From contig JAHLWS010000082.1 in the NCBI GenBank assembly GCA_019057795.1, forward strand, positions 32,001 to 96,000: DNA of 64,000 bases. The letters run 5' to 3'. The notes beneath the pieces were generated by a model. It saw nothing but the letters and a program-made list of their open reading frames with translations. It made no database searches and was not told where the DNA came from. The translations under genes and the position numbers were made by a program. The DNA comes from Promethearchaeota archaeon. Its GTDB lineage: Archaea > Asgardarchaeota > Lokiarchaeia > Sigyniarchaeales > SOKP01. Positions 1 through 64,000 of the stretch are shown in pieces. How positions within the stretch are numbered: position 1 is the stretch's first letter; each line of letters begins with the position of its first letter.

Positions 1-2478
1 TTTATCCCATATACCGAATTAATGAAGAAGTTAGGGATAGAACAAACAGGACAATTAAATTTTCATTTGAAAAAGCTTAATAATTTAGTGAGTAAAAACA
101 AAAAATCGTATTATTTAACTGATGATGGTAAAAGAGTTTTAAGGATATTAGGATTAAACAAAAGAATTTTATCCGGAGAGGAAATAGAATATTTGAAATC
201 AAAGGGGAGCGAAATAAACAGAATAGGTGTTATTATCTGTAATTGTAATACAGAAGTTTCAAATGTCCTTAACATTAACTCCTTAGAAAACTATGTAAGT
301 AAAATAAATAATGTAGTTTCAGTTAAAATCCTTGATAATTTATGTCAAGAAAAAAACCAAGATAAAATTAATAATTGGATTACTGATAACTTCATAAATA
401 AAATTGTCATCGCTGCTTGTTCTCCTAAAACACATCAACATATATTTGAACGTCTTTTTCAAAATATAATTGATAATGCAAATATTGAGATTGCAAATAT
501 AAGAGAACAATGTTGTTGGGTACATTATTCAAGTAAAAAGCACATTGATAGTCTTTTAACTCTGAAAAAAGCGCAATTACTTATAGAAGCCTCAGTTAAT
601 CGAGTAAGTCTTCAAAAACCAATTAAAATAAAAAGAGTTGAAGTTGAAAAAAGTTGCGCTATTGTTGGAGGTGGGATTGCGGGTATGAACACGGCGTTAA
701 ACTTATCAAGGGCAGGTATCAAGTGTTACCTAATTGAAAAGTCTCCTACATTAGGAGGTAAAGTAGCAAGATGGCAAAAGGTTTCTAAAATGGGAGATTG
801 CTCTGCTTGTTTCATCTCTGAATTAATTGGGGAAATTGTAAAAGAAAAAAAAATCGAGATCTTGACAAATACGGAAATAATAAGTGTATCGGGAGAAGTT
901 GGCAATTTTACTATAGGTTTAATTAAAAAACCTCGCTATATTGATGAGACTAAATGCACAGGTTGTAAACAATGTATTGATGTATGTGCTCGAGAGAAAG
1001 TTAATATGTATGAATTTGGATTAACAAATAGAAAAATAATTCACTTTCCTTTTCAATACTGTTATCCTTATGTCCCCGTTATTGAAGATGAAGATATTAA
1101 TAACTGCCTTGAGTGTGGAGTATGTGAACGCGCTTGTGCAAATAAAGCAATAAATTTAAGAGAAAAACCTAAGGAATTAAGAATTAAAGTAGGCGCAAAA
1201 GTTATAGCTATTGGTTCAGATCTTTATTCAAATTTAAAAGAATATAATTATAATCCACGAAATAATGTTATAACTTCAGCAGAATTTGAACGAATCTTAT
1301 CTTCAGATGGCCTAACTGATGGAAAGATCGTAAAATTGTCTGATGGGAAACCAGTAAAAACAATATCAATTATTCAAGAAGTAGGACCTTCAAATTATCT
1401 ATGTGAATATTCGGATATTTTAACCCTAAAGTATATAGATGTTATTAAAGTAAAGAATCTTGATTGTGAAGTTAATGTTTTTTACGATTTAAGTAAACTA
1501 AAAGAAAAAGACGAGATAATACTAAAATCTACTCATCCTAGATTTCTTTACGCTAATAATGTATTAATTGAGACAAGAGAGAATATTAATTATGTAGTTG
1601 CGGATTCTATTGAGTTTCAGAGTGATTTGATTGTTTTAAATCTTAAATTAATTCCAAATGAGGATCTGAAATCTCTAAGAAAGATTATGGACTTCACTTT
1701 AAATGATTATGGTTTTATGAGTGAAGAAACTTTAGCTTCTGGTATTTATGGTGTTGGAACAATATTTGGGCCATTAAATTATCACTCTACTATTGCAACC
1801 ACAAATAACATAGCGTTAAAAGTAATATCACTTCTTTCAAATGATTATTTAATAACAGAATATACTGGAATAGAGATTAATGAAGACAAGTGTGGATTGT
1901 GTAGCCTCTGCGTTAATTCTTGCCCTTACAATGCAATAAGCATAAACTCCGAAAAAATTGCTGTTGATAAGTTTAAATGTAAAGCTTGTGGTATGTGTGT
2001 CAGTGTTTGTCCTACTAATGCCATCGAAATGAATATAAATACATCAGAAAAGATTTTAAAAACGATCGAAATTTTCTCAAAATTCAATAAAAAACCAAAA
2101 ATCATCGCTTTTTGTTGCCAATCGTGCGGTTACGCTGCCGCTGACGATGCAGGATTAAAGAAATTGTTATATCAGCCTAATGTTTTTATAATCTCTGTTC
2201 CTTGTACCGGGCGTGTTGATACTGAATTCATTATTAAATCTTTTGAAATGGGGTTTGATGGAGTTATGATTATCGGCTGTAGAAAGGATTCTTGTAGATA
2301 TATTGATGGGATTGAAAAATTAAAAAAAAGAGTTGGGCTTTTAAAAAAAATTCTAGGACCAAAGTTAAGCAGACGGATAATAGTGATGGGTTTAAACGGA
2401 GTTGAAGGACATATATTTGCTGAAATCTCTACTAAATTCTATAATTTATTAAAGGAGGAGATTAAAAGTGAGGCTTAA
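1..2478 (+). CDS. Winged-helix (ArsR-like) domain fused to degenerate heterodisulfide reductase subunit A (HdrA) and C-terminal MvhD [2Fe-2S] domain; probably 5'-partial
   Basis: Frame is open from base 1 (FIPYTEL then MKKLGIEQTGQLNFHLKKL..LV.K...YYLTDDG, a wHTH pattern). HdrA motifs: IGVIICNC, ACSPKTH, NIREQCCWVH, GGGIAG, DCSAC, two ferredoxin CxxCxxCxxxC pairs. MvhD motifs: FCCQSCGY, PCTGRVD, GCRKDSCRY. Confidence 0.88.
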   Translation, partial: FIPYTELMKKLGIEQTGQLNFHLKKLNNLVSKNKKSYYLTDDGKRVLRILGLNKRILSGEEIEYLKSKGSEINRIGVIICNCNTEVSNVLNINSLENYVSKINNVVSVKILDNLCQEKNQDKINNWITDNFINKIVIAACSPKTHQHIFERLFQNIIDNANIEIANIREQCCWVHYSSKKHIDSLLTLKKAQLLIEASVNRVSLQKPIKIKRVEVEKSCAIVGGGIAGMNTALNLSRAGIKCYLIEKSPTLGGKVARWQKVSKMGDCSACFISELIGEIVKEKKIEILTNTEIISVSGEVGNFTIGLIKKPRYIDETKCTGCKQCIDVCAREKVNMYEFGLTNRKIIHFPFQYCYPYVPVIEDEDINNCLECGVCERACANKAINLREKPKELRIKVGAKVIAIGSDLYSNLKEYNYNPRNNVITSAEFERILSSDGLTDGKIVKLSDGKPVKTISIIQEVGPSNYLCEYSDILTLKYIDVIKVKNLDCEVNVFYDLSKLKEKDEIILKSTHPRFLYANNVLIETRENINYVVADSIEFQSDLIVLNLKLIPNEDLKSLRKIMDFTLNDYGFMSEETLASGIYGVGTIFGPLNYHSTIATTNNIALKVISLLSNDYLITEYTGIEINEDKCGLCSLCVNSCPYNAISINSEKIAVDKFKCKACGMCVSVCPTNAIEMNINTSEKILKTIEIFSKFNKKPKIIAFCCQSCGYAAADDAGLKKLLYQPNVFIISVPCTGRVDTEFIIKSFEMGFDGVMIIGCRKDSCRYIDGIEKLKKRVGLLKKILGPKLSRRIIVMGLNGVEGHIFAEISTKFYNLLKEEIKSEA

Positions 2479-3232
2479 ATTTTTAATTACATCTTTAACA
2501 TCTTGTACTGGATGTATATCCACATTAATATCGTTAGATGTATTTCCACAATTTCTTGAGAGAACGAAAATCGAATATTTTCCATTTATATCTGACAATT
2601 TAGAGATCAAAGAATGCGATGTAGCGCTAGTAGAGGGGTGCGTATCTGAAAAGAATCAAATCGAATATCTTCAAGAAATACGAAAAAATGCAAAAAAACT
2701 ATATGCATTAGGTACATGCTCAGCATTTGGGGGGATTCTTAGCCTCTCAAATAAAAAAGGATCGTATCCCATTTCCAAGTTTGTAGATGTTGATGGTATT
2801 ATACCGGGATGTCCTCCTCCGTCCATACTTTTAGGAAATTGTTTATTGAGGTTAGTTGAGAATAAAAAAATCAAGCTAAGCTTAAAAAATATGTGTTCTA
2901 CTTGTCCTTTAAACAACCAGGCAAAATTAGATTTACCATTAACAATAGAAAAGATTGTTCCAAGGAACAATGAAATTCGCTTTCCGGAAGAAAATTTATC
3001 GTGTTTTTTGAACGATGGGATTTTATGTTTAGGTCCTATTACTCGAGATGGCTGCGACCATCTCTGTATAAATCAAGGATTACCATGTGAAGGATGTTTA
3101 GGTCCGGTTTCAAAGGGGTTTACATCGAATTTAATCAATTTCTTAAGCCTTTTTAACCTTTCTAAAGATTTAAGAAAATATAAAGGGATATATTATAGGT
3201 TCTCAAAATCACCTATGGGAGGGAAGGTTTGA
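2468..3232 (+). CDS. mvhG: [NiFe]-hydrogenase group 3 small subunit (MvhG-like)
   Basis: CTGC, VEGCV, GTCSAFGG, PGCPP, CSTCP and CLGPITRDGC..LC...PCEGC Fe-S motifs; overlaps the upstream stop; GGAGGAG upstream. Confidence 0.88.
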   Translation: MRLKFLITSLTSCTGCISTLISLDVFPQFLERTKIEYFPFISDNLEIKECDVALVEGCVSEKNQIEYLQEIRKNAKKLYALGTCSAFGGILSLSNKKGSYPISKFVDVDGIIPGCPPPSILLGNCLLRLVENKKIKLSLKNMCSTCPLNNQAKLDLPLTIEKIVPRNNEIRFPEENLSCFLNDGILCLGPITRDGCDHLCINQGLPCEGCLGPVSKGFTSNLINFLSLFNLSKDLRKYKGIYYRFSKSPMGGKV

Positions 3233-4533
3233 TGGATAAAGTTGTAGAAGCATGCACAAGGGTTGAAGGTTGTGGAAACTTAAACATTTATTTAAAAAAT
3301 GATGAAATTTATCAAACTGAATTAAACTTTTCAGTATTTAGAGGATTTGAAAATATTTTAGTAGGCAAAAAGTTATTAGATCTTCCAAAAATAGCATCTA
3401 GAATTTGTGGACTGTGCTACGCATCTCAAACAATTGCAAGTTGCAAAGCAATAGAAGATATATACGGAATAGAACCATCACACCAATCAATTTTGCTCAG
3501 AAGGCTTTTATTATCCGGAGAATTAACAAAATCGCACATTATGCATTATTTTTTCCAATCCTTTCCAGATTTATTAAAAATATTTAAAATTAATACTACA
3601 ATTAACGATCCTTATAATTTAATTAATTACAATCCTCATTTAACGACAAATATTTTTAATTTAATAAAAATTGGTTCAGAAATAAATAAATTAATAGGAG
3701 GAAGGGTGCTACATCCAATTACTCCGATTCCTGGAGGATTAATATTCAATCCCACTCGAAAGAGTTTAATTTTTATGGAGAAATATCTAAAAAAGGGAAT
3801 TTACTACATAGAAACTATAATTGAAAATTTTATAGATTTATTTTCTGCTTATGATCCTCCTACAGAATTTAATCTTTCTAATCCTATATATTTCAGCTTG
3901 AAAAACAATACGGGGTTTGATAGATATGAAGGAGACCTCAGAATTGAACAAAATGAAACAACTTACGACGATTTTCAAGCAAAAAATTATTCAAAATATT
4001 TTGATAAAGACCCTAATCTTTATGGGATTATGTTTAAGTCAAATTCGAAAAATGAAATTTTAACAGGACCAATAGCGCGCTATAAGTTAACTCAAAGTTA
4101 TGGGATAGATAAAATATCCGAATATTTAAGCAATTTTGGAAAAAAATGGAAAAGCAATTTATTATTTTTAAACTTTTTACAATTAATCGAAAGTTATTAT
4201 GAAATTCAAAAATGTGTTGAAATATTCAATACTACTTCACTAAAAAGTAGAACAAAACTTAAACAACTGAACTCAATAAAAAAATCAAATGGAATAGGGG
4301 TTATCGAAGCACCAAGAGGCATACTAATGCATCATTATCATTTAAATAAAGCTAAAATCGTTGATCAAGTAAAACTTTTCATTGCAACCGAAATAAATTT
4401 GCCTATTCTTAACAAAATGATCACTGAATATGCTAAAAAGCTATATGAAAAAGAAGATATCGATTCTGTTAAAGAAAAAATTCAAATAATGATAAGAGCA
4501 TTTGATCCTTGCATATCGTGCGCTTCTCATTAA
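3232..4533 (+). CDS. mvhA: [NiFe]-hydrogenase group 3 large subunit (MvhA-like), no C-terminal extension
   Basis: TRVEG, RGFE, L1 RICGLC, GGRVLHP, GPIAR, EAPRG, L2 FDPCISCASH-stop; TGATG stop/start overlap at 3230-3234. Confidence 0.9.
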   Translation: MDKVVEACTRVEGCGNLNIYLKNDEIYQTELNFSVFRGFENILVGKKLLDLPKIASRICGLCYASQTIASCKAIEDIYGIEPSHQSILLRRLLLSGELTKSHIMHYFFQSFPDLLKIFKINTTINDPYNLINYNPHLTTNIFNLIKIGSEINKLIGGRVLHPITPIPGGLIFNPTRKSLIFMEKYLKKGIYYIETIIENFIDLFSAYDPPTEFNLSNPIYFSLKNNTGFDRYEGDLRIEQNETTYDDFQAKNYSKYFDKDPNLYGIMFKSNSKNEILTGPIARYKLTQSYGIDKISEYLSNFGKKWKSNLLFLNFLQLIESYYEIQKCVEIFNTTSLKSRTKLKQLNSIKKSNGIGVIEAPRGILMHHYHLNKAKIVDQVKLFIATEINLPILNKMITEYAKKLYEKEDIDSVKEKIQIMIRAFDPCISCASH

Positions 4534-4591
4534 CATTAAAAATCATAATAATTAAATGTAATTAATTTAATGAAGAAGAGGATGATTTAAA

Positions 4592-5632
4592 TTGAAAGAA
4601 AATCTCTTAAATAACGCCAATAAAGAATGTCCATTTAGCGAATTGTGTGAGACTCTTTTGTTTTATTTTGATGAGACTATAGGCCATGTCCCACTTCTTA
4701 TTTGTCCAGAAAATGCGCTAGATGATGATTCGGGAAAAATGCGTCTTATAAGATACCATCCAATTTGGTTTTTAGAACTTAAAGATAAAACTACAATTAA
4801 CCGAATCGATTTAGAATACGGTAATCAAATGTATTTTGCGAAGAAATTTATTATTGAATCTAAGAGGGTTAAAAGAAGAGCAGGGTCTTTTCAAAAATCG
4901 GGTGAAATAGTTGTGTTGATACTTGTGTTACCTACAGATTTAGATATTTTTGGGGGAGAAGTATTAAATTTATTAACGAAAAAATTAGTCGACAAATTTG
5001 AAAATACGCTTTATCTTGTAATCGAGTCAGAAATTGCGAAACTGGAAGTTATTAAAACGGAGAAAATAATCAATAAGATAAAAAAAGGAGAACAAATAAA
5101 AGAAGAAATAAAAGCTATAGTTAACCTTACTTGTGAGGAATATTTTTCATCAGTAATTAAACAAACTGATGCGACCTCTTTCAAATTGCAAAAAGCAATT
5201 TCTTATTTAACATTTAAAGGAATCGATATTGACCACATTGTTATAAATGCTCAAAATGAATCGTTTTCTAAAATTCGATTATTTGATTATGATAGAGTTG
5301 TTCAACAAAAATTAGGAATAAAAGCTCAATTTAAAATAATGAATATAAATATTAGTAACAATTTTCAGGAAATAGAAGTTTTAGTAAAGAATAAGAGTAA
5401 AAAGGAATTCAATGATCTCATTGTCCGAATTACTTACATTAAAGAATTTTTTGAAAAAGAGGTATTAAACGAAAAAGTTGAAAAATGCCTTCCCGAAGAA
5501 GAATTATTGTTTATAACGCCTGTAATTAAAAATACAAACAATTATTTGTTTTCCATTATTGAAGAACATTCTAATAGAACAATGTTTTCTAATAAAATTG
5601 ATTTAGAATTAATTAAAAGTCGTCCCTACTAA
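4592..5632 (+). CDS. Hypothetical protein with putative N-terminal uDENN/longin-like domain
   Basis: 346-aa ORF; LLFYFDETIGHVPLLICPE resembles the first strands of uDENN domains (F-D/H-x3-G-x6-P). Confidence 0.5.
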   Translation: MKENLLNNANKECPFSELCETLLFYFDETIGHVPLLICPENALDDDSGKMRLIRYHPIWFLELKDKTTINRIDLEYGNQMYFAKKFIIESKRVKRRAGSFQKSGEIVVLILVLPTDLDIFGGEVLNLLTKKLVDKFENTLYLVIESEIAKLEVIKTEKIINKIKKGEQIKEEIKAIVNLTCEEYFSSVIKQTDATSFKLQKAISYLTFKGIDIDHIVINAQNESFSKIRLFDYDRVVQQKLGIKAQFKIMNINISNNFQEIEVLVKNKSKKEFNDLIVRITYIKEFFEKEVLNEKVEKCLPEEELLFITPVIKNTNNYLFSIIEEHSNRTMFSNKIDLELIKSRPY

Positions 5633-6566
5633 GGTATTTTTTCAAATTTTGGAAATCTTCGCCGTTTAAGTCGTTCATCACCGCATTAAAAATTCCCAGA
5701 GTTTTCTCTTTTGTAACAACCATCAGTACCGATCCATTGCTAACTTCCTTTACAAAAATATAGTTGTGTTCGCTCTCATATATAACCGTTGATAATTCTA
5801 AAGGAGAAATCGAAGTATTTGAAAGTTCCATGATCTTTGAAAAAATTTGATAAATATTAGAATCAAGGCTTCCGATTTCAAAACGGAGGAATTGAAGAGG
5901 TCTGTGCTCGAATTTACCTAAAGTTGAAGCTATCAATAAACCATCGGGTTGATTGAATAAGAAGTAATCAGAAAGCGTAGTTAACTTCAGCTGATCTAAC
6001 ATATACCGTATTTTTCCGAGTCTTTGTAAAGCTATTGTGTTTTGTTGAATTTTATAATCGAGTATTTCGATCATTCGATGTTGAGCACTTCCTTCTTTTA
6101 CGGATACGGGTGTAAAAGAAATATTACTTTTTAAATCATCTGTAAGATCTTTAATTAACAGTTCATAAATGTCATCTTCCTTTGATTCTTGAAGATCAGT
6201 TTTATTTAATAAGACATATACTTTTCCTACTTCAGGACTAAACTCAAAAAGGTATTTCAAGAATTTACCAAAAGTTTCTTTTAGTTTTGGTTCTTTTGCT
6301 GCCGAATCAACCATGAAAATTGCAGCTAATACTTCAGAAAATACAAGCTCTCGCTTTTTTTCCGAGAAATATCTTTCCATATAAAGTTCTTGGCCTCCTA
6401 AATCCCAGATGGAAAGTTCCATTATTCCCCTAAATATAAAATTTTCCCTTGAGACTCCTTTTGTAGGTTTCAGATTAAGCACTTTCATGAAATTATAACC
6501 TAAACAAGTAGTCCTCATTAATGACGTTTTACCCGCACCACCAGGGCCAAATAGAAGTACTTTTAT
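5613..6566 (-). CDS. Rag/Gtr1-like small GTPase with C-terminal roadblock-like domain
   Basis: The P-loop KVLLFGPGGAGKTS lies in frame upstream of the ORF-track start (6518), so the start must be upstream of it; most likely ATA at 6566. PT (G2), WDLGGQ (G3), NKTD (G4), SVK (G5). YMERYF..RELVFSEV closely matches RagA FMENYF..RDNIFRNV. Confidence 0.85.
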   Translation of the reverse strand: MKVLLFGPGGAGKTSLMRTTCLGYNFMKVLNLKPTKGVSRENFIFRGIMELSIWDLGGQELYMERYFSEKKRELVFSEVLAAIFMVDSAAKEPKLKETFGKFLKYLFEFSPEVGKVYVLLNKTDLQESKEDDIYELLIKDLTDDLKSNISFTPVSVKEGSAQHRMIEILDYKIQQNTIALQRLGKIRYMLDQLKLTTLSDYFLFNQPDGLLIASTLGKFEHRPLQFLRFEIGSLDSNIYQIFSKIMELSNTSISPLELSTVIYESEHNYIFVKEVSNGSVLMVVTKEKTLGIFNAVMNDLNGEDFQNLKKYLSRDDF

Positions 6567-6796
6567 TTTATTTCACCGTTAAACTTTTATTGTTTAAAAT
6601 AAAGCGATAATTGATTTAATATTAAATATACTTTAATCGTCTAATATATTTTTTATAAATTAACATTTATTTAATTTTTTCTAATTATTATACGATTTAT
6701 TAGATTTTAATTGCATGGATGATTCAATTAAATATAATTTTTAATTAACATAATTAATTTGTTAGATATATTTATAAAAAATATTGGAGAAATGAA

Positions 6797-7324
6797 ATGG
6801 ATTTACTGAAAGAAATTAGGAATGTACCTGATTGGCCAAAACCAGGTATTCAATTTAAAGATATAACTACTTTAGCGAAAAATCCAGCAGCTTTCAAAGA
6901 ATCATGCGACCTTATAATTAAAAAATATAAGAAAAAAAATATTGATGAAGTTGCTGCAATTGAGGCTAGAGGTTATGTTTGGGGTGGAGTTATAGCTTAT
7001 CAACTAGGAACAGGGTTTATATTAATTCGAAAACCAGGTAAATTACCTGCAGACACAATTATTGAAGAATACGAATTAGAATATGGAACAGACAAGATTG
7101 AGATGCATGTTGATGCTATAAAGAAAGGTGAAAGAGTATTATTATTTGACGACTTATTAGCCACTGGAGGGACTGCAAAAGCAGCCTGTAATCTGATTGA
7201 AAAGGCAGGTGGGGTTGTTGCTGGAATAGCATTTGTGATAGAGCTTACAGGTAGTTTACATGGTCGTGATAAATTAGAAGGATATGACGTCCTTAGCCTT
7301 CTCGAAATACCGGTTGAAGAGTAA
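6797..7324 (+). CDS. apt: Adenine phosphoribosyltransferase
   Basis: PDWPKPGIQFKDIT, EARG, RKPGKLP, LEYG, DDLLATGGT. Confidence 0.96.
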   Translation: MDLLKEIRNVPDWPKPGIQFKDITTLAKNPAAFKESCDLIIKKYKKKNIDEVAAIEARGYVWGGVIAYQLGTGFILIRKPGKLPADTIIEEYELEYGTDKIEMHVDAIKKGERVLLFDDLLATGGTAKAACNLIEKAGGVVAGIAFVIELTGSLHGRDKLEGYDVLSLLEIPVEE

Positions 7325-7449
7325 CCGAAATTTTTTATTTACATGTCTACCCATTTTTTTCCCTTAATTCTCTCTTTTTTTTAGTCTGAAAACTTAAATA
7401 ATTCTCTGTACTTTATACTCACAGTATTAAAATAAACACATTACAAGGT

Positions 7450-8544
7450 GTGGATGTGATTCAAGAACTGAAAAAAACTCCATTTTATAATATTCACGTG
7501 AATTTAGGAGCAAGGATGGTTGACTTTGCTGGTTTTAGTATGCCAGTGCAGTACGAAAGCATTATAAAAGAACACGAAGCGGTACGCAATAAAGCGGGTG
7601 TGTTTGACGTGTCACATATGGGGGAATTCCTGTTAGAAGGGAAAGATGTAATATCACTTCTTCAATATGTTATGATTAACGATTTAAAGCTACTAGAACC
7701 CACAAAAGGACAATATTCATGTATGTGTTACGAAAATGGGACTGTTGTTGACGATCTTGTTTATTACGAGGAAGAACCTGAGCGATTTAGAATGATCGTT
7801 AACGCTAGCAATATCGAAAAAGATTTTCAATGGTTAAACGAGCATATTGGAAGTAAAGATGTTAAAATTACTAATTTATCCTTAAAGCGATGTCGTTTAG
7901 CGTTTCAAGGTCCAAAATCTGACGAATATCTCCAACCGTTAGTGGATGTTGATTTATCTTCGATAAACAGGTTTTATTTTGCTCACACTACGTTAAACGG
8001 GGCTCCAATATTTATAGCTAGAACTGGGTATACAGGTGAGCGAGGGTTTGAAATTTCATTTGATAATAAATATGCTGAGAAAATATGGAATGATTTAATT
8101 AAAACTGGAGCCTCACCAGCAGGTTTAGGAGCGCGAGATTCGTTGAGATTAGAAGCAACATACTCATTATATGGACACGAAATTAGCGATTCAATTACGC
8201 CTATTGAAGCTGGACTTTTTTGGCTCGTCAAACCTAAAGAGGGTATCGATTATATTGGAAAAGAAATTTTATTAAAACAAAAATCCGAAGGAACAGATCG
8301 AATTATTGTTGGGTTGAATCTGCTGGATAGAGGTATTATTAGAGAGCATTATAAACTTTTTATTAAAGGCGAGGAAATTGGATATGTAACATCAGGTGGA
8401 TATTCACCTACCCTCAAAAAAACAATAGGCTTAGGCCTAATTAAAAATCAATATCGTGAGGAAGGAAATAAGCTTGAAATTGAAATTCGCAATAGACTCT
8501 TAAAAGGAGAAATAGTTTCTACACCGTTTTATCGTAATGTTTGA
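7450..8544 (+). CDS. gcvT: Glycine cleavage system aminomethyltransferase T
   Basis: [41 protein letters not shown]. Confidence 0.96.
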
Positions 8545-8579
8545 GTGAAGTAAATATAATAATTTAAATGTGAAAAATT

Positions 8580-8975
8580 ATGGAATACGAATTTCCAGAT
8601 GATTTAAAATATATGAAGACACATGAATGGGTGCGAATTGAAGGCGATACGGCTACAATAGGTATTACCGATTATGCTCAACATCAATTAGGTGATATAG
8701 TTTATGTTGAATTACCCGAAATAGGAAGAACGCTAGAAAAAAATAGTAGTGCCGGTGAAATTGAATCCGTTAAGGCAGTTGGAGAAATTCTGATGCCATT
8801 ATCCGGAGAAATCGTTGAGATTAACGCTATTATAATAGAAAACCCCGAATCAATTAATTCTTCTCCTTATGGGGATGGTTGGATGATGAAGATAAAGGTT
8901 TCAAATAGTAGCGAAATTAACGAACTTTTATCCGTTGAAGATTATAAAAAAATAGTAGAAGAAGAGAAAAAATAA
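8580..8975 (+). CDS. gcvH: Glycine cleavage system protein H
   Basis: HEWV, GITDYAQ..LGDIVYVELP, lipoyl motif IESVKA. Confidence 0.96.
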   Translation: MEYEFPDDLKYMKTHEWVRIEGDTATIGITDYAQHQLGDIVYVELPEIGRTLEKNSSAGEIESVKAVGEILMPLSGEIVEINAIIIENPESINSSPYGDGWMMKIKVSNSSEINELLSVEDYKKIVEEEKK

Positions 8976-9012
8976 ACTTTTTTTCCAATTTTTAATTTTA
9001 TTTCTTAATTTC

Positions 9013-10377
9013 TTGAAGTATGAGTTGGTTAATTTGGATTTTGTACCTCATGACGATAAAACAATTACTGAAATGCTTAAAGTTATTGGCGTTAATAATT
9101 TAGAAGAATTATTCCAAGATATTCCTAAAGATTTAATTATTAACAGTTTAAATTTACCTTTAGGCTTATCCGAACCAGATGTTCTGAAAAATTTAAAAGA
9201 ACTTTCTCAAAAGAATAAAGTTTATTCTAATTCCTTTTTGGGAGCAGGTTATTATTTCCATTACATTCCTTCTTTAGTTGATTTTGTAATAAGTCGTACA
9301 GAGTTCTATACTTCATACACTCCCTATCAAGCAGAAGCTAGTCAAGGTTATTTACAAGCGATCTATGAATATCAAAGTGTAATTTCTCGACTCACTCAGA
9401 TGGATGTTGCCAATGCTAGTATGTACGATGGCTCCACTGCGCTTGCGGAAGCGGCTATTATGGCAACTATAATAACAAGGAAAAACCGTTTATTATTATT
9501 GGAAGGCATTCATCCCGAATATTCTGAAGTTGTCAAAACTTATTGTTGGGGACAAGGAATCAATCTTAGAATTATCGCTGAAAATGAATTAATAGACGAA
9601 TTAAACCAAGATATTGCAGCTGTTTTATTTCAGAGTCCAAATTTCTTTGGAGATATTGAAGATGTATCGTCGTTAGCAAAAAAAGTGAAAGAAAAAGCTC
9701 CTAATTGCTTATTGATACAATGTATGACCGATCCCACCTGTTTAGGTGTTCTGAAACCACCAGGAGAAACAGATGTAGATATTTTTGTAGCAGAAGGACA
9801 GTCTTTCGGAATTAGTCCCTCATTTGGTGGACCGGGATTAGGGATTTTTACAGCAAAGCAAAAATATTTGAGGAAAATGCCAGGTAGATTGGTTGGCAAA
9901 ACAAAAGAAATTAACGGCGAACGCGAGGGATTTTTATTAACGTTACAAGCCCGTGAGCAACATATACGAAGAGAAAAAGCGAGTTCAAATATATGCACAA
10001 ACCAAGCATTATGTTCATTATCTGCCTTAATTTATATTATATCTTTAGGAAAAACAGGATTGCGCGAAATCGCAAGCCAAAACTTTCAAAAAGCTAATTA
10101 TGTTAAAAACAAACTAAATGAAATTCCTGGTTATGAAATTTTAAACAAAAAACCAACTTATAACGAATTTATTGTAAAATGTCCAGATGTTGATGCTCTT
10201 ACTCATGAATGCAAGCAATTAAACTTGCTTCCTCCCCTCCGTCTCTCAAAGTATTTTCCAAATTTGAAGAACACAGTTTTAGTGTGTGTAACAGAAATTA
10301 ATTCTCGGGAATCAATTGAAAAGTTTATCAATGCTGCTAAAAACGCTCTATATAACAAAAAGGAGGGAAAAAAATAA
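9013..10377 (+). CDS. gcvPA: Glycine dehydrogenase subunit 1 (start may be TTG at 9034)
   Basis: YTPYQAEASQG, NASMYDG, FGGP, REQHIRREKASSNICTNQAL. Confidence 0.95.
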   Translation: MKYELVNLDFVPHDDKTITEMLKVIGVNNLEELFQDIPKDLIINSLNLPLGLSEPDVLKNLKELSQKNKVYSNSFLGAGYYFHYIPSLVDFVISRTEFYTSYTPYQAEASQGYLQAIYEYQSVISRLTQMDVANASMYDGSTALAEAAIMATIITRKNRLLLLEGIHPEYSEVVKTYCWGQGINLRIIAENELIDELNQDIAAVLFQSPNFFGDIEDVSSLAKKVKEKAPNCLLIQCMTDPTCLGVLKPPGETDVDIFVAEGQSFGISPSFGGPGLGIFTAKQKYLRKMPGRLVGKTKEINGEREGFLLTLQAREQHIRREKASSNICTNQALCSLSALIYIISLGKTGLREIASQNFQKANYVKNKLNEIPGYEILNKKPTYNEFIVKCPDVDALTHECKQLNLLPPLRLSKYFPNLKNTVLVCVTEINSRESIEKFINAAKNALYNKKEGKK

Positions 10378-11813
10378 TGGATAATAATGATTCTTTGATT
10401 TTTGAAAAAGGGGTTGACCGCGCCCAAAAGAATTTTATTCCAAAAATGGATGTTAATGGTGAAAAACTTGAGGACATCCTCCCCAAGAATCTCTTAAGAG
10501 ATGTGCTTCCAATTCCAGATGTTCCTGAGGTGGAGATCGTTCGCCATTATGTTAAATTAAGCACATTAAACTACGGTGTAGATTCAGGAATTTATCCTTT
10601 AGGCTCTTGTACCATGAAATATAACCCCAAAATTAACGAGATAGTAGTACGATTGACTGAATTTTCGCAAATACATCCACTTCAGGATGAAAGTGAAGGT
10701 TCACTTGAATTATTATACAATATTTCAATAATGTTAGGTGAAATTACTGGTATGGACGGATTTACCTTACAACCTGCAGCAGGAGCGCATGGAGAATTAG
10801 TTGGTTTATTAATAATAAAAAAATATTTCGAGACTAAAGGGATTATCAAAGATAAAATTATAGTTCCAGATTCGGCACACGGCACTAATCCTGCGTCGGC
10901 GAAAATGGCGGGATTTTCAATTATTGAATTACAATCAAACGAATACGGTGAAGTTCCACTAGACCATCTTGAATTTGCAATGCAACAAGGAGATGTAGCA
11001 GGAATTATGCTTACAAATCCTAACACATTAGGTGTTTTTGACAGACAAATTAAAGATATAACTAGAATCGTCCATAAGCATGGGGGGTTATGTTATTACG
11101 ATGGAGCAAATTTAAATCCCATGTTAGGAATTTGTCGCCCCAGAGATATGGGTTTTGATATAATTCATTTGAACTTACATAAAACTTTTTCAACCCCTCA
11201 CGGTGGTGGAGGACCTGGTTCGGGACCTATTGGTGTTACAAATGAACTCATCCCATTTTTACCAAAACCCTGTATAATTTCGACTAATGATGGTATTGTT
11301 TGCGAACAGAATAATAATAAATCAATTGGCCGAATTAAAGCTTTTTGGGGTAATTTTGAGGTAATATTAAGAGCATATACTTATATTCTATCTTTAGGAG
11401 CAGAGGGGTTAAAACGGGTTGGCCAGATAGCCGTTTTAAACGCTAACTACCTAAAAAGTTTGCTACAAAAGAAATATGAGCTTCCATATAACCGCAGGTG
11501 TCAACACGAATTTGTTTTGTCAGATAAAAATTTACCAAACGATATTACAACTGAAGATGTTGCTAAAAGAATTCTTGATTATGGTTATTACGCTCCAACT
11601 ATTTACTTCCCCTTAATTGTAAATGGAGCAATAATGATTGAACCAACAGAAACAGAATCTAAACATTCCTTAGATAAATTCGTTGAAGCAATGTTAAAGA
11701 TTTACGATGAAGCGTTGGAAAAACCTGGACTCTTGAAAACTGCGCCACATAACACTCCAATTGGACGATTAGACGCAGTGTTCGCTGCAAGAAAACCAAT
11801 CTTGCATGATTAA
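10377..11813 (+). CDS. gcvPB: Glycine dehydrogenase subunit 2
   Basis: PLGSCTMKYNP, QPAAGAHGE, SAHGTNPASA, PLP motif HLNLHKTFSTPHGGGGPG, IEPTETES. Confidence 0.96.
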   Translation: MDNNDSLIFEKGVDRAQKNFIPKMDVNGEKLEDILPKNLLRDVLPIPDVPEVEIVRHYVKLSTLNYGVDSGIYPLGSCTMKYNPKINEIVVRLTEFSQIHPLQDESEGSLELLYNISIMLGEITGMDGFTLQPAAGAHGELVGLLIIKKYFETKGIIKDKIIVPDSAHGTNPASAKMAGFSIIELQSNEYGEVPLDHLEFAMQQGDVAGIMLTNPNTLGVFDRQIKDITRIVHKHGGLCYYDGANLNPMLGICRPRDMGFDIIHLNLHKTFSTPHGGGGPGSGPIGVTNELIPFLPKPCIISTNDGIVCEQNNNKSIGRIKAFWGNFEVILRAYTYILSLGAEGLKRVGQIAVLNANYLKSLLQKKYELPYNRRCQHEFVLSDKNLPNDITTEDVAKRILDYGYYAPTIYFPLIVNGAIMIEPTETESKHSLDKFVEAMLKIYDEALEKPGLLKTAPHNTPIGRLDAVFAARKPILHD

Positions 11814-11889
11814 TTTTATTTATTTTTATAATCGATCCAAAAACAAGCAGAAATTAAAAAAAAATTACAAATAGAATTAAACTATTTTT

Positions 11890-12780
11890 TTAAATAATTG
11901 CTCCAGTCAAAGTATGTTTACAAGCACAATCTCTTTCAGTGTCTATTTTTGGAATAGTTAATTCCAACATTTTTTTAAGATTGCCAGCATTTTTCTCCAT
12001 TGTTCCTAAAATTTCTTCTATACTTACCGCGAGCTTTTCTACGGGGCCTCCACATTTCGCACATTTTTCTTGAACTTCAACAACCCCACAAATTGAGCAT
12101 TCTCCTGCCCACACATCTAAATCAGTCACCATCGCAATACAACAATAACAAATCTCTTTTTCGGCAGCTAATACTACTTCTGGATATGTTGTCATTCCAA
12201 TGATATCTCCGCCCCATTGTCTAAACATTTTAGATTCTGCTCTAGTTGAGAATCGAGGTCCTTCGATACAAACATATGTACCGCCGTTTTGAATTTCTAA
12301 CCCCTCAATGGATTTTCCAGTTTCGTAAAATAAATTATTTAAATAAGAGCAATAAGGGTCCGCTTGGCTAATGTGACAAACTTGCCCACCTTCATAAAAA
12401 GTATCCAACCTCTTTTTAGTTCTATCAATGTATTGATCAACCATTACAAATTTGCGTTTGTCATGCTCCTTTTTCAGAGATCCAACTGCTGAAGGTGAAA
12501 TTATAAATTTTACTCCCAATTCTTTTAAAGCCCAGAGATTAGCTCTAGAATTTACTTTATGAGGTGGTGTTGTATGTCCAGCTCCATGACGAGATATAAA
12601 TGCGACTTTCTTTCCTTTAAATTCACCAACTTTAACAAAATCAGATGTATTTCCATATGGTGTGTATACCTTTATTTCCTCAATATTATCGAGTTCAACA
12701 CCTGAACCCGTTCCACCAATAATTGCTATTGAAGCGGATTTCGACTTTAAATCTTGTTTTGATAGCATAATAAAAACCAA
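11890..12780 (-). CDS. mtnP: S-methyl-5'-thioadenosine phosphorylase with inserted CxxC..CxxC segment
   Basis: IIGGTG, TPYG, RHG..H..PPH, EGPRFSTRAES, GMT..PE, VTDLD. Confidence 0.92.
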   Translation of the reverse strand: MVFIMLSKQDLKSKSASIAIIGGTGSGVELDNIEEIKVYTPYGNTSDFVKVGEFKGKKVAFISRHGAGHTTPPHKVNSRANLWALKELGVKFIISPSAVGSLKKEHDKRKFVMVDQYIDRTKKRLDTFYEGGQVCHISQADPYCSYLNNLFYETGKSIEGLEIQNGGTYVCIEGPRFSTRAESKMFRQWGGDIIGMTTYPEVVLAAEKEICYCCIAMVTDLDVWAGECSICGVVEVQEKCAKCGGPVEKLAVSIEEILGTMEKNAGNLKKMLELTIPKIDTERDCACKHTLTGAII

Positions 12781-12849
12781 TTTTTACTTATAGAAGTATT
12801 AGTTATTTTAGGTAATTGAATTAATTATTTTTATTGAATATTTCTAATA

Positions 12850-13362
12850 TTAAAAATCATTTTTTCTACTACTTACTTCTTTTTTATTATTATTATTGTT
12901 ATTAATAAAATATTCAATAAATTTATTAGAATAATCTTTAACAATATCATATGCTCCATTCTCTAATGCTAATTCTGCTCTATTTAGCTTTAAACAAAGT
13001 ATTGGCGGATAGATTATTTCAGGGTTTATATTGTCTTTAAGAAATTCAACCCAGAATGGTTCGATTTTAATATCGGCTAGTACAATATAAAAACCTGATA
13101 CTGCCTTAATAATGAGATTAGTTTTTTTTGAGATTTCCAAATATTTAAGCAACCAATTTTGAATTTCCAAACTTGGGATAACCTCGCTTATATAGTCTCC
13201 GACAATCAAGTAATCTAGCCTTTCTTCAACCAAGAAAGCAGGATCAATCTTTTTAGCATTTCCTAAAGATACATCAATGTAATCTTCCAAGCGATCCTGA
13301 AGCATCTCAGCAATAATCTTTGAGAATCCAATTCCTTCTTTATATATTATCCATAATTTCAT
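12850..13362 (-). CDS. Flavodoxin-fold hypothetical protein
   Basis: MKLWIIY...GFSKIIAE start and DYLIVG resemble a degenerate flavodoxin; GGTGA RBS 6 nt upstream. Confidence 0.55.
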   Translation of the reverse strand: MKLWIIYKEGIGFSKIIAEMLQDRLEDYIDVSLGNAKKIDPAFLVEERLDYLIVGDYISEVIPSLEIQNWLLKYLEISKKTNLIIKAVSGFYIVLADIKIEPFWVEFLKDNINPEIIYPPILCLKLNRAELALENGAYDIVKDYSNKFIEYFINNNNNNKKEVSSRKNDF

Positions 13363-13503
13363 TTTAATTCACCTAATTTTATCAAAATTAAATCTATTCT
13401 GTTTAATAACTTATTTCTATTTCATAACCTAGTGGCAGTAGCAATATTAAATATACAACCAAAATAAACAGAAAGAGAAACCCAGATAACCACATTTCGA
13501 TAC

Positions 13504-14523
13504 TCAAGGGGAACCCTCTAATTTATTCTTCATATTTTTCTCCATAGTTATTACTACATTCCCCTTTTTGTGTCCTGTTTCAACATACTTGTGGGCCTCG
13601 GCAGTCTGGTCCAGCGGATAGCGTCTATCTATGACCGATTTTATCTTCCCTGCCTCAATAAGCTCTTTGAGGAAGAGTAAATCTTCAGTCTTTAGGTATG
13701 CTGCCCCGAATATCACTTTCTTGCTGCTTGTCATTGAAGTCCATCGCCCTCGAATAATTGATGACAGCTTAGGGTTAGCTATAAGATAGCGTCCGTTTTC
13801 CTTTAGCGAACTTATACTACCTGAAAATGTACTCTTGCTTACCACATCAAGAATAAAATCATAGGTCTCACCGTTTTTGGTGAAATCTTCTTGAGTGTAA
13901 TCAATGACCTGATCTGCACCAATGGAGTACAGCTTGTCCAATTTCCTCGCGCTATCCACACCAGTCACTTCAGCTCCAAAGTACTTGGCAAGCTGTACCG
14001 CAAATGTACCTATAGTCCCCCCCGCACCATTAATCAGAACCTTTTGTCCGCTCTGGATATTTCCTTGTCTAATAAAATGCAATGCTTCAAGTCCCCCAAC
14101 AGGAACGGTGGCAGCTTCCTCCAAGGTCATATTGGCCGGTTTTATTGCCAGTACCCCTTCTTCAGGTTCTTCAGGCAAACATATATACTCGGCACAAGCA
14201 CCCATACCAGCAAAACCGGTAGCTGCAAAAACTTGGTCACATTTCTTAAACAGTTTTACATCTTTGCCTACTGATTCAATTTCCCCGGCTAACTCCATCC
14301 CTAGTATAGTTATTCTCTTTGGTTTTCTGAGACCAATATATAGTCGCATGAGGTACCGGTACAAGATTGCGTTTTTCATTCTTCGCATTTCACAGTCCCC
14401 TGCTGTTACTGTTGTCGCATGTATTTTTACCAGTATTTCATTGTCCTTGGGAGTTGGTTTTTCTACTTCTTTGAGTTGAAGAACTTCCGGTGGTCCGTAC
14501 TTTGTCCATACAATCGCTTTCAT
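13504..14523 (-). CDS. NAD(P)-dependent MDR oxidoreductase (zinc-independent quinone-reductase/alcohol-dehydrogenase-like)
   Basis: [39 protein letters not shown]. Confidence 0.92.
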
Positions 14524-14531
14524 AAGGATCC

Positions 14532-15485
14532 CTACAGGGTTATTACAACATTCCCCTTTTTGTGTACTTTATCGACATATTTGTGAGCCTCAACAATTTC
14601 TTCCAACGGATAGGTTCTATCTATGGCCGATTTAAGCTTTCCCGCTTCAATAACTTCTTTGAGAAAGAGGAGATCTTCAGTTTTTAAGTTTTTTCCATTA
14701 CCCGAAGATTTCATTACGTTAAGATAGATTCCTCCCTTCTTTAGAGCCTTTTTACCTCGTGAAGACGAAATCTTGGCTACTGCATCAAAAATAACGTCAT
14801 AAGTTTCACCACTTTGGGTAAAATCCTCTTTTGTGTAATCAATTACCTTATCAGCTCCTAGAGATCTCACCATTTCAAAATTCGTGGTACTGCATACCCC
14901 AGTAACTTCTGGCCCAAAGTGTTTGGCAAGCTGGACTGAAAATGTACCTACACTTCCTGATGCTCCATAAATAAGGACTTTTTGTCCGCTCTGGATATTT
15001 GCCTTTCTAATACAAGTTAATGCTGTAATTCCCCCACCAGCAACAGGGGCGGCTTCCTCAAAAGTCATGTTGGTCGGTTTTATTGCCAGCATCCCTTCTT
15101 TTGGCACCCTTCCTTTGTCAACTTCTTCAGACAGACATATGTACTCGGCATAAGCACCTTAACCAAAACCAGAAAATGAAAAAACTTGGTCACCTTTTTT
15201 AAATCGTTTTACATCTTTACCTACTGCTTCAACCTCCCCGGCTAGCTCAAACCCTAGTATAGTTATTTTTTTTGGTCCTCTGAGACCATACACCAGTCGC
15301 GCAAAGAACGTTATCAGGGGAGAAAATCTTATAAAGCCGCTTCGAAATGTAATGTCCCCTTGTGTTACTGTTGTTGCATGAATCTTCACGAGTACTTCAT
15401 TGTCCTTGGGAGTTGGTTTTTCTACTTCTTTGAGCTGAAGAACTTCCGGAGGTCCGTATTTTGTGTAAACAATCGCTTTCATCAA
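14532..15485 (-). pseudogene. Paralogous MDR oxidoreductase interrupted by one in-frame TAA (15159-15161)
   Basis: ORFs 15159..15485 and 14532..15107 share a frame; the reading is [20 protein letters not shown], matching the paralog's [17 protein letters not shown]. Confidence 0.88.
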
Positions 15486-15641
15486 ACCATCCTGTCTTAA
15501 ATCAGCCGAATCCTCTTTTTCTTTTATATATTTTGTAATTTTTTATCACCTTTTATTTTGTAAAATTTTATCCATATTTACTTGATTTTCTTTAAAAAAT
15601 TAAAAAAATTAATTAAATCTTAGATTAAATAACCTCCAATC

Positions 15642-16226
15642 TTAGTGCTTCTCTGTTTTTACAAACCCAGAAGTGAACACATCTTCGTTAAATCCTTTAG
15701 CAATAAGCCATATCGCTAGAAATACCTCATTCAACATTATTGGAAGAAAAAGAAAGATCAACATTGCAAGACTAAAGCCCATTATTTCTAACAAGTTTCC
15801 TACCAACAACATTATGACTGCAATAACACCCCAGACTGATATAAATCGTGGAATAAGTTTTGATTGATACAATAAATAATAAAATATCAGAGCACCTAGG
15901 ATAAAAATGTATGCATGACTCACATAAATCCAATCACGTATCTCTAGTAACAGAGTGTTCTGAGATAAAAACATAATTCCAGCAATAATCATTAGTCCGC
16001 CCTCAATAATCTTGATGATAATATACCCAAGATCTAATTTTTCGTTGTATGTTTTTAAGATTGGAAACATTATAACTGCAATACCAATAACTGCAACGCC
16101 ACTAATTAACTCAATGAGCATTATTATCAATGCTTCTAAAGTGCCACTAAATAGCACAGCATACGCAATTAGAATTAATGCTCCCACAATTATTGAGGAT
16201 CTACGTTGTGTTGTATCGAAGGTCAT
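15642..16226 (-). CDS. DUF4386-like membrane protein (possible ATT start at 16259)
   Basis: Hydrophobic ORF with SKLIPRFISVWG and NEVFLAIWLIAKGF; typical partner of these MDR enzymes. Confidence 0.78.
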   Translation of the reverse strand: MTFDTTQRRSSIIVGALILIAYAVLFSGTLEALIIMLIELISGVAVIGIAVIMFPILKTYNEKLDLGYIIIKIIEGGLMIIAGIMFLSQNTLLLEIRDWIYVSHAYIFILGALIFYYLLYQSKLIPRFISVWGVIAVIMLLVGNLLEIMGFSLAMLIFLFLPIMLNEVFLAIWLIAKGFNEDVFTSGFVKTEKH

Positions 16227-16539
16227 TTCAGGTTTTTCATTTTTTTTTGTTTTATTAATTTTTAATCACCTTGTATTAATTTTTTTTAAATTATTAATTT
16301 TAATAGGTAGTGGGGCTCTAATAAGAGCATGTTCGAAGATAAGGAAAAAAACTAACAATGAGACCTTTTAGTAATTAAATGAGAAGATATGTATTTTTTA
16401 GTTTGAAATTAAAACAATATAAAATCTAAAAGGTCAACAAAATCCACCTTTTTCCTCTCAAATGAATAAATAATGGAACTAAATATACCATAATTTTTAC
16501 TAATTAGTTGAAATTCGGGAATAGAATAAAACTATGTTT

Positions 16540-17424
16540 TCATTTAGTTCTAAGCAACTGATCAATCCAACAATCATAATATTTCATAGAGAAGAAAATA
16601 TGCGGAATGATATCCTTGAATCCTTCAGTTTGCAGTTCTTCCTGAATTTTTTGTGAGTCTTGAGGTGTTTTTGTCCATATATACAGCATAAAGAAGTTAG
16701 GTATGTTACTAAAGCTCAAAATAAATGTAATATTTCGAGAATATTTTTCATTAATATACTGCATTGTTGAGTTTATGTTAGTGCCTTCATTTAAACGAAT
16801 AAGAAACACCGTAGTCAAATTATTTTCAGCTTTAAAAGACGTTTCAATAGTAAACGTAGCTAAATTATTCTCTCTCATTCGAACTAATCGCTTTCTAACA
16901 GTTTTGACAGATAACCCTACATCATCAGCTATATCTGTTATAGGTTTCCTTGCATTTCTATTTAGAGTCCTTAATATCTTATAATCAATGCTTGTAAGTG
17001 GTTCTGGGGTTGTTATATAAGGCACGTTCACAATCCCTACAGTTGGGTCGTTAAATTGAGCGGTATTTGAAACATAACTGGTATAATCTTGAAGTTCTGA
17101 GATATCTCTTAATGACCCTACAATCATCAGAAATTTACCACTTGCAATTGTAATAGCATAAATATTTTCATGTTGCCCTAACTCTTTACTAACAGCATCT
17201 AATGATTTTGCTTTAGAAGTACCAAAAATTACTACTACTAGATATTTCAATGCAATAAGACTCGGTCGGGCAATAAAAGCCTCAATAATCTCATCGTCTA
17301 CAAGGTTTTTTATACGTTTATGTATTGCACTTACCGACATGTTAGTAATTTCTGCTAATTCTCTATATGTCAAACGAGCATTTTCTAAAAGTTTCCTTTG
17401 AATGATTAAGTCGATTTCATCCAT
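16540..17424 (-). CDS. Tandem Lrp/AsnC-family transcriptional regulator
   Basis: Two wHTH units: MDEIDL..L.ENARLTYRELAE...S.SAIHKRIKNL and DYKILRTL.RNARKPITDIADDVGLS.KTVRKRL. Confidence 0.88.
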   Translation of the reverse strand: MDEIDLIIQRKLLENARLTYRELAEITNMSVSAIHKRIKNLVDDEIIEAFIARPSLIALKYLVVVIFGTSKAKSLDAVSKELGQHENIYAITIASGKFLMIVGSLRDISELQDYTSYVSNTAQFNDPTVGIVNVPYITTPEPLTSIDYKILRTLNRNARKPITDIADDVGLSVKTVRKRLVRMRENNLATFTIETSFKAENNLTTVFLIRLNEGTNINSTMQYINEKYSRNITFILSFSNIPNFFMLYIWTKTPQDSQKIQEELQTEGFKDIIPHIFFSMKYYDCWIDQLLRTK

Positions 17425-17614
17425 TGCGTTTTCAAGAATTAATATTTTTTATATATTTTTTATTTTAAAAATTTTTTTCAATGTTTGAATTATACTAAAT
17501 AAAAAACTTGATATTTTTGGATTGTTTTAACTAAGTAAAAAGTTTTTTGATATTTTATAGTTTAATAAGCTTTTTAAATTACAGTTTGGGTTAATTATCT
17601 AAAACAAAAAAACA

Positions 17615-18922
17615 ATGCCGTATATAAGATTTCTTGGTGGATGTAGAGAAGTAGGGAGGTCAGCAGTCCTAATTGAGTCAAATAATGGGGCACAATGCAT
17701 TTTGGATTATGGTATTAGATTCAAGGGCGAAGAGAGATTACCTTTAGATGATGATTTTGGCAATCTTAAAGCAATTGCGTTGTCTCACTGCCATGTAGAC
17801 CATTCTGGAGCTTTACCTTTTTTATTTAAAAACAAAGACATTCCCCTCTTTACCAACCCTCTAACGCTTAGAATGTCAGAGATATTGATAAAAGATACAA
17901 TAAAGATCTCCAATTATCCCTACCCCTTCGGGTATAGAGAGTTACAAAAAACAATTAAAAACGCTTCTTTTCTTAACAACGAAGTACGCCAGAAGATTGA
18001 CGATAATTTCTATATTACATTTTACGACGCAGGACACATTCCTGGTAGCGTATCTATATTAGTAGAAGTTGATAATAAGAGAATTCTTTACACGGGAGAT
18101 ATCAATACTCAAGAAACGAACCTAGTTTCTCCCGCAGAACCTTCTAAATTGCCTGAAATTGATGTTTTAATTACAGAATCCACGTATTCTTTAAGAGAAC
18201 ATCCTATAAGAGCGGAACTTGAAAAAAGATTTACTGATGATACCCTAAATATTATCGAAAACGGCGGAAAGGTCCTCGTTCCTGCTTTTGGGGTTGCTCG
18301 CTCACAAGAGATCTTGTTAGTTTTGCAAAAATACAATTTTAAAAGTGAAATATTTCTTGATGGTTTAGCAAGAAAAGTTTCGATAGAGTACGCTCAATTT
18401 CCTAATTCTTTTAGAAATTTTGCTGAATATAAGTCTGCTTTTAAAAAAGCTCAATTAATAACATCTAGAGAAAAAAGAAAGAATGTTAAAAAGAGATCAG
18501 ATGGTTTAATCATATCTCCATCAGGTATGTTAAAAGGAGGTGCTGCTCTTGAATATATCAGCTCAATTTTAAATGATCCAAGCTCAGCTGTTTTTCTCGT
18601 GGGATACCAAGTCGAAGGAACTCCAGGAAGAAAATTAATTGACGAAAGAATTTTCGAGTTTAAAGAAAGAAACAGTAGGAATTATCGTACAAGAGATATT
18701 TTTATCAAGGCAAAATGTAATGTAGATTATTACGATTTTTCTAGCCACGCGGATAAAATTCATTTACACAGATATATTGAAGATTTAAAGTTTCAAAACG
18801 ATTCTAAATTTATTTTTTGTATACATGGAGATCCAAAAGCAACAACATCATTTGCTTACGATTTGTCAGACAAAGGTTTTAATTCAGTTGCTCCTGAAAT
18901 CGGTGAAACTTATAAGATATAA
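17615..18922 (+). CDS. Metallo-beta-lactamase beta-CASP ribonuclease (KH-less aCPSF-type)
   Basis: GGCREVGRS, HCHVDHSG, AGHIPGS, TGD, ESTY, SSHAD, HGD. Confidence 0.92.
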   Translation: MPYIRFLGGCREVGRSAVLIESNNGAQCILDYGIRFKGEERLPLDDDFGNLKAIALSHCHVDHSGALPFLFKNKDIPLFTNPLTLRMSEILIKDTIKISNYPYPFGYRELQKTIKNASFLNNEVRQKIDDNFYITFYDAGHIPGSVSILVEVDNKRILYTGDINTQETNLVSPAEPSKLPEIDVLITESTYSLREHPIRAELEKRFTDDTLNIIENGGKVLVPAFGVARSQEILLVLQKYNFKSEIFLDGLARKVSIEYAQFPNSFRNFAEYKSAFKKAQLITSREKRKNVKKRSDGLIISPSGMLKGGAALEYISSILNDPSSAVFLVGYQVEGTPGRKLIDERIFEFKERNSRNYRTRDIFIKAKCNVDYYDFSSHADKIHLHRYIEDLKFQNDSKFIFCIHGDPKATTSFAYDLSDKGFNSVAPEIGETYKI

Positions 18923-18950
18923 AAAATTGCAGATTAAAGGAACAATTTCG

Positions 18951-20456
18951 TTATTCTTGTAATTGCTTTTTAATTATTTTATTACAGTTTTCTAAAAAGA
19001 CATCAATTTTATCAACTGGGACTTTTGTACCTGCAGCTGGCGGATGACCTCCCCCTAATGCGTCTAAATTTGAAAGTTTTAGTGCTTCTCTAATCACCTC
19101 TGAAAGGTTTACCCCCTTTTTCACAATACTTTCATGTGCCCTACCCGATATTTTATATACTTCTTCCTCGTTTCTTTTTGCACACCCAAAAATAGGTTTT
19201 GATTTATCTATTATATCACTTTTACTAAACATTAACATAGAAGCAATCGTACCAATAATAGTTTCTGATATGACTTCTTCTCCAAAAAAAAATTGGATGT
19301 GCTCTTTGAGTTGAATTTTATTTTCATCCTGTATCCATGATAATGCTTGGGCTAAAGATTTCTTGTACTCTATTAAATGCTCTCTTGCTTTCTTATAAGC
19401 GATTCTTCTATCACCCATTGCAATAGCGATTCCTAACGATCCATTATGACTTCTCCCGCATGAATTTAAAAGATAAGAAAATTCTTTTAAATCGTGTAAT
19501 TCAGAACTAACTAATTCATTTTTTAATATATACCTATTAATAATAAGCTTGTTTGTAATTTCAGAAGGCTCAACACCAAGTTTAAGAGATACATATCTAA
19601 TTATGGCCGAAGAAATTTTCTGTTTTTCTTCTTGGTTAAAATCATTTAATGTTCTTATATTTCCATCTGAATTTTCCATTAAAATTCCTAAAGTTTGTAA
19701 AAATTTTAACATTTTACTCGTATTTCCACTTAATCCCGGTAGATTAATATCGGAAGAGTAGGCTATTGCTTCATTTATAGGTTTAATAGGAGAAAAATTC
19801 AAGTCATTTATCTTTTCGACTAAATCTGCCTTAGTGGCATGTTCTAAAATAATAGAATTTAACCCGGTAAAAGAATTATAAGGCCCCCGATTTTGAATAT
19901 CACCCGTTGCCCCTATTAGTGCTATTGGAGACAAATCTAAATTATTCTCATTTAACGCTTTAGCAAAGAAGTAACAAATTCCTGCTCCAGAAATTTCTGT
20001 ACTACCATCAATTTCATAAAAATAAGGATTTATATGCCAAGGCTTTGAATTTTTGTAAACTTCTTTAATTTTATCGTCATTCTTATCTGAAATATTCTGG
20101 GGGAAATGGTGATCTAAAATAATATAAGGAGTATTTATTTTATCATTATTCAATTTATCATCGAGTTCTAAATATTGTCCACTTCCAAAATCGGAAAAAA
20201 TCACCAAATTATTATAGTCCTGAACCTTTTCTGCGATTTTTATAATCTCTTCTCTTTCTAATTGTCTTAACACAGAAATCTGAAAAGGAATACGCTCTCT
20301 ATATAGAGCCTTCCCAAGAATTGCCCCAGATGTTAACCCATCTGCATCTAAATGAGTATATATCTGAACAGAAGCCTCAGATTTTTTTAAATGATCTTGA
20401 AACCATTTTATTGTTTCTGTTAGATCAGAGGTTAATAATTTAAGTTTTTTTTTCAT
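18951..20456 (-). CDS. RecJ/Cdc45-like DHH-DHHA1 nuclease
   Basis: HLDADG, DFGSG, DHH, ATGDIQ, GGGHPPAAG. Confidence 0.9.
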   Translation of the reverse strand: MKKKLKLLTSDLTETIKWFQDHLKKSEASVQIYTHLDADGLTSGAILGKALYRERIPFQISVLRQLEREEIIKIAEKVQDYNNLVIFSDFGSGQYLELDDKLNNDKINTPYIILDHHFPQNISDKNDDKIKEVYKNSKPWHINPYFYEIDGSTEISGAGICYFFAKALNENNLDLSPIALIGATGDIQNRGPYNSFTGLNSIILEHATKADLVEKINDLNFSPIKPINEAIAYSSDINLPGLSGNTSKMLKFLQTLGILMENSDGNIRTLNDFNQEEKQKISSAIIRYVSLKLGVEPSEITNKLIINRYILKNELVSSELHDLKEFSYLLNSCGRSHNGSLGIAIAMGDRRIAYKKAREHLIEYKKSLAQALSWIQDENKIQLKEHIQFFFGEEVISETIIGTIASMLMFSKSDIIDKSKPIFGCAKRNEEEVYKISGRAHESIVKKGVNLSEVIREALKLSNLDALGGGHPPAAGTKVPVDKIDVFLENCNKIIKKQLQE

Positions 20457-20541
20457 TTTTTTATAAAATTTTAATATAAACTTAATTTAATATATTAAAA
20501 TAAGAATTTAATATTAAATACTCAATTAAAAAAAATTTTAA

Positions 20542-21549
20542 GTGAAAAATATGACACACCATGTCAAAATTAATGAGCTAACTTTAAAGCTTGTTGAAAA
20601 AATAATTGAAAATAAAGAATTTTATAAAGCCGAAATACATAAATTTGATAATGGCGCTACAGTCTTAGATATGACAAATGCATCTTGGAACGGGGGAAAA
20701 CTAGTTGGTGAAATTTGTATGGGCGGATTAGGAACGGTTGATTTTACTTCCTATAACTTAGATGGTCATTATATACCGAGTGTCAATGTTTATACTTCCG
20801 AACCAATAATTTCTTGTATGGCATCTCAACTAGCGGGATGGAATGTAAAATTGAAAAAAGAAGTAGAAAAAGAAGGCGTAATAAAAAAAAAGACAATTTT
20901 TCAATCATTAGGTTCAGGACCTGCTAGAGCTAAAAGTAAAGTTGAAAAGTTATTTGAAGAAATTAATTACGCCGATGATTCGGACTGTGCTGTGATTGTT
21001 TTTGAAACCGCAAAGTTGCCTAACGAAGAAGTGATGGCAATAGTAGCAGAAAAATGTGGAGTAGATGCAAGTAAGACTTATGCCGTCTGCGCGCCTACTG
21101 CTTGTTTAACGGGGTCTATCCAAGTTGCTGCTAGAATCGTAGAAACGGGTATACATAAACTCCATGAAATACATTTTCCTTTAGATGTGCTCAAAGATGG
21201 TTTTGGAACGACTACAATAGCTCCTATTGCTAAAGATGATCTTGGAGCTATGGGGCGAACTAATGATTCAATTAGTGCAGCTGGTATGACTTACTATACA
21301 ATTGATGTCGAAAAAGACAAACAAGCTGAGATTTTTGATCTGCTTAAAAAAGCTCCAGCCAATACATCGTCTAGCTATGGAAGACCATTTATAGAAACAT
21401 TTAAAGCAGCGAATTATGATTTTTATGCGATTGATCCAGGATTATTCGCTCCGGCTATTTATACTGTAACGAATGTTCAAACAGGAAAGAGTATTACAGT
21501 TGGTGAAATTAACCATAATTTATTAAAAGAGTCCTATAAGTTAAATTAA
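20542..21549 (+). CDS. mch: Methenyltetrahydromethanopterin cyclohydrolase
   Basis: ICMGGLG, SQLAGW, GSGPARA, GSIQVAARIVETG.HK, MGRTND, YGRPF, DPGLFAPA. Confidence 0.95.
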   Translation: MKNMTHHVKINELTLKLVEKIIENKEFYKAEIHKFDNGATVLDMTNASWNGGKLVGEICMGGLGTVDFTSYNLDGHYIPSVNVYTSEPIISCMASQLAGWNVKLKKEVEKEGVIKKKTIFQSLGSGPARAKSKVEKLFEEINYADDSDCAVIVFETAKLPNEEVMAIVAEKCGVDASKTYAVCAPTACLTGSIQVAARIVETGIHKLHEIHFPLDVLKDGFGTTTIAPIAKDDLGAMGRTNDSISAAGMTYYTIDVEKDKQAEIFDLLKKAPANTSSSYGRPFIETFKAANYDFYAIDPGLFAPAIYTVTNVQTGKSITVGEINHNLLKESYKLN

Positions 21550-21612
21550 AATTAACTTTATCAATATAACTCTAATTTTTTTTTATTTTATACTAAATAA
21601 CGGTTCAAAAAT

Positions 21613-22806
21613 CTAAAAATTAGTTAATTCTCTTTGATATTTTAATATTTCTACATCGGAGATATCTTTATCAACTTTAATTTGTTTATGGATTCCTAAA
21701 TAAGCACAAGCTATTTTAGCTGCTGCAGCAATTTCAGCTTTTTTTAAGGTTAGAGAATATTCGTCAACAGGTTGTGCTTGATCGATATAGCGTGTTTTTC
21801 GATAATTTCTCTCATTTTGTATTGATTCATCTAAAAATGGGTCGTATTGGTAATTTTTTTCTTGTAATTCTGTAGCTCTTTCAGATTTCATCTTGTATAA
21901 TAAAGAAGCCATTTTATCAGCTACATTGAAAGGTAATTGATTTTTTATTATAATTCTAATGATGTTGTTTATGTCAAAATAATTTAAGGTGTCATACTTT
22001 GCTCTTATAAAGCATTTAAGGTTTTCAGAATTTTTTTGACATTCTATCTCTGTCCAATCGTGAATCGCCATCTTCCTTCGGAAAAAGATTAATTCCCAAT
22101 CGATTCCTAACTCTTTTAAAAATTTAAATAATTTGTCATCATTCGGTTTTCTTGATTCTATAATAATAAATAATTGTAGACCATAGTACTTATGCTCTTC
22201 TTGTAGGAAATATCCTCGCTGTTGCATTGACGCAAGAATTTTGATCTTTAAAGAGTAAATATTATCAGAAACTTCCCTTTTTTCACAATTTAAATAAATT
22301 ACATTTCCTTCTTCACTAATATATTCACTATCAAGAAAGCCTAAAATGCTATCATCGTTTTCTTGAATAAAATCCCTCAATCCACTAAGAGTTGGTTTTA
22401 CATCATACTTTGTTAAATCATTTTCTCTGATTGTAACGTAATCCGTATTACTTCCTCCAACTGCTAATTTAATAGATTTCAATTTTAACTCTTTTTCCTC
22501 TCCAAACACAATTTTAAAAGCATCAATTAAGGGAAAAATTTCATTCTCTAAAATTTTTAGATTAGCCATTGAACTTTCAAAAGGTTGCGGCGAATCAAGC
22601 AATTTGTTTAATACTGGCGCCTCTGAAGCATCGACTTCAATTTCATAATCTTTTGCTAAGTTCTTTCGAATAATACAAAAAGATCTTCTTTTTTTATTAT
22701 ATATAGAAAGAGATGTATAATTGTCTATAACCGCTCGAAATTGTTCGTTGTACATATCATCAAAACTTTTCGATTTGAGCTTTCTTTTTCTCATGAGCTT
22801 AGCCAA
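21613..22806 (-). CDS. Hypothetical protein
   Basis: 397-aa ORF in AT-rich DNA; no motif recognised. Confidence 0.7.
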   Translation of the reverse strand: MAKLMRKRKLKSKSFDDMYNEQFRAVIDNYTSLSIYNKKRRSFCIIRKNLAKDYEIEVDASEAPVLNKLLDSPQPFESSMANLKILENEIFPLIDAFKIVFGEEKELKLKSIKLAVGGSNTDYVTIRENDLTKYDVKPTLSGLRDFIQENDDSILGFLDSEYISEEGNVIYLNCEKREVSDNIYSLKIKILASMQQRGYFLQEEHKYYGLQLFIIIESRKPNDDKLFKFLKELGIDWELIFFRRKMAIHDWTEIECQKNSENLKCFIRAKYDTLNYFDINNIIRIIIKNQLPFNVADKMASLLYKMKSERATELQEKNYQYDPFLDESIQNERNYRKTRYIDQAQPVDEYSLTLKKAEIAAAAKIACAYLGIHKQIKVDKDISDVEILKYQRELTNF

Positions 22807-23068
22807 AAAATATTCTTTGTTTATTTAATAAAAAAACAATTTTATAATTTTATGTATATGAAAAAATATAATTGTCTTTTATTAATATTACTCAATTAAT
22901 AATCTTTTGATAACTTTTTATTAAAAAATAGCATAGCTAGTTAGTTTATTATTACATTATACGGTATTTAGAATTTTATGCGATCCTAATCTCTTAATTA
23001 AACATAAATCAAGTAAAAGTTCTAAAAGCAGAGTAACAAAAGTAAATTCATTGAACTTAAATAAAATT

Positions 23069-23248
23069 CTAATCTAATTCGTCCTCTAAGAAGTATTTAC
23101 TTCCCTTTTTCTTATATATTATTGTTGAGCCAAAAGTATTTCGCATAGTATATTTGTCTCCTTCAACTTCTAATAATTCAATAGAATAAGGCAACGCTCT
23201 ATCTTTTAGTATTTCATTGACAATTCTTTTTTCTTCTGCAGGGTCCAT
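23069..23248 (-). CDS. Small hypothetical protein, 59 aa (absent from the ORF track)
   Basis: ATG at 23248 to TAG at 23069: MDPAEEKRIVNEILKDRALPYSIELLEVEGDKYTMRNTFGSTIIYKKKGSKYFLEDELD; co-oriented with neighbours, protein-like composition. Confidence 0.7.
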   Translation of the reverse strand: MDPAEEKRIVNEILKDRALPYSIELLEVEGDKYTMRNTFGSTIIYKKKGSKYFLEDELD

Positions 23249-23319
23249 AATATAAAAATATCATGCGGTAAAAAAAAATTTTCTGTTTTCTTAAAATGAT
23301 ATGTTTAAATAAAAGTTAC

Positions 23320-23802
23320 TTACAACGATGCTTTTCCCGTTATCTCAATAATATTTAATCTTATAATACATATGTTATCATATGCTTGTTTATTTTTAAG
23401 GAGTCTTTTTTTAATTTTACCTGGATTATCTTCTAAGTGATTTAGAATGATGTTAAACCCGTGTTTTTTTTCTTCCAAATCCTCTACAGTTGCCATTTTA
23501 CCCCAGAACACGATAGAACGGTACTTATGAGAACAATCGTTCATTACATAACCTAGATCGTCCACTATTGTGCCACACACATTCGAGTTTTCCCTTAAAA
23601 ACTCAACCTTTAACCCTTCTTTAGCACTATGAAAGTATAAAGAATTCCGTTTCAAGTCAAAACCATAACTTAAAGTTACGATATAAGGTTCGTTAGCTCT
23701 ACACATTGAAATCGTCGCAAACTTTCCATTTTTCAATATTTCAATTATTTTATTTTTATTCGTTATTTCCCTTTCTTTTTTTTTCATATGATATTTCAGC
23801 AT
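23320..23802 (-). CDS. Pyridoxamine 5'-phosphate oxidase-like (NimA-like) flavin-binding protein
   Basis: EREI, PYIVTLSYG, LYFHSAKEG.K, YRSIVFWG. Confidence 0.88.
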   Translation of the reverse strand: MLKYHMKKKEREITNKNKIIEILKNGKFATISMCRANEPYIVTLSYGFDLKRNSLYFHSAKEGLKVEFLRENSNVCGTIVDDLGYVMNDCSHKYRSIVFWGKMATVEDLEEKKHGFNIILNHLEDNPGKIKKRLLKNKQAYDNICIIRLNIIEITGKASL

Positions 23803-24058
23803 ATCTCACACTAATATTTAAATTATTATTTCCAAATAATTTTGCCTAAAAATTGCGTAATAATAGTAATTCCTCTGGATATTACTCTATTATTTAAAAA
23901 ACTAATCTCAATCAAAAATAATCGTAAATAAAACTAACGGTCTCAACGGTTTTATTAAGAAATCGTGAAAAATTTAATAAAAACTTATGTTTAAAATATA
24001 AATAAACTTCTAGATAAACATACAATACAATTAAAATATTTGTTTTTGGATAATAACC

Positions 24059-25306
24059 ATGGCTAAACAGGTACTTGAAATCGGCTTTTTCAGCACAATG
24101 TACAGTCAGATTAATGGTACTGCTCATGCTGTTCGATTTTTATCCGAAGCAATCGCAAAACTTGGTCATAATGTTCATGTTTTTGCTCCTCGAGTTCAAA
24201 ATGGGTACAAAAAGCCGAAAACTTTACATTTTCACGAAGTTGGGGGTGTAATGATTGCACCTAAAACGGGTTTTGTTTTAAGTGCCCCTATACATAAAAT
24301 CTTTTTCTGCAAACACGATTATCTCGATATTTCCCACATCCATACGCATGCTGTTGTAGGATCTATGGCCGTAAATTGGTCCAAATATTTAGGGATTCCA
24401 ATGATAGGAACTCATAATAGTCCTATGCAATATTACACAGCTCAATATGTTCCGATCATTGGTAAACTACTGACAAAAGGCGACCTTATTTGGAGATACG
24501 AACGCCATATAGTAGATAAATACGATATTGTTCATGTCGCTACAAAATCCAAAAAAGATTTGTTAAGAGATTACAGATTTAAAGAACCAATAGTTTGTAT
24601 GACGAATGGTATTCACGATTTATATTTTACAAATTTGAAAGAAAATGGGATTCGTGAAAAATATAATTTAGAAGGTAAAAAGGTCCTTTTATATGCATCA
24701 AGGCTATCCCCAGAAAAACACCCCATAGATATTATTAAAATATTTAAAGAAGTACATAAAGCAATTCCTAACGCTCACCTATTATTAGTTGGAAGCGACG
24801 GTCCATCAACTGACCAAGTAAAAAGAATAATTAAAAAGAAACAATATCGAGATTTCGTTTCGTATGCTGGTAGAATACCTTTTCCAGATTTATTAAAATT
24901 ATATGATACAGCAGATCTAACTTGCTTGTGGTCGTGGGTTGAAGCTGAGGGGCTTGTACTACTCGAAGCGATGGCTCAGGGAACCCCTTCTGTTGGAGCA
25001 AATGCTTGTGGAATTAGCAATATAATTCGACATGGTGAAACGGGATATTTAGCAAATAATCTCGATCAATTTAAAGATTATGTTATAAAGTTATTAAAAG
25101 ATGACGATCTTAGGGCAGAATTTGGAAAAAATGCTCAAAAAGTAGCTCAAGATTATAGAGTAAGCGAAATTGCAAAAACATGGATTAAGTTATACAATTT
25201 CACAATTAACGAACTCTATCCTTTACGATACAATAGAAAAGATAGAAAAACTCGTGTGGAGTTAGTAAAAGAATTTATCCTACACTTGCCAAATGTAACC
25301 TTTTAA
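24059..25306 (+). CDS. GT4 family glycosyltransferase
   Basis: NGTAH, HIHT, RLSPEK, GSDGP, EAEGLVLLEAMAQG. Confidence 0.92.
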   Translation: MAKQVLEIGFFSTMYSQINGTAHAVRFLSEAIAKLGHNVHVFAPRVQNGYKKPKTLHFHEVGGVMIAPKTGFVLSAPIHKIFFCKHDYLDISHIHTHAVVGSMAVNWSKYLGIPMIGTHNSPMQYYTAQYVPIIGKLLTKGDLIWRYERHIVDKYDIVHVATKSKKDLLRDYRFKEPIVCMTNGIHDLYFTNLKENGIREKYNLEGKKVLLYASRLSPEKHPIDIIKIFKEVHKAIPNAHLLLVGSDGPSTDQVKRIIKKKQYRDFVSYAGRIPFPDLLKLYDTADLTCLWSWVEAEGLVLLEAMAQGTPSVGANACGISNIIRHGETGYLANNLDQFKDYVIKLLKDDDLRAEFGKNAQKVAQDYRVSEIAKTWIKLYNFTINELYPLRYNRKDRKTRVELVKEFILHLPNVTF

Positions 25307-26004
25307 AAATTATCTCTCTCTCTAACTTTTTCTAGTTTTAATTTACATTTCTCACATAGATAAATAGATTTTCTATCAATTTCTTTAATATTTTTAGAGA
25401 AGCGCATAACACAATAATCGTTAAGGCAATGCCCACAATCTAATATTAAATGTCCAATTTCATGAATTACTTCTTTAAAGATCCTCCTTTCTATCTTTTT
25501 CAATTTAAACTCTTCAAGATTAAATAAATCTATAAGGTTATGAGTAGACACTATAGCACACATATATTTAATATGTGCCTCTCCAAATAGAAATAATAAA
25601 TTTTCATTACTACTAGAATAGATTGGTAAATTTGTCAATCCTAGACCAATATCTATATTATATTCAAATTTTTTATCAATAATAATTTCATAAAATTTAC
25701 TAGTTGGTTGGAGGAGCACCTTTTCTGAAGATTTATTTAATAAATTATATTCCTCCTTAACCCTTAATTCAAACATATCAGGGTGTAAATTTGTATCTGC
25801 TATAAATTGAATGTCAAAAAAAAAAGAATCGAATGTTTGATCCAAATGAAATCTCAACTTGTTTAACATAGACATTGAAACATTACCTATAAAAATAATT
25901 CCCAAATGACATGGAAAAATAATTTGTCTATATTTAGATTGATTTATTGGTAAAGCTAGAGCGTGCTTATTTAAAAAATCTTTATCATTTTGAAATTTTG
26001 ACAT
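25303..26004 (-). CDS. Archaemetzincin-like Zn metalloprotease (M54)
   Basis: FLFGEA, KEVIHEIGH....HC...CVMRFS.....D......C..C. Confidence 0.88.
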   Translation of the reverse strand: MSKFQNDKDFLNKHALALPINQSKYRQIIFPCHLGIIFIGNVSMSMLNKLRFHLDQTFDSFFFDIQFIADTNLHPDMFELRVKEEYNLLNKSSEKVLLQPTSKFYEIIIDKKFEYNIDIGLGLTNLPIYSSSNENLLFLFGEAHIKYMCAIVSTHNLIDLFNLEEFKLKKIERRIFKEVIHEIGHLILDCGHCLNDYCVMRFSKNIKEIDRKSIYLCEKCKLKLEKVRERDNF

Positions 26005-26123
26005 AATAAAATTATTTTAACAAACGGTTATACTCTTTTTTTATTCATAATTATTATCTATTTAAGCTATTAATAATTTTATTAATTTAAATAATTATTA
26101 TAAAAATCTTTCCTAATATTGTA

Positions 26124-27191
26124 ATGTCGGATAATCCTAAACATGTAAATTCTCAAGACGATGACCAAAGAGATGCTCAATTAAATTTGGAAATTAACGA
26201 GAAGCAAAAAGAAGTAATAGAAAAAGATTTTGTACCTCACTTTCTACCTACATACAGAATTAAATCTTTGTTATATCCCTTACCTATTATAATAGTTATT
26301 GTTTTTGCTGCTATTTTAGCTTACCTCACATTTTTTGTTGCGGGTATTCAGATTGAAGAAAGCTACTTTCCTGAAGACGAATTTGGGCCCTTGGCCGTCG
26401 TATTAAATGGGGTTATATTCACTATAGTGGCAGTAGTTTCAGCGTTTGTTATCGTCTTTTTAATAAAAAAATTTGGAATAGGCGTTTTAAAATACATTTT
26501 TGGACTGAGTTTTGCTTTTATAAGTTTCTTTATGACTCTATTGTTTTCTGAGGTAATTATATATTTAATCTTTGTCCAATTTCCTGAAACTACTTTCGTT
26601 TTGAAACTTTATTTTCTATTTATTAACGTCTACTTGCCAATACTGACGGCAATTTTAGTCTTTCTACTACTTTACAAATACTTTACTTCAAAATCAATTA
26701 ATACAAAAAACTTAATCGTTTTATACGTCAGCTTATTAATTAGTGCTTCGATGAGTATTATTTTGCCCTTTTGGAGCACATTAGCTATATTAATTGGCAT
26801 CTCGCTTTGGGATATCTTTGGAGTTCTTTATAAACATGGTCCAATTAAAGCTATGATGGATATAGCTACCCAAAATGACGATGAAAATAGCTTAACAAAA
26901 GCAGAAATAAAAGAAAAAATTAAAAACGGTGAGACAATCTACGATACCTCTAAACTAGAGATTGGTATCGGAGATTTGGCTTTTTACAGTTTACTTACTT
27001 CCAGCGTCCTTCTTTATACAAATAACATAATAATTATGATTTTAACCACAGTTGCAATTCTGATCGGAACAGGAATTACAATATCGGGATTAAAAAGAAA
27101 TAAAATTTTGCCTGGGCTCCCAATTTCTATTTTCTTAGGCATAGGTGCTTTTTTACTGTCTCAATTTGTAATTAATATCTTTTTTATGTGA
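26124..27191 (+). CDS. Presenilin-family intramembrane aspartyl protease
   Basis: Multi-TM protein; catalytic WD and GIGD motifs, GP loop, PGLP (PAL-like) motif. Confidence 0.9.
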   Translation: MSDNPKHVNSQDDDQRDAQLNLEINEKQKEVIEKDFVPHFLPTYRIKSLLYPLPIIIVIVFAAILAYLTFFVAGIQIEESYFPEDEFGPLAVVLNGVIFTIVAVVSAFVIVFLIKKFGIGVLKYIFGLSFAFISFFMTLLFSEVIIYLIFVQFPETTFVLKLYFLFINVYLPILTAILVFLLLYKYFTSKSINTKNLIVLYVSLLISASMSIILPFWSTLAILIGISLWDIFGVLYKHGPIKAMMDIATQNDDENSLTKAEIKEKIKNGETIYDTSKLEIGIGDLAFYSLLTSSVLLYTNNIIIMILTTVAILIGTGITISGLKRNKILPGLPISIFLGIGAFLLSQFVINIFFM

Positions 27192-27257
27192 TTTTCGATT
27201 TTCTACTATATAATGGATTGATAAATTATGTTCATTATTAATTAAAAATTCTAAAAG

Positions 27258-28460
27258 TTGAGAGAAATAATGGTTGATTTAAGTCTTATTAAAACATTTA
27301 CGGTTGTTGGTGCCGGAACTATGGGGAGAGAAATAGCACAAGTTGCTTTAATGTCAGATATGTTTGACAAGGTTATTTTGAACGACATTAACGAAAATGC
27401 TCTAAATAACGCGAAAAAATATATTAAACTTGGTATAGAAAAAATTGAATCTAAAGGAAAGTTAGGCCAAGGATTAACCACGCTTTCTCTAATTAAAAAC
27501 CTCATTATTGATAAAAATCTAATTAATTCTATTAAAGAAGCAGATTTTATTGTAGAAGCGATACCCGAAGTAATGGAATTAAAGCAAGATCTATTCAAAG
27601 AACTAGGGCAACACGCGCCAGAACATGCAGTATTAGCAACAAATACGTCAACGATGAGCATTTCTAAAATCGCCGAAGCGTCAAACAGGCCCGAACAAGT
27701 AATTGGGATGCATTTTTTTACGCCTATTCCGTTACTCCGATTAATTGAATTAATTAAAGGAGAAAAAACATCTCAAGAAGCGTTTAACTTGGGAGTAGCA
27801 ATTGGTCAAAAGCTACCAGCGCTCAAAGGCAAAAGATATATAGCAAAAATAGAAAAAGAAAGTCCAGGCTTTATTGTAAACCGCTTAACCATTGCAACAA
27901 GCCTCTTATTTAATTGGATTTTAGATATGGCTACTGATAAAGGGATTCCTTACGAGAAAATCGACAACGACTTCGTGTCTCCCCCTGGATTGGGGCCTTT
28001 AGCTAAATGGGATTTTTTAGGCTTAGATGTTGTTTGTGATGTCATGAATTACTTTGTCAAAGAAATATCGCCTGAATTTACTCCTGGTAAAACGCTTACA
28101 AACCTTCTCAAAGAAGGTAATCTGGGACGAAAAACGGCGAGAGGTATTTACGAATGGGTTGAAGGAAAACCTAATCGTAAAACTGATGAAAAAGCAGGAT
28201 TATTCAACCCAGAACAATATTATGCAATTCAATTAAACGAAGGTTGTAGATTATTAGAGGAAAAAATTGTTTCTGGATATAAAGTAATTGACGACACTAT
28301 GTTAGCTGGAATGGACATGCCCGGACCTTTTGGAGTTGGTAAAAAGAATTACGAAAAATGGTCTCAAATGTTAGACGATCTTTCAGAATTTACTGGAATA
28401 GCCTATTTTAGACCGTGCAACTTAATGAAATCTGGAAATTTTCTAAAAATGCGAAAATAA
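27258..28460 (+). CDS. 3-hydroxyacyl-CoA dehydrogenase
   Basis: VVGAGTMG..IA, VEAIPE, ATNTS, GMHFF, PGFIVNR, GRKT..GIY. Confidence 0.92.
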   Translation: MREIMVDLSLIKTFTVVGAGTMGREIAQVALMSDMFDKVILNDINENALNNAKKYIKLGIEKIESKGKLGQGLTTLSLIKNLIIDKNLINSIKEADFIVEAIPEVMELKQDLFKELGQHAPEHAVLATNTSTMSISKIAEASNRPEQVIGMHFFTPIPLLRLIELIKGEKTSQEAFNLGVAIGQKLPALKGKRYIAKIEKESPGFIVNRLTIATSLLFNWILDMATDKGIPYEKIDNDFVSPPGLGPLAKWDFLGLDVVCDVMNYFVKEISPEFTPGKTLTNLLKEGNLGRKTARGIYEWVEGKPNRKTDEKAGLFNPEQYYAIQLNEGCRLLEEKIVSGYKVIDDTMLAGMDMPGPFGVGKKNYEKWSQMLDDLSEFTGIAYFRPCNLMKSGNFLKMRK

Positions 28461-28578
28461 TTTGTCATAAAGCTCTAATTAAGATATCAAATTTTAAGTA
28501 AATAAATTTTCAAGAATAAATATTAATTTATAACATATATTAATCTAAATTATCGATACAATTATTTCTTCATGAAAA

Positions 28579-28866
28579 ATGAATGAAAAAGATTCAGCTC
28601 CTAAAACGGGTTTCCAAAAAATTATAAATTTTTTTAACAATAATCTTGAAATGAATCATCCAATCGCAATCGCTGAAGTAGTTGAGAAAACCGGATTCTC
28701 GTGGAGCTTCGTGAAAAAAACACTAGCTAAAATAAAAGAAGAATACGATGGATTTCATTTTGAAAAATCAGGAAGCACCTGGATTATGTGGAAAGATAGA
28801 AATCATATTATAAAGAAATTGGACGAAACTTGTTCTCGATTTTTAAAAGATGATGATAAATGCTGA
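28579..28866 (+). CDS. Small winged-helix protein
   Basis: IAEVVEKTGFSWSFVKKTL HTH followed by a beta-wing. Confidence 0.6.
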   Translation: MNEKDSAPKTGFQKIINFFNNNLEMNHPIAIAEVVEKTGFSWSFVKKTLAKIKEEYDGFHFEKSGSTWIMWKDRNHIIKKLDETCSRFLKDDDKC

Positions 28867-28869
28867 GGA

Positions 28870-30006
28870 TTATCTTTTTTTTCTCAACTTTTTACCAGCT
28901 AAATATAAGATACAGCACCCTGGACATATTGGCATGAATTTTTTTGACTCCATATAATCTCTGAACTTCTTATATTTCTCTCCATTCCAAATGTCGGCAA
29001 TACTATTCTCATGTAGATTTCCAAGCACTAAATCATAGAAGATATGGCAAGGGGCAACATCACCATTAGCAACAATCTCAGTTGACACCCAAGGAATAAT
29101 GCACTTCTCATATACATCAGTCATCTGATCCCAATTCGAAGTTAGATACGCTTCTAAATTCTGTGAAGAAAAAGTAGGTGGTAGAAGCACCGCGTACTTA
29201 TTTTGACTCGAATAATAGGTTCGCACTCTATTTACTTGTCTAGATAACTCAGTTCTATCTATTTCATTGAATTCAGATGGTAAACGGACCAAACCCTTCC
29301 AATAGGTATCACTTTGAATTCCAAATTCTGAACTGAGAAATTCTGCGTAATCTTCTCCCATCTGTTTTGTAATATAGTTCTGCATTTGTATTGTAATACG
29401 GTCTAATTTTGAAATATCAAGATCCTGCAAGAAAAATTCCTCGATTGTTAGAAAGTTATCAGAAGTTACAGTGAAAATTATATCAATAAGAGGTTTTTTT
29501 GCTTTATTCTTCTCTTTCACCTCAAAAAGATCATTTATTCCTTGTATTGCCTTTTCATAGCTCCCTACCCCTCTCATTTTATCATTTATATCTCGAGGTC
29601 CATCAAGGGAAACCCGCACCAAGTCAAATTCTTTTTTTACCAATAATTCTGCATTATCGGACAAAAGTGTTCCATTTGTTGGAGTATTTACAAAGGAATT
29701 TTTCTTTTTAATTTCATCTATTAACTCTTCAAAATAAGGATATAGTAGCGGTTCTCCACCGAATAGCGAATAAGTTGGTTTTGCAATCGCAAGTTCCCTG
29801 ATCAAGTTCCTAACGATTTCAAAATTTAGAGTCTTGGGTTTTTTTTTGGTCTGAGATGTAGAATACGCACCAGTTTCCCCCCAATAATAACATATTTTAC
29901 AACGCAAATTACAATTTTCAGTAAGATGGAGCGTTATATTACGAGGTAACGAAGGAATTTTTGACATTGAAATCGAAATTAATAGATCATTAAAGTATTT
30001 TAGCAT
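28870..30006 (-). CDS. Radical SAM/SPASM domain protein
   Basis: CNLRCKIC, GGEP, TNG, SLDG; C-terminal CIIPW...GDVAPC...C.GC. Confidence 0.92.
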   Translation of the reverse strand: MLKYFNDLLISISMSKIPSLPRNITLHLTENCNLRCKICYYWGETGAYSTSQTKKKPKTLNFEIVRNLIRELAIAKPTYSLFGGEPLLYPYFEELIDEIKKKNSFVNTPTNGTLLSDNAELLVKKEFDLVRVSLDGPRDINDKMRGVGSYEKAIQGINDLFEVKEKNKAKKPLIDIIFTVTSDNFLTIEEFFLQDLDISKLDRITIQMQNYITKQMGEDYAEFLSSEFGIQSDTYWKGLVRLPSEFNEIDRTELSRQVNRVRTYYSSQNKYAVLLPPTFSSQNLEAYLTSNWDQMTDVYEKCIIPWVSTEIVANGDVAPCHIFYDLVLGNLHENSIADIWNGEKYKKFRDYMESKKFMPICPGCCILYLAGKKLRKKR

Positions 30007-30062
30007 GTAAAATAATTTGTATAATTTAAATTGATGTGTTTAATCTCACATGTTTCTAAAAG

Positions 30063-30443
30063 CTAATCTACAATAGAACTAAGTGATTTTGGTAGGTTAG
30101 GCGAAAAAAAAGACTGGATAAATTCAACATCGATTTCGTTTAATAAAGTGGCACTCTTACATGAAGCAATTAAGATTCCATAATGGTTTAACGGTTGTAT
30201 TAATATTGCCCCATTAGAACAATCAATTAGTATTCGTTTTAGGTTACCAGCTATTATTTCACCAAGAAATTGTCTTCCTATCCACCTTAGGGCTGCACAT
30301 ATCGCGGCAATAAGAGTCCGGTCTGTGTTTTCATCTACAAAAGAAGCAATGGGTAAGCCTTCATTACCCATAACTATGATTGCGCTAATTCCTACGTTTT
30401 TCTTACACAAATTTTCTAGGTATTCTTCTAGATTAGACATCAT
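30063..30443 (-). CDS. Roadblock/LC7 domain protein
   Basis: GISAIIVMGNEGLPIAS...LIAAICAAL...G.LKRILID...GAILI. Confidence 0.85.
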   Translation of the reverse strand: MMSNLEEYLENLCKKNVGISAIIVMGNEGLPIASFVDENTDRTLIAAICAALRWIGRQFLGEIIAGNLKRILIDCSNGAILIQPLNHYGILIASCKSATLLNEIDVEFIQSFFSPNLPKSLSSIVD

Positions 30444-30590
30444 AAATAGAAACTTTGATTTCGGATAAAAATAATTTTAACAAGAAAATATTAGGAATCC
30501 TAAATATATATGTATTTGCGTAGAGTGTAAAATAAAAATATCGGAATTTTTAAACCTTAATTTATACGGTTCAGGCCTTAGAAAATAGAG

Positions 30591-30608
30591 AGTGTGAATA
30601 TTCACACT
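30591..30608. promoter_or_regulatory. Perfect 18-bp palindrome AGTGTGAATATTCACACT, putative operator
   Basis: Exact inverted repeat in the divergent intergenic region, 65 nt upstream of the FrhB-like gene. Confidence 0.5.
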
Positions 30609-30673
30609 AGCTTTATATTTTATGTTCCATTTTATAAAACAAATTTTTATCTATAAAAATTATACATATTAAA

Positions 30674-31627
30674 GTGTCTAATTTAATGAAGATTGAAAAA
30701 TCTAGTCAAGAACTTGAAAATGAAGTAATTTATGCTGGTTTGTGCATTCATTGCGGAAGTTGTAACGCGTTTTGCCCACATATGGATTTTAATGAAGAAA
30801 CTGGATTAGCTTACGTCGTTGACGAATGTGCTGAGACTGTAGGTTTGTGCTATAATGCATGCCCACGAAGTTTCCTTCCTATTTCCGAAATTGAACAAAA
30901 AATGTTCGGTCAAAATCGCGTTGACTTAGCTGTTGGGGTATATAAAGATATAATTCAGGTTAAATCCAAAAACAAAGATGAGATTTTATACAATTTAGTT
31001 TCAGCCGCATTCGACTCTGGAATTGTTAAACATTTTGTTTTGAGCAAACCTAAAAGCCAAAAACCACCTGTCGCTTTTCCTGTAGTTGTTGATAGCGCGA
31101 ATGATGCTAAACAATACATTCCTAACAATCCCAATCAAAACGCCGGGCCGTTAATCACTGGAATTGGAAGAGCTTATTTGGATAGAAAGCGGGAAATAGG
31201 TATTATTGCGAATCCATGTCATCTTCAAGGGCTTGCAAAAATTGTAACAAGCGATTTTAATACGGGGGCTGAGCGTACTTCCCTAAAAATAGGCTTTGCC
31301 TGCTCTTCTGGTGGAATGGCAGGGTGTAAATATTGTACTGATTACACTGGAGAGTTTTCTGATATTTCTTATAGCCCATGGGGCGCACCTAAAGGCTCTG
31401 GAGAAGCATTTTTGATTGTTAGAACTGATGTAGGCCAAAAAGTCGTTGATCACGCAATAAAGAATAAATTAATCGAAGTTACCAATAAAGAGCCCGATCT
31501 TAGCGAAATGAAAAAGTTCATAAATAAGAAGAGAAAGAAAAACTTCTTAAATTTGTTAGGTAGAGATTTAATTACTGCCAAATACTTACATTTAAACATT
31601 GACGAATTCAAGGACTTACTCGAATAA
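30674..31627 (+). CDS. FrhB/FpoF-like (F420 hydrogenase beta family) Fe-S protein, shortened and degenerate
   Basis: GLCIHCGSCNAFCP, C..CP, NPCH, GCKYCTDYTGEFSDIS, LIVRT..G. Confidence 0.82.
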   Translation: MSNLMKIEKSSQELENEVIYAGLCIHCGSCNAFCPHMDFNEETGLAYVVDECAETVGLCYNACPRSFLPISEIEQKMFGQNRVDLAVGVYKDIIQVKSKNKDEILYNLVSAAFDSGIVKHFVLSKPKSQKPPVAFPVVVDSANDAKQYIPNNPNQNAGPLITGIGRAYLDRKREIGIIANPCHLQGLAKIVTSDFNTGAERTSLKIGFACSSGGMAGCKYCTDYTGEFSDISYSPWGAPKGSGEAFLIVRTDVGQKVVDHAIKNKLIEVTNKEPDLSEMKKFINKKRKKNFLNLLGRDLITAKYLHLNIDEFKDLLE

Positions 31628-31641
31628 AATTTTTGAAGTAG

Positions 31642-32193
31642 TTAACCCAAACCTATTTTTTTTTGTATTTCTTTTATTAATATTTCAAATATAATTTTAT
31701 TATTTTCCCCCGATTTTGAGCTCGTTTCAAAAAGATGATGGATACCATGTTCTTTCTGAAACTCCTCAGCTTCTTCTCGCTCAACAGTTCGTCTAACATT
31801 AGCTAGATCAACTTTTCCGCCAACTAGCACAAACACGGGATCTGAAGAATGGTCTTGAATAATATCGTACCATTCTTGAAGGTTCTGGAAACTTGTATAT
31901 CTTGTAATATCGTAACATAGCAGGCAACCGTGAGCGCCTCTTGCATAATTCGGTAAAAAAAATCTGAACCTTTTTTCGCCAGCAAAGTCCCAAATTTGAA
32001 GTTTTACAACCAGATTTTCAAATTCCATCTGATAAGTGGCTAAATCCGTTCCAATAGTGATTTTCATGGGAGTAAAATGCCCCGTAACTAGTCTCTGTAT
32101 CATGGTGCTTTTACCAACCCCTCCATCTCCTACAACGACTACCTTAAAAAGATATTTGCGTTTTTGCTCGCTTGGTTGCGACATAATATACAA
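31642..32193 (-). CDS. Rab-like small GTPase
   Basis: YLFKVVVVGDGGVGKS, TIG.D, KLQIWDFAGE.RFR, GKVD, ETSSK. Confidence 0.93.
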   Translation of the reverse strand: MYIMSQPSEQKRKYLFKVVVVGDGGVGKSTMIQRLVTGHFTPMKITIGTDLATYQMEFENLVVKLQIWDFAGEKRFRFFLPNYARGAHGCLLCYDITRYTSFQNLQEWYDIIQDHSSDPVFVLVGGKVDLANVRRTVEREEAEEFQKEHGIHHLFETSSKSGENNKIIFEILIKEIQKKIGLG

Positions 32194-32272
32194 TTATTTG
32201 AAATTCATGTAATTAATATATGGATAAGATTTTAATAAATTTGATTTTAATAAATTAAAATAATTCTATAAT

Positions 32273-33178
32273 TTATTCTCTAGCTAAATCTCGATTAAAT
32301 TTTTTATTTATTTTAGTAAGATTTTCGATTATGTTTTTACGATTTTCTTCGGGCAATTTTTTCAGTAAATTTTCAAAATCAGTGTGATTAATGCTGTTTA
32401 AATCTTTGTAGATAAAGATAAGTAACAAACTTGCCACTAGAGGTGAAATTATAACAATTAAAAATGATATGACGGATATACTTAATGGTTGTGAACCCTC
32501 AATTCCCGTGCCTGGTAAATAATACGAAAATCTTGAAAAAGTGTTATCAATAAATAAAGTAAAACTTATATTTAAGATGTTTAGGAATATGAATGTACTT
32601 AAGTTAATAATGCTTACAATTTTAAAACTCTTCAATTTTAGATGTGCGATTACTTTATCTAAATCGTTTTTAAGTATAGTATTGTTTTGTGCTTGTGTAC
32701 TGAGTTTATTATTATTATTTTTCAACCTAATTACTATTTTGGAATAATTCCATACATCAATTAGTATCCAATAAAACCCGAAAGTGTAGAGAAAGTTAAA
32801 AATTATGTTAAAAAATAGATCATAATATTGAATTAACTGTGGATGATAATAAGATTCTGCTCCTATCCAAAACAATAAAATTAATTGGAGTATTGATGTG
32901 AAAAACAATCGATTAGCATGCTTTTTTTCTAATCCTATGGGGCTATAAGTAATTAGGGTGCTATTAGGTGTGGTTCTCCATTTATTTGTATTAATTATTC
33001 TGAAAAATACAGAATACGCAAACGTGATAATTGGAAATAACAGTAGAAATAAATTTACCCAAGATTGAGCAAGGACAAACAAATATAAAATAGTAAAAAT
33101 TATTACATCTCTAAGTAAAGTCTCATTAAGTAATTCTCTTAAAAGTAAATAGTTTTCATCAGAATTATTTTCACTCAT
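32273..33178 (-). CDS. Hypothetical membrane protein
   Basis: About six hydrophobic segments; no motif recognised. Confidence 0.7.
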   Translation of the reverse strand: MSENNSDENYLLLRELLNETLLRDVIIFTILYLFVLAQSWVNLFLLLFPIITFAYSVFFRIINTNKWRTTPNSTLITYSPIGLEKKHANRLFFTSILQLILLFWIGAESYYHPQLIQYYDLFFNIIFNFLYTFGFYWILIDVWNYSKIVIRLKNNNNKLSTQAQNNTILKNDLDKVIAHLKLKSFKIVSIINLSTFIFLNILNISFTLFIDNTFSRFSYYLPGTGIEGSQPLSISVISFLIVIISPLVASLLLIFIYKDLNSINHTDFENLLKKLPEENRKNIIENLTKINKKFNRDLARE

Positions 33179-33269
33179 TTTTTAATAATAAATAATAAAA
33201 AACATTTATACTCTATGATATTATTAGTTCTAAATTATAGATTAACAATAATTATCAAAATACCTTTCG

Positions 33270-35249
33270 GTGGACAAAATAAATTACCTCGATTTCTTTC
33301 CTTATGAGCAATTTAGACGCGACCAAGAAGATATCACGAAAAAAATTGAGAAAGCTTCAATTGAAAAAAAAAATACTTTACTCGCAGCTCCAAATGGTAC
33401 AGGTAAGACAATAATTGCTTTAAGTGCCTTATTGCCTTTATCAATAAGAAATAATTTAAAAATCATCTATATGTGCCGTACTCACTCTCAGAATACAAGG
33501 ATTATTAAAGAACTAACGAAAATTTCAAATTTTCTAAAAAAGAAAACCCCCCAAATCCAAATAAACGGGCTTTCCATTAGGGGAAGGAACGAAATGTGCC
33601 TTAACGAAACATTATTATCGTTAAAACTTAGACCAAAAGAATCGATGTCCGTGTGTGGAGATTTAAGAAAAAATAAAAATTGTAGATATTTTCTAAATTT
33701 AATCAAAAAAAGAAGTGAATACGATAACCCTATCGATATTGCTCCCGATTTATTAAGTGAACCGGTTGATGCCGAAGAATTAATTAACTTTTGTAAGGAT
33801 AAAAAATTATGTCCTTATTTTTTGAGCAAATTTCTTCTAAAAGAAATGAGAATAATTGCATGCAATTACCAGTGGATTTTCAATCCTTTTATACGCGAAA
33901 ATTTTTTACAATTTATAGATGAAGAGCTTAATAATTGCATTTTAGTGCTTGATGAATGCCATAATGTAATTGATATGGCAACAGAAATTAATTCCGATAG
34001 AATAACGCCGTACTCACTTAGAATATGTCTAAAGGATTTAGAAATTTTCCGGTCACCAAGTATTATGCAGAGGTTTGTAAAAGTTTTATTAAGCCATTTA
34101 GAAAAGAAGAAAAAGAGTTCAAGTGTAGCAGAAATAGAAATTAAAGCAGAAAATTTCTTGCTTCAAATTTATTCAAAGTTAGGGTTTTCGAACTTAAACG
34201 ATTTTAAGAATCTTCTTAGGGATTTACACACTTTCAGTGTTTCAATTCACAACGAAAAGGTAGCTAACGGTGATATTTCAAGAGATTTCATAGGGGCCTT
34301 AGCAGAGTTCTGGCTAAAATGGATAAGATGCTATTTATTGGATAATTACTTCTTTTGTTATAATCTAAAAAGGGTAAAAGGGAAACCGATAATTTCAATA
34401 GAAATTGTTGCGTTAGACCCACGAGATATTGTTATTCCCATTTTAAAAGAATGTTATACTAGTGTGCATCTTTCTGGAACCGTAAATCCTTATGTTTATA
34501 ACAATTTAATGGGTTTAAGAGAAAGTGGAAAAAGCTATAAAGGAATCGTTGCGAGTTCACCATTTAAAAAGGAAAACATTAAAGCATTAATTACAGAAGG
34601 AGTAGACACGCGTAGAGGGAGTCGAACAGGTCCAATGTTTAAAAAAATGCTCTCTAAAATTGACGAAGTAATTTATAGCACTCCTGCTAACATAGGTATT
34701 TTTTGTGCTTCATATAAAGTTCTAAACGCATTAGTTACGAATGGTATTGAATCAATAGCTAATAAGAATAAAAAACAATTATTTATCGAGGAACCAGGAC
34801 TTTCTGCTTCAGAAAATGCCTACTTGGTAAACGATTTTAAATCAATGGCATCACCTTCTCGTAATGGAGCTGTTTTATTGGGCGTGTGTGGAGGGCGAAA
34901 TTCAGAAGGAGAAGATTATCCGGGAGATCATATGAATTCAGTAATTATCGCTGGATTTCCGTATCATTTACCCTCCCCCCGAGTTAATGCAAAAATAGCA
35001 TATTACGATAATGTTTTTGATAAGCAAGGATGGAATTTCGCGTACCTATATCCTGCCGTTCAAAGGGCAAACCAAGCTTCTGGGCGCCCTATACGAAAAT
35101 TAAAAGATAAAGGCGCAATAATATTTATGGATTTCCGTTTTAAACAAAAGTACAAATGGATTTCTGAATGGATAAGAAAAGAACTTGAAGTTGTGCCAGA
35201 TAAGGAAGGTGTTTTAACGAAAAATTTATATCCCTTTTGGCACAGTTAA
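33270..35249 (+). CDS. xpd: XPD/Rad3-family Fe-S DNA helicase
   Basis: FPY..R..Q, APNGTGKT, Fe-S cysteines (MCL, VC, NC, LCPY), DECHN, SGT, SEG.D, QASGRPIR. Confidence 0.92.
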   Translation: MDKINYLDFFPYEQFRRDQEDITKKIEKASIEKKNTLLAAPNGTGKTIIALSALLPLSIRNNLKIIYMCRTHSQNTRIIKELTKISNFLKKKTPQIQINGLSIRGRNEMCLNETLLSLKLRPKESMSVCGDLRKNKNCRYFLNLIKKRSEYDNPIDIAPDLLSEPVDAEELINFCKDKKLCPYFLSKFLLKEMRIIACNYQWIFNPFIRENFLQFIDEELNNCILVLDECHNVIDMATEINSDRITPYSLRICLKDLEIFRSPSIMQRFVKVLLSHLEKKKKSSSVAEIEIKAENFLLQIYSKLGFSNLNDFKNLLRDLHTFSVSIHNEKVANGDISRDFIGALAEFWLKWIRCYLLDNYFFCYNLKRVKGKPIISIEIVALDPRDIVIPILKECYTSVHLSGTVNPYVYNNLMGLRESGKSYKGIVASSPFKKENIKALITEGVDTRRGSRTGPMFKKMLSKIDEVIYSTPANIGIFCASYKVLNALVTNGIESIANKNKKQLFIEEPGLSASENAYLVNDFKSMASPSRNGAVLLGVCGGRNSEGEDYPGDHMNSVIIAGFPYHLPSPRVNAKIAYYDNVFDKQGWNFAYLYPAVQRANQASGRPIRKLKDKGAIIFMDFRFKQKYKWISEWIRKELEVVPDKEGVLTKNLYPFWHS

Positions 35250-35303
35250 AATATTAGAGAGAATCAATTATTTTACATTAATTCAAGAAGTTTACCGCAT
35301 TTA

Positions 35304-37088
35304 TTATAAATTAAGATATAGATTAGCTAATTTTTTAGAAACAATGCTCCATGTAAAATTGGTCTTAACTCTTTTGTAGCAATTTTCTTTAATCTTTTTG
35401 TAGAAGTGTGGATCTAAAAGAACTAAAGACTTGATTATTTCGTCTGGAATCTGATTTACCAATTGAAGGATTTCTGTTTCATATATATTTTCTTTGCTTT
35501 TCGCTCTCTTAGAGATTTCTGCTAAAACTAAAAGAGAGATTGAAGCTTCAGCAAATTGAGAGGGATTATCTCTTTCAACTAAAACCCCAGTTCCTATTTC
35601 TGGGAAGTTTCTTAGATCAATGATGGATTCTTTTAAGCCTCCAACCTTACTTGCAATGATGGGCATTTTAGATGCCATAGCTTCTAATGCCATAATACCA
35701 AATGGTTCCCATCGGGAAAGAGATACAAAAACATCGGCAGATATATGTGCCAGATAAAAAATATCGGAAGCTACTCCGAAAATAATCCTAACATTTTCAG
35801 GATACTTTTTAACATATGTGGAATATATTTTAATTTCATCAAGGCTATAGTCCGTTGGTAAAATAAGGAAAAGAAATCGTGCATCATGAACTACCTTTAA
35901 GACCTCTGGAATTGCTTCAAAAATGATTTCAAAACCTTTTTGAGGCGATATACGACCAGTAGTTAATAATAATGGGCCACTTTCGGAAAAAGCTTTAATA
36001 TTACCGTTTTTAATAAAGGGATTTCCGTTTGATATTTCGTTTATTGTGTCAAGAACTTTTTGTGAATTAATTAAAGGACTCCGACTTAATTTTCCAATTT
36101 TGTATTCTAATAAATACTCTTTTAAATCTTTTCTTTCTATTTTTGATAATTCATTTAAATTGAGATATTCTCTTAAATCGTGGCCGTGAATTTTCAAAAC
36201 TTTTTCATATATCTCGTAATAATCCCAATCAGTTCCATCATATACAAAATCAGCCTTGAACGCTATTAATTTTTTGCCACAGTTTGGAATAATGTCTGAT
36301 ATTAAATATGATTGGCTTACTGTAGTAACAACATCTGATATAATAGCTCCAATCTTTTCAACTGTGGGTACTGTAGATTCAATACCCAATTCGTTAAATT
36401 CTTTAGATAGTTTAAATATTTCGTTCAAATTTAGTAATTTAAACCCTTCATTTAATAAGACTCTAATTGGCGTTTCGTCTATTCCACTTGCTCTATAAAA
36501 GTCGTATTCGAACCTCGGCCAAGTTAATAAGTGTATCGTTAATATTGAAGCAACATTTAAACTATTTTTTGCTAAGATCTGTTTCATTCCTATAAAGGCC
36601 AAAACAACGTGGTAATCGTGCAAATGAACAACTTCAGGCAAATAGTTCCTGTTATTTTCTATAAAGAATTCTACTAAACATTGAATCCCAATGCTAAAAA
36701 GAGATATTTTACCTTTTATTGTTTCTGGCTTATAAACCGTCTTATCATCCAAATACTTTGATGTGAAAGAATTCTCTCCAGAAACTAAAACGATGTTCAC
36801 ATTTTCCATTTTAAATTTATAAAATGAAATATAATAGCTCGCTTCCTGCTCATTTATTCCGATAAAAGAAGGATTAATTTGACCGATACAAGTGAATGGT
36901 AATTTTTCCAATTTAAATTTGTTTTTTAGATTTTCAATTTGCCCATGGGACGGCATAAATACGGTTATATCGAACTGTTCAACTAAATGTTTTGCCTGAT
37001 TTGCAGGGACCTCCCCAAGCCCTCCTACTTTAGCTACACCAGCGTACTCAAATGAAAAAATCCATACTTTTTTCTTTTTTTCTGTCAA
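35304..37088 (-). CDS. glgA: Glycogen synthase (GT5)
   Basis: KVGGLG, HLHDYH, TTVS..Y, GRI..QKG, SRWEPFGIMALEAM. Confidence 0.88.
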   Translation of the reverse strand: MTEKKKKVWIFSFEYAGVAKVGGLGEVPANQAKHLVEQFDITVFMPSHGQIENLKNKFKLEKLPFTCIGQINPSFIGINEQEASYYISFYKFKMENVNIVLVSGENSFTSKYLDDKTVYKPETIKGKISLFSIGIQCLVEFFIENNRNYLPEVVHLHDYHVVLAFIGMKQILAKNSLNVASILTIHLLTWPRFEYDFYRASGIDETPIRVLLNEGFKLLNLNEIFKLSKEFNELGIESTVPTVEKIGAIISDVVTTVSQSYLISDIIPNCGKKLIAFKADFVYDGTDWDYYEIYEKVLKIHGHDLREYLNLNELSKIERKDLKEYLLEYKIGKLSRSPLINSQKVLDTINEISNGNPFIKNGNIKAFSESGPLLLTTGRISPQKGFEIIFEAIPEVLKVVHDARFLFLILPTDYSLDEIKIYSTYVKKYPENVRIIFGVASDIFYLAHISADVFVSLSRWEPFGIMALEAMASKMPIIASKVGGLKESIIDLRNFPEIGTGVLVERDNPSQFAEASISLLVLAEISKRAKSKENIYETEILQLVNQIPDEIIKSLVLLDPHFYKKIKENCYKRVKTNFTWSIVSKKLANLYLNL

Positions 37089-37325
37089 ATTAGCTCATTT
37101 TTTAAAGAACTTAATTTACTGGAAAAAAGCTCAAGACTTATTTAATTATTAATATTTAGTTAAAGACTTTAAATATTACTTTTATTAAAGATTAATTAAA
37201 TTTATCTATTGTTTGGGTCAATCGCGGTAAAAATTAACTATATTTATTAAATTAAATAATTAAAATTTTTATTGAGTTATTCTTATAGAATTAAATAAAT
37301 AAATGAAAATTTAGAAGAAGAAATT

Positions 37326-38531
37326 ATGTGCGATACATTAGTAGCGTTAGGGGGGGCAACTAAAGATAGAAATGTAGTTTTTGGAAAGAATAGCGATAGA
37401 CCTCAATCTGAAGCCCAACTGGTAACGTACCTTCCCAGAACGCAATATTCCAAGGGAGAAGAAGTAAAATGTACCTATATTTCCATTCCACAAGTTTCTG
37501 AAACACATGAAACTATTCTCTCGCAACCTTACTGGATGTTTGGAGCTGAAATGGCTGCAAATTCATATGGCGTTGTCATAGGAAACGAGTCAGTATATTC
37601 AAGAGAAGATTATCAAGATTCGGGATTACTAGGGATGGATTTACTACGCTTAGGCGTGGAACGAGGACAATCGGCTAAAGAAGCATTAAATGTAATCACA
37701 GATTTATTAGAAAAATATGGGCAAGGAGGGGGTTGTAGTTATGGGGATCAAGGTTGGACATACCATAATTCATTTTTAATTGCGGATACAAAAGAAGCTT
37801 ATGTATTAGAAACAGCTGACAAATGGTGGATTGCAGAAATCGTTAAGGATGTAAGATCAATTTCCAACAACCTATCAATTAGGGGAAAAGGTGATTTGAG
37901 GCGAAAAGGCATAATCCAACACGCTATTGAAAAAGGATATTGTAAAGATGACAGCAATTTTGATTTCGCTATGATTTTTTCAGACCCTCAAATTCCCGAT
38001 AAATTTTCTCCTATTACACGAGAAGGGTGTTCATTAGCAATGTTAAACGAGAATAATCAAAAAATTACTCCGGCTTTAATGATGGAGTTTTTGAGGGAAC
38101 ACAATGTAGGAATATGTATGCATGGGTCGTTTCAATCAACAGCCTCTCAAGTATCACACCTAAAAAAAGATGGTAAATCTATACATTGGTTCACTGGAGG
38201 TACACTTCCGTGTTTAAATATCTTTAAACCATACATTTTTCCGGGACAAGGACAAATATTTTCTACAGAAAAACCTGGACCATACAAAGAGCTAGATTCA
38301 TCCTGGTTTTGGTCAAGGCATAAAGAATTTATAAGTCCATATAAAAAACGCTCAATTAAACCAGAAAAGCAAGAATATATCAACAGATTAAGAAAAATAG
38401 AAAAAAAATTATCAAGCGATGTAGAAAACATTACTAAACAAGAAACATCTCTTTCTAGCAACGATTTTACGAAGAAAGTTATAACTTTAAATAACAAAGC
38501 GTGGGAACTAGCGGAAGAACTAATAAAATAA
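37326..38531 (+). CDS. Secernin-like peptidase C69 (Ntn hydrolase)
   Basis: MCDT, FGKNSDRP..EAQ, WMFGAEM, IGNE, LLGMDLLRLG.ER, YHNSFLIAD. Confidence 0.92.
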   Translation: MCDTLVALGGATKDRNVVFGKNSDRPQSEAQLVTYLPRTQYSKGEEVKCTYISIPQVSETHETILSQPYWMFGAEMAANSYGVVIGNESVYSREDYQDSGLLGMDLLRLGVERGQSAKEALNVITDLLEKYGQGGGCSYGDQGWTYHNSFLIADTKEAYVLETADKWWIAEIVKDVRSISNNLSIRGKGDLRRKGIIQHAIEKGYCKDDSNFDFAMIFSDPQIPDKFSPITREGCSLAMLNENNQKITPALMMEFLREHNVGICMHGSFQSTASQVSHLKKDGKSIHWFTGGTLPCLNIFKPYIFPGQGQIFSTEKPGPYKELDSSWFWSRHKEFISPYKKRSIKPEKQEYINRLRKIEKKLSSDVENITKQETSLSSNDFTKKVITLNNKAWELAEELIK

Positions 38532-38565
38532 AAATAAGAAGAAATTTAGCTTAAAATCTTAATGT

Positions 38566-39975
38566 TTATTTAATTTCATTACTAATTTTTGTTAAAAGTC
38601 TAAGCATTTCATTTTTTACAAAGTAACCACAGAGAGGGCTAAAACTTGGCACGGGTTCATAACCCCCTTCTTCAACATATTCGTGTATAGGAAATAGGTA
38701 TCCTATCCAATCTTGAGCATTTTGAAAAATAAAAATGTTATCTTTTCCAATTAAAGACGCTTTAAGAAAGCTTTCTCCTATTTCTTCAAACAATTCTCCT
38801 GGAATTGTCATTAAACTAAATTCTTTTTCCTTAGATTTTGATTTTGCCTTAACCTTGATATATTGAATAACAGTGTTGCATCTGAATTTACCTTTATTTT
38901 TATCAATGATAAAAATTGGAAAATTAGAATTTAACATTGTATATCGAGCAATGTTTAACAAGAATAATTTCTTAATTGCGTAAATCAATTTGTTTGTAAA
39001 CCATTGTTTAGAAAAATATTTGTGATCTTTCATTGGAATCCAAAACTCGTGTGCATATATTTGGAATTCTATGGTGCTAAAATAATCATTATCAGAAATA
39101 GAATTCGCTAATTTCAACGCTTCTTCAGCAATAGTATATCCAATTCTTTCTGTATGATGATAAGTACCTAGCTGATCGTATATTGGCGTTTTATCCAATT
39201 CAAATTGTTCGTACTCAGTCCCACATGTTGTTATAGGGTTTAAATCACCTGAAGCGCCATTGAAGTATATTGCTTTTACTTTATTATTTGTTAATTCGCT
39301 AATTTTCTGAATTATACGACCCGGATAATCGGCAGATAATTTATTATTTTTGTATGATAATGTAGTAGGATGGCACGCATAGTTAATAATAAAACCTAAC
39401 AATTCATTTTCTTCTAAACTTTTAAAAGTAATTACTCCTAAATGAGGAAGAGTCTTCCTAGAGGGGTGTCTTCTGTTGATTACGAGGTCTGGATTAAAGG
39501 GTTCCTTTTTCCACGCAATTTTGCAAGACTTTAAATTACTAAATAATCCTTCGACCATTTTCAGTATTTTATTAGTGAACCATACGATGTATTTATCATT
39601 CTTATTCGCACCAAACATAATACCTCTCATTACATTTAGAGCACCTCCAGGCCAATAAAACTCGCCCGTTAAATCAAAAGCAGCGTGAGTATGAGTGGCA
39701 TGCACTAAAATTTGTTCAAATTTTAATGAAGGATATTTCTTAATTATTTTATTTCTAATGTATTTTGTTATAGATAAAGGAACTTTTAACAAATCTAAAG
39801 ATATTAGAAGCAAAAAATCTTTAGTAGAAGCTACTGAATTGCTTTCAATTAAAACGCTATGAACATAAATGTCATCTAACTTCCCTAAACAGGGGTCTTT
39901 ACGAGTATATCCTGCCAAAGGTTTACTAACATATTCTTTGGGAGTAATATTTAACTTACTAAAAGCAACTTTCAT
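38566..39975 (-). CDS. Neutral/alkaline ceramidase-like hydrolase
   Basis: ITP...LAGY, HATHTH, NRR, NYACHPT, SADYPG, GASGD, PGE, GY.P......GGYE. Confidence 0.82.
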   Translation of the reverse strand: MKVAFSKLNITPKEYVSKPLAGYTRKDPCLGKLDDIYVHSVLIESNSVASTKDFLLLISLDLLKVPLSITKYIRNKIIKKYPSLKFEQILVHATHTHAAFDLTGEFYWPGGALNVMRGIMFGANKNDKYIVWFTNKILKMVEGLFSNLKSCKIAWKKEPFNPDLVINRRHPSRKTLPHLGVITFKSLEENELLGFIINYACHPTTLSYKNNKLSADYPGRIIQKISELTNNKVKAIYFNGASGDLNPITTCGTEYEQFELDKTPIYDQLGTYHHTERIGYTIAEEALKLANSISDNDYFSTIEFQIYAHEFWIPMKDHKYFSKQWFTNKLIYAIKKLFLLNIARYTMLNSNFPIFIIDKNKGKFRCNTVIQYIKVKAKSKSKEKEFSLMTIPGELFEEIGESFLKASLIGKDNIFIFQNAQDWIGYLFPIHEYVEEGGYEPVPSFSPLCGYFVKNEMLRLLTKISNEIK

Positions 39976-40108
39976 TGGATAATATTAAAAGTAATTTACT
40001 CAAAAAGTTTTCTTTTTAAAAAGTTAGATTAAAAGAACGACTTTTACGAAAAATTTTTATCTTTTTCAATATTTTTTCTAATAATTCATTAATTTAAATA
40101 GTTAACAA

Positions 40109-40414
40109 ATGGTTTTTTTTATGGCTTTGAGTAAATTAGATGTATTAGGAATTGAAGGCACTATATCAAATTATAAGCAAGGGCGTCATACAATACACCT
40201 TAAACATTGTATTATCGTGTTTCCAAATGTTAAGACTAGAAAAGAGGCTAATAAATTAATTGGAAGGACAGTAGTTTGGGTAAGTTCTACGGGAAAAGAA
40301 TTAAAAGGTATCATATCGCGCGCACATGGCAACAGTGGAGCGGTTAGAGCCCACTTCAAAAAAGCTGGCGTCCCTGGACAAGCATTAGGTACTAAAGTGA
40401 AAATTATAAAATAA
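40109..40414 (+). CDS. rpl35ae: 50S ribosomal protein L35Ae (eL33)
   Basis: G.I..Y..G, LIGR.V.W, G.I...HGNSGAVRA.F. Confidence 0.93.
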   Translation: MVFFMALSKLDVLGIEGTISNYKQGRHTIHLKHCIIVFPNVKTRKEANKLIGRTVVWVSSTGKELKGIISRAHGNSGAVRAHFKKAGVPGQALGTKVKIIK

Positions 40415-40571
40415 CTATTTTTTAAGTATTGTTCTCACGAATTATAAGGACTTCTTTCGTAATATTTCAATAACATACCTAAATTAATACTATATTTTCA
40501 TCTATTTCTGTTGATAAAGCGATCAAAAATAGTTTTTTTTTAATTTAAATAGGTCGGGTTTAAAATTAAAT

Positions 40572-42677
40572 ATGTCGGAGCAACACTTCCAAATATGTCA
40601 TTTTTGCCAGCGAAATGTAAAGATAGCGTATTATTGTGAAAAATGTGGCGTTAGTTGTTGTTCTGATTGCCTTCACGAAGAAAAAGTCGATTCTTATGTT
40701 TGTCAAGATTGCAATTCAAAAAATATTGCTCTCTCAGGATCAAGTAAGCAAAAGATTTGTAACGATTGTGGAAAAGAGAATATAATCAAAACGAACCAAC
40801 TTTTAAAATCTTGTCCCAAGTGTCATTCTCATCAAATTATTAATATCTACGAAAAGAAGGAAGATTTAGAAAAACAATTTTTAGAATTAATTAAAAACGC
40901 ACGCTCCTTTATTGATCCATTTAGGGATATAGTAAATTCCCTTTATATGATAAGACAGAGAGTATTTGATGCAAGAGCGCCTCCTATAAGGTGTTTTCAT
41001 TATCCTAAAATGGAATCCGACCTCTTAGCGCTCTTTAAATTATTTATATATGCAAAAGAAAATCTTCTTGAAAAGATACACAATCTAATCCAACATTTAT
41101 CTATAAATAGAGAATATTTTTTTAATATTTACACTCAACAGAATTCTAATATAAGAATTATAGAAGACATTTTAGAAAATTTAAATAGAAGCTATAATTC
41201 TATAACTGATTTTATTCAAAGTAATGTAAAAACAATAAATACTAGCATAGATAACCTATTAAAAAATCTTATTTTCATAGACAAGATCGCATTTTACTTC
41301 AAAAACTATATTAAATTTCTCAATTTAGCAGAAGATGAAAAACCCGTTTATGCGATATATGCAAAATTAGCGAATGGTCTTAACACAGAAGATAAATACA
41401 AAAAAGATAAAGGTATTCTGTTCATTACTAATTTTGACTTATCATTTGTTCATGAATATGGAAGATTAAAGAGAAAGAAAAAAGGTATTTTTAAAGCGCC
41501 AGTTAAAGATTTAACTAGCGTTAAAATAAAAGGTAAGCTGTTTAAAAAACTTTATATCGAATTTCCTTATGGTAGATATGAATTCACACTTCCTACAAAT
41601 TCAATTTCGCGAGTATTAGATTATATTCTACTAGCCAGAAGTTTTGATGAAACTATTGTGTATGATAAAGTGGCAGCGAAAAAACTTTACGATATTGATG
41701 TCGATTTGAGCGATTTAACCAATTATATTGAGGAGACGATAAATTCTTTCTTTAGTATAAAATGCCAATATAATAATGTTAATTCAAATAATGTATTCGT
41801 TAATCTTCACAATGCTAACCCATTATTTAATCAAAATCTAAGGAATGTACCTAATCAAATTTCACTTCAAGCCCCATATAATCAAAATCAGCCTACTTAC
41901 CAAAATAATTTTATTTATCCATTTAATAATTATCAAAATATGCCAAGAAATCCATTGCTTTATCAAAAAAATAAAGGATTTTCTAATCAAGGATTCGGCC
42001 AAATTCAAACTCCTGAAGAATTAAACCATTACAACAACACAGTAAGGCACTACCTACCGCCAAATTACAATCAAAATGAATTCTTCTTGCAAAATCTAAC
42101 TGAGACCGGTAGGATACAGAATTACGATCCTATAAGGTCTAACAGCGGATTTAAAAACAATTTTTCTAATGCTGAAGAGAAAAACTTTTTAATGAGAAAA
42201 TTAGAACAATTGCAAAGATACGGCGCCCCTTCTTCTAATCCATTGTATAGAAATAATTTTGACGAACGATCGTACGAACCTGCCTATTATCGATTGAATG
42301 AAAAAGTTAGACAAATGCCACAATATAACGAATACTCGAGGAATCATCTTTCAGAATTGTTTAATAATGACCATATGTCAAATCAACCGAATGATCTCCT
42401 AAGACCTAATTCAAAGAAAATGAATAAAACGAGACGTAAAAAAATGTTTGAATTGAAAAAAGAAAAATATAGTCTCGTAGAAACGTTAAAAACATTAGAA
42501 TCAAAATTTGAATCTGGAAATATTTCTGAAATTGATTTCTTTAAAAATTTTAAGAAATTACAAAAGGATTTCTATACAATTGATAAAAGCATTGAATCGA
42601 TCGACGAAGAGATGCAAGAAGAAGATTTTTTAAGAAGAAATGCCAAAAAATTCGATAGAAAAAGATATTTTACCTAA
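40572..42677 (+). CDS. Multidomain protein: Zn-fingers, coiled coil, PH/GRAM-like domain, N/Q-rich disordered region, C-terminal steadiness-box-like hairpin
   Basis: Six CxxC-type pairs at the N-terminus; KGILFITNFDLSF...PVKDLTSVKIKG.LFKKLYIEF PH/GRAM pattern; C-terminal ETLKTLESKFESGNISEIDFFKNFKKL. Confidence 0.6.
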   Translation: MSEQHFQICHFCQRNVKIAYYCEKCGVSCCSDCLHEEKVDSYVCQDCNSKNIALSGSSKQKICNDCGKENIIKTNQLLKSCPKCHSHQIINIYEKKEDLEKQFLELIKNARSFIDPFRDIVNSLYMIRQRVFDARAPPIRCFHYPKMESDLLALFKLFIYAKENLLEKIHNLIQHLSINREYFFNIYTQQNSNIRIIEDILENLNRSYNSITDFIQSNVKTINTSIDNLLKNLIFIDKIAFYFKNYIKFLNLAEDEKPVYAIYAKLANGLNTEDKYKKDKGILFITNFDLSFVHEYGRLKRKKKGIFKAPVKDLTSVKIKGKLFKKLYIEFPYGRYEFTLPTNSISRVLDYILLARSFDETIVYDKVAAKKLYDIDVDLSDLTNYIEETINSFFSIKCQYNNVNSNNVFVNLHNANPLFNQNLRNVPNQISLQAPYNQNQPTYQNNFIYPFNNYQNMPRNPLLYQKNKGFSNQGFGQIQTPEELNHYNNTVRHYLPPNYNQNEFFLQNLTETGRIQNYDPIRSNSGFKNNFSNAEEKNFLMRKLEQLQRYGAPSSNPLYRNNFDERSYEPAYYRLNEKVRQMPQYNEYSRNHLSELFNNDHMSNQPNDLLRPNSKKMNKTRRKKMFELKKEKYSLVETLKTLESKFESGNISEIDFFKNFKKLQKDFYTIDKSIESIDEEMQEEDFLRRNAKKFDRKRYFT

Positions 42678-42735
42678 GAATTCCAATACTAATCAAAATT
42701 GATTGAAATTGGTAAAGAGAATAAGTTTAAAAAAA

Positions 42736-43386
42736 TTAACTTTCTAATTCTTTCCTAAGTTTGTTGATTTCGTCTTCTAATTTTGCTTTCGTTTTTATTT
42801 CAGTTTCTTCTTCCATCTCGTCAAACTCGCTCAGATATTGTAAGTCGTCGGCAGGTACTTCTGGCATTTGGCCACCTTGTTCTAAAAGCATTTCGGTTTC
42901 TAGTTGGTTTAACTCATCAGTTACATCGATTGCTAAATCTATTTCGGGATCTCCGGCAAGAATATCGGCAGACTCCTCTATTTCTGCAACATATGCCTCA
43001 GAATCTTCGGCTATCTCTGCAATCTTAACAGGAGATGCCTTCGTTGCAATTACTTTTAATTCGTCCCTAATTCCCCCCATTAAATCGCCCGTCGTTGATA
43101 TCATTTGGCCCTCCAAAATTGCTTCTAGCTGACGTTCTATTCTAGCTCGAATGTTGTTCGCCCGATCTACCTTCATCTGATATTGTTTGTGTTGAATTAA
43201 ATAATTCTTAGCTCTAGTTCTTTCTCCTCTCTTTATTGCAATTTTGGCGTTTTTTCTAGCAATTTCTGCTCTTTTATTGAAAGTTTTATTTGATAACGCT
43301 ATTTTTCTAATGTGTGATTTAGCTTTAATAACTAATTCGTCTTTTTCTTTAGCTTTCCGGGGAAAAAGTTTTTTTTTTAACGCCAT
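42736..43386 (-). CDS. ESCRT-III (Snf7 family) protein
   Basis: Basic N-half and acidic C-half; AK.AIKRGER.RAK.YL...KQYQ; DELNQLE; MPEVP and terminal LEDEINKLR. Confidence 0.88.
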   Translation of the reverse strand: MALKKKLFPRKAKEKDELVIKAKSHIRKIALSNKTFNKRAEIARKNAKIAIKRGERTRAKNYLIQHKQYQMKVDRANNIRARIERQLEAILEGQMISTTGDLMGGIRDELKVIATKASPVKIAEIAEDSEAYVAEIEESADILAGDPEIDLAIDVTDELNQLETEMLLEQGGQMPEVPADDLQYLSEFDEMEEETEIKTKAKLEDEINKLRKELES

Positions 43387-43525
43387 TACTTCTATTCACT
43401 CCTTTTAGAGTAATTTTATTAGTATCTCTTTTATTATTAATATGATATTATTAACTTAAAAATTTGATAGAATTTAATTTAGTATAATGGTTCTTATCAA
43501 TAAATCTTTTAGAGTCCAATAATAA

Positions 43526-44629
43526 ATGAAAAAAATAATTTTAAATTTCGAAAAAAAGACCAACAATTTTAAAGATTTGGTGCAAGAAGCTTTTAACATG
43601 AATTTCCTCAATTTCTTGCTCTCTGAAGAAACTTATTCCGAATTAGAAGAAATTGAACGAATTAACACTTTTACCAAAAATATTGAAATTCCCGCTAAGA
43701 ATCTAATTTTTGCCAATCTAGAACAACTAAAAAAACAAAAAGAGTTAGGAGTAAATTGTGGTTTTTTTATGGAATTAAAATTAAAAAACGATGAAAAAGC
43801 AGTAATAAAACTTTCTAAAACCAAAGAAGTTGATTTTATAATAGTATCAGCAAAAGATTGGAAAGTTATACCTTTTGAAAACCTTATAGCCGCAATGCAT
43901 ACTAACGATACGGATCTAATTGCTTTGGTTGAAGACATTGAAGAAGCTGAATTAATGTTAAAAACCTTAGAAACAGGGGTCGATGGAATCCTTATTACTC
44001 CAAAAAATGTCAATGATATCGTTCAATTAAAATCACTGATCCAGTCTGGGATTAAAATTGAATTAGCTAAAGCAAAGATAACTAAAATACAAAATATACC
44101 TGAGAGCGAGAGAGTTTGCGTAGATAGTACTTCTTTATTACAATCTGGTGAGGGATTTCTTGTTGGTTCAACGGCACGTGGTTTTGTACTTATACATTCT
44201 GAAACATTTGAAACAACTTTTGTGAATTCTAGACCATTTCGTGTCAACGCAGGCGATGTATCAGCGTATATCTTAGTTCCTAACGATGACCCTGAAAAGA
44301 TCTATCAAACAAATTACTTAAGCGAACTAAAAGGTGGAAAGAGAGTCTTAGCTGTAAATTATAAAGGAGAAGCTCGAATTGTTTCTATTGGACGTGTAAA
44401 AATAGAGATTCGACCAATGTTGAGATTTGAATTGGAAGTTTCTGAAGGTAATAAAAAAATCCCCCTGAGTTGTATATGTCAAAATGCCGAGACAATTCGG
44501 TTAGTGGCTCCAGATGGTATAGCTAAACCTGTTGTTGCTATTAAAATTGGCGACGAGGTTTTAGTACATATTGGACCTGGAGCTACTCATTTTGGAACTG
44601 CCATAAAAGAATCAATTTTGGAGAAATAA
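43526..44629 (+). CDS. aroB': 3-dehydroquinate synthase II
   Basis: DWKVIPFENLIA, LETGVDG, RVCVD, RPFRVNAG, YLSELK.G, GRVKIE.RP, QNAETIRL, HFG. Confidence 0.94.
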   Translation: MKKIILNFEKKTNNFKDLVQEAFNMNFLNFLLSEETYSELEEIERINTFTKNIEIPAKNLIFANLEQLKKQKELGVNCGFFMELKLKNDEKAVIKLSKTKEVDFIIVSAKDWKVIPFENLIAAMHTNDTDLIALVEDIEEAELMLKTLETGVDGILITPKNVNDIVQLKSLIQSGIKIELAKAKITKIQNIPESERVCVDSTSLLQSGEGFLVGSTARGFVLIHSETFETTFVNSRPFRVNAGDVSAYILVPNDDPEKIYQTNYLSELKGGKRVLAVNYKGEARIVSIGRVKIEIRPMLRFELEVSEGNKKIPLSCICQNAETIRLVAPDGIAKPVVAIKIGDEVLVHIGPGATHFGTAIKESILEK

Positions 44630-44681
44630 TTTTTTAATTAAATAAATTTATAATATCCTAATAAAATAAAACAAAAACCTT

Positions 44682-45932
44682 TTGATTAATATGACAATTT
44701 ATTGGGCTCCAATGCTTCATGCCTACCAACCTCCATATCAGGATGTTGGCGTTTTGCGAAAAATTAATAAGGAGTGTTATAAACCTCTCTTTTCTATGTT
44801 AGAAGAGCACGAAAATATCAAAATCAGTCTAAACATAAATAGTAATCTTATTGAAATGTTCCATGAATTTGATTTAGAGGATACACTGGAGTTATTAAAA
44901 AATTTAGTTTCTGAAAACAAAATTGAAATTCTCGGAACCGCAAAATTTCATCCTATTCTTCCCTTAATACCAGAAAAAGAAGCTCAAAACCAAATTCGAT
45001 TAAATGAGGCGATTAATAGGTTGGAATTCCAAAAATGGGAGAGAAAGGGTTTTTTTCCTCCCGAAATGTCTATTAACTCTAAAGTTGCTAAATTTCTTCA
45101 ACAGTTAGGCTATAAATGGGTACTAATGAGCGGAATTGCTTGTCCAGTAAAATGGCCCTATGATTACATATATTGTTCTCCAAATGGATTACAGCTTTTT
45201 TTTAGAGACGATATTTTAAGTAACAAAATTTCGTTTAATAATATTAATGCAAAAGAATTCGTCAAAGATTTAAATGATATTTTTAAAGACAAAAAAGGAA
45301 TTAAGGATAAAGACAAATATGTTATCACTGCGATGGATTCTGAGACATTTGGTCATCATATAAAGAAATATGAAAGAACTTTTTTGAGTAAAGTTTTTGA
45401 ACTTATTAACTCTCAGAAAGAAATCAAGATTGTATTTATATCCGATTTAGATAGATATTTTCCGATTCATAAAGAAAAAATAATTCCACGAGATTCAAGT
45501 TGGAGCACAACTCATGAGGATATAAAGGCGCACATTCCGTTCCCATTATGGGATCATCCTGATAATAGCATCCATAAGTTATATTGGAAGATAATGAGAA
45601 GCTTAAATAATTTAATGACCTTGTTAGAAAACCTAGATTTAACTCAAGATTGGGAAGTAGAAAATTACTATAATACAGCTAGATGGTTTTATGATAAAGG
45701 AATTTGTTCAGATAGTACATGGTGGGCTAACCCTATTCGAGGGGCATGGAGTCCTAACTTGATTTATAAAGGAATTGAGTATCTTATGAGATCTGCTCTT
45801 AATGCTCAACTAGCATTAGTTCACGCTAATCAATCTGATTTAGGAGAAGGATATTTTGATTCGATATCACTTTATCATAATCTATTACTTATGGAAATTT
45901 ACTCAATAACTAAAAAAAAAAAAAATCTTTAA
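44682..45932 (+). CDS. Glycoside hydrolase family 57 protein
   Basis: HAYQP, HPILPL, GFFPPE, D.ETFGHH, SSW, SD..WW. Confidence 0.9.
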   Translation: MINMTIYWAPMLHAYQPPYQDVGVLRKINKECYKPLFSMLEEHENIKISLNINSNLIEMFHEFDLEDTLELLKNLVSENKIEILGTAKFHPILPLIPEKEAQNQIRLNEAINRLEFQKWERKGFFPPEMSINSKVAKFLQQLGYKWVLMSGIACPVKWPYDYIYCSPNGLQLFFRDDILSNKISFNNINAKEFVKDLNDIFKDKKGIKDKDKYVITAMDSETFGHHIKKYERTFLSKVFELINSQKEIKIVFISDLDRYFPIHKEKIIPRDSSWSTTHEDIKAHIPFPLWDHPDNSIHKLYWKIMRSLNNLMTLLENLDLTQDWEVENYYNTARWFYDKGICSDSTWWANPIRGAWSPNLIYKGIEYLMRSALNAQLALVHANQSDLGEGYFDSISLYHNLLLMEIYSITKKKKNL

Positions 45933-46056
45933 CTACTATAACTTCCCCGTTTGTTTACAATATTACTTTGATTGTTTCAAATAACAATAAACTATATAAT
46001 TTTTAGTTTATATAATAAACTAATTGCGCTTTGGTAGAAATTAATGCCCTAATTTT

Positions 46057-47178
46057 TTGAGTATAATGTCAAAAGAAAATGAAAAACAGCAAATAGTAAA
46101 ACATTGCGTGTACTGTGGGACCCGAATTGAAGAAAACAAAGTCTATTGCCCTAAATGTGGAAAACTCGTAGTAAAAATCGAGCCAAGCAAAGAAAAAAGT
46201 CGTCTTCAGAAAATAGGGGCAAAACCACCTCAAAAAAAAATTGTTTCAAGAAAATGTTCTGGTTGTGGTTCAATAATAACCTCTTCTGTATTAGAACAAT
46301 GCCCTATATGTAATACTAAGCTAGAAAAGATACCACAACTTCAAGAAGCAAAATCAAGTGAAACACCTCTAATTAAAACAGGCTATGTCTTTACGAATAA
46401 AAAGTTAGTGCCAGAACAAAAATTTATAATAAAAAAAGATACTTGGAATTTTAGAGAGGGTATTAGCGTTTTTGGTAACTCCCTTATGGCATATATCATC
46501 ATTCGATTGCTAATTACTATGTTATTAGCTTTCCCATTAGACGCCTCTGATCCAATTGATTTAAATATTACAACAATACTATTAAGTCAAATTCCTGACA
46601 TAGTATTCGGGGTGTATCCCTTATGGTACATTTATTCAAAAAAACATAATTTTCAAAAATTAAGGTTAAATTTTAAAGCAAAACCATTTTTAATTGCGCT
46701 ATTAATTGGCATAATCGGCAGTATAGGATTAGTAATTATTGATAATTTCTCTTCAGTATTAATACGTTTTATGTACGACTCCGGAATAAATTTTTTTGAT
46801 ATTTTTTCTTATTTAGATGAGCAATCTCTGGTACTTCAAAACGCAGATTTAATCTGGGTAATCTTGCTTATGGTTATTTTATCTTTATCTGCAATTTCAA
46901 CAGAATTAGTATTTAGAGGAGTATTACATAATACTCTAACAGAACGTTTTGAGAACGATTTACTAGGGAGGTCTTCAGTAATTTTAATAATCGCGCTAAT
47001 ATACTCAGTTCTTTTTCTATTTTTTACTTTACCAATAGGAATATATTTCTTTTTAGTGAATCTCATGGTTTTTATTTTTTTAGGTATACTATATGAAGTT
47101 AATAAAAATATTCTCACCACGATATGCGCCAGCATCATCTACAATATTGCTCTTATTATCTTGATCGTGTATTTTTAA
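46057..47178 (+). CDS. Double zinc-ribbon + CPBP-fold membrane protein (catalytic residues degenerate)
   Basis: CVYCG..YCPKCG and CSGCG..CPIC; STELVFRG instead of EExxFRG; motif histidines absent. Confidence 0.78.
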   Translation: MSIMSKENEKQQIVKHCVYCGTRIEENKVYCPKCGKLVVKIEPSKEKSRLQKIGAKPPQKKIVSRKCSGCGSIITSSVLEQCPICNTKLEKIPQLQEAKSSETPLIKTGYVFTNKKLVPEQKFIIKKDTWNFREGISVFGNSLMAYIIIRLLITMLLAFPLDASDPIDLNITTILLSQIPDIVFGVYPLWYIYSKKHNFQKLRLNFKAKPFLIALLIGIIGSIGLVIIDNFSSVLIRFMYDSGINFFDIFSYLDEQSLVLQNADLIWVILLMVILSLSAISTELVFRGVLHNTLTERFENDLLGRSSVILIIALIYSVLFLFFTLPIGIYFFLVNLMVFIFLGILYEVNKNILTTICASIIYNIALIILIVYF

Positions 47179-47296
47179 TTTTAAGATCACTTTTCATTAT
47201 CCTTTAATATAAAATTTTATAATAAGAAAAATCACATATCTCTAGTGGTATTATTAGTAACTTTTATTCTTTTAAATACGATAAGATCTAAACAAC

Positions 47297-48040
47297 TTGG
47301 AGAAAGAGAGATTGGGTAAAAGGTATTACACAAATAAAGGAAGCAAGGACAATATAATTTTGTCAATCGCCGGTCCTCACGGAATCGGTAAAACGACTAT
47401 TTTTAATCTTTTAAAAAAAAGTTTGGGAACCAATAACAAATTTAAATTTTTTCCAGAAAGATACATAAAAATCCCTCCTTTTCCATTTGGTTCTTGCGAC
47501 AAACAAATTGGTTTCCGCAGCGAAATTCATTTTCTTCAACAGTTAATAAAGAGAAATAAAAATATCACGAATTTTGATAACCAATATAATGGTAGAGTAA
47601 TCATTTTAGATAGAACACCTATCTGTGTTTTAGTTTATTCAAAAAGCCTTTATCTTAAGGAAAAGGATTATAACCTTATCCTTGATATGTATAAATCAGT
47701 TAAATGGAAAGAAGATTACATCGTATATCTTACAGCTCAATCGGATACGATATTAAAAAGAATTATTCAAAGAGGCTCTATTGATAAAACCAGAAAAGAG
47801 TGGAATGAAAGCGACAAAGAGTATTTGTTAAAAATTCTTTCCTATTACAATCAATTTCTATTATCCAAAACTCAAACTAAAAAAATATTCATAATCGATA
47901 CAGATAAATTGACCACAGAAGAGGTTGTAGAAGAAATTAAAAAAATAATAGCCAATTTATCTGGTTATTCGTTCAATAAACTTATTAACTCTCCCTCTAC
48001 GCAAAATTCTACGCAAAAGAATTTAAATGATTTTATGTAA
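47297..48040 (+). CDS. Deoxynucleoside/thymidylate kinase family protein
   Basis: GPHGIGKTT, F.PE, ILDRT, VYL.A......RI..RG, IDT. Confidence 0.85.
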   Translation: MEKERLGKRYYTNKGSKDNIILSIAGPHGIGKTTIFNLLKKSLGTNNKFKFFPERYIKIPPFPFGSCDKQIGFRSEIHFLQQLIKRNKNITNFDNQYNGRVIILDRTPICVLVYSKSLYLKEKDYNLILDMYKSVKWKEDYIVYLTAQSDTILKRIIQRGSIDKTRKEWNESDKEYLLKILSYYNQFLLSKTQTKKIFIIDTDKLTTEEVVEEIKKIIANLSGYSFNKLINSPSTQNSTQKNLNDFM

Positions 48041-48146
48041 TCAATTATAATAAAATATATTAGTATAGATTTTATGATATAAATTAAGAGAATATAATAT
48101 TATTGATTTTTAATTAACTTTAACTAATAAAGCAGTTTGATTTAAA

Positions 48147-49127
48147 ATGTCGTCCCTTGTGCAAGGTATTCGCGAAAATATGATGAAAATTTTGAGGATC
48201 GAGGAAGATAAAACCGATTTAGAAAATTTAGCTGTTTTATCTAGAGTTGGTATGAAAGTAGCTTCTTCTACTTCTTATGAACTTGATGCAGATGCAACTT
48301 CCGCATCGAGTACTGCATTGATAGATTTGGGGTTGAGGTTAAGTGAAGCAACAGCTCATGGCGCTTTAACAGAAATTATTCTTCATAATACCTCTGGGTA
48401 TAGTATCATTTTAGCAATTAACGACGAATATCTTGTATTTGGTGGTTTAAAAAATGTATACCGAATAGGTTATTACCTTGGTTATTTACGCGAATTAGCA
48501 TTAAAGTTGAATATATTAATCTCAGGGGAAGAAATAACTGAAATGACTCTTTCTTTAGAGGAATCCGAAAGAGCTAAACTAAGGGAAGAGCAAGAAAAAG
48601 AGGAAGTAGTTGCAATAGTTAAACCTAGTGTCGAAGAAGATAAGGCGGCATTAGACGGCTTATTAGGGTTTTTAGACAATTGGGAGAAAGAAGGGGGCGA
48701 TATTGAGGGCGTTGAAGCTAAAAATGAAAATAACATTGTTTCGATCCCATCATCTCTTGGCTTAGAATATGAAAGGCAATTAGAACACGCCACTGAGGGC
48801 ATGGAAACTCATGTGCCGATTTCTCCAACGACTCAAAGCTTTGAACCACAATTTAAAGTTTATGACGACGAAATTCCCCCAGTACCCCTTGAAGATTATA
48901 CTCCGATGGAAATCGAAGAGGATCCCAGTTATCAAGAACCTCAAATCGTACGGGAACAGCCTTTACAGGATGGCTTGCTTTCACTCGAAGATCTTCCTAC
49001 ACCCGATTTTAATTCTGAATTTGTAGAAGGTGCTTCAGAGTATGATACTGAATTTGTGTTAGAAAAAGAGTCAGCAACCTTTGAAAATGTTTTAAAAGAC
49101 CTCGGATGGGACGAAGAAGAAGATTAA
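48147..49127 (+). CDS. Roadblock domain protein with long acidic disordered tail
   Basis: LAVLSRVGMKVASS...SASSTALIDLG...G.LTEIILH...GY roadblock pattern; about 190-aa E/D/P-rich tail. Confidence 0.78.
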   Translation: MSSLVQGIRENMMKILRIEEDKTDLENLAVLSRVGMKVASSTSYELDADATSASSTALIDLGLRLSEATAHGALTEIILHNTSGYSIILAINDEYLVFGGLKNVYRIGYYLGYLRELALKLNILISGEEITEMTLSLEESERAKLREEQEKEEVVAIVKPSVEEDKAALDGLLGFLDNWEKEGGDIEGVEAKNENNIVSIPSSLGLEYERQLEHATEGMETHVPISPTTQSFEPQFKVYDDEIPPVPLEDYTPMEIEEDPSYQEPQIVREQPLQDGLLSLEDLPTPDFNSEFVEGASEYDTEFVLEKESATFENVLKDLGWDEEED

Positions 49128-49274
49128 TTAATTTGAAAATCTATTCTTCTTCATATATCTAATAAACCTAAATTTTTCTTGAATAAGTTTCTTTATCTTC
49201 CCTATACTTTAGGATGAAAAACTATTAGAGTTAAGTAAAATAAAAAAATAAAAAAATATTTATTATTAGTTCCT

Positions 49275-50615
49275 TTACTCCTCAAAATCAAGTTTTATAA
49301 ATTTTCTTGAAAAGAAATAAGCACCTATCAATATTAATGAACATATTGGTCCGAATACTAATAAACCTAATGAAAATGGATCTCCAGTTCCTACTACTAT
49401 ATCGGGTAATGCCACAATCATCCCCATAATGATTAGTCCAAAAAATTGGAAGATATTTAAAACAATACTGGGAAAACCTGTATAAATACCTGCTTTTAAT
49501 TCTCCTGTTGATTTTTCATCATCTTCAGCGATATCTGCATACATTATGCTAGGAAATAAGAACCACCCGCCCATGCATGCGGTTATTCCAAGGATAAATA
49601 TTATACCAAATATAAAAGTTGATTCCATTGGTAATAATCCAAATAAAGAAAATGGAAGAAAAATTATTGCTGTAAGAAAAATATATAAAAGTCTACGTTT
49701 TCGCCCTAATTTTTCTATCAATTTCCTCCATATTACTAAGAAAATCAGAATACCAAGCATAAAAACTATTGAAGCAATGAGATTAGACGTACTATCAAAC
49801 TGCAGAACCTCCGAAATATAGACTAATATTAATGAACCAATCATTATCCAAGCTATACTAGCAATACCTTGCATGACTGTAACCAATAAAAAATTCTTAT
49901 TTTTTAGGATCGTCTTCAAGTTATCAATCATATTAGAATCAATCTTAAAGTGTGGTTCTTTAGGCATCAATATTGTTATTAAATAAAATAATATCAATGG
50001 AATAATAGCAAATATTACTACACTATATAAAAATACCGGTGGAATAATATCTGATGCTTGTATTTCCTCATTAAAATCTGTTAAAACTACCATTGCAAAA
50101 ACTGTCATTATTGCAGTTCCAATAAAACCAAAAAGATTCTGAAACTGAGATACTTTAGGACGCTCATCAATAGTAAATTGTTCAGCCATCCAAGCGTTAT
50201 ATGGAGTAGTAACGCCATAACTAATATTAAACATTATATTCCATATTAAAAGCCATATAAAAACGGATGAAACATCAGTAATGTCTATAAAAAAGCTTGG
50301 TAATAGCAAGAATATGAAAGTTATGGCAAGAAACAGACTTAAGGTTACTAAATACGGCTTTCTTCGACCCCATCGAGTATATTTAGCATCACTAATCCAT
50401 CCAAAAAAGAATTGAGAGGCAGCAATAGTTAGCTTTCCTATACCTAAAGCAACCCCTACTGAGAATGAGTCCAAACCATATCCTAGGTAATAAAGAGAAA
50501 ATAAAGCGAAATCTACAAATCCCATTAAAATAGAAGTACCTAACTTTGGAACTCCAAAAAGCAAAACTTTACTACTTTTACTTTTACTTCTTTGTATAAT
50601 TTCATTTTGATTCAT
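49275..50615 (-). CDS. MFS transporter (GPH/MelB-like)
   Basis: About 12 TM segments; GWISD....RWGRRKPY, TPY.AWMAE, YADIAEDDE. Confidence 0.9.
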   Translation of the reverse strand: MNQNEIIQRSKSKSSKVLLFGVPKLGTSILMGFVDFALFSLYYLGYGLDSFSVGVALGIGKLTIAASQFFFGWISDAKYTRWGRRKPYLVTLSLFLAITFIFLLLPSFFIDITDVSSVFIWLLIWNIMFNISYGVTTPYNAWMAEQFTIDERPKVSQFQNLFGFIGTAIMTVFAMVVLTDFNEEIQASDIIPPVFLYSVVIFAIIPLILFYLITILMPKEPHFKIDSNMIDNLKTILKNKNFLLVTVMQGIASIAWIMIGSLILVYISEVLQFDSTSNLIASIVFMLGILIFLVIWRKLIEKLGRKRRLLYIFLTAIIFLPFSLFGLLPMESTFIFGIIFILGITACMGGWFLFPSIMYADIAEDDEKSTGELKAGIYTGFPSIVLNIFQFFGLIIMGMIVALPDIVVGTGDPFSLGLLVFGPICSLILIGAYFFSRKFIKLDFEE

Positions 50616-50809
50616 GATGATTTCACTACTTATTTATTTAAGTTTCTTAATTTGTATTTTTAATTTAATAATTAAATAAGATAAACATCTATTTTAATGT
50701 ATATAAAATTCCTTTATAACATTCTAATTAAAAAGTCAGAGCAATATAATTCTATAATAAAATCATCTTTTTTTTTAATTTTTTTAATAGTTATTTTAGT
50801 TAATTGAGC

Positions 50810-51001
50810 AAGATCATTAAAAACAAAAGCAATACCTAATTATTTTACTATAGTATGGATATTTTTGACAAAGTTTTTGAGATTTACCAAGAATATTACA
50901 TTTGCCCACATTGTTTAGGCAGAATGTTCTCCTTGTTAGGGACTGATACAACCAATTACGATAGAGGTATATCTCTCTTGCTGGCAATTACTATGGAGAA
51001 T
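50810..51001 (+). repeat. Direct copy of pus10 upstream region and first 49 codons (54521-54712)
   Basis: 192-nt ungapped match, 8 mismatches counted by eye. Confidence 0.95.
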
Positions 51002-51168
51002 TTCACTCGAAGATCTTCCTACACCCGATTTTAATTCTGAATTTGTAGAAGGTGCTTCAGAGTATGATACTGAATTTGTGTTAGAGAAAGAGTCGGCAAC
51101 CTTTGAAAGTGTTTTAAAAGATCTCGGATGGGACGAAGAAGAAGATTAATTAATTTGAAAATCTATTC
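51001..51168 (+). repeat. Direct copy of the 3' end of the roadblock gene (48979-49146)
   Basis: 168-nt ungapped match, 4 mismatches; fused to the pus10 fragment with one shared T at 51001. Confidence 0.95.
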
Positions 51169-51312
51169 ATGTATCAAAAGAATCCAACTTTTTCTAAATA
51201 ATGATTTTTCTTCAGTTAAATTGATAATAAATATTAAATACATTCTTCTCTAATCTATAAATGTTATTAATTTAATAATAAAAGCAAATTAAAAAATAAA
51301 ATTTGAATCGTT

Positions 51313-52659
51313 ATGAGTGATACAGAATTAGAAAGAACTGAAACTACAAAGGGAAAGAAAATTATATTCGGATTTCCAAGGTTAGGTACATCATTAGTAT
51401 TAGGAATCGAAGGATTTGCTGTATTTACGCTCTATTACCTAGGATATGGTTTGAACTCATTTTTAGTAGGGCTTGCTTTATTTATGGGTTATTTGAGTAT
51501 TGCTGCGGGACAATTTTTATTAGGATGGCTTAGTGACGTCAAATATACTAAATTAGGAAGAAGAAAACCATACTTAATAATATTTGGACCTTTATTAGGA
51601 ATATCATTTATATTTCTGTTGTTACCAGCATTAGTTTTGCCAGATATGACCGATAAAAATAGTTTATTTATATGGTTATTAATTTGGGATGTAATTTTTA
51701 GATTTAGCTATTCTGTAACAACGCCTTATCAAGCATGGATGGCAGAAGTATTTCCTGCTTCTGAGCGCCCAAATGTGTCTCAAGTCCAAAATACCTTCAA
51801 TTTTATAGGAAATGGGTTAATGGCAATCATCACTTTACTTGTTTTTACAGGTGTGTTTGAAAAGGTAGCAGCTGATCCTAATGTTATTCCTCCTGAATTT
51901 CTATCGATTGTAGTCGCATTTGGCCTTATTGCTTCAATACTTTTTATTCTAATTGTATTAATAATGCCAACAGAACCAAATTATAAAATGGAATCTAGTC
52001 TATGGGATAATTTAAAAACAATAGTTAAAAATAAAAATTTTATGAAAATTGTTCTCATGCAAGGAATTTCAGGCTTTGGATGGTCAATAACAGTTGCAGT
52101 GATGTTAACTTATACTGAAGCTGTATTATCATTAGGTGGCACAGACTATATCATTGTCGCACTTATATTTCTTCTAAGCATCTTTGTATTTTTATTCTTA
52201 TGGAGAAAACAGATAGAGAGAATAGGGAAAAAGAAAACACTTTTATTAATCTTTTTAATTGCAGTAGTTTTTCTACCAATAACATTACTAGGTTTAATTG
52301 AGGCAATTCCCAATTTAATACTTGGAGTATTCTTTATAACAGGAGTTGGGTTAATTTTAGGCGGGTGGTTCTTATTTCCATATATTATGTATGCAGACAT
52401 TGCCGAAGATGACGAAAAATCTACTGGAGAATTAAAAGCAGGTATTTATACAGGTTTTCCGAGTATAATACTAAACATTTTCCAAGGAATTGGTGTTTTC
52501 TTGCTTGGTCTTATGTTAGGATTGCCTGATGTTACGGTAGGAACCTCAACTTTTTCAATGGGGTTGGTCATTTGGGGTCCAATATGTTCTCTCATCTTAC
52601 TGGTTTCTTATTTCTACACAAGAAAATTTGTCGAACTAGATTTCGAATGGGAAAAATAA
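51313..52659 (+). CDS. MFS transporter (GPH/MelB-like), diverged homolog of 49275..50615
   Basis: GWLSD....LGRRKPY; shares identical MYADIAEDDEKSTGELKAGIYTGFPSI with the other MFS. Confidence 0.9.
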   Translation: MSDTELERTETTKGKKIIFGFPRLGTSLVLGIEGFAVFTLYYLGYGLNSFLVGLALFMGYLSIAAGQFLLGWLSDVKYTKLGRRKPYLIIFGPLLGISFIFLLLPALVLPDMTDKNSLFIWLLIWDVIFRFSYSVTTPYQAWMAEVFPASERPNVSQVQNTFNFIGNGLMAIITLLVFTGVFEKVAADPNVIPPEFLSIVVAFGLIASILFILIVLIMPTEPNYKMESSLWDNLKTIVKNKNFMKIVLMQGISGFGWSITVAVMLTYTEAVLSLGGTDYIIVALIFLLSIFVFLFLWRKQIERIGKKKTLLLIFLIAVVFLPITLLGLIEAIPNLILGVFFITGVGLILGGWFLFPYIMYADIAEDDEKSTGELKAGIYTGFPSIILNIFQGIGVFLLGLMLGLPDVTVGTSTFSMGLVIWGPICSLILLVSYFYTRKFVELDFEWEK

Positions 52660-52677
52660 AAATCCTTTTTTTTTATG

Positions 52678-54493
52678 AGGTTGCAAGTTAATCTTTGTCA
52701 TCGACAAAAACAACCTCTCCTTTTTTTTGTACATTTTGATGATAGTCGTTTTCTGAAGCAATTGTAAGTCCCTTATATTCCCTACTCCTGGTGCGCCTCG
52801 TCGCAGTTGATTTTTTTATGCTCTCAGATAATTCTGCTCTTAATTGCTTGATGAGCTCCTCGGAATATTCTTTCACAATATCAGATCTTAATTCTTCGGT
52901 GGTACAGTGCTTTATACGCAGGTAGTCCTCACCTCGTGTCGCAACCATGTGAGCCACATTAGCTTTCGCAACTCTATTGAACAATGCTTGCTTTTCCTTC
53001 CCAAAACCTTGCTCAAGTTTCATGTTTGTTTTTATAATTTCTGGAAAACCATAATACTGAAACAATCCGGGCAAATAGGACGCCCACAAGCGGCACCATT
53101 CACCCATGATCTCTATAGCGGTTCTTTTTTTACTAGGCAAGAATGACTTGCAATCCTCTAATTGCAGTGTAGAATCCATCAACTTGGCATCACGGAGTAT
53201 TTGGGAATATATATCGCCAAGGCTTGCTTTCTTCACCGTTTTAGAAGTTTTATTATCACCAAACACACCCCGTATTTGTTGAAAGTTACGAAATAAGGGG
53301 AGCGAATGCTTATAATTTTCCTTTACTTCGTGCAATGCAATTTTTAGAACGGCTGCGGTTCTCACGGCTATTTTCGTGAATCGAAAGGTCGGGTCTAAAT
53401 CTTTTATAGTCTGCTCCATGTCTTCAACATACCCTTCTAATGTCTCGTAAAGCCACATCCCTCGCAATTCCTTAAATGTTTTATTACGGACCTTTATCAT
53501 GGCTTGAAAGTCCTTATCAACGCTCTCAAACACCTTTCGAACGGATATTTTTCCAACATTTTCAAAGTAGACCTTAGTGCTTTTAGATGCTGAATGGATG
53601 TATAAACCGTTAATGACCTTTCTAAGGGCTAAATACACGGTGCTATCCAGAGCGACCAAGTGGTTCCACGTATTTCTCAAGAAATGATATTGACAGTATT
53701 GATGCGGAATTTCAAGATAAAAAGTATCATGGCATTTAGTAATCACGTTTTGCTTATCGCTGACCCAGCCGATGATCTTAACCCCGTAAAGCTTGAGGAT
53801 TTCTTCAATAGTATTATATAAGACTTCATGATTGAACGAATCAAACTTGCGGGTGGCTAAGATTCGATTACTAATCAGGTCCATGAAACACCAAATCGAT
53901 GGAGCGTCTCTGCCAGGATCTTGGCCGTCTAGTCCAAGTAAGATATAGCCCTGCTCTTGAATGATTTCTAACGTCTTCTCATCTATCTTTAATGATTTTA
54001 ATTGTAAAATATCATCACACATTCGAGCAATCGTAGCGCTTGAAATGTCTAATTGATAGCTCGTGATCAATCGGTGGTGAATTTGGTCTGGTTTCTGATT
54101 AAAGAGTAAAAACTCATCTGCAACTAATCTAAAAACATCCGCTCCAAAGTATCCATCACCATAATCAAATCTAGGGCTTGGATTAAATGCTTTCTTGCTC
54201 ATTTCACAGACTTCATCCGAACAAGCGTAATAATTCATGACTTGATAGATATCGCCTTCTAGGGTGTGGACAAGCTTGCCTCCATCAGGATACTTGAACT
54301 TTACTTTACTTCCACAGACGATACAAGCCTTATTTAACTCTTTTGGATATGAAATCCTCACGGTTTCATGGTTTTCTGAATAAGTTTTGCGATTCATTAT
54401 AATATAAAGGGTCATGCTTCTATTTCAACTTTTTGTTAGTTTTGTCGCCAACCTTAAGCTCACATGAAGGGAACTAAGATTAACTTGCAACCT
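52678..54493 (-). mobile_element. Mutator-like (IS256/ISH6-related) insertion sequence
   Basis: Perfect 18-bp TIR AGGTTGCAAGTTAATCTT at 52678-52695, reverse complement at 54476-54493; flanked by poly-T; TSD unresolved. Confidence 0.85.
52688..54415 (-). CDS. DDE transposase, Mutator-like
   Basis: N-terminal CxxC..CxxxxC, LDG (D1), VSD (D2), CQYH (CxxH signature), TNMKLE (E). Confidence 0.85.
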   Translation of the reverse strand: MTLYIIMNRKTYSENHETVRISYPKELNKACIVCGSKVKFKYPDGGKLVHTLEGDIYQVMNYYACSDEVCEMSKKAFNPSPRFDYGDGYFGADVFRLVADEFLLFNQKPDQIHHRLITSYQLDISSATIARMCDDILQLKSLKIDEKTLEIIQEQGYILLGLDGQDPGRDAPSIWCFMDLISNRILATRKFDSFNHEVLYNTIEEILKLYGVKIIGWVSDKQNVITKCHDTFYLEIPHQYCQYHFLRNTWNHLVALDSTVYLALRKVINGLYIHSASKSTKVYFENVGKISVRKVFESVDKDFQAMIKVRNKTFKELRGMWLYETLEGYVEDMEQTIKDLDPTFRFTKIAVRTAAVLKIALHEVKENYKHSLPLFRNFQQIRGVFGDNKTSKTVKKASLGDIYSQILRDAKLMDSTLQLEDCKSFLPSKKRTAIEIMGEWCRLWASYLPGLFQYYGFPEIIKTNMKLEQGFGKEKQALFNRVAKANVAHMVATRGEDYLRIKHCTTEELRSDIVKEYSEELIKQLRAELSESIKKSTATRRTRSREYKGLTIASENDYHQNVQKKGEVVFVDDKD

Positions 54494-54565
54494 TATATTT
54501 TTTTTTTTTTTATGAAATGAAAGATCATTAAAAACAAAAACAATACCTAATTATTTTAATAGAGT

Positions 54566-55921
54566 ATGGATATTTTTGACAAAGTTTTAGAGATTTACCA
54601 ACAATATTACATTTGCCCACATTGTTTAGGTAGAATGTTCTCCTTGTTAGGAACTGATACAACCAATTACGATAGAGGTATATCTCTCTTGCTGGCAATT
54701 ACTATGGAAAATCACAGAACATATTTAGCCCGAGACGAAGACCACGCGAGTGCTATCGTTAAATTAAGAACGCTAGCAGAAAAAGCGTTATACACGCCCG
54801 CTCAAAGCGTTTTAAAGAAAGAAGGTTTTGAATATAACAAGGTTAGTATAGTTGAAAAATGTTATTTGTGTGAAGATATTTTTACCCAAATCCATAAATA
54901 TGCCAAAAAAGCAGAAGAAAAACTCCAAAATATTGAGTTCAAAAACTTTCTTGTAGGAACTACCGTTAACTCTCAAATTGTCAACAGAGAAGATAACTTT
55001 AAAGCTCAATTCACTTTACTAAATTCTGAGTCGTTTAAAAGTCATTTTAACCGAGAAGTTGGAAAATGTCTATCAATAATTATAGAAAAACCCGTAGAAT
55101 TTGCCAAACCTGATATAACGGTTGTTTACTCGTTAAATCTTGACTCATTTGAAATTAATTTGCTCATAAGATCAATTTTTATCTATGGACGATATAATAA
55201 GTTTCTTAGAGGGATTCCACAAACTCATTGGGGCTGTAGGACATGTAGAGGAAAAGGCTGTGAAGAGTGCAATTTTTCTGGAAAGCAATATAAAACTAGT
55301 GTAGAAGAAATTATTAACCCAGAATTCGTTAATGAAGCAAAAGCAGAAGGCTCAAAGTTCCACGGGGCTGGGAGAGAGGATATTGATGTGAGGATGTTAG
55401 GGGAAGGTAGACCCTACATTTTAGAACTAATAAAACCTAAAATAAGATTTTTAGAGCTAGAAAAAATACAAAAAAAAGTTAACAAAAGAAACAAAAGAAA
55501 AGTTAGAATTAACGAGTTAAAGTATAGTAATAAAGAACAAGTTAAATCTCTAAAGCTAGACGCTGAAAACACCAGAAAGGTGTATAGAGCCTTGACTTAC
55601 TCTAATGAGAAAGTAACAAAAGAAAATTTTGGAGATTTATTAAAAAAATTAAAAGATACGCTTGAAAACAAAAAAATACATCAAAGAACACCTGTCAGAG
55701 TGTCTCATCGTCGTGCAGATAAAATTAGAAAAAAAAAAATCTATCTATTAGAAGGAAAATTCGTTAAACCGGGCGTATTTGAATTTCTCATTGAAACTCA
55801 GGGAGGAACTTACATTAAAGAACTCATAAGCGGCGATAATGGACGAACAACGCCATCAATTACGGAAATATTTGGTTTTTCAATTGTTTGTAAGAAATTA
55901 GATGTTCTAAAAATATGTTAG
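54566..55921 (+). CDS. pus10: tRNA pseudouridine(54/55) synthase Pus10
   Basis: CPHCLGR, GRYNK..RGIPQT, FHGAGREDIDVRMLG.GRP, QRTP.RV.HRR, GGTYIKELI.GD.GRT.PS. Confidence 0.96.
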   Translation: MDIFDKVLEIYQQYYICPHCLGRMFSLLGTDTTNYDRGISLLLAITMENHRTYLARDEDHASAIVKLRTLAEKALYTPAQSVLKKEGFEYNKVSIVEKCYLCEDIFTQIHKYAKKAEEKLQNIEFKNFLVGTTVNSQIVNREDNFKAQFTLLNSESFKSHFNREVGKCLSIIIEKPVEFAKPDITVVYSLNLDSFEINLLIRSIFIYGRYNKFLRGIPQTHWGCRTCRGKGCEECNFSGKQYKTSVEEIINPEFVNEAKAEGSKFHGAGREDIDVRMLGEGRPYILELIKPKIRFLELEKIQKKVNKRNKRKVRINELKYSNKEQVKSLKLDAENTRKVYRALTYSNEKVTKENFGDLLKKLKDTLENKKIHQRTPVRVSHRRADKIRKKKIYLLEGKFVKPGVFEFLIETQGGTYIKELISGDNGRTTPSITEIFGFSIVCKKLDVLKIC

Positions 55922-56032
55922 TTAACTTGTTAAAGTTGTTAAATCAAAAAATAAATAAATTATGTTTCATATTTTGTCTAAAATACTTGATTTTATAATA
56001 AAAAATAATTCAATATAGCGAAGGGAGTCAAT

Positions 56033-56338
56033 TTGACTTTACATAAAGGTTATAGAAATAAATCGCGTCAAAGACATAGGAAAAATGTACGAGATAGAGG
56101 TTTGGGTTCTATAGAAAAATACTTAATCGATTATGAAATCAACGATAAAGTGGATGTTATTACCGACCCATCGCAACATAAGAGAGGATTTCCCCACAGG
56201 AGATATCATGGGTTAACTGGCACGGTTATCGGTAAAAGAGGGCGCTGCTACGAAGTTCAGGTCAAAATAGGAAATAATAAGAAAATGTTAATAATTGGAA
56301 AGGAACATTTACGAACTAATAGGGGAACTGCAAAATAA
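56033..56338 (+). CDS. rpl21e: 50S ribosomal protein L21e
   Basis: GYR..SR, DPS.H...PHRRYHGLTG.V, EHL. Confidence 0.95.
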   Translation: MTLHKGYRNKSRQRHRKNVRDRGLGSIEKYLIDYEINDKVDVITDPSQHKRGFPHRRYHGLTGTVIGKRGRCYEVQVKIGNNKKMLIIGKEHLRTNRGTAK

Positions 56339-56362
56339 TTTATAATATTAGCTAAAAAATCA

Positions 56363-56737
56363 GTGATTTGTATGTCTGGACGTAAAATAAGTGAAAAAAC
56401 TATTTCTATACCCGAAGTAAAAAAAATGATGGAAATAGTTAAGCAAAGAAAAGAAAAAATTGACCCTGAAGAGGGACTTACTCATTTTCAAGAAATTACA
56501 TATAATTATGTAAATAAATTTGCTAAAATGAGCGAGAAAGATGCAATTAAAATTCAAAAATTTTTAATAGACAAATATGAAATCGAAGAAATTTACGCAA
56601 TAAATGTCGTAAACATTGATCCTCATACCATCCAAGAGCTTAGAATGATTTTAGAGAAAAGTTTCATTGGAAAAACATTAAATGAAGAAAATTTGCAAGA
56701 GCTTCTCGCTCAAATAGAAGAACTAAAAACTTCTTAA
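56363..56737 (+). CDS. rpo4: RNA polymerase subunit Rpo4/F (likely start ATG 56372)
   Basis: ISIPEVK, Y..KFAK, A..VVNI.P....ELR; conserved position after rpl21e. Confidence 0.88.
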   Translation: MICMSGRKISEKTISIPEVKKMMEIVKQRKEKIDPEEGLTHFQEITYNYVNKFAKMSEKDAIKIQKFLIDKYEIEEIYAINVVNIDPHTIQELRMILEKSFIGKTLNEENLQELLAQIEELKTS

Positions 56738-56891
56738 ACGGATTCTTACTATATATCTTTAAAAAGTAAGTTAAACAACGAAGAATTTATAAATTCTAAT
56801 TGTTTTAATTTTTATTGAGCAATCCTTATTAAAAAAGGAATATTCAAAATTTAAATAATTATGCATATCGGGAAAGTAAACAATAAGATAA

Positions 56892-57551
56892 TTGGTAGGT
56901 ATGGAAAGGAATCGAGATCGATACAGAAGGCCTCCTCGCAGACCCAAGTATCAAAGAAGAGAGCCAAGGAAAAAGAAACAATTTATCAAAAAATTTCGAG
57001 AACTAGTAATACTAGATATATTATTGCACGGTCATCCAGAAGAAGATAAACCTAGTTGGAGTAAAACACCAATTGCTCAAGTTCTTACTTTTCCGGACTT
57101 TGTCCTTTATGAAGTTAAATGTAATAGAGACTCTGAGATTAAAATTCAAGAAAAAAATACTTATGAAGTGTTTTTGATACAAAACAAACTTAAAGAAGTT
57201 TTGAAGAAAATTGATTATAAAGATTTAACAAACACTTCAAAAGCTCTAATTCAACCTATTCTTGAAAAAGAAATATTAAATTACGAAGAAGAATTCCTAA
57301 ATTTCTTTAATAACTCTACATCAATAACTCCAAGAATGCACTCTCTTAAGTTATTACCTGGCATCGGTCAAAAGCACATGTGGGAAATAATAGAGGCAAG
57401 AAATAGACAAAAATTCACAACCTTTCAAGATATAACTGACCGGACAAGTTTATCTCACCCCACAAAGCAGCTTGCTCAAAGAATAATCAAAGAATTGCAA
57501 CGTGAGGGAATAAAATATTACTTATTTTCGAAGACACGCAGATACGAATGA
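56892..57551 (+). CDS. DUF655 putative RNA-binding protein
   Basis: ILD.L.HG, FFN....ITPRMHSL.LLPGIG.K.MW.II; conserved synteny. Confidence 0.9.
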   Translation: MVGMERNRDRYRRPPRRPKYQRREPRKKKQFIKKFRELVILDILLHGHPEEDKPSWSKTPIAQVLTFPDFVLYEVKCNRDSEIKIQEKNTYEVFLIQNKLKEVLKKIDYKDLTNTSKALIQPILEKEILNYEEEFLNFFNNSTSITPRMHSLKLLPGIGQKHMWEIIEARNRQKFTTFQDITDRTSLSHPTKQLAQRIIKELQREGIKYYLFSKTRRYE

Positions 57552-58417
57552 ATAACATGAATAAAAGAGAAACTCAACTTATTTTAAATGAATTAGGAAT
57601 AATACCTAATAAAAGACTAGGCCAGAACTTTCTGTTTGACAAAACTATTGTAAAAAAAATAATATTAGAATCGCAAATTTCAGAAGACGAAGTAATATTA
57701 GAGATTGGCCCGGGTTTAGGCGCACTAACAGAAGAACTATTGAAGTTTTCTAAAAAAGTCTACGCTTATGAAATAGATTTTAAATTATTTCAATATCTTA
57801 AAGACAAATTTTCTCAAATTGAAAATATTGAGGTCATAAATGAGGATATATTAAAAGCAAATATTCCCCCACATAATATCATAGTCTCAAACATCCCTTA
57901 TTCCATTACTGGACCTATTTTTGAAAAAGTTTTTTATAACGAAAAACCTCCTCGAGGGATTTTAATAATTGAAAATAGTATTGCAGAAAGAATATTTATA
58001 CAAAATAAATACAAGGATTTCTCACGAATAACGGTTAGTTTCAACGCTTTCATGATACCTGTAAAAAAATATAATATCTCTCGATTAAAGTTTTTTCCAG
58101 CTCCAAGGATTGATTTATCTTTAATAATTGTTAAACCTAGAGAAAATCTTAACCCCTTTTTATTATCTGACAAGAATAGGGCGTTTTTTTTAAGGTTTAT
58201 CGCTGGAATAATGCCTTACAAGAATAAAAACATTGTAAATGCAATAAGTTTGTTTCTAAAGAATGAGAAGGTAATAAATTTTCCAAAACCAAAAATTCTT
58301 CAGTATTTAAAAAATCAAAATATAAATAATGAGAAAGTAACAAAATTTAAAGTCGACGAACTCGTGAAATTAAGCAAGTTAATCTTTGAATTAATATATG
58401 AATCCCCTTCAATTTAG
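57548..58417 (+). CDS. rsmA: 16S rRNA m6,6A dimethyltransferase
   Basis: KRLGQNFL, LEIGPGLG.LT, EID, SNIPYSI, F.PAPRID. Confidence 0.95.
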   Translation: MNNMNKRETQLILNELGIIPNKRLGQNFLFDKTIVKKIILESQISEDEVILEIGPGLGALTEELLKFSKKVYAYEIDFKLFQYLKDKFSQIENIEVINEDILKANIPPHNIIVSNIPYSITGPIFEKVFYNEKPPRGILIIENSIAERIFIQNKYKDFSRITVSFNAFMIPVKKYNISRLKFFPAPRIDLSLIIVKPRENLNPFLLSDKNRAFFLRFIAGIMPYKNKNIVNAISLFLKNEKVINFPKPKILQYLKNQNINNEKVTKFKVDELVKLSKLIFELIYESPSI

Positions 58418-59116
58418 ATGGTGAGAACAATATACTCTTTTCCTGAACCAAAGATCAATAATGTTTTTAACGATGTATATTCGCCTTCTGAAGATAGTTA
58501 CTTAATTATGGACTATTTTAGTGAAAATATCGATGAAAATTATTTTGATGGGTTTGAATTAGCTAAAATTAGAAACATCTTGGATATGGGCACTGGAACT
58601 GGAATAATCGCAATATTTTTACAGTTAATTAAAATTATTGTTCCAAAATTTTCACCTCAAATTTACGCTTCAGATATACTTGAAAATGCAATTAAATGCG
58701 CAATTTCAAACGAAAACGCTAATAATTTAGAAAATAAAATAGAATTTATCCAGTCGGATCTGTTTAAAACGTTTCCCTCTATTCTTCAGAACTCGTTTAA
58801 CATTTTAATTTTTAATCCACCCTACTTGCCTTCTATTAAGATTAAAAATGAAGATGGGGTTAAGAAAAACACCGATTATTGTTGGAATGGTGGAAAAGAG
58901 GGCTTTGAGGTATTCCTTGAATTTATTCGAGATGTCAAATCTTTTATTGATCCAAATCAAAAGTTTTACATTTATTATATCAGTTCAAGCACAACCAATT
59001 TAAAAAAATTGAACGATAATTTAAATATACAAGGCTTTAAGAACACAATTTTAAGGAAAAAGCATGTTTTTTTCGAAGATATTATTTTGAATCGTTTGGA
59101 AAAAAGATATGATTAA
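58418..59116 (+). CDS. HemK2/MTQ2-family methyltransferase
   Basis: VYSPSEDSYL, LDMGTGTG, SDLF, FNPPY, GG.EG. Confidence 0.9.
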   Translation: MVRTIYSFPEPKINNVFNDVYSPSEDSYLIMDYFSENIDENYFDGFELAKIRNILDMGTGTGIIAIFLQLIKIIVPKFSPQIYASDILENAIKCAISNENANNLENKIEFIQSDLFKTFPSILQNSFNILIFNPPYLPSIKIKNEDGVKKNTDYCWNGGKEGFEVFLEFIRDVKSFIDPNQKFYIYYISSSTTNLKKLNDNLNIQGFKNTILRKKHVFFEDIILNRLEKRYD

Positions 59117-60393
59117 AATGGCCTTCTAGTTCTACGTTTTTCTAATAATGAGACTCCATAGCTATTTAAAGTTCTTGATAAATTATTAAATAATAAATTA
59201 ACCTCGGCAGGTTTAAAAACAGCTCTTCTATGAGCTTCAATTTGAGGAATAGGTAAACCATAGTATTCATTTAAGCTAGAGATAGGCAAGAGGATAGACG
59301 ATATCAAATCGGCTTTTTCTGAAGCATCTTTTAAAGAGTGTTTCTCGTCCATAAAAAACTCAATTCTACATGGAGTATCATGAAGCGTGGTTTTAAGGTA
59401 AAACGCATAAAAACTAAAGGGAAAATAATATGGTATTTCTTTCTTTATACCGGTATCCCTAATTTTGTCAAGTTCCTTTTTACAATTGAAGATACAGCTT
59501 CTTTCTGATTTCTTTAAAACTCTATTGAATAAATCTAAATCGGAAAAATAGTCTACTATTTGGCGATAATTGATTTTTATAAAATCTGTTAATTTCGTAG
59601 TGCTTGGCTTCAACATCTGAATGGAATTCCTTATTAAATGGGTTAGTGCTGAAGTTCGCGTATCTTTTATTGAGCCTATTAATATTATTCCCTTTTCAAT
59701 ACAATTAGAATATAATGTTTGATATTCTTTCAATAATTTATCATATTTTATAGAAATCTCAAGATCTTTGGAAAAGATTAAATTTATAGGCATAATAACG
59801 ATTGAGCCATCTATAATAATTAAATCTATTGAGTTATTTTTTTCAATTAAATTATTTAAGAGTTTAATTTCCATAAAGGTCATATCCATAGAAACCTTAG
59901 TTTCCACAGCATTCTCTTCACAGTTTATGTAATTTGCTTTTACCATGTAATTATTAAACCCTGTTATGTCTGGAAAATAATCTATTTTAGAAATATGATT
60001 TTTATAGAAATAATAATTCACAGCTATGGCTTTCAAAAAGGAAAAATCTACATTCATGAACTTTTTTACTACAGAACTTCCATCGACGCTAACAACATTT
60101 AAACCTCTTATGTTTGAAGATGATATTTGCTTTTTAACTAGATTTTCTTTAATATTGTAATTAGGGTATTTTATAAATTCTGAAAAATCTAAATTCTCAC
60201 GATTATCAAGTAAACTTTTAGTAAATTTATTTTTTAAACGTTCAATTTCTAAGTATTCTTGAGCGATTATTTTTAAATCTATCAATAATAATTGTTCTTT
60301 TGTTAAACCTGATTCATTAGAACGAGTGGTATTTTTGATATATTGATTGGATTTGGTAACATTTGAATTTGAAAAATTATCTCTAATAGTCAT
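59113..60393 (-). CDS. nurA: NurA-family nuclease
   Basis: VDGS, E, IIDGS, IKD, RIEF, GLP.PQIEAH..A. Confidence 0.85.
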   Translation of the reverse strand: MTIRDNFSNSNVTKSNQYIKNTTRSNESGLTKEQLLLIDLKIIAQEYLEIERLKNKFTKSLLDNRENLDFSEFIKYPNYNIKENLVKKQISSSNIRGLNVVSVDGSSVVKKFMNVDFSFLKAIAVNYYFYKNHISKIDYFPDITGFNNYMVKANYINCEENAVETKVSMDMTFMEIKLLNNLIEKNNSIDLIIIDGSIVIMPINLIFSKDLEISIKYDKLLKEYQTLYSNCIEKGIILIGSIKDTRTSALTHLIRNSIQMLKPSTTKLTDFIKINYRQIVDYFSDLDLFNRVLKKSERSCIFNCKKELDKIRDTGIKKEIPYYFPFSFYAFYLKTTLHDTPCRIEFFMDEKHSLKDASEKADLISSILLPISSLNEYYGLPIPQIEAHRRAVFKPAEVNLLFNNLSRTLNSYGVSLLEKRRTRRPF

Positions 60394-60489
60394 CTAAATT
60401 TATAATGAAGAGAGTTAATATTAATAACGATGAGAGATTAAATTTTATAATTTTTTTCCAATTCGAATCATTAGAACTCTTTAATAAAA

Positions 60490-61143
60490 ATGGCTATTAA
60501 TTTAGGAAGAGATCCATCGTTACTAATCGTTATTACATTTTTCGAGATTTTCTTAATCCTTATACCTGCTTTAATTGCTTCAAAAATAGAAAAAAGACCA
60601 ATTATCGAAGAATTTAGAGAAATGGGTTTTCAAAAGAAACCAAATAGTTTAAAAAATTTTTCCCTAAAAATTTTCCTTGGATTACTAATTGGAACCTTAT
60701 TTTATTTCTTTAGTAGTTTTGTTTTATCTTTTTTTACAAATTTTATAGTGCAAACTTTGTTTGGAACGCAATTTGTTGAGCAGGGGGTAGAAAATGCGAT
60801 CATTACAGCGCCTTTTAATCCCACAATTACCCAATTGATAATTATTATAACGATTCAAATAATTATTGTTGGTCCGTGTGAAGAAGGCTTTTTCAGAGGT
60901 TTTATTATAAAAAAAAGCCAGAAGAAAATGAAGCTAATATATTCAGTTATATTATCCACATTCATTTTCACAATTTATCATGTTCCTCCTTTCCTTGTCC
61001 CAGTATCAACAATTATTACTTTTTTCGGATATTTCTTCACGCTTGGAACTTTATTGGCTCTAACTTTCATATTTTTTAAGAATTCTTTACTCCCGAGCTC
61101 TATCGCTCATTCTATATTTAACATACTAATTCTAATATTATGA
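60490..61143 (+). CDS. CPBP family intramembrane metalloprotease
   Basis: EEGFFRG, FTIYH, AHSIFN all intact. Confidence 0.88.
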   Translation: MAINLGRDPSLLIVITFFEIFLILIPALIASKIEKRPIIEEFREMGFQKKPNSLKNFSLKIFLGLLIGTLFYFFSSFVLSFFTNFIVQTLFGTQFVEQGVENAIITAPFNPTITQLIIIITIQIIIVGPCEEGFFRGFIIKKSQKKMKLIYSVILSTFIFTIYHVPPFLVPVSTIITFFGYFFTLGTLLALTFIFFKNSLLPSSIAHSIFNILILIL

Positions 61144-61316
61144 GTTTATGTATAATTATGATAAAATGTTTAAAAGTATTGAAAAATAAATAAAAAACAT
61201 ACATTTAAAAAATCTTGCAAAGATAAATATAATTAGTTCAATCGAAAACAATATTAATTAAATTTAAGGATCAATAAAACATAAAATTAAAAATAATTAC
61301 AAGTCGCTTATACGGG

Positions 61317-61856
61317 TTGAGGAAATTGACGGACTATGATTATACTTGGAAGATAATGATGTTAGGTGATGCAGCTGTTGGCAAAACCTCACTCACTATC
61401 AGATATATCTCTGGATTCTTCCTTTCTGACTTAAAACTAACCATTGGAGTAGATTTTTATTCCAAAACTACCAACCATAAAGGAAAAAAAGTCAAATTAC
61501 AAATATGGGATTTTGGTGGCGAGGAACGGTTTAGGTTTCTACTCCATCAATACTGTAAGGGTGCAAATGCAGCATTCTTTTTATACGATATAACTAATCG
61601 TCTTTCGTTAGATCACTTGCCAGACTGGACTCAGATCATTCGAGAACATGCAGGAGACATTCCCATTATGTTAATTGGTTCGAAGCTTGATTTAGAGGAA
61701 TTTAGAGCTGTTCCAAGAGAAGAAGGGATATTAGCGGCCAAGAAGTATAATTTATCGACATTTATAGAACTATCCTCCAAAACGGGGGAAAATGTTGAGA
61801 ACGCGTTTGATGGTATAACAGATACTCTTTTTGAAAAATATAAACCAAATGTTTGA
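61317..61856 (+). CDS. Rab-like small GTPase
   Basis: YDYTWKIMMLGDAAVGKTS, TIGVDF, KLQIWDFGGEERFR, SKLD, ELSSK. Confidence 0.93.
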   Translation: MRKLTDYDYTWKIMMLGDAAVGKTSLTIRYISGFFLSDLKLTIGVDFYSKTTNHKGKKVKLQIWDFGGEERFRFLLHQYCKGANAAFFLYDITNRLSLDHLPDWTQIIREHAGDIPIMLIGSKLDLEEFRAVPREEGILAAKKYNLSTFIELSSKTGENVENAFDGITDTLFEKYKPNV

Positions 61857-61949
61857 GCTTGCGTATTTATTTTTTTATAACGCCTATATAAAAAAATATA
61901 GACAAATAAAGATAAATAAGAAATAATTTAGAGAGTTAATATTTAATTT

Positions 61950-63981
61950 CTTGAGTTTATAAGTTATCATTCATTCAAAACTTTTTCGCTCTCTAACTTT
62001 AAAAGATGACGTTCTCTTAGGGTGCTATAAAAAAGTTAGTGACCATAAAAAATTTAGATTAAAGGAATTCATCAAGTTTTAAAAATTTAGACAAATTCAG
62101 AGCTTCTTTTGAGATTTCAACCATTTTTTTAATACTTTTTGTAGTACCCTCATATTTTATTATAGCTAATTCGATTTCTGAGAGAGTCTCTACAATCTTA
62201 GGAAGGCTCATTTCTTTATATTTACGCCGAACTTCTCGTGTTAAGAGAGTTAAGAGCAAAAGACCGAGAACACAAGTGAAGGAATGACCCCGAATGCTAT
62301 CGTCCGTGTGACAGTATAGGGGTCTAATCGAGAGCATTGTAGGTGCTTTAATATAGGAAAATGCGCGCTCCACCGTGTATTGTTGCCTGTATAACCATGC
62401 TACTTCAAGAGGCTTCATGGTCGGATGGTTAGTAAGAATAAAAGTCTTACCAAGCGTATCTAAATGAGCACCCAATGCATCTTTATCGATTTCAACGGAA
62501 TATTTAACTTTTGCGTATTCCCCTGAAACCGAATACGTAATCCAATTGAAATATGCCTTAGTTTTTATGATGTCACGAATTTTTTTCTCGACATTTTTAG
62601 GCTTCCTCCATTTATTTACGTTTAACCTGTCCTTAAACCATTCATTCACGTCTACCAGTCGTTTTTCAAGCTTTTTCTTAAGATTGTTTTCCTGCCACTC
62701 TCTCTGATTCGGATTGTATACCGCAAAAAGTCTATGATTTTCCCCGTATTTTTTATGTTCAAATTCAAGCGCACCGACCTTCTTTCCGTTAGGGAGCGTT
62801 TCAAGGGTAAACTTACCTGCCGGCAACTTGAGAAGGTTTTTTTGCGTACTGGGACGGATTGAACAAATAAAACGAATGCCCGAATCATTAATCTGTTCAA
62901 ATGCTTTTGGAGAGATATTTCCCTTGTCAAATACCAAACATAATTCTTCGTTCTTTACACCAATATCCTTTAGTCGTTTAAAGATACGCTTTAGTTCGTC
63001 CCGAAAAAGCGGAGCGTCCTGAACGTTTCCGGGATATACCTCATGCATTATGGGAAGTCCGCCATCTTGAGTACAGAAAAGGGTTAACCCAACAAGGTTA
63101 AGTGTAAATCGCCCATCCTTAGAGCGTCCGTGGTTAGGAAGCTCCATATCGAGTTTGGGATTGATGTAAGTGAAAAAATTGGTAGGATCGTAGAATAAAG
63201 ACTTCATTTCCACACCGAATTTCGTTATGAGTTTTTCGTGAATGCGGGTTTCTATCTTATCAATAACTTCCGGAGTTAAATATTTGAAATGGTTAGTGTA
63301 CGCCATTGAATCCAAATACGTTTCAATCGGGGGAAATTCATCAAAAAGTGCGGTATGTTCAAACCACCTGCGGATTTTTGCCTTAGAAGTAGGCTTCACG
63401 CAGCGGTTTAGCGCCGCCAATACGATATAATGTCCTAATGATAATCCTTGAGCTCGTTTATTCGAGCAATCGTTGATTATTTCGATGAGATCGAGTTTTT
63501 TTATGAGTTTCATTAGAGCAAGTGGGAGCCCAAAGTCGAGAGTTGTAATAGTATATTCGGGTCTTGTCAAGGGTTTAAAGAATTCTTTTATCTTGTCTTC
63601 AGGACCAAGATATTTTTGCCATAGCCTTTTAGATTTTCCGTTGATCCAGGCTCTTTCCTCAAGATAAAGGTATGTATTACCTTTCACAATCTTTTTTACT
63701 AAAAACACCATCTATATAATATTGGGGCACAGAAATATTTAAATATAGCGGTAAAATATTTTTATATCTTAAAATTATCTTATATCAATAAACGCTGGTT
63801 GGTGACCATGATAACAAAATAAACCATATCGTCATTTAACATATGAATAAGGTGAAATTTTAATTTGGGTGGTATGCAGATCTTAAAAAAGTATTCCCGA
63901 AAAATAAAAAGATTTGTCGGTAATAAATATTGAATAAATTTAAGAAAAAATTTTAAAAAAAGAATAACTTATAAACTCAAG
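61950..63981 (-). mobile_element. IS1634-family insertion sequence, complete (2032 bp)
   Basis: 18-bp perfect TIR CTTGAGTTTATAAGTTAT (61950-61967 / 63964-63981); 5-bp TSD AATTT (61945-61949 / 63982-63986). Confidence 0.93.
62059..63711 (-). CDS. IS1634-family DDE transposase
   Basis: YLYL....W.NGK.....KYLG, YDPTNF, GRSKD.R, PGN..D, VFDKG, Y.....VE.AF..IK...IRP......IRGH...C. Confidence 0.92.
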   Translation of the reverse strand: MVFLVKKIVKGNTYLYLEERAWINGKSKRLWQKYLGPEDKIKEFFKPLTRPEYTITTLDFGLPLALMKLIKKLDLIEIINDCSNKRAQGLSLGHYIVLAALNRCVKPTSKAKIRRWFEHTALFDEFPPIETYLDSMAYTNHFKYLTPEVIDKIETRIHEKLITKFGVEMKSLFYDPTNFFTYINPKLDMELPNHGRSKDGRFTLNLVGLTLFCTQDGGLPIMHEVYPGNVQDAPLFRDELKRIFKRLKDIGVKNEELCLVFDKGNISPKAFEQINDSGIRFICSIRPSTQKNLLKLPAGKFTLETLPNGKKVGALEFEHKKYGENHRLFAVYNPNQREWQENNLKKKLEKRLVDVNEWFKDRLNVNKWRKPKNVEKKIRDIIKTKAYFNWITYSVSGEYAKVKYSVEIDKDALGAHLDTLGKTFILTNHPTMKPLEVAWLYRQQYTVERAFSYIKAPTMLSIRPLYCHTDDSIRGHSFTCVLGLLLLTLLTREVRRKYKEMSLPKIVETLSEIELAIIKYEGTTKSIKKMVEISKEALNLSKFLKLDEFL

Positions 63982-64000
63982 AATTTATATTTTATTAAAA

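Follow-up and report, generated by a model that had tools for sequence, protein, structure and literature searches.

The locus at the start of the window (the whole 64,000-nucleotide stretch of DNA that was analysed) is an Asgard-specific soluble redox module made up of a [NiFe] large subunit, MvhG, MvhD and an HdrA-type flavoprotein that carries an N-terminal ArsR/SmtB-type winged helix. It is probable that the HdrA-MvhD fusion couples gene expression to hydrogen or redox state directly, with no kinase between them. Our preferred explanation, to which we give a probability of about 55%, is a PutA-like, one-component, self-regulating hydrogenase-transcription factor (a 'trigger enzyme'): the attached ArsR-type domain, together with a palindrome that precedes both its own and the neighbouring operon, makes direct H2 or redox control of expression probable.

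The fusion gene and its winged helix

The earlier note described three overlapping genes, the first joining a winged helix-turn-helix to HdrA and MvhD and the others encoding MvhG and MvhA, and profiles and alignments confirmed this arrangement, with all three on the + strand. It also called for the true N-terminus to be recovered from the upstream sequence. Reading the contig placed the ATG 69 nt 5' of window base 1, so that the first 23 residues of the winged helix lie outside the window; the full open reading frame (G000:C82:31932-34478) encodes 848 amino acids, in the order ArsR/SmtB-type winged helix, full-length HdrA and MvhD. The features are as follows.

1..2478, + strand: wHTH-HdrA-MvhD fusion gene, residues 24-848 in the window, true start at G000:C82:31932
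1..171, + strand: ArsR/SmtB-type winged helix-turn-helix, residues 1-80 (24-80 in the window), by Pfam DUF7347, AlphaFold2 and Foldseek
217..546, + strand: HdrA N-terminal [4Fe-4S] domain, residues 96-205, motifs ICNCN, AACSP and EQCCWVH, by alignment to 8rvu_a and 5odc_A
661..777, + strand: FAD-binding Rossmann motif VGGGIAG...EK...GG, by Pfam NAD_binding_8 and FAD_oxidored and by HdrA alignment
937..1143, + strand: inserted ferredoxin domain with two complete CxxCxxCxxxC motifs (HA5 and HA6 equivalents), by profiles and alignment
1369..1431, + strand: degenerate HA4 block, residues 480-500, by HdrA alignment
1864..2040, + strand: C-terminal 2x[4Fe-4S] ferredoxin domain, residues 645-703, by profiles and alignment
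2092..2454, + strand: MvhD/FlpD [2Fe-2S] domain, residues 721-841, by Pfam FlpD (112 bits) and PDB MvhD chains (E ~1e-21)
2468..3232, + strand: MvhG-like [NiFe] small subunit, 254 aa (Oxidored_q6), by Pfam
3229..4533, + strand: group 3 [NiFe]-hydrogenase large subunit, 434 aa (NiFeSe_Hases), by Pfam, with the group taken from the best solved relatives
3400..3429, + strand: L1 motif RICGLCYASQ, with Gln67 for the conserved His, by orthologue and HoxC alignments
4504..4533, + strand: L2 motif DPCISCASH followed by the stop codon, by sequence and orthologue alignment

Both profile and fold bear out the assignment of the N-terminus as a winged helix, and place it in the ArsR/SmtB type. It matched Pfam DUF7347 (PF24038) with 47.1 bits (cut-off 27.6) and, more weakly, HTH_20 (22 bits, under its cut-off), HTH_24 and HTH_45. 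The AlphaFold2 model (pLDDT 89.8) has the topology H-H-H-hairpin-H, with a C-terminal helix after the beta-hairpin wing, and its best Foldseek matches were YodB, CadC, NolR (in the NolR-DNA structure), ArsR and SmtB, with TM scores of 0.6-0.72. The recognition helix, TGQLNFHLKKL, is nearly invariant in the fusions, and a conserved linker, NKRILSGEEIEYL, follows the winged helix. Some 1000 relatives of the domain were mostly proteins of 100-470 aa with an N-terminal ArsR, HTH_20 or HTH_5 domain, scoring over the cut-off for HTH_20 and HTH_5; R12, H45, Y60 and G66 are invariant both in the fusions and in stand-alone relatives.

The fusion proved to be widespread. It was seen in more than 120 protein clusters (NCBI, JGI, ENA and Logan), and all 120 of the closest clusters start with, or inside, the winged helix. 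Among 301 Asgard genomes, matches running from query residue 1, and hence including the winged helix, came from seven families, and the gene order was kept at 16 of 16 loci in seven Asgard families; the architecture is thus not peculiar to one assembly. A separate regulator gene might in principle have been joined to hdrA artefactually, by assembly, frameshift or gene calling, and the sole prompt for this idea was that the window edge cuts the gene. We found nothing to support it, the reading frame is unbroken in the contig, in at least 30 other genomes and in the protein clusters just mentioned, and we regard it as refuted.

The HdrA portion and the hydrogenase subunits

Residues 92-713 aligned to residues 8-650 of HdrA, over the whole of the solved structures 8rvu and 5odc, with E values of ~1e-102 to 1e-105 (best 5e-105). 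This part has a TrxR-like FAD domain with the GxGxxG motif and the N5 lysine, and its best NCBIfam model was HdrA2, at 555 bits and under the cut-off of 1100; the cysteine pattern of the MvhD domain was likewise retained in alignment. It can be seen from the alignment to solved HdrA that all four cysteine positions of the HA4 motif C..CSxxCC have been replaced, by E483, L490, S494 and D495, while K500, the equivalent of the Lys409 that contacts flavin N5 (PMC6405883), is retained. None of the 103 orthologues in which the HA4 block could be located keeps the C..CxxCC arrangement. The HdrA was therefore aptly called degenerate as regards its HA4 ligands, and is otherwise full-length.

From FAD, the high-potential electron passes through HA4 on its way to HdrBC (PMC12350162), and with the loss of this cluster in the lineage of the window the wire to HdrBC would have been lost too. 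As the earlier note had stated, there is no hdrB in the window, since none of the 46 CCG-domain matches in a search of the whole genome lay on this contig. A tblastn map of 16 orthologous loci, drawn with queries that did not include HdrB or HdrC, held only the genes for HdrA-MvhD, MvhG, MvhA, the 209-aa and 243-aa proteins (see below) and MtdA. The deeper-branching fusions, in families f18, f14 and f9, still have the L1 His, a short C-terminal tail and the cysteines of HA4; the fusion therefore arose first, the DNA-binding domain being joined to an ordinary-looking enzyme.

The cysteines of the small subunit suffice for the proximal cluster and two further [4Fe-4S] clusters. The best solved relatives of the large subunit were 7t2r_D (E 4e-51), MvhA 5odc_F (E 5e-44) and 5xf9_D, and it fell under every NCBIfam cut-off, scoring 155 bits for VhuA (cut-off 800) and somewhat higher, 181, for the group 3b model ShyA; the paralogue on contig C60 scored 461 bits for VhuA. 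The catalytic site is intact, with both cysteine pairs, L1 (RICGLC) and L2 (DPCISC), the EAPRG Arg and the RVEG Glu all present, and this speaks for a functional NiFe centre.

The earlier note termed the large subunit sensor-like, and it does have two traits common to regulatory hydrogenases, namely Gln for the L1 His (CGLCYASQ) and a missing C-terminal extension (PMC5665086, PMC7294309). Gln occupies the L1 His position in 119 of 120 large-subunit orthologues, and Gln67 aligns with the same position (Cys+4 of L1) in HoxC, the regulatory hydrogenase large subunit encoded on pHG1. Again in 119 of 120, the protein terminates at the L2 His and so offers a maturation protease no C-terminal extension to cleave off; in MvhA 5odc_F, by comparison, the motif ends at residue 448 of 473. 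The loss of HA4 and these regulatory-type traits point to a shift toward signalling, or to a simple non-bifurcating reaction between ferredoxin and H2.

If the shift toward signalling were complete, the module would be a dedicated kinase-free H2 sensor with no metabolic role in the lineage of the window, in which a slow, regulatory-type NiFe site oxidises H2 and reduces the MvhG-MvhD-HdrA chain merely to switch the attached DNA-binding domain. Both traits shared with HoxC speak for it, as do the lost HA4 ligands and an operon gene map without hdrBC. The large subunit also diverges faster than the HdrA fusion (51-58% versus 65-74% identity), and catalysis could instead be left to a second hydrogenase in the genome, a Sec-containing, Vhu-type enzyme that adjoins hdrCB. 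However, according to PMC5665086 the Gln probably plays no part in H2 sensing, the C-terminal extension is missing from catalytic groups 4c and 4e as well (PMC7294309), the active-site residues are intact and the older fusions resemble ordinary enzymes. Furthermore, in three MAGs that are 92-99% complete (G049, at 99%, G077 and G309) the fusion-linked hydrogenase was the only one found in a search that covered Vhu-type, group 4 and [FeFe] enzymes, which argues for real turnover. Nor was the palindrome described below found at the other hydrogenase locus or in the rest of the genome. Because the fusion-linked hydrogenase is the sole one found in some genomes, we consider a pure sensor possible but unlikely. 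The H2-sensor interpretation of the earlier note thus stood as regards the winged helix, the widespread fusion, the loss of HA4 and the two regulatory traits; a pure sensor with no catalytic role was weakened by the enzyme-like deeper fusions, the three MAGs and a candidate regulon that is local.

A palindrome preceding the fusion gene and a linked operon

The core palindrome GAYAA-N6-TTRTC is found, in five families, upstream of both the fusion gene and a linked operon that consists of the gene for a 209/243-aa protein and the gene for an MtdA-like dehydrogenase. In 12 loci of six families it occurred 21 times, against once for a control pattern; 20 of the 21 occurrences were intergenic, and 18 of those lay 41-253 nt upstream of the fusion gene or the 209/243-aa gene. 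This placement holds for divergent operons (f1, f21) as well as tandem ones (f14, f9). Within the same 12 loci, those of family f18 have the fusion and the core palindrome was not found in them. Footprinting of loci with 68-87% identical proteins picked out conserved blocks, among them TTTGATAA-N6-TTRTCAAA, half-sites that cover the likely start of transcription, and a TATA box.

The genome, of 4.95 Mb, contains the exact 7-6-7 palindrome a single time, at C82:31716-31735. The one TGAYAA-N6-TTRTCA in the G047 genome precedes the fusion gene by 97 nt, and in G028 and G240 the site is likewise upstream of that gene. Among loci of the window's own family, 21 of 29 have a site at most 400 nt upstream (expected 0.003), the 29 loci being related and not independent. 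The palindrome, which was absent from the earlier note, is a candidate operator that accompanies the operon, and the candidate regulon is local: it would take in the fusion's own operon together with one for C1 metabolism, and no other hydrogenase genes.

As for the linked operon, the 209/243-aa proteins gave no Pfam or NCBIfam match and no convincing fold match, and the MtdA-like protein matched PDB 1lu9 and 6tge (E ~1e-28). Genes for F420-dependent Mtd and for Ftr lie a few kb upstream. We also observed an HdrCBA-MvhD-MetVF cluster in an Acidobacteriota contig.

The palindrome could, however, serve an unlinked regulator, and the complex could be a hydrogenase-HdrA enzyme of the ordinary catalytic sort, whose winged helix has a structural or docking role and does not bind DNA. 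Such an enzyme would couple H2 to ferredoxin, perhaps with NADP(H) as well, in support of the MtdA-like H4MPT-pathway step encoded by the linked gene. The MtdA-like and 243-aa genes are indeed tightly linked to the fusion in four families, and in f14 and f9 they are transcribed in the same direction as it; the Mtd and Ftr genes are close by; bacterial HdrA-MvhD modules joined to C1 enzymes are known, the Acidobacteriota cluster being one. The conserved linker after the winged helix would fit a docked element, and the winged helix of BamF acts as a subunit interface (bioRxiv 10.64898/2026.04.10.717634). Set against this, the domain has kept those residues that never vary among its stand-alone ArsR-type relatives, and its recognition helix is nearly invariant. 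A near-unique palindrome also adjoins the gene in five families, as is usual where a regulator is encoded locally, and no DNA-binding domain other than the winged helix was recognised in the conserved gene set. We give a purely structural winged helix rather little credence.

In the trigger enzyme that we prefer, the winged helices of an HdrA dimer would bind the palindrome TGAYAA-N6-TTRTCA at the promoters of their own operon and of the linked operon (the 209/243-aa protein and the MtdA-like methylene-H4MPT dehydrogenase). The redox state of the FAD and Fe-S chain would alter the affinity for DNA, and would itself be set by H2 at the NiFe site and probably also by ferredoxin at the inserted ferredoxin domain. 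We infer the DNA binding by the winged helix, the dimerisation, the redox (H2) control of binding and the direction of electron flow, and it counts against the trigger enzyme that its binding and switching steps come by inference. Several other points do so too: BamF is a precedent for a winged helix at a protein-protein interface, the palindrome's binder could be another regulator encoded elsewhere, the f18 loci carry the fusion with no core palindrome found, the window's own locus has a degenerate promoter-proximal site, and an enzyme that lacks HA4 yet still turns over leaves it unexplained where the second electron goes.

More tentatively, and with the odds against it, the module may be a true one-component H2 sensor, in which H2 splitting at the regulatory-type NiFe site would reduce the HdrA flavin and so release or engage the winged helix at a dedicated operator. 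Expression of the Asgard H4MPT pathway and hydrogenase would then be set directly by the ambient H2 partial pressure, with neither a kinase nor a second messenger. To our knowledge, one-component H2 sensing through a flavin-linked winged helix has not been described in any organism.

Comparison with known systems

The module has the same subunits and the same cofactor order as the MvhAGD-HdrABC complexes of methanogens (5ODC, 8RVU, 7BKB): a NiFe large subunit, a three-cluster small subunit, the [2Fe-2S] protein MvhD and HdrA with FAD. The two HdrA proteins share the N-terminal cluster, the inserted and C-terminal ferredoxin domains and the N5 lysine. It differs in its N-terminal winged helix, in the fusion of MvhD to HdrA, in the loss of the HA4 ligands, and in an operon map without hdrBC on a contig without a CCG domain. 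Unlike methanogen MvhA, the large subunit carries Gln in the His position and lacks a C-terminal extension, and all subunits score far under the NCBIfam cut-offs.

With the group 2b sensors HoxBC/HupUV, which act with HoxJ-HoxA (Cupriavidus necator pHG1), it shares the Gln at L1 Cys+4, the end at the L2 His and a proposed output that is transcriptional. However, the best matches of the large subunit are all of group 3, so that it is not a group 2 relative by sequence. There is also no histidine kinase or response regulator in the conserved cluster, the DNA-binding domain being on the electron-transfer partner itself, and, in place of other hydrogenase genes, the candidate targets comprise its own operon and one of C1 metabolism.

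The winged helix resembles ArsR/SmtB, HxlR and YodB-type repressors in its fold, its profile matches and its palindromic candidate operator. Those repressors sense metals, thiols or quinones inside the small dimer itself, whereas the predicted sensing part here is a 770-residue flavin/Fe-S protein joined to a hydrogenase.

PutA, a flavoenzyme of proline utilisation that also acts as a repressor, has its DNA-binding domain at the N-terminus. The redox state of the flavin is its signal, and its operators lie between divergent genes, one of which is its own. The likeness is in an enzyme subunit with its own DNA-binding domain and in candidate operators at its own promoter. The domain here is a winged helix rather than a ribbon-helix-helix, the enzyme is unrelated, the proposed signal would come through a hydrogenase and an Fe-S chain, and no membrane-association step is implied.

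Finally, BamF of class II benzoyl-CoA reductase is an MvhD-type adaptor with an internal winged helix that contacts BamI (bioRxiv 10.64898/2026.04.10.717634). Both systems thus have a winged helix-turn-helix in an MvhD-type adaptor within an HdrA-type module, but the one described here is N-terminal, belongs to the ArsR/DUF7347 regulator family and is accompanied by a conserved palindrome.

The winged helix-HdrA-MvhD fusion

We found that the window lacks the first 23 residues of gene 1 of the hydrogenase cluster, because the window edge cuts this gene. The complete gene on the source contig (C82) and the parts of its product (P0005) are as follows.

C82:31932 to C82:34478: gene 1, wHTH-HdrA-MvhD fusion, 848 aa
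P0005 residues 1-80: winged helix, scoring 47 bits for Pfam DUF7347 (cut-off 27.6); matches to HTH_20, HTH_24 and HTH_45 are weaker
P0005 residues 92-713: HdrA part, aligned over the full length of the solved HdrA proteins 8rvu, 5odc and 7bkb (E 1e-88 to 5e-105)
P0005 residues 721-841: MvhD part, matching MvhD

The earlier note had described a winged helix joined to HdrA and MvhD, with genes for MvhG and MvhA downstream and no hdrB in the window, and had asked whether the N-terminus folds as a winged helix and whether the architecture occurs in other Asgard genomes. All of this was borne out. The DUF7347 match, together with the alignments of the HdrA and MvhD parts to solved structures, identifies the fusion; it is followed by gene 2, encoding an MvhG-like small subunit, and gene 3, encoding the [NiFe] large subunit, the overlaps among the three genes being 11 nt and 4 nt; and none of the 46 CCG-domain (HdrB/HdrD-type) matches found genome-wide lies on C82. 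A conserved linker lies between the winged helix and the HdrA part. The window sequence has a G+C content of about 30%, RagA/Gtr1- and Arf-like GTPases are encoded among the neighbouring genes, and the nearest database relatives carry the labels Lokiarchaeota or Promethearchaeota.

An AlphaFold2 model of the winged helix built from 53 sequences (mean pLDDT 89.8) has the topology helix, helix, recognition helix, beta-hairpin wing and long helix, and its best PDB matches are all winged-helix repressors (YodB, CadC, NolR with DNA, Rv0081, ArsR, SmtB, CzrA and BigR; TM 0.6-0.72). When residues 1-95 were compared with 1.8 billion representative proteins (E <= 0.001), 1009 relatives were recovered, mostly proteins of 100-470 aa with the domain at the N-terminus, and DUF7347, HTH_20 and HTH_5 (ArsR) were found in those that were scanned. 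Residues R12, H45, Y60 and G66 are invariant and common to the fusions and the stand-alone proteins, and the recognition helix TGQLNFHLKK is nearly constant among the fusions. We conclude that, as judged from sequence and predicted structure, the N-terminal winged helix is a regulator-type domain.

Each of the 120 nearest protein clusters (64-95% identity) starts with, or inside, the winged helix, the shorter entries being later start-codon calls. In a set of 301 Asgard genomes, seven families have matches that start at residue 1, their identity ranging from 95% down to 37%; other HdrA-MvhD paralogues begin at residue ~90-97 and have no winged helix. The gene order wHTH-HdrA-MvhD, MvhG, MvhA is invariant in 16 loci of the families with the fusion. 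An assembly or gene-call artefact can be ruled out as its origin, as the ORF is continuous in the contig and recurs across genomes and protein clusters. No fusion was found outside Asgard archaea; a bacterial candidate from Acidobacteriota that matched from residue 29 proved to be an HdrCBA-MvhD-MetVF cluster without the winged helix. A fusion gene copy 94% identical to that of the source genome is deposited as 'Candidatus Nanopelagicaceae bacterium' (DATKTW010000111.1), a contig that is probably from a mislabelled or contaminated bin. On comparative sequence evidence, the fusion arose long ago and is widely distributed among Asgard archaea.

We take the C..CSxxCC block of HdrA to provide the ligands of cluster HA4 in the 5ODC structure. 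In canonical HdrA this block is followed by a lysine in contact with flavin N5, which is Lys409 in 5ODC (PMC6405883). From FAD, HA4 relays the high-potential electron toward the heterodisulfide site (PMC12350162), and cluster E4, its equivalent in BCRII, has the same role (bioRxiv 10.64898/2026.04.10.717634). In P0005 the four cysteine positions of the block are occupied by E483, L490, S494 and D495, with the lysine (K500) kept, and the motif is retained in 0 of the 103 close orthologues where the block could be located. The MvhD cysteines, the GGGIAG motif and every other cluster motif are intact, so that the description of HdrA as degenerate holds for the HA4 block. The locus thus retains an electron chain from hydrogenase to a flavoprotein that bears a regulator-type winged helix, and the cluster that would hand electrons to HdrBC has been lost in the window's lineage.

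A conserved palindrome and linked C1-metabolism genes

Directly upstream of the window lies a divergent operon, and we compared the 310-nt region between its first gene and the fusion gene among loci with proteins of 68-87% identity. The operon and the conserved blocks of this region are listed here.

C82:29169-31621 (L002:9169-11621, the same locus in extracted form): divergent operon of 209-aa and 243-aa paralogues, then an MtdA-like gene
Conserved blocks: TTTGACAAGAA; palindrome TTTGATAA-N6-TTRTCAAA; ATGATCA
C82:31825-31832: TATA box TTTATATA, conserved block
TTATCATGAAGA-N9-TTTGTCAA: conserved block covering the expected transcription start

The exact 7-6-7 palindrome is present as a single copy in the 4.95 Mb genome (C82:31716-31735), 216 nt ahead of the fusion ATG and 95 nt ahead of the divergent gene. 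Five other Asgard genomes have 1-5 copies each of the shorter 6-6-6 form (TGAYAA-N6-TTRTCA), about the frequency of the control pattern. One genome (G047) has its sole copy 97 nt upstream of the fusion gene, two (G028 and G240) have one copy each upstream of that gene, and another (G170) has one between mvhA and the gene after it. The core GAYAA-N6-TTRTC was found 21 times, against once for the control pattern, in 161 kb from 12 loci of six Asgard families. Every one of the six families except f18 contributes sites; 20 of the 21 are intergenic, and 18 precede either the fusion gene or a 209/243-aa protein gene by 41-253 nt, a placement that holds for divergent (f1, f21) and tandem (f14, f9) units. 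Among 29 loci of the window's family, a site lies no more than 400 nt upstream in 21, compared with 0.003 predicted from the genome-wide frequency in the source genome. A wider regulon was not seen: with one mismatch allowed, the genome holds 23 sites against 20 for the control, with no enrichment beyond two sites on C82.

A second, imperfect distal promoter/operator block (TTTGATAAG ... TTGATAA-N6-TTTTCAA) is present at C82:26765-26810 (L002:6765-6810), 4.9 kb from the first copy and upstream of a minus-strand 86-aa ORF without a family match. In one genus (L069, G147:C8:252200-266900), the unit of 209-aa, 243-aa and MtdA-like genes is duplicated in tandem beside the hydrogenase cluster, and the shared intergenic region contains three core palindromes.

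The 209-aa and 243-aa products are Asgard-only paralogues, and neither could be assigned to a family or fold. The 243-aa protein had no match in Pfam or NCBIfam, only unnamed Asgard clusters in the ESM Atlas and nothing in Foldseek; CbiL-type methylases (N-terminal halves) and ChaN were rejected as its fold, since VIA-align Z values of 8-9 lie within the tool's stated noise. The 337-aa product of the third gene is homologous over its full length to the NADP-dependent methylene-H4MPT dehydrogenase MtdA (1lu9, 6tge; E ~1e-28). Within 5 kb of this gene, C82:24414-26342 (L002:4414-6342) encodes an F420-dependent Mtd (PF01993, 357 bits) and Ftr, so that one H4MPT step has two non-homologous enzymes encoded next to each other. 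At the other side of the cluster, after mvhA, window positions 4592-6518 encode a 346-aa protein without a family match that is found only in close relatives (44-47% identity); its gene overlaps the RagA/Gtr1-like GTPase gene tail-to-tail and lies outside the conserved hydrogenase cluster.

The 209/243-aa and MtdA-like genes are linked to the hydrogenase cluster in f1, f21, f14 and f9, and the divergent operon has the palindrome in common with that cluster. The fusion is absent from five genomes of the window's family; three of these also lack the 209-aa gene, and the remaining two have diverged copies of it without the core palindrome. This co-loss of the fusion with the 209-aa gene or its palindrome is suggestive only. 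A nearly unique conserved palindrome is present both at the fusion's own promoter and at that of the linked C1-metabolism operon, and we regard it as the candidate operator of a small local regulon. A winged helix in a purely structural role, as has precedent in BamF (bioRxiv 10.64898/2026.04.10.717634), seems to us improbable, as it would leave unexplained both the regulator signature kept by the domain and a dedicated palindrome that travels with the gene.

The large subunit and other hydrogenases

The large subunit belongs to group 3, as the earlier note had assigned it, its closest solved relatives being 7t2r_D, MvhA 5odc_F and 5xf9_D; it falls outside every curated subfamily and under every cut-off of the NCBIfam models. 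In its L1 motif, RICGLCYASQ, Gln replaces the His of other [NiFe] hydrogenases, and the protein ends at the His of DPCISCASH; both traits recur in about 119 of 120 orthologues. In Cupriavidus necator, HoxC of the regulatory hydrogenase (pHG1) reads RVCGICSVSQ in L1 and ends DPCMVCTVH, and both traits are therefore at the same aligned positions, the likeness consisting of the L1 Gln and the lack of residues past the L2 His. The Gln is characteristic of regulatory hydrogenases, yet its part in sensing has been doubted (PMC5665086), and the C-terminal extension is naturally absent in groups 2b, 2d, 4c and 4e (PMC7294309). Cys for His of RxEGH (RVEGC) is not a family trait, as His is kept in 104 of 120 orthologues.

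Traits of the HdrA part and large subunit in families with the fusion.
f18, f14, f9: HA4 cysteines kept; L1 His kept; 7-10 residue C-terminal tail (in f18 after an L2 motif without its final His)
f21: HA4 lost; L1 His kept; tail kept
f3: HA4 lost; Gln present; tail kept
Window's family: HA4 lost; Gln present; no tail

The order of events, inferred from identity levels alone, appears to be fusion, then HA4 loss, then regulatory-hydrogenase traits. The proposal of a sensor-like large subunit stands in part: the Gln and the missing tail agree with it, but the older fusions keep His and tail.

The source genome encodes one other [NiFe] large subunit, at the following locus.

G000:C60:2367-6685 (L026, source genome): VhuG-like, VhuA-like, VhuU-like ORF, hdrC, hdrB

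Here the VhuG-like small subunit has 438 aa, the VhuA-like large subunit ends before the L2 motif, and the small VhuU-like ORF has an in-frame TGA (DCU-LSCAAH plus tail, selenocysteine); neither hdrA nor mvhD adjoins the locus. Three genomes, G049 (99% complete), G077 (92%) and G309 (96%), have the window hydrogenase orthologue as the sole hydrogenase found; Vhu-type, group 4 (PF00346) and [FeFe] (PF02906) enzymes were not found in them, though in MAGs such a result does not prove absence. G213, from the same order and complete in one contig of 4.4 Mb, lacks the fusion and encodes just one [NiFe] large subunit, and MK-D1 was published with 'only one hydrogenase' (PMC7015854). HA4 loss and the regulatory-hydrogenase traits would suit a complex serving purely as a sensor; genomes in which this hydrogenase is the only one found, and the enzyme-like older fusions, agree poorly with that reading, and we consider it unlikely.

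The source genome also encodes 12 FlpD domains, along with about 23 CCG-domain genes. Four MvhD/FlpD matches (C42:32233-32601, C22:32095-32457, C87:35784-36152 and C5:42589-42954) contain two in-frame TGA codons each, which suggests selenocysteine-containing MvhD paralogues.

A possible self-regulating redox switch

Papers on Asgard metabolism treat the Mvh/Hdr genes as MvhADG-HdrABC, ordinary bifurcating enzymes (PMC7015854, PMC11291895); such annotations merge at least two different systems. The searchable literature yielded no account of an HdrA that carries a DNA-binding domain, a search of limited scope that does not prove novelty: surveys of HdrA diversity do not mention such a domain, and full-text searches for HdrA with helix-turn-helix or winged helix gave unrelated papers only. 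H2 exchange with partners is central to Asgard physiology and to syntrophy models of eukaryote origin. With its 95-residue domain and 20-bp palindrome, the locus offers a concrete candidate for a regulator and its operator, and the series from fusion through HA4 loss to regulatory-hydrogenase traits can show an enzyme drifting toward a signalling role.

In the mechanism that we propose, an HdrA dimer, as in the solved complexes, would present two winged helices to the two half-sites of the palindrome. H2, or ferredoxin via the inserted ferredoxin domain, would reduce the FAD and Fe-S chain and so alter DNA affinity, and the fusion protein would thereby control its own operon together with the 209/243-aa plus MtdA-like operon. 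We give this self-regulating redox reading of the fusion protein a probability of roughly 55%. It follows the same logic as PutA, a flavoenzyme that is also a repressor.

Follow-up and report, generated by a model that had tools for sequence, protein, structure and literature searches.

An L1 glutamine and a missing C-terminal tail in the [NiFe]-hydrogenase large subunit of an Asgard wHTH-HdrA-MvhD module

Genes and motifs at the locus

The window, the whole 64,000-nucleotide stretch of DNA analysed here, comes from a Lokiarchaeia-type Asgard archaeon and opens with three genes in the order wHTH-HdrA-MvhD fusion, small subunit and large subunit, the last hereafter labelled P0001. This order is seen in 30 of 36 loci, the remaining 6 being interrupted by contig ends. 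The genes and the motifs of P0001 are as follows.

1-2478, forward strand: wHTH-HdrA-MvhD fusion gene of 848 aa, with its start codon at contig position C82:31932 and its first 69 nt ahead of the window
2468-3232, forward strand: small subunit, MvhG-like, 254 aa (Pfam Oxidored_q6, 4.3e-19)
3232-4533, forward strand: [NiFe] large subunit P0001, 433 aa, translated without an internal stop
3259-3273, forward strand: L0 motif RVEGC, Arg10 to Cys14; proton-relay Glu12 kept, Cys14 in place of the usual His
3400-3429, forward strand: L1 motif RICGLCYASQ, residues 57-66; metal ligands Cys59 and Cys62, Gln66 in place of the usual His
4504-4533, forward strand: L2 motif DPCISCASH followed by TAA; Cys427, Cys430 and terminal His433, without a cleavable tail

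P0001 is a [NiFe]-hydrogenase large subunit by its match to Pfam PF00374 (8.3e-25, 88.1 bits against a curated cut-off of 25.8). In a sequence search of the PDB its best solved relative is 7t2r_D (4.5e-51 over residues 6-433), and MvhA, 5odc_F, is matched at 5.9e-44; both of these chains have the L1 His and extend about 25 further residues beyond the L2 His. Translation of 3232-4533 bears out what an earlier note had read from the letters, namely an L1 motif with Gln, a TRVEGC motif (within CTRVEGCG, residues 8-15) and a DPCISCASH terminus (residues 425-433, nt 4504-4530) with the stop TAA at 4531-4533 directly after His433. Two codons past this stop there is another in-frame TAA, and the ATG of P0001 at 3232 shares one base with the stop of the small subunit (TGATG).

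Aligned with E. coli HyaB, P0001 has Cys14 at the position of His30 and Gln66 at that of His83, and keeps Glu28, Cys76, Cys79, Arg509, Asp574, Cys576, Cys579 and His582. The metal ligands Cys59, Cys62, Cys427 and Cys430 correspond to HyaB Cys76, Cys79, Cys576 and Cys579, and Glu12 and Arg362 (in the PRG motif) to Glu28 and Arg509; all six are invariant in alignment A1. HyaB Asp118 was dropped as a conserved catalytic residue, with Ser or Asn standing there in all group 3 rows.

The partner proteins are of the Mvh/Hdr type. The best PDB match of the small subunit is MvhG (5odc_E, 1.7e-31), and it keeps the Cys motifs aligned with the MvhG cluster ligands. The fusion protein matches FlpD/MvhD (1.7e-32), Fer4 domains and a FAD-binding fold in Pfam; in the PDB, its residues 92-713 match HdrA (8rvu_a) at 4.7e-105, and MvhD (8rvu_F) is matched at 2.7e-21. 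Its N-terminal 72 residues match DUF7347 (2.2e-12) and, weakly, ArsR-type HTH families. Across Asgard loci this wHTH keeps 54-86% identity, and it is better conserved than the catalytic subunit. The HdrA part keeps both ferredoxin-type domains and has lost the Cys motif aligned with the cluster of the thioredoxin-reductase-like domain, as have all 33 Asgard orthologues. The lost motif is presumed to be that of HA4, the high-potential exit (PMC12350162). No hdrBC was found in the operon; hdrC and hdrB sit on another contig, adjoining a Vhu-type hydrogenase. A Pfam search of the neighbouring genes found no histidine kinase or PAS partner.

Comparison with known systems

The MvhAGD-HdrABC complex of methanogens (group 3c; PDB 5ODC, 8RVU) is an electron-bifurcating hydrogenase/heterodisulfide reductase, and all four parts of the module match its chains best or near-best. 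The module shares with that complex its metal ligands, relay Glu and small-subunit Cys motifs, and likewise has hydrogenase, MvhD and HdrA encoded as neighbours. Unlike it, the module has Gln instead of His in L1 and lacks the cleavable tail of about 25 aa, its HdrA and MvhD are fused behind an N-terminal wHTH with one HdrA cluster Cys motif gone, and its operon is without hdrBC, the hdrCB pair lying beside the second, Vhu-type hydrogenase. Of the group 3c features, the module thus has Mvh-like sequences, an MvhG-like small subunit and MvhD and HdrA encoded alongside, but not the L1 His (CxxCxxxH) or the cleavable C-terminal extension. Since the HdrA cluster motif is gone and hdrBC stands beside another hydrogenase, the complex is probably not a canonical MvhADG-HdrABC.

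The best solved relative of P0001, chain D of 7T2R, is the large subunit of the electron-bifurcating NiFe-HydABCSL of Acetomicrobium mobile; it differs in its L1 His, a 25-aa tail and its partner subunits. A more distant likeness is to PutA, a flavoenzyme that uses a fused DNA-binding domain to repress its own operon as the redox state of its flavin dictates. The flavoprotein of the module also carries an N-terminal DNA-binding fold and has an operator-like palindrome upstream of its own operon, but the protein families are unrelated, and DNA binding and redox switching are putative for the module.

The group 2b H2 sensors HoxBC/HupUV (Cupriavidus necator, Rhodobacter) have Gln in L1 and a large subunit without a C-terminal extension (PMC5665086, PMC12134894), so that the earlier note was right in saying that P0001, which likewise has both marks, mimics them. 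The nearest solved relatives of P0001, however, are all of group 3, and on the tree described below it sits within a set of its own group 3-like relatives, with no group 2 sequence among them. The partner here is a flavo-iron-sulfur protein with a wHTH, as opposed to a kinase/PAS partner of the HoxJ/HupT kind, which is absent nearby. Moreover, the module also occurs in genomes where no other hydrogenase, and so no target uptake hydrogenase, was found (G049, G154 and G160; G178 partly tested).

Distribution and origin of the two marks

L1 Gln is present in 120 of the 121 closest protein clusters (51-93% identity), and every complete one (120/120) ends without a tail at the same His. Both marks are found together in 35 of 35 complete orthologous loci, with TAA, TAG or TGA following the terminal His. 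This rules out the suspicion that the stop at 4531 is a sequencing error. In a GTDB-based genome sample, matches of at least 43% identity all fall within one GTDB family. The module is conserved in this family of the source's Asgard order, and Jord/Freyarchaeia and Bathyarchaeota have relatives of it; no weight was put on the organism names that NCBI gives to the MAGs (Hod-, Thor-, Hermod-, Odin- and Heimdallarchaeota). We found no earlier mention of L1 Gln or of the missing tail in Asgard enzymes in the open-access literature.

Other motif positions vary. L0 position 14 is His in 103 of 119 relatives, and Cys, His, Arg, Gln or Ser among the closest relatives (at least 82% identity). The residue after the second L1 Cys is Tyr in P0001 and His, Tyr, Ser, Cys, Asn, Phe or Gln across relatives; the His found there in many of them (RICGLC-H-ASQ) was considered as a stand-in for the lost His and set aside, as it is not conserved. 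In the closest relatives, residues 14 and 63 rank with the roughly 21 most variable columns out of 433; about one such column inside the motifs is expected by chance, and positive selection is not claimed.

A tree of 143 rows, comprising P0001's own group 3-like relatives, suggests how the two marks were gained. The clade with Gln and no tail (13 rows, 100% support) has as its sister a clade with Gln and a short tail, both inside a 20-row clade with 99% support. Six relatives combine L1 Gln with tails of 5-11 aa, and P0124 has L1 His and no tail, which together show that the two traits are uncoupled. On this tree L1 Gln came first, at a stage when tails of 5-11 aa were still present, and the tail was lost later; both marks are inherited characters of the clade that were acquired stepwise. 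Tail loss itself is recurrent across group 3: a tail is absent in 27 of the 143 rows, with at least 11 changes in tail presence on the tree. As judged from this tree, which has no group 2 sequence, and from the nearest solved relatives, both traits arose on a group 3 scaffold, independently of group 2b.

The earlier note had proposed convergent evolution of a low-turnover sensory active site. Its first half stands, as an independent origin on a group 3 scaffold; the step from the traits to a sensor is not supported, because marks inherited by a whole clade do not by themselves show a sensor. The counter-case that the note itself had named, that Gln and the missing tail are found in most catabolic Asgard group 3 large subunits, holds largely inside the clade and not for Asgard group 3 overall. 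Nor is the wHTH-HdrA neighbour, whose co-occurrence with the marks the note had put up for checking, confined to them: a wHTH-HdrA gene also lies beside large subunits with His and a tail (Jord/Freyarchaeia loci L038 and L039) and beside one with L1 His (Bathyarchaeota locus L048).

Selection and genomic context

All three operon genes are under purifying selection, with dN/dS of 0.19-0.32 for the large subunit, 0.20-0.22 for the small subunit and 0.16-0.24 for HdrA. The large subunit is the least conserved gene of the operon. Where two genomes have Vhu-type large subunits with 81-93% identity, their P0001-type subunits share 45-58%, a fast divergence that fits weaker catalytic constraint. One family genome, G156, has a copy with four in-frame TAA stops.

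Most family genomes carry the canonical Vhu-type enzyme; its large subunit was not found in 8 of the 40 with a P0001-type enzyme. In the near-complete genomes G049, G154, G160 and G178, P0001-type is the sole PF00374 match, and searches for group 4 and [FeFe] hydrogenases gave no match in G049, G154 and G160. Three or four near-complete genomes, G178 having been partly tested, thus show no hydrogenase other than the P0001-type. HypC and HypF are present in G154, G160 and G178, and HypD in G154 and G160; HypC, HypD and HypF had no match in G049. Genomes with only the tail-less enzyme were expected to be without a HycI-type protease, but 54 of the 61 family genomes have the protease, with G049, G154, G160 and G178 among them, so that this comparison is uninformative.

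A palindrome, TTGAYAA-N6-TTRTCAA, occurs with at most one mismatch in 13 of 32 upstream regions, where shuffled sequences give an expectation of 0.075. Its only exact copy in the source genome is at C82:31716-31735, 197-216 nt ahead of the start of the fusion gene, and the enrichment spans distant lineages, including the Jordarchaeia locus L039. A regulator other than the fused wHTH could bind it.

Function of the module

The explanation that we prefer, tentatively and at a little short of an even chance, is that of a working, lineage-specific Mvh-type (group 3c-like) hydrogenase that probably also informs its own DNA-binding partner of the redox state. P0001 would be the H2-activating subunit of the wHTH-HdrA-MvhD/small/large module. 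As encoded, it already stops at the His that in other hydrogenases has to be laid bare by proteolysis, so that maturation would bypass the endopeptidase checkpoint, and Gln66 takes the place of the second-sphere L1 His. H2 would be turned over, probably at modest rates, and electrons would leave the large subunit for the small subunit and reach the HdrA flavin by way of the MvhD domain. By setting the redox state, the hydrogenase may also control the operon in a PutA-like manner, a possibility raised by the conserved wHTH of the flavoprotein and the conserved palindrome upstream. A working enzyme is supported by the intact catalytic residues, the dN/dS of 0.19-0.32 and the standing of P0001-type as the sole hydrogenase found in some genomes, three of which retain Hyp maturation genes. 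A regulatory link is supported by the palindrome and by the much faster divergence of the large subunit than of the Vhu-type enzyme in the same genomes. Counted against this explanation are the fast divergence of the large subunit, the loss of the HdrA Cys motif without hdrBC in the operon, and the lack of Hyp matches in G049.

A related reading, possible but doubtful, takes the module as a kinase-free one-complex H2/redox sensor of Asgard archaea, either a pure sensor or a PutA-like enzyme-repressor. Here H2 would set the redox state of the flavin, and with it whether the fused wHTH binds the putative TTGAYAA-N6-TTRTCAA operator. Taken strictly, as a dedicated sensor in which a low-turnover site and a dead-end path to the HdrA flavin switch DNA binding with negligible flux, it seems to us rather unlikely. 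Such a sensor would account for the match of L1 Gln and missing tail to group 2b (PMC5665086, PMC12134894), for a conserved wHTH behind a conserved palindrome that is unique in the genome, for the disappearance of the presumed high-potential-exit motif from 33 of 33 Asgard HdrA orthologues in an operon without hdrBC, and for a large subunit that diverges much faster than the Vhu-type enzyme also present in most of the same genomes. However, 8 of the 40 family genomes with a P0001-type enzyme show no Vhu-type large subunit, and where P0001-type is the sole hydrogenase found (G049, G154 and G160, and G178 as far as tested) a sensor would have no H2-metabolising enzyme to serve. The Gln of the regulatory hydrogenase "seems not to be involved in H2 sensing" (PMC5665086), neither Gln nor tail loss is coupled to the other or to the wHTH neighbour, and the two ferredoxin-type domains kept in HdrA suggest exchange with an external carrier.

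That the module is simply a metabolic hydrogenase of the Mvh/Hdr type and plays no part in regulation, with Gln and the missing tail neutral or tuning and with the wHTH as a structural or dimerisation module, is in our judgement quite unlikely. Asgard group 3c enzymes are regarded as bifurcating catalysts (PMC11291895), and intact catalytic residues and small-subunit Cys motifs, purifying selection, the sole-hydrogenase genomes and the frequency of tail loss in group 3 all agree with such an enzyme. It leaves aside a palindrome that is enriched upstream in distant lineages and unique in the source genome, a wHTH more conserved than the catalytic subunit, and an HdrA without one cluster motif whose hdrBC lies elsewhere, beside another hydrogenase. 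An assembly error at the stop or at the Gln codon, or a decaying copy, for which the G156 copy with its four stops speaks, is effectively refuted by the open frame, by the dN/dS and by 120 independent clusters and 35 loci that share the terminus and the Gln while using three different stop codons.

P0001 belongs to a large archaeal group 3 clade that breaks two rules drawn in reviews, that among [NiFe]-hydrogenases only H2 sensors depart from the L1 His (PMC5665086) and that tail-less enzymes are listed only in groups 2b, 2d, 4c and 4e (PMC12134894). Taken singly, then, neither trait suffices to call a sensor, and maturation without a proteolytic checkpoint would be more widespread than that list has it. 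With a fused DNA-binding domain and a conserved putative operator, the module may offer a link from hydrogen to gene control that can be tested with few proteins and one DNA site.

Motifs and affinity of the large subunit

The hydrogenase large subunit P0001 reads as a single open frame:

Window 3232–4533, + strand: large subunit P0001, 433 aa

Its translation gives CTRVEGCG at residues 8–15, RICGLCYASQ at residues 57–66 (nt 3400–3429) and DPCISCASH at the C-terminal residues 425–433, followed at once by TAA, with another in-frame TAA two codons on. When P0001 is aligned with Escherichia coli HyaB, with group 3 sequences as the bridge, Cys14 pairs with HyaB His30 and Gln66 with His83, and P0001 has counterparts of HyaB Glu28, both CxxC pairs, Arg509, Asp574 and the terminal His582. 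The motifs described in the earlier note (RICGLCYASQ, TRVEGC and DPCISCASH plus stop) stand as written. Pfam assigns P0001 to the nickel-dependent hydrogenase large subunits, and the best-scoring solved relatives are group 3 throughout: Acetomicrobium HydL (7t2r_D, 4.5e-51) and MvhA (5odc_F, 5.9e-44), together with the NAD-reducing enzyme 5xf9_D and Frh and sulfhydrogenase chains. In 7t2r_D and MvhA, L1 ends in His and about 25 residues follow the L2 His, whereas P0001 has Gln and no such tail. The convergence noticed earlier is real at the level of sequence, with L1 Gln and a tail-less end in a protein whose best solved relatives are group 3, and it is new relative to the open-access reviews consulted.

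Position 14 varies widely across group 3. Of 119 relatives, 103 carry His there, and Cys14 is a recent change. Among 15 close relatives (at least 82% identity), five different residues (C/H/R/Q/S) occur at position 14 (window 3271–3273) and four (Y/H/S/C) at position 63 (window 3418–3420); both rank with the most variable columns despite their location in the L0 and L1 motifs.

Distribution and order of the two traits

L1 Gln is found in 119 of the 120 best 90%-identity clusters (51–93% identical; 120/121 including the query), and the L2 His is the C-terminal end in all 120 complete sequences of this set. A scan of species-representative genomes gave 35 complete loci at a minimum of 48% identity, every one with Gln and tail-less, with TAA, TAG or TGA as the stop codon. 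The full order of wHTH–HdrA–MvhD fusion, small subunit and large subunit occurs in 30 of 36 loci, the remaining six being cut by contig ends. Because matches of at least 43% identity are restricted to the window's own family in GTDB-based samples, the differing phylum names that NCBI gives the metagenome-assembled genomes were not relied on. Large subunits resembling P0001, hereafter the window type, occur in 40 of the 61 family genomes sampled, one of them with in-frame stops. A window-type copy at G156:C51:14844–16037 (43% identity, four in-frame TAA stops) appears to be decayed.

In a FastTree phylogeny of 143 full-length relatives, the Gln/no-tail sequences form one clade with 100% local support, within which P0103 alone has reverted to His. 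Closest to this clade, and uniting with it at 99%, are a clade with Gln and 5–7-aa tails, P0123, which has Gln and an 11-aa tail, and P0124, which has His and lacks a tail. Next outward come Jord/Freyarchaeia enzymes with His and 7–8-aa tails, already preceded by the wHTH–HdrA–MvhD gene (L039; the locus L038 is cut), and then a Bathyarchaeota clade with His at L1, no tail and no terminal His, which has the same neighbour with the HdrA Cys motif still present. From this branching we infer that the wHTH–HdrA association is oldest and predates both traits, that Gln came next, and that the tail, very short by then, was lost last. The tree needs 4 changes at L1 and 11 in tail presence. His without a tail occurs in 27 of the 143 rows, an Anaerolineae clade among them, so tail-less group 3 enzymes are not rare, contrary to a list that gives tail-less enzymes for groups 2b, 2d, 4c and 4e only (PMC12134894).

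The low-turnover sensory site proposed in the earlier note does not follow from these traits, because they are inherited clade characters, because they are uncoupled from one another and from the wHTH neighbour, and because tail loss in group 3 is a small, recurrent step.

Operon partners and a candidate operator

The features around the large-subunit gene are:

L087:316–335 = C82:31716–31735, 265–284 nt before the window start: perfect palindrome TTGATAAGGAATATTATCAA
From 69 nt before the window, upstream of the small subunit: fusion gene, 848 aa
Window 2468–3232: MvhG-like small subunit, 254 aa, its stop overlapped by the large-subunit ATG
Window 4592–5632: downstream ORF, 346 aa

The fusion joins an N-terminal winged-helix domain (DUF7347 at 2.2e-12, with weak ArsR-type matches besides), an HdrA core (8rvu_a, 4.7e-105) and a C-terminal MvhD domain. 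The small subunit retains Cys motifs aligning with the cluster ligands of MvhG. The HdrA core lacks a Cys-rich motif aligning with HCVGSRD...CSRVCC of methanogen HdrA, taken to be cluster HA4, the high-potential exit towards heterodisulfide (PMC12350162), and neither hdrB nor hdrC was found within the window operon. At this motif site (window 1369–1458, HdrA residues 480–509), the motif is lost in 33/33 Asgard orthologues checked, and four Cys are retained in a Bathyarchaeota orthologue (L048). The 346-aa ORF has no Pfam match; it trails the operon in only some relatives and was left out of the module. Tetrahydromethanopterin C1 genes lie upstream of the operon and glycine-cleavage genes downstream. 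Less than 8 kb upstream of the window, L005:4414–10182 holds Ftr, F420-type Mtd and MtdB-like genes of the former pathway and a Cdc48-type ATPase, partly divergent from the operon.

The palindrome lies 197–216 nt upstream of the fusion start and is the one exact copy in the 4.95-Mb genome. Matches to TTGAYAA-N6-TTRTCAA with one mismatch permitted are present in 13 of 32 regions of 250 nt upstream, where shuffles predict 0.075, at 34-fold the density of the remaining locus sequence; the other matches lie mostly 0.3–1.5 kb upstream of the wHTH gene. Similar sites are enriched ahead of orthologous operons, one in Jordarchaeia (L039). This distribution supports DNA binding by a regulator, the fused wHTH domain being the simplest candidate.

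Other hydrogenase and maturation genes

The same genome encodes a second hydrogenase on contig 60 and a separate endopeptidase:

L006:2367–6685, contig 60: extended small subunit (438 aa), VhuA, VhuU, HdrC, HdrB
L001:2717–2868, contig 60: VhuU-like ORF, 50 aa, reading D-C-TGA-L-S-C-A-A-H, then a 21-aa tail
L004:1345–1962, contig 74: sole HycI-type endopeptidase, 205 aa, apart from hydrogenase genes

The VhuA-like large subunit keeps L1 His and lacks L2, and the in-frame TGA of the VhuU-like ORF sits at the first L2 Cys position; together they constitute a split selenocysteine [NiFeSe] hydrogenase, of a Sec-containing Vhu-type family already reported from Lokiarchaeia (PMC11227280). Neither HdrA nor MvhD adjoins this cluster, whereas the window operon has HdrA–MvhD without HdrBC, and the two look complementary. 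The genome encodes HypC, HypD and HypF as well.

Eight of the 40 window-type genomes in the family sample have no Vhu-type large subunit. The window type is the sole PF00374 match in G049 (99% complete) and in G154 and G160 (96% each), where searches for group 4 and [FeFe] hydrogenases gave no match, and in G178 (93% complete), for which PF00374 was the one hydrogenase test. HypC and HypF are retained in G154, G160 and G178, and HypD in G154 and G160. G049 gave no match to HypC, HypD or HypF though it has the operon and a HycI-like gene; either the assembly has a gap there or the hydrogenase lacks its maturation genes. All four genomes, in which the sole detected large subunit is tail-less, retain a HycI-type gene.

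Enzyme, sensor or both

A dedicated sensor is a serious rival reading, and the rate of evolution favours it. The large subunit is the least conserved gene of the operon across loci (48–57% identity, against 55–70% for the small subunit, 58–75% for the HdrA core and 62–74% for the wHTH domain, excluding the closest locus, L007, at 84–88%). When the same genomes are compared, Vhu-type large subunits are 81–93% identical and the window type 45–58%, two close relatives excepted. Such fast evolution fits relaxed catalytic constraint. Against three close relatives (81–95% identity, dS 0.12–0.46), dN/dS is 0.19–0.32 for the large subunit, 0.20–0.22 for the small subunit and 0.16–0.24 for the HdrA fusion. 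In the genomes where the window type is the sole hydrogenase found, a bacterial-style sensor would have no hydrogenase to regulate, an odd arrangement that favours an enzyme. A purely metabolic enzyme is the second rival.

The module fits best as a working, lineage-specific Mvh-type hydrogenase that would mature without proteolysis. Electrons from the hydrogenase would reach the HdrA flavin, and the wHTH flavoprotein would probably also control its own operon, by analogy with the flavoprotein PutA, which regulates its own.

Follow-up and report, generated by a model that had tools for sequence, protein, structure and literature searches.

This locus raises two questions: how a single Asgard protein comes to join zinc fingers, a PH-fold domain and an ESCRT-I-type end, and why its gene and an ESCRT-III gene sit tail to tail. 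An earlier note on the same DNA read the protein as an undescribed Asgard adaptor that combines cargo/lipid recognition with ESCRT-I-type assembly, possibly serving a second ESCRT-III. The locus lies in a window of 64,000 nucleotides (the whole stretch of DNA that was analysed) from a genome assembled into 87 contigs, and its features, in window coordinates, are as follows.

40572..42677, + strand: ATG-started ORF of 701 aa, assigned to the Znr_CC_PH_SB family (asCOG cog.011556)
40572..40844, + strand: predicted N-terminal zinc module, aa 1-91, with six CxxC pairs (conserved Cys; short strands in AF2)
40845..41336, + strand: predicted helical region, aa 92-255, with four long helices (AF2)
41337..41780, + strand: predicted PH-fold domain and trailing helices, aa 256-403, with lysine-rich loops (domain model, Foldseek, VIA-align)
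41784..42404, + strand: predicted disordered N/Q/P/Y-rich linker, aa 405-611 (pLDDT below 50; no Pfam match)
42405..42665, + strand: predicted C-terminal helical hairpin, aa 612-698, a Vps23-type steadiness box (AF2 and profiles)
42678..42735, no strand: A+T-rich spacer of 58 nt separating the two convergent stop codons
42736..43386, - strand: predicted ESCRT-IIIB gene (Vps20/32/60 class, ortholog of Loki 'CHMP4-7'), 216 aa, matching Pfam Snf7

Both genes of the convergent pair, and the 58 nt between them, were confirmed by the ORF list and Pfam, as the earlier note had described them. The longer ORF is backed by homologs: among the candidates scored, 262 proteins match at E<=1e-3, the best 120 of which are at least 49% identical (range 49-92%) and mostly full-length, and the family profile matches 171 clusters (clustered at 50% identity). 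Judged by these relatives, the ORF is far beyond chance. The terminator scan reported no terminator-like hairpin in the 58-nt gap, and the promoter scan gave 24 promoter-like sites vs 17.9 expected, using a sigma-70 model that is not applicable to archaea; neither scan was informative. RNA-library contigs from three studies carry sequences related to portions of both genes (90-99% similar; DNA carry-over is possible); none of them spans the gap between the genes, and their depth is uninterpretable. Because the genes are convergent, they have no common transcript.

The 701-aa protein is almost certainly a Lokiarchaeial member of Znr_CC_PH_SB, a family described by Makarova et al. 2024 (mBio 15:e00335-24; PMC10936438, section 6 and Table S2), where the running text spells the name Znr_PH_CC_SB. 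Every family feature that was tested for is present, i.e., zinc ribbons, helical region, PH domain, steadiness box and orthology. Three relatives that are 94% (L011; As_045 34562..36676), 68% (L018; As_015 8055..10151) and 50% (L077; As_046 7518..9500) identical to it coincide in position with entries of cog.011556 in Table S2, and the Lokiarchaeum GC14_75 locus in that table has its gene order in common with the window: GlgA, C69 peptidase, L35Ae, Znr_CC_PH_SB, ESCRT-III cog.001938, DHQS, GH57 and CAAX protease. With the family as described, the protein shares three zinc ribbons, a helical/coiled-coil region, a PH domain, a C-terminal steadiness box and an Asgard-only distribution. There is no difference of substance: the window's copy is Loki-type, with an N/Q-rich linker of about 200 aa, while Thor-type members are roughly 520 aa and lack the long N/Q-rich linker. 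The family was thus already in print with the same functional proposal, an ESCRT-I-like, membrane-associated component (PMC10936438), so 'undescribed' has to be withdrawn.

Two further publications may touch on the family. A 2018 review table gives Lokiarch_16740 as the Vps23/TSG101 homolog (PMC5840170), and by locus-tag spacing we take this to be the Lokiarchaeum ortholog of the 701-aa protein. Hatano et al. 2022 reported that, in yeast two-hybrid assays, a steadiness-box protein from Lokiarchaeia, which the main text leaves unnamed, contacts Vps28 and Vps22. The literature searched yielded no bench study on any Znr_CC_PH_SB member, and Table S3 of PMC10936438 yielded no evidence row for it.

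The N-terminal cysteine clusters, previously called B-box/Zn-ribbon, are real: they form six conserved CxxC pairs (C9/12, C22/25, C30/33, C44/47, C63/66 and C81/84), enough for three predicted Zn sites. In 30 distant relatives, eight of these cysteines never vary, and conservation of the remaining four is 90% or higher. The AF2 model gives the module short strands (pLDDT about 80), and its Pfam matches are all below cut-off (DZR 3.7e-4, A2L_zn_ribbon 1.4e-3, zf-B_box 0.068). A full-length profile searched against PDB sequences returned zinc-ribbon noise alone (E>1). The stretch that follows (the earlier note lists a coiled coil after the cysteine clusters) is helical in AF2, with helices at aa 92-113, 115-134, 145-188 and 194-255 (pLDDT mostly 75-90). 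As a whole, the full-length AF2 model is poor (pLDDT 59); its best Foldseek matches, to DH-PH and BAR-PH structures, have weak E and TM of 0.1-0.2 and give no grounds for assigning a DH or BAR domain.

The PH domain was modelled separately. An AF2 model of aa 247-406 has a pLDDT of 92.3 and consists of seven strands plus a capping helix. Foldseek finds 100 matches to it at E<=0.001, and all of those listed (ranks 1-49) are PH-superfold domains or contain one, including the PH-like domain of Lam6 (2.2e-5) and, at rank 2, the PH domain of Vps36 (2cay; 4.4e-5). With VIA-align, the MTMR2 PH-GRAM domain scores Z 13.4 (rmsd 2.7 over 107 residues), Lam6 scores Z 13.0 and the EAP45 GLUE domain (2dx5) scores Z 10.8. 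These results bear out the PH/GRAM-like block that had been placed at about 41335-41640. Pfam PH_SLA1 matches the domain under cut-off (E 0.0058), and Pfam and NCBIfam scans of the whole protein gave nothing beyond a weak match to that model. K278, K302 and K325 of the domain are invariant in alignment A1 (30 Loki-type sequences). A PH fold does not by itself settle lipid binding: PH/PTB/FERM-type modules in protein-binding contexts account for many of the structural neighbours listed.

A PH-fold domain joined with zinc fingers recalls yeast Vps36/mammalian EAP45 (the fingers being found in yeast Vps36). In contrast to Vps36, the 701-aa protein has no winged-helix (EAP30) domains (it has no EAP30 match, and the genome's EAP30 is on contig C38), and its zinc module is N-terminal rather than inserted in the PH domain. 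GLUE and PH domains have the fold in common, yet PH-GRAM and other PH domains score equal or higher against our model; since MTMR2 and Lam6 are among these, the model does not show specific GLUE kinship.

The N/Q/P/Y-rich region of roughly 200 aa noticed earlier is predicted to be a disordered linker, with pLDDT below 50 and no Pfam domain matched within aa 405-611. It contains conserved islands (FFLQN..RIQNY at about aa 503-518, a helix at about 531-549 and NHLSELF at about 591-597) that are kept in 30 Loki-type sequences and missing from the short Thor-type forms; in distant relatives of roughly 500 aa, the linker itself is short or missing. The helix at aa 531-549 is amphipathic (L-x-x-K-L-x-x-[LMF]), and the linker also carries PPNY and NHLSDLF. 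Judged by eye, the helix resembles the MIM1 consensus and PPNY the PPxY consensus.

The hairpin at the C-terminus is what would tie the protein to ESCRT-I. AF2 builds it from helices at aa 612-647 and 653-698 (pLDDT about 85). The single sequence reaches 13.4 bits against Pfam Vps23_core, for which the cut-off is 26.8, so the steadiness-box call rests on profiles. Hairpin profile A3 matches the yeast Vps23 core (2F66_A at E 2.1e-6, 2P22_A at 2.3e-6, 2CAZ_A at 4.9e-6), with the match to the solved Vps23 steadiness box covering 57 residues, and it matches TSG101 (6VME_B) at E 0.029. It also finds the N-terminal hairpin of the genome's own Vps28 (E 0.0065). Searched against 1.8 billion sequences, the family profile retrieves P0262 and P0265, both UEV-Vps23 proteins (about 2e-6). 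Vps23_core is seen at E<=0.1 in 13 of the 18 C-terminal-only relatives and exceeds the Pfam cut-off in three. These profile comparisons make the C-terminal hairpin a homologue of the steadiness box in Vps23; the C-terminal peptide that had been likened to that of Vps23/TSG101 is present and sits within a confidently modelled hairpin.

This homologous hairpin (E 2.1e-6 to 2F66_A) is what the protein has in common with yeast Vps23/human TSG101. It lacks a UEV (neither UEV nor UQ_con matches the whole protein at E<=0.1), having the zinc module, helical region and PH domain in its place. The disordered linker leads into the hairpin, a position taken by a coiled-coil stalk in Vps23, and the protein's long helices stand N-terminal to the PH domain. 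Lacking a UEV, and with no long stalk modelled immediately ahead of the hairpin, it does not qualify as a strict Vps23 ortholog.

The neighbouring gene can be placed more precisely than as Snf7. Pfam Snf7 recognises its 216-aa product above cut-off (39.6 bits against 27.3; E 5.5e-10), and the product matches, over its full length, chain U of PDB 9FN1 ('Vps20/32/60-like'; E 2.9e-91), an entry tied to Loki GC14_75 CHMP4-7, KKK44605.1 (PMC11791191). On these matches, it is ESCRT-IIIB, the predicted ortholog of the filament-forming Loki CHMP4-7. The genome's other ESCRT-III paralog, on contig C38, has CHMP2A and CHMP1B as its best matches. The 216-aa gene is the sole Vps20/32/60-class (B-type) copy found in the genome, so it is not the 'orphan' or 'second' ESCRT-III of the earlier note. 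The remaining partners lie elsewhere: Vps28 is on contig C73, and Vps22/EAP30, Vps25, Vps4 and ESCRT-IIIA are on C38. The window is on C82, which agrees with the remark that no vps4 or ESCRT-II gene is nearby. A Vps23 with both UEV and steadiness box was not found in this 87-contig assembly (best UEV E 0.13); when P0265 was used in that search, its best match was the hairpin of the 701-aa protein itself.

Linkage of the two genes is conserved. Of 80 related loci, 71 have ESCRT-IIIB downstream of the adaptor gene and on the other strand; in eight of the remaining nine, no more than 596 nt of downstream sequence is available. The adaptor and ESCRT-IIIB genes are about 180 kb apart in one complete genome. 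The 80 loci are not independent evidence, because the whole neighbourhood is conserved, unrelated housekeeping genes included. Table S2 extends the comparison to other classes: Znr_CC_PH_SB is tail to tail with ESCRT-IIIA (cog.001760) in all 10 Thor genomes seen, where cog.001938 is on other contigs, and in one Hermod genome it is tail to tail with IIIB, which is followed by IIIA. The flanks of the two loci read (Thor AB25 and Hermod) are unlike Loki's. The family's genes are thus paired tail to tail with ESCRT-III genes in Loki, Hermod and Thor relatives alike, so the preferred reading of the Loki locus is that it is a detached end of the ancestral ESCRT cluster (adaptor, IIIB, IIIA, Vps4, Vps25 and Vps22).

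Part of the earlier interpretation stands, namely the domains and the conserved ESCRT-III link, while 'undescribed' and 'orphan/second' ESCRT-III do not. It also came through the checks on which it could have failed: the C-terminus is not SHOCT alone, the PH fold is present and linkage to snf7 is kept.

As for mechanism, the best explanation combines Znr_CC_PH_SB membership with an ESCRT-I-like mode of action, and we hold this combination to be somewhat likelier than its negation. The mechanism by itself, as proposed in print, we consider evenly balanced. It would work as follows. The lysine-rich PH domain, perhaps together with the helical region, would hold the protein on the membrane, and the zinc module would bind cargo (possibly ubiquitin) or another protein. 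The disordered linker would allow the C-terminal hairpin to reach Vps28 and/or Vps22 and pack with their steadiness-box hairpins. The resulting ESCRT-I-like headpiece would signal via ESCRT-II (Vps22/Vps25) to ESCRT-IIIB polymerisation and Vps4.

A different route would bypass ESCRT-II: with its PH domain on the membrane, the protein would recruit ESCRT-III directly, nucleating or positioning IIIB (or IIIA), and the hairpin or a linker motif would be the docking site (compare CdvA for CdvB, and Bro1/ALIX for Snf7). CdvA of Thermoproteota (TACK), which has a PRC-barrel and, at its C-terminus, a peptide binding the winged helix of CdvB, is likewise a membrane-recruiting adaptor encoded beside an ESCRT-III gene, but neither the PRC-barrel nor the CdvB-binding peptide is seen in the 701-aa protein. 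An HHpred likeness of the steadiness box and the CdvA hairpin has been reported (Makarova et al. 2024, PMC10936438), and Pfam CdvA matches weakly in two of the 18 C-terminal relatives. Wherever the gene is paired tail to tail, its partner is an ESCRT-III gene, which favours direct contact, but the class of that partner varies by lineage (IIIB in Loki/Hermod, IIIA in Thor), which fits cluster ancestry better. The conserved islands of the Loki-type linker, with their amphipathic helix, could serve as docking motifs, but short Thor-type forms do without them, and no ESCRT-III-binding element was found in sequence or structure. We therefore regard direct recruitment as unlikely.

The protein might instead act upstream of ESCRT-I as a cargo/ubiquitin receptor, i.e., an ESCRT-0 analogue whose zinc module reads ubiquitin or ubiquitin-like modifiers, whose PH domain reads the membrane and whose hairpin only tethers it to ESCRT-I/II. 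Across the family, conservation is highest in the zinc module and the PH domain, and in yeast Vps36 it is the zinc fingers to which ubiquitin and Vps28 bind (cited in PMC10936438). However, the module matches only generic zinc-ribbon/B-box models, sub-threshold, and no ubiquitin-binding motif was identified in it. The genome's apparent lack of a UEV-plus-steadiness-box Vps23 suggests that another ubiquitin reader may be needed, but with 87 contigs, that absence is not proven. This role, too, seems improbable to us. It is rather a long shot that, in Lokiarchaeia with no UEV-Vps23 found, Znr_CC_PH_SB is the sole Vps23-type subunit, a merged ESCRT-0/I that would read membrane and cargo and whose linker islands would dock Vps4 or ESCRT-IIIB directly.

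Weakest, and already disfavoured, is a reading, raised as a caveat in the earlier note, in which the C-terminus is a generic SHOCT-like/coiled-coil oligomerisation element and the protein is unrelated to ESCRT. Its G-x-I-S-x-x-D-F turn resembles the SHOCT consensus, SHOCT appears sub-threshold in three of the 18 C-terminal relatives (E 0.006-0.07, about 18 residues, at most 16.7 bits for a cut-off of 27) and a DUF4062-TIR protein carries a similar hairpin; against this, SHOCT (PF09851, a model of roughly 28 residues) has no match to aa 621-701 at the listing limit of E 10, the hairpin profile matches Vps23 and TSG101, UEV-Vps23 proteins are retrieved, and the gene adjoins ESCRT-III genes in three Asgard classes, making this reading highly improbable.

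The ESCRT-I-like reading thus keeps its place as our preferred one. The idea of these modules united in one chain is already published, and the window holds one more Loki-type copy rather than a new protein. What is added here is an explicit statistical test of the steadiness-box assignment, the tail-to-tail ESCRT-III pairing across Loki, Hermod and Thor relatives, and a list of conserved linker islands as candidate motifs. Asgard ESCRT proteins bear on the origin of eukaryotic membrane trafficking, and Znr_CC_PH_SB unites in one chain modules that eukaryotes split between Vps23 (steadiness box) and Vps36 (PH domain and zinc fingers).

The earlier note placed a 701-aa ORF facing a Snf7 gene, and this arrangement is confirmed: the two ORFs converge, 58 nt separate their stop codons, and the 216-aa product matches Pfam Snf7 above the cut-off (E 5.5e-10). 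The features of the window discussed here are as follows.

40572..42677, + strand: adaptor ORF, ATG start, 701 aa
41784-42404 (aa 405-611), + strand: conserved islands of the Loki-type linker, from an alignment of close relatives (A1)
42736..43386, - strand: Snf7-family ORF, 216 aa, converging on the 701-aa ORF
38566-39975, - strand: ceramidase-like gene, 469 aa; weak, sub-threshold match to the neutral/alkaline ceramidase N-terminus (E 1.2e-5)

Among the candidates scored in a word-indexed search, 262 proteins matched the 701-aa protein at E<=1e-3; the top 120 are at least 49% identical and mostly full-length. A family profile search of 1.84 billion representatives gave 171 clusters at the same threshold. 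On this homology, we therefore regard the ORF as a real, widely conserved gene. The named sources among the listed matches are all Asgard: Promethearchaeota/Lokiarchaeota, plus some labelled Thor, Hod, Heimdall or Hermod. Several listed matches carry the name 'B-box zinc finger protein'.

Makarova et al. (PMC10936438) described this family as Znr_CC_PH_SB (cog.011556), 'a likely ESCRT-I component' with a PH domain 'expected to be membrane associated', absent from eukaryotes and likely ancestral in Asgard archaea. The family occurs 50 times in their Table S2, whose gene order for Lokiarchaeum GC14_75 is GlgA, RidA, ArgE, C69 dipeptidase, L35Ae, Znr_CC_PH_SB, MetE, ESCRT-III cog.001938 (opposite strand), 3-dehydroquinate synthase, GH57 and CAAX protease. 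The window has the same order, but without RidA, ArgE and MetE and with the extra ceramidase-like gene, which sits between the C69 peptidase and L35Ae; many related loci have this gene too, but the table rows for GC14_75 do not list it. Three related loci, retrieved independently, coincide exactly with Table S2 entries: L011 (94% identity) with Loki_b31, 34562..36676; L018 (68% identity) with DZG bin1.240, 8055..10151; and L077 (50% identity) with Loki_b32, 7518..9500. No evidence row for Znr_CC_PH_SB was found in Table S3 of the same paper. In the table of a 2018 review (PMC5840170), Lokiarch_16740 appears as the Asgard homolog of Vps23/TSG101, and Lokiarch_16760 as the ESCRT-III of the Vps20/32/60 class; from locus-tag spacing, we infer that these are the Znr_CC_PH_SB and ESCRT-III genes of the GC14_75 locus. 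The protein, which had been called undescribed, therefore belongs to a known family, and the functional proposal of the earlier note was already in print.

Together, A1 (30 close relatives) and A2 (30 distant relatives, 17-49% identity) show five protein parts. The zinc module has six CxxC pairs within aa 9-84, enough for three zinc sites; in A2 eight of its cysteines are invariant and the other four reach 90% conservation or more, and its Pfam matches (zinc ribbon and B-box) are all sub-threshold. The helical region (aa 92-255) is modelled by AlphaFold2 as four long helices, for the most part at pLDDT 75-90.

The third part, aa 247-406, was modelled alone from a 50-sequence alignment, giving seven strands and a capping helix at pLDDT 92.3. 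Of the 100 PDB matches that Foldseek gave at E<=0.001, all those listed are PH-superfold domains or proteins with one; the Lam6 PH-like domain ranks first (2.2e-5), followed by the N-terminal PH domain of Vps36 (4.4e-5). VIA-align against 48,161 representative chains gave 210 at Z>=8, among them MTMR2 PH-GRAM (Z 13.4, rmsd 2.7 over 107 residues), Lam6 (Z 13.0) and EAP45 GLUE (Z 10.8). The modelled fold is therefore certainly PH, and the matches do not single out a subtype, which could be GLUE, GRAM or other. Its loops are lysine-rich, with K278, K302 and K325 invariant in A1, a composition compatible with an acidic-lipid surface but short of proof.

The linker (aa 405-611) is N/Q/P/Y-rich and disordered (AlphaFold2 pLDDT below 50), and it is short or missing in the ~500-aa relatives in A2. 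Loki-type sequences in A1 keep the islands PPNY, FFLQN..RIQNY, NHLSDLF/NHLSELF and an amphipathic helix, EEKNFLMRKLEQLQ, near aa 531-549. Judged by eye, this helix resembles a MIM1 motif (L-x-x-K-L-x-x-L) and PPNY a PPxY motif. The extreme C-terminal tail, FDxKRY[FY][TS], is conserved in A1 too.

The C-terminal hairpin (H612-647/H653-698) has a pLDDT of about 85 (AlphaFold2). Alone, the last 81 residues score 13.4 bits against Pfam Vps23_core (E 0.08; cut-off 26.8). A profile built from 16 C-terminal sequences (A3) matches three chains of the solved yeast Vps23 (Stp22) ESCRT-I core over 57 residues (E 2.1e-6, 2.3e-6 and 4.9e-6), human TSG101 (E 0.029) and, in the window's own genome, the Vps28 N-terminal hairpin (E 0.0065). 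The aligned yeast segment has a G-T-I turn at the position of G-x-I-S-x-x-[DE]-F. The whole-family profile reaches two UEV-Vps23 proteins via the hairpin region (about 2e-6), one of which, P0265, clears the Pfam Vps23_core cut-off. By these profile matches, the hairpin is a steadiness-box homolog with the turn as part of its signature, and the E of 2.1e-6 to the yeast core bears out the steadiness-box-like end claimed earlier.

Among 18 proteins matching the family profile in the C-terminal region only, Pfam finds Vps23_core at E<=0.1 in 13 (above cut-off in 3), CdvA in 2, and SHOCT in 3, below cut-off and spanning about 18 residues. The 701-aa protein could alternatively be a CdvA- or Bro1-like direct recruiter of ESCRT-III, or an ESCRT-0-like receptor. 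A SHOCT-like C-terminus, the earlier caveat, is disfavoured, since Pfam finds no SHOCT match in the last 81 residues and the Vps23 core is matched.

Steadiness-box-like tails also occur elsewhere. P0268, a 395-aa TIR protein of the defence type that also has a DUF4062 domain, has an ESCRT-I-like tail: its terminal hairpin matches the family's steadiness-box region at E 2.4e-6. P0271 (G000:C4:809-2233, - strand, locus L092), 474 aa, K/P/E-rich and without a Pfam domain, has a C-terminal hairpin matching the steadiness-box profile at E 2e-9, making it a second such protein in the window's genome.

Over its full length, the window's Snf7 product aligns with chain U of PDB 9FN1 ('Vps20/32/60-like protein') at E 2.9e-91. 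PMC11791191 ties 9FN1 to Loki GC14_75 CHMP4-7 (KKK44605.1); this protein forms helical tubes by self-assembly, and CHMP1-3 remodels them. The genome has two Snf7-family genes; the other, on contig C38, best matches CHMP2A and CHMP1B and adjoins Vps4, Vps25 and an EAP30/Vps22-like gene, and Vps28 is on contig C73. Homology therefore identifies the window's Snf7 as the only ESCRT-IIIB gene found in its genome, not part of a second system. The interpretation in the earlier note thus keeps its domains and, as a hypothesis, ESCRT-I-type assembly, but loses both 'undescribed' and 'second ESCRT-III'.

The ESCRT-IIIB protein (42736-43386, - strand) has weak phmmer matches to trypanosomatid ribosomal protein eL31 (E 0.002-0.3), probably compositional, from its basic N-terminal helices. 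Immediately upstream of Vps28 and in the same direction, a gene on G000:C73 (locus L010:5675-6574, + strand) encodes a 300-aa protein that has a zinc ribbon at its N-terminus and may be another ESCRT-I-linked protein. A 591-aa protein (G000:C30, locus L102:1279-3054, - strand) has a weak UQ_con match, repeated E2/UEV/RWD-like segments (judged by eye) and a Cys-rich RING-like tail, without a steadiness box.

Across 80 related loci (48-94% identity), all taken from genomes that represent species, ESCRT-IIIB lies downstream on the opposite strand in 71, with tblastn gaps of <400 nt in 35, 0.7-1.2 kb in 32 and 1.6-1.7 kb in 4. Eight of the remaining nine have at most 596 nt of downstream DNA left; in the ninth, a complete chromosome, ESCRT-IIIB is about 180 kb away. 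The entire neighbourhood is common to these loci, which therefore do not count as independent cases. Table S2 does supply independent evidence: in 10/10 Thorarchaeota genomes among the rows listed, cog.011556 and ESCRT-IIIA (cog.001760) are immediate tail-to-tail neighbours (in Thor AB25 with Vps4, Vps25 and Vps22 next, between ArgS/TldDE and AsnS), and in one Hermodarchaeota genome cog.011556 is tail to tail with IIIB, then IIIA, with unrelated flanks. Lokiarchaeota CR_4 has cog.011556 and ESCRT-III genes on separate contigs. The simplest reading is an ancestral cluster, broken in Lokiarchaeia between IIIB and IIIA.

One inserted gene of ~1.1 kb, annotated MetE in GC14_75, separates adaptor and ESCRT-IIIB in 32 of the 71 loci (L040-L090); the window is the compact form, with no gene between them. 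Most of the Asgard block (GlgA, ceramidase-like, L35Ae, Znr_CC_PH_SB, ESCRT-IIIB, DHQS, GH57, CAAX) is present at 66% identity in L023 (DATKTW010000152.1), a contig recorded as 'Candidatus Nanopelagicaceae bacterium' and probably mis-binned.

The main text of Hatano et al. (2022) reports two-hybrid contacts of a Lokiarchaeial steadiness-box protein, left unnamed there, with Vps28 and Vps22. In the proposed mechanism, the lysine-rich PH domain would anchor the protein to membrane and the zinc module would bind a partner or cargo. Given the reach of the flexible linker, the steadiness-box hairpin would pack against those of Vps28 and/or Vps22, leading to handover to ESCRT-II, ESCRT-IIIB and Vps4. 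Since the window's own genome (87-contig assembly) yielded no Vps23 with both a UEV domain and a steadiness box, the 701-aa protein may be the main Vps23-type subunit of that genome.
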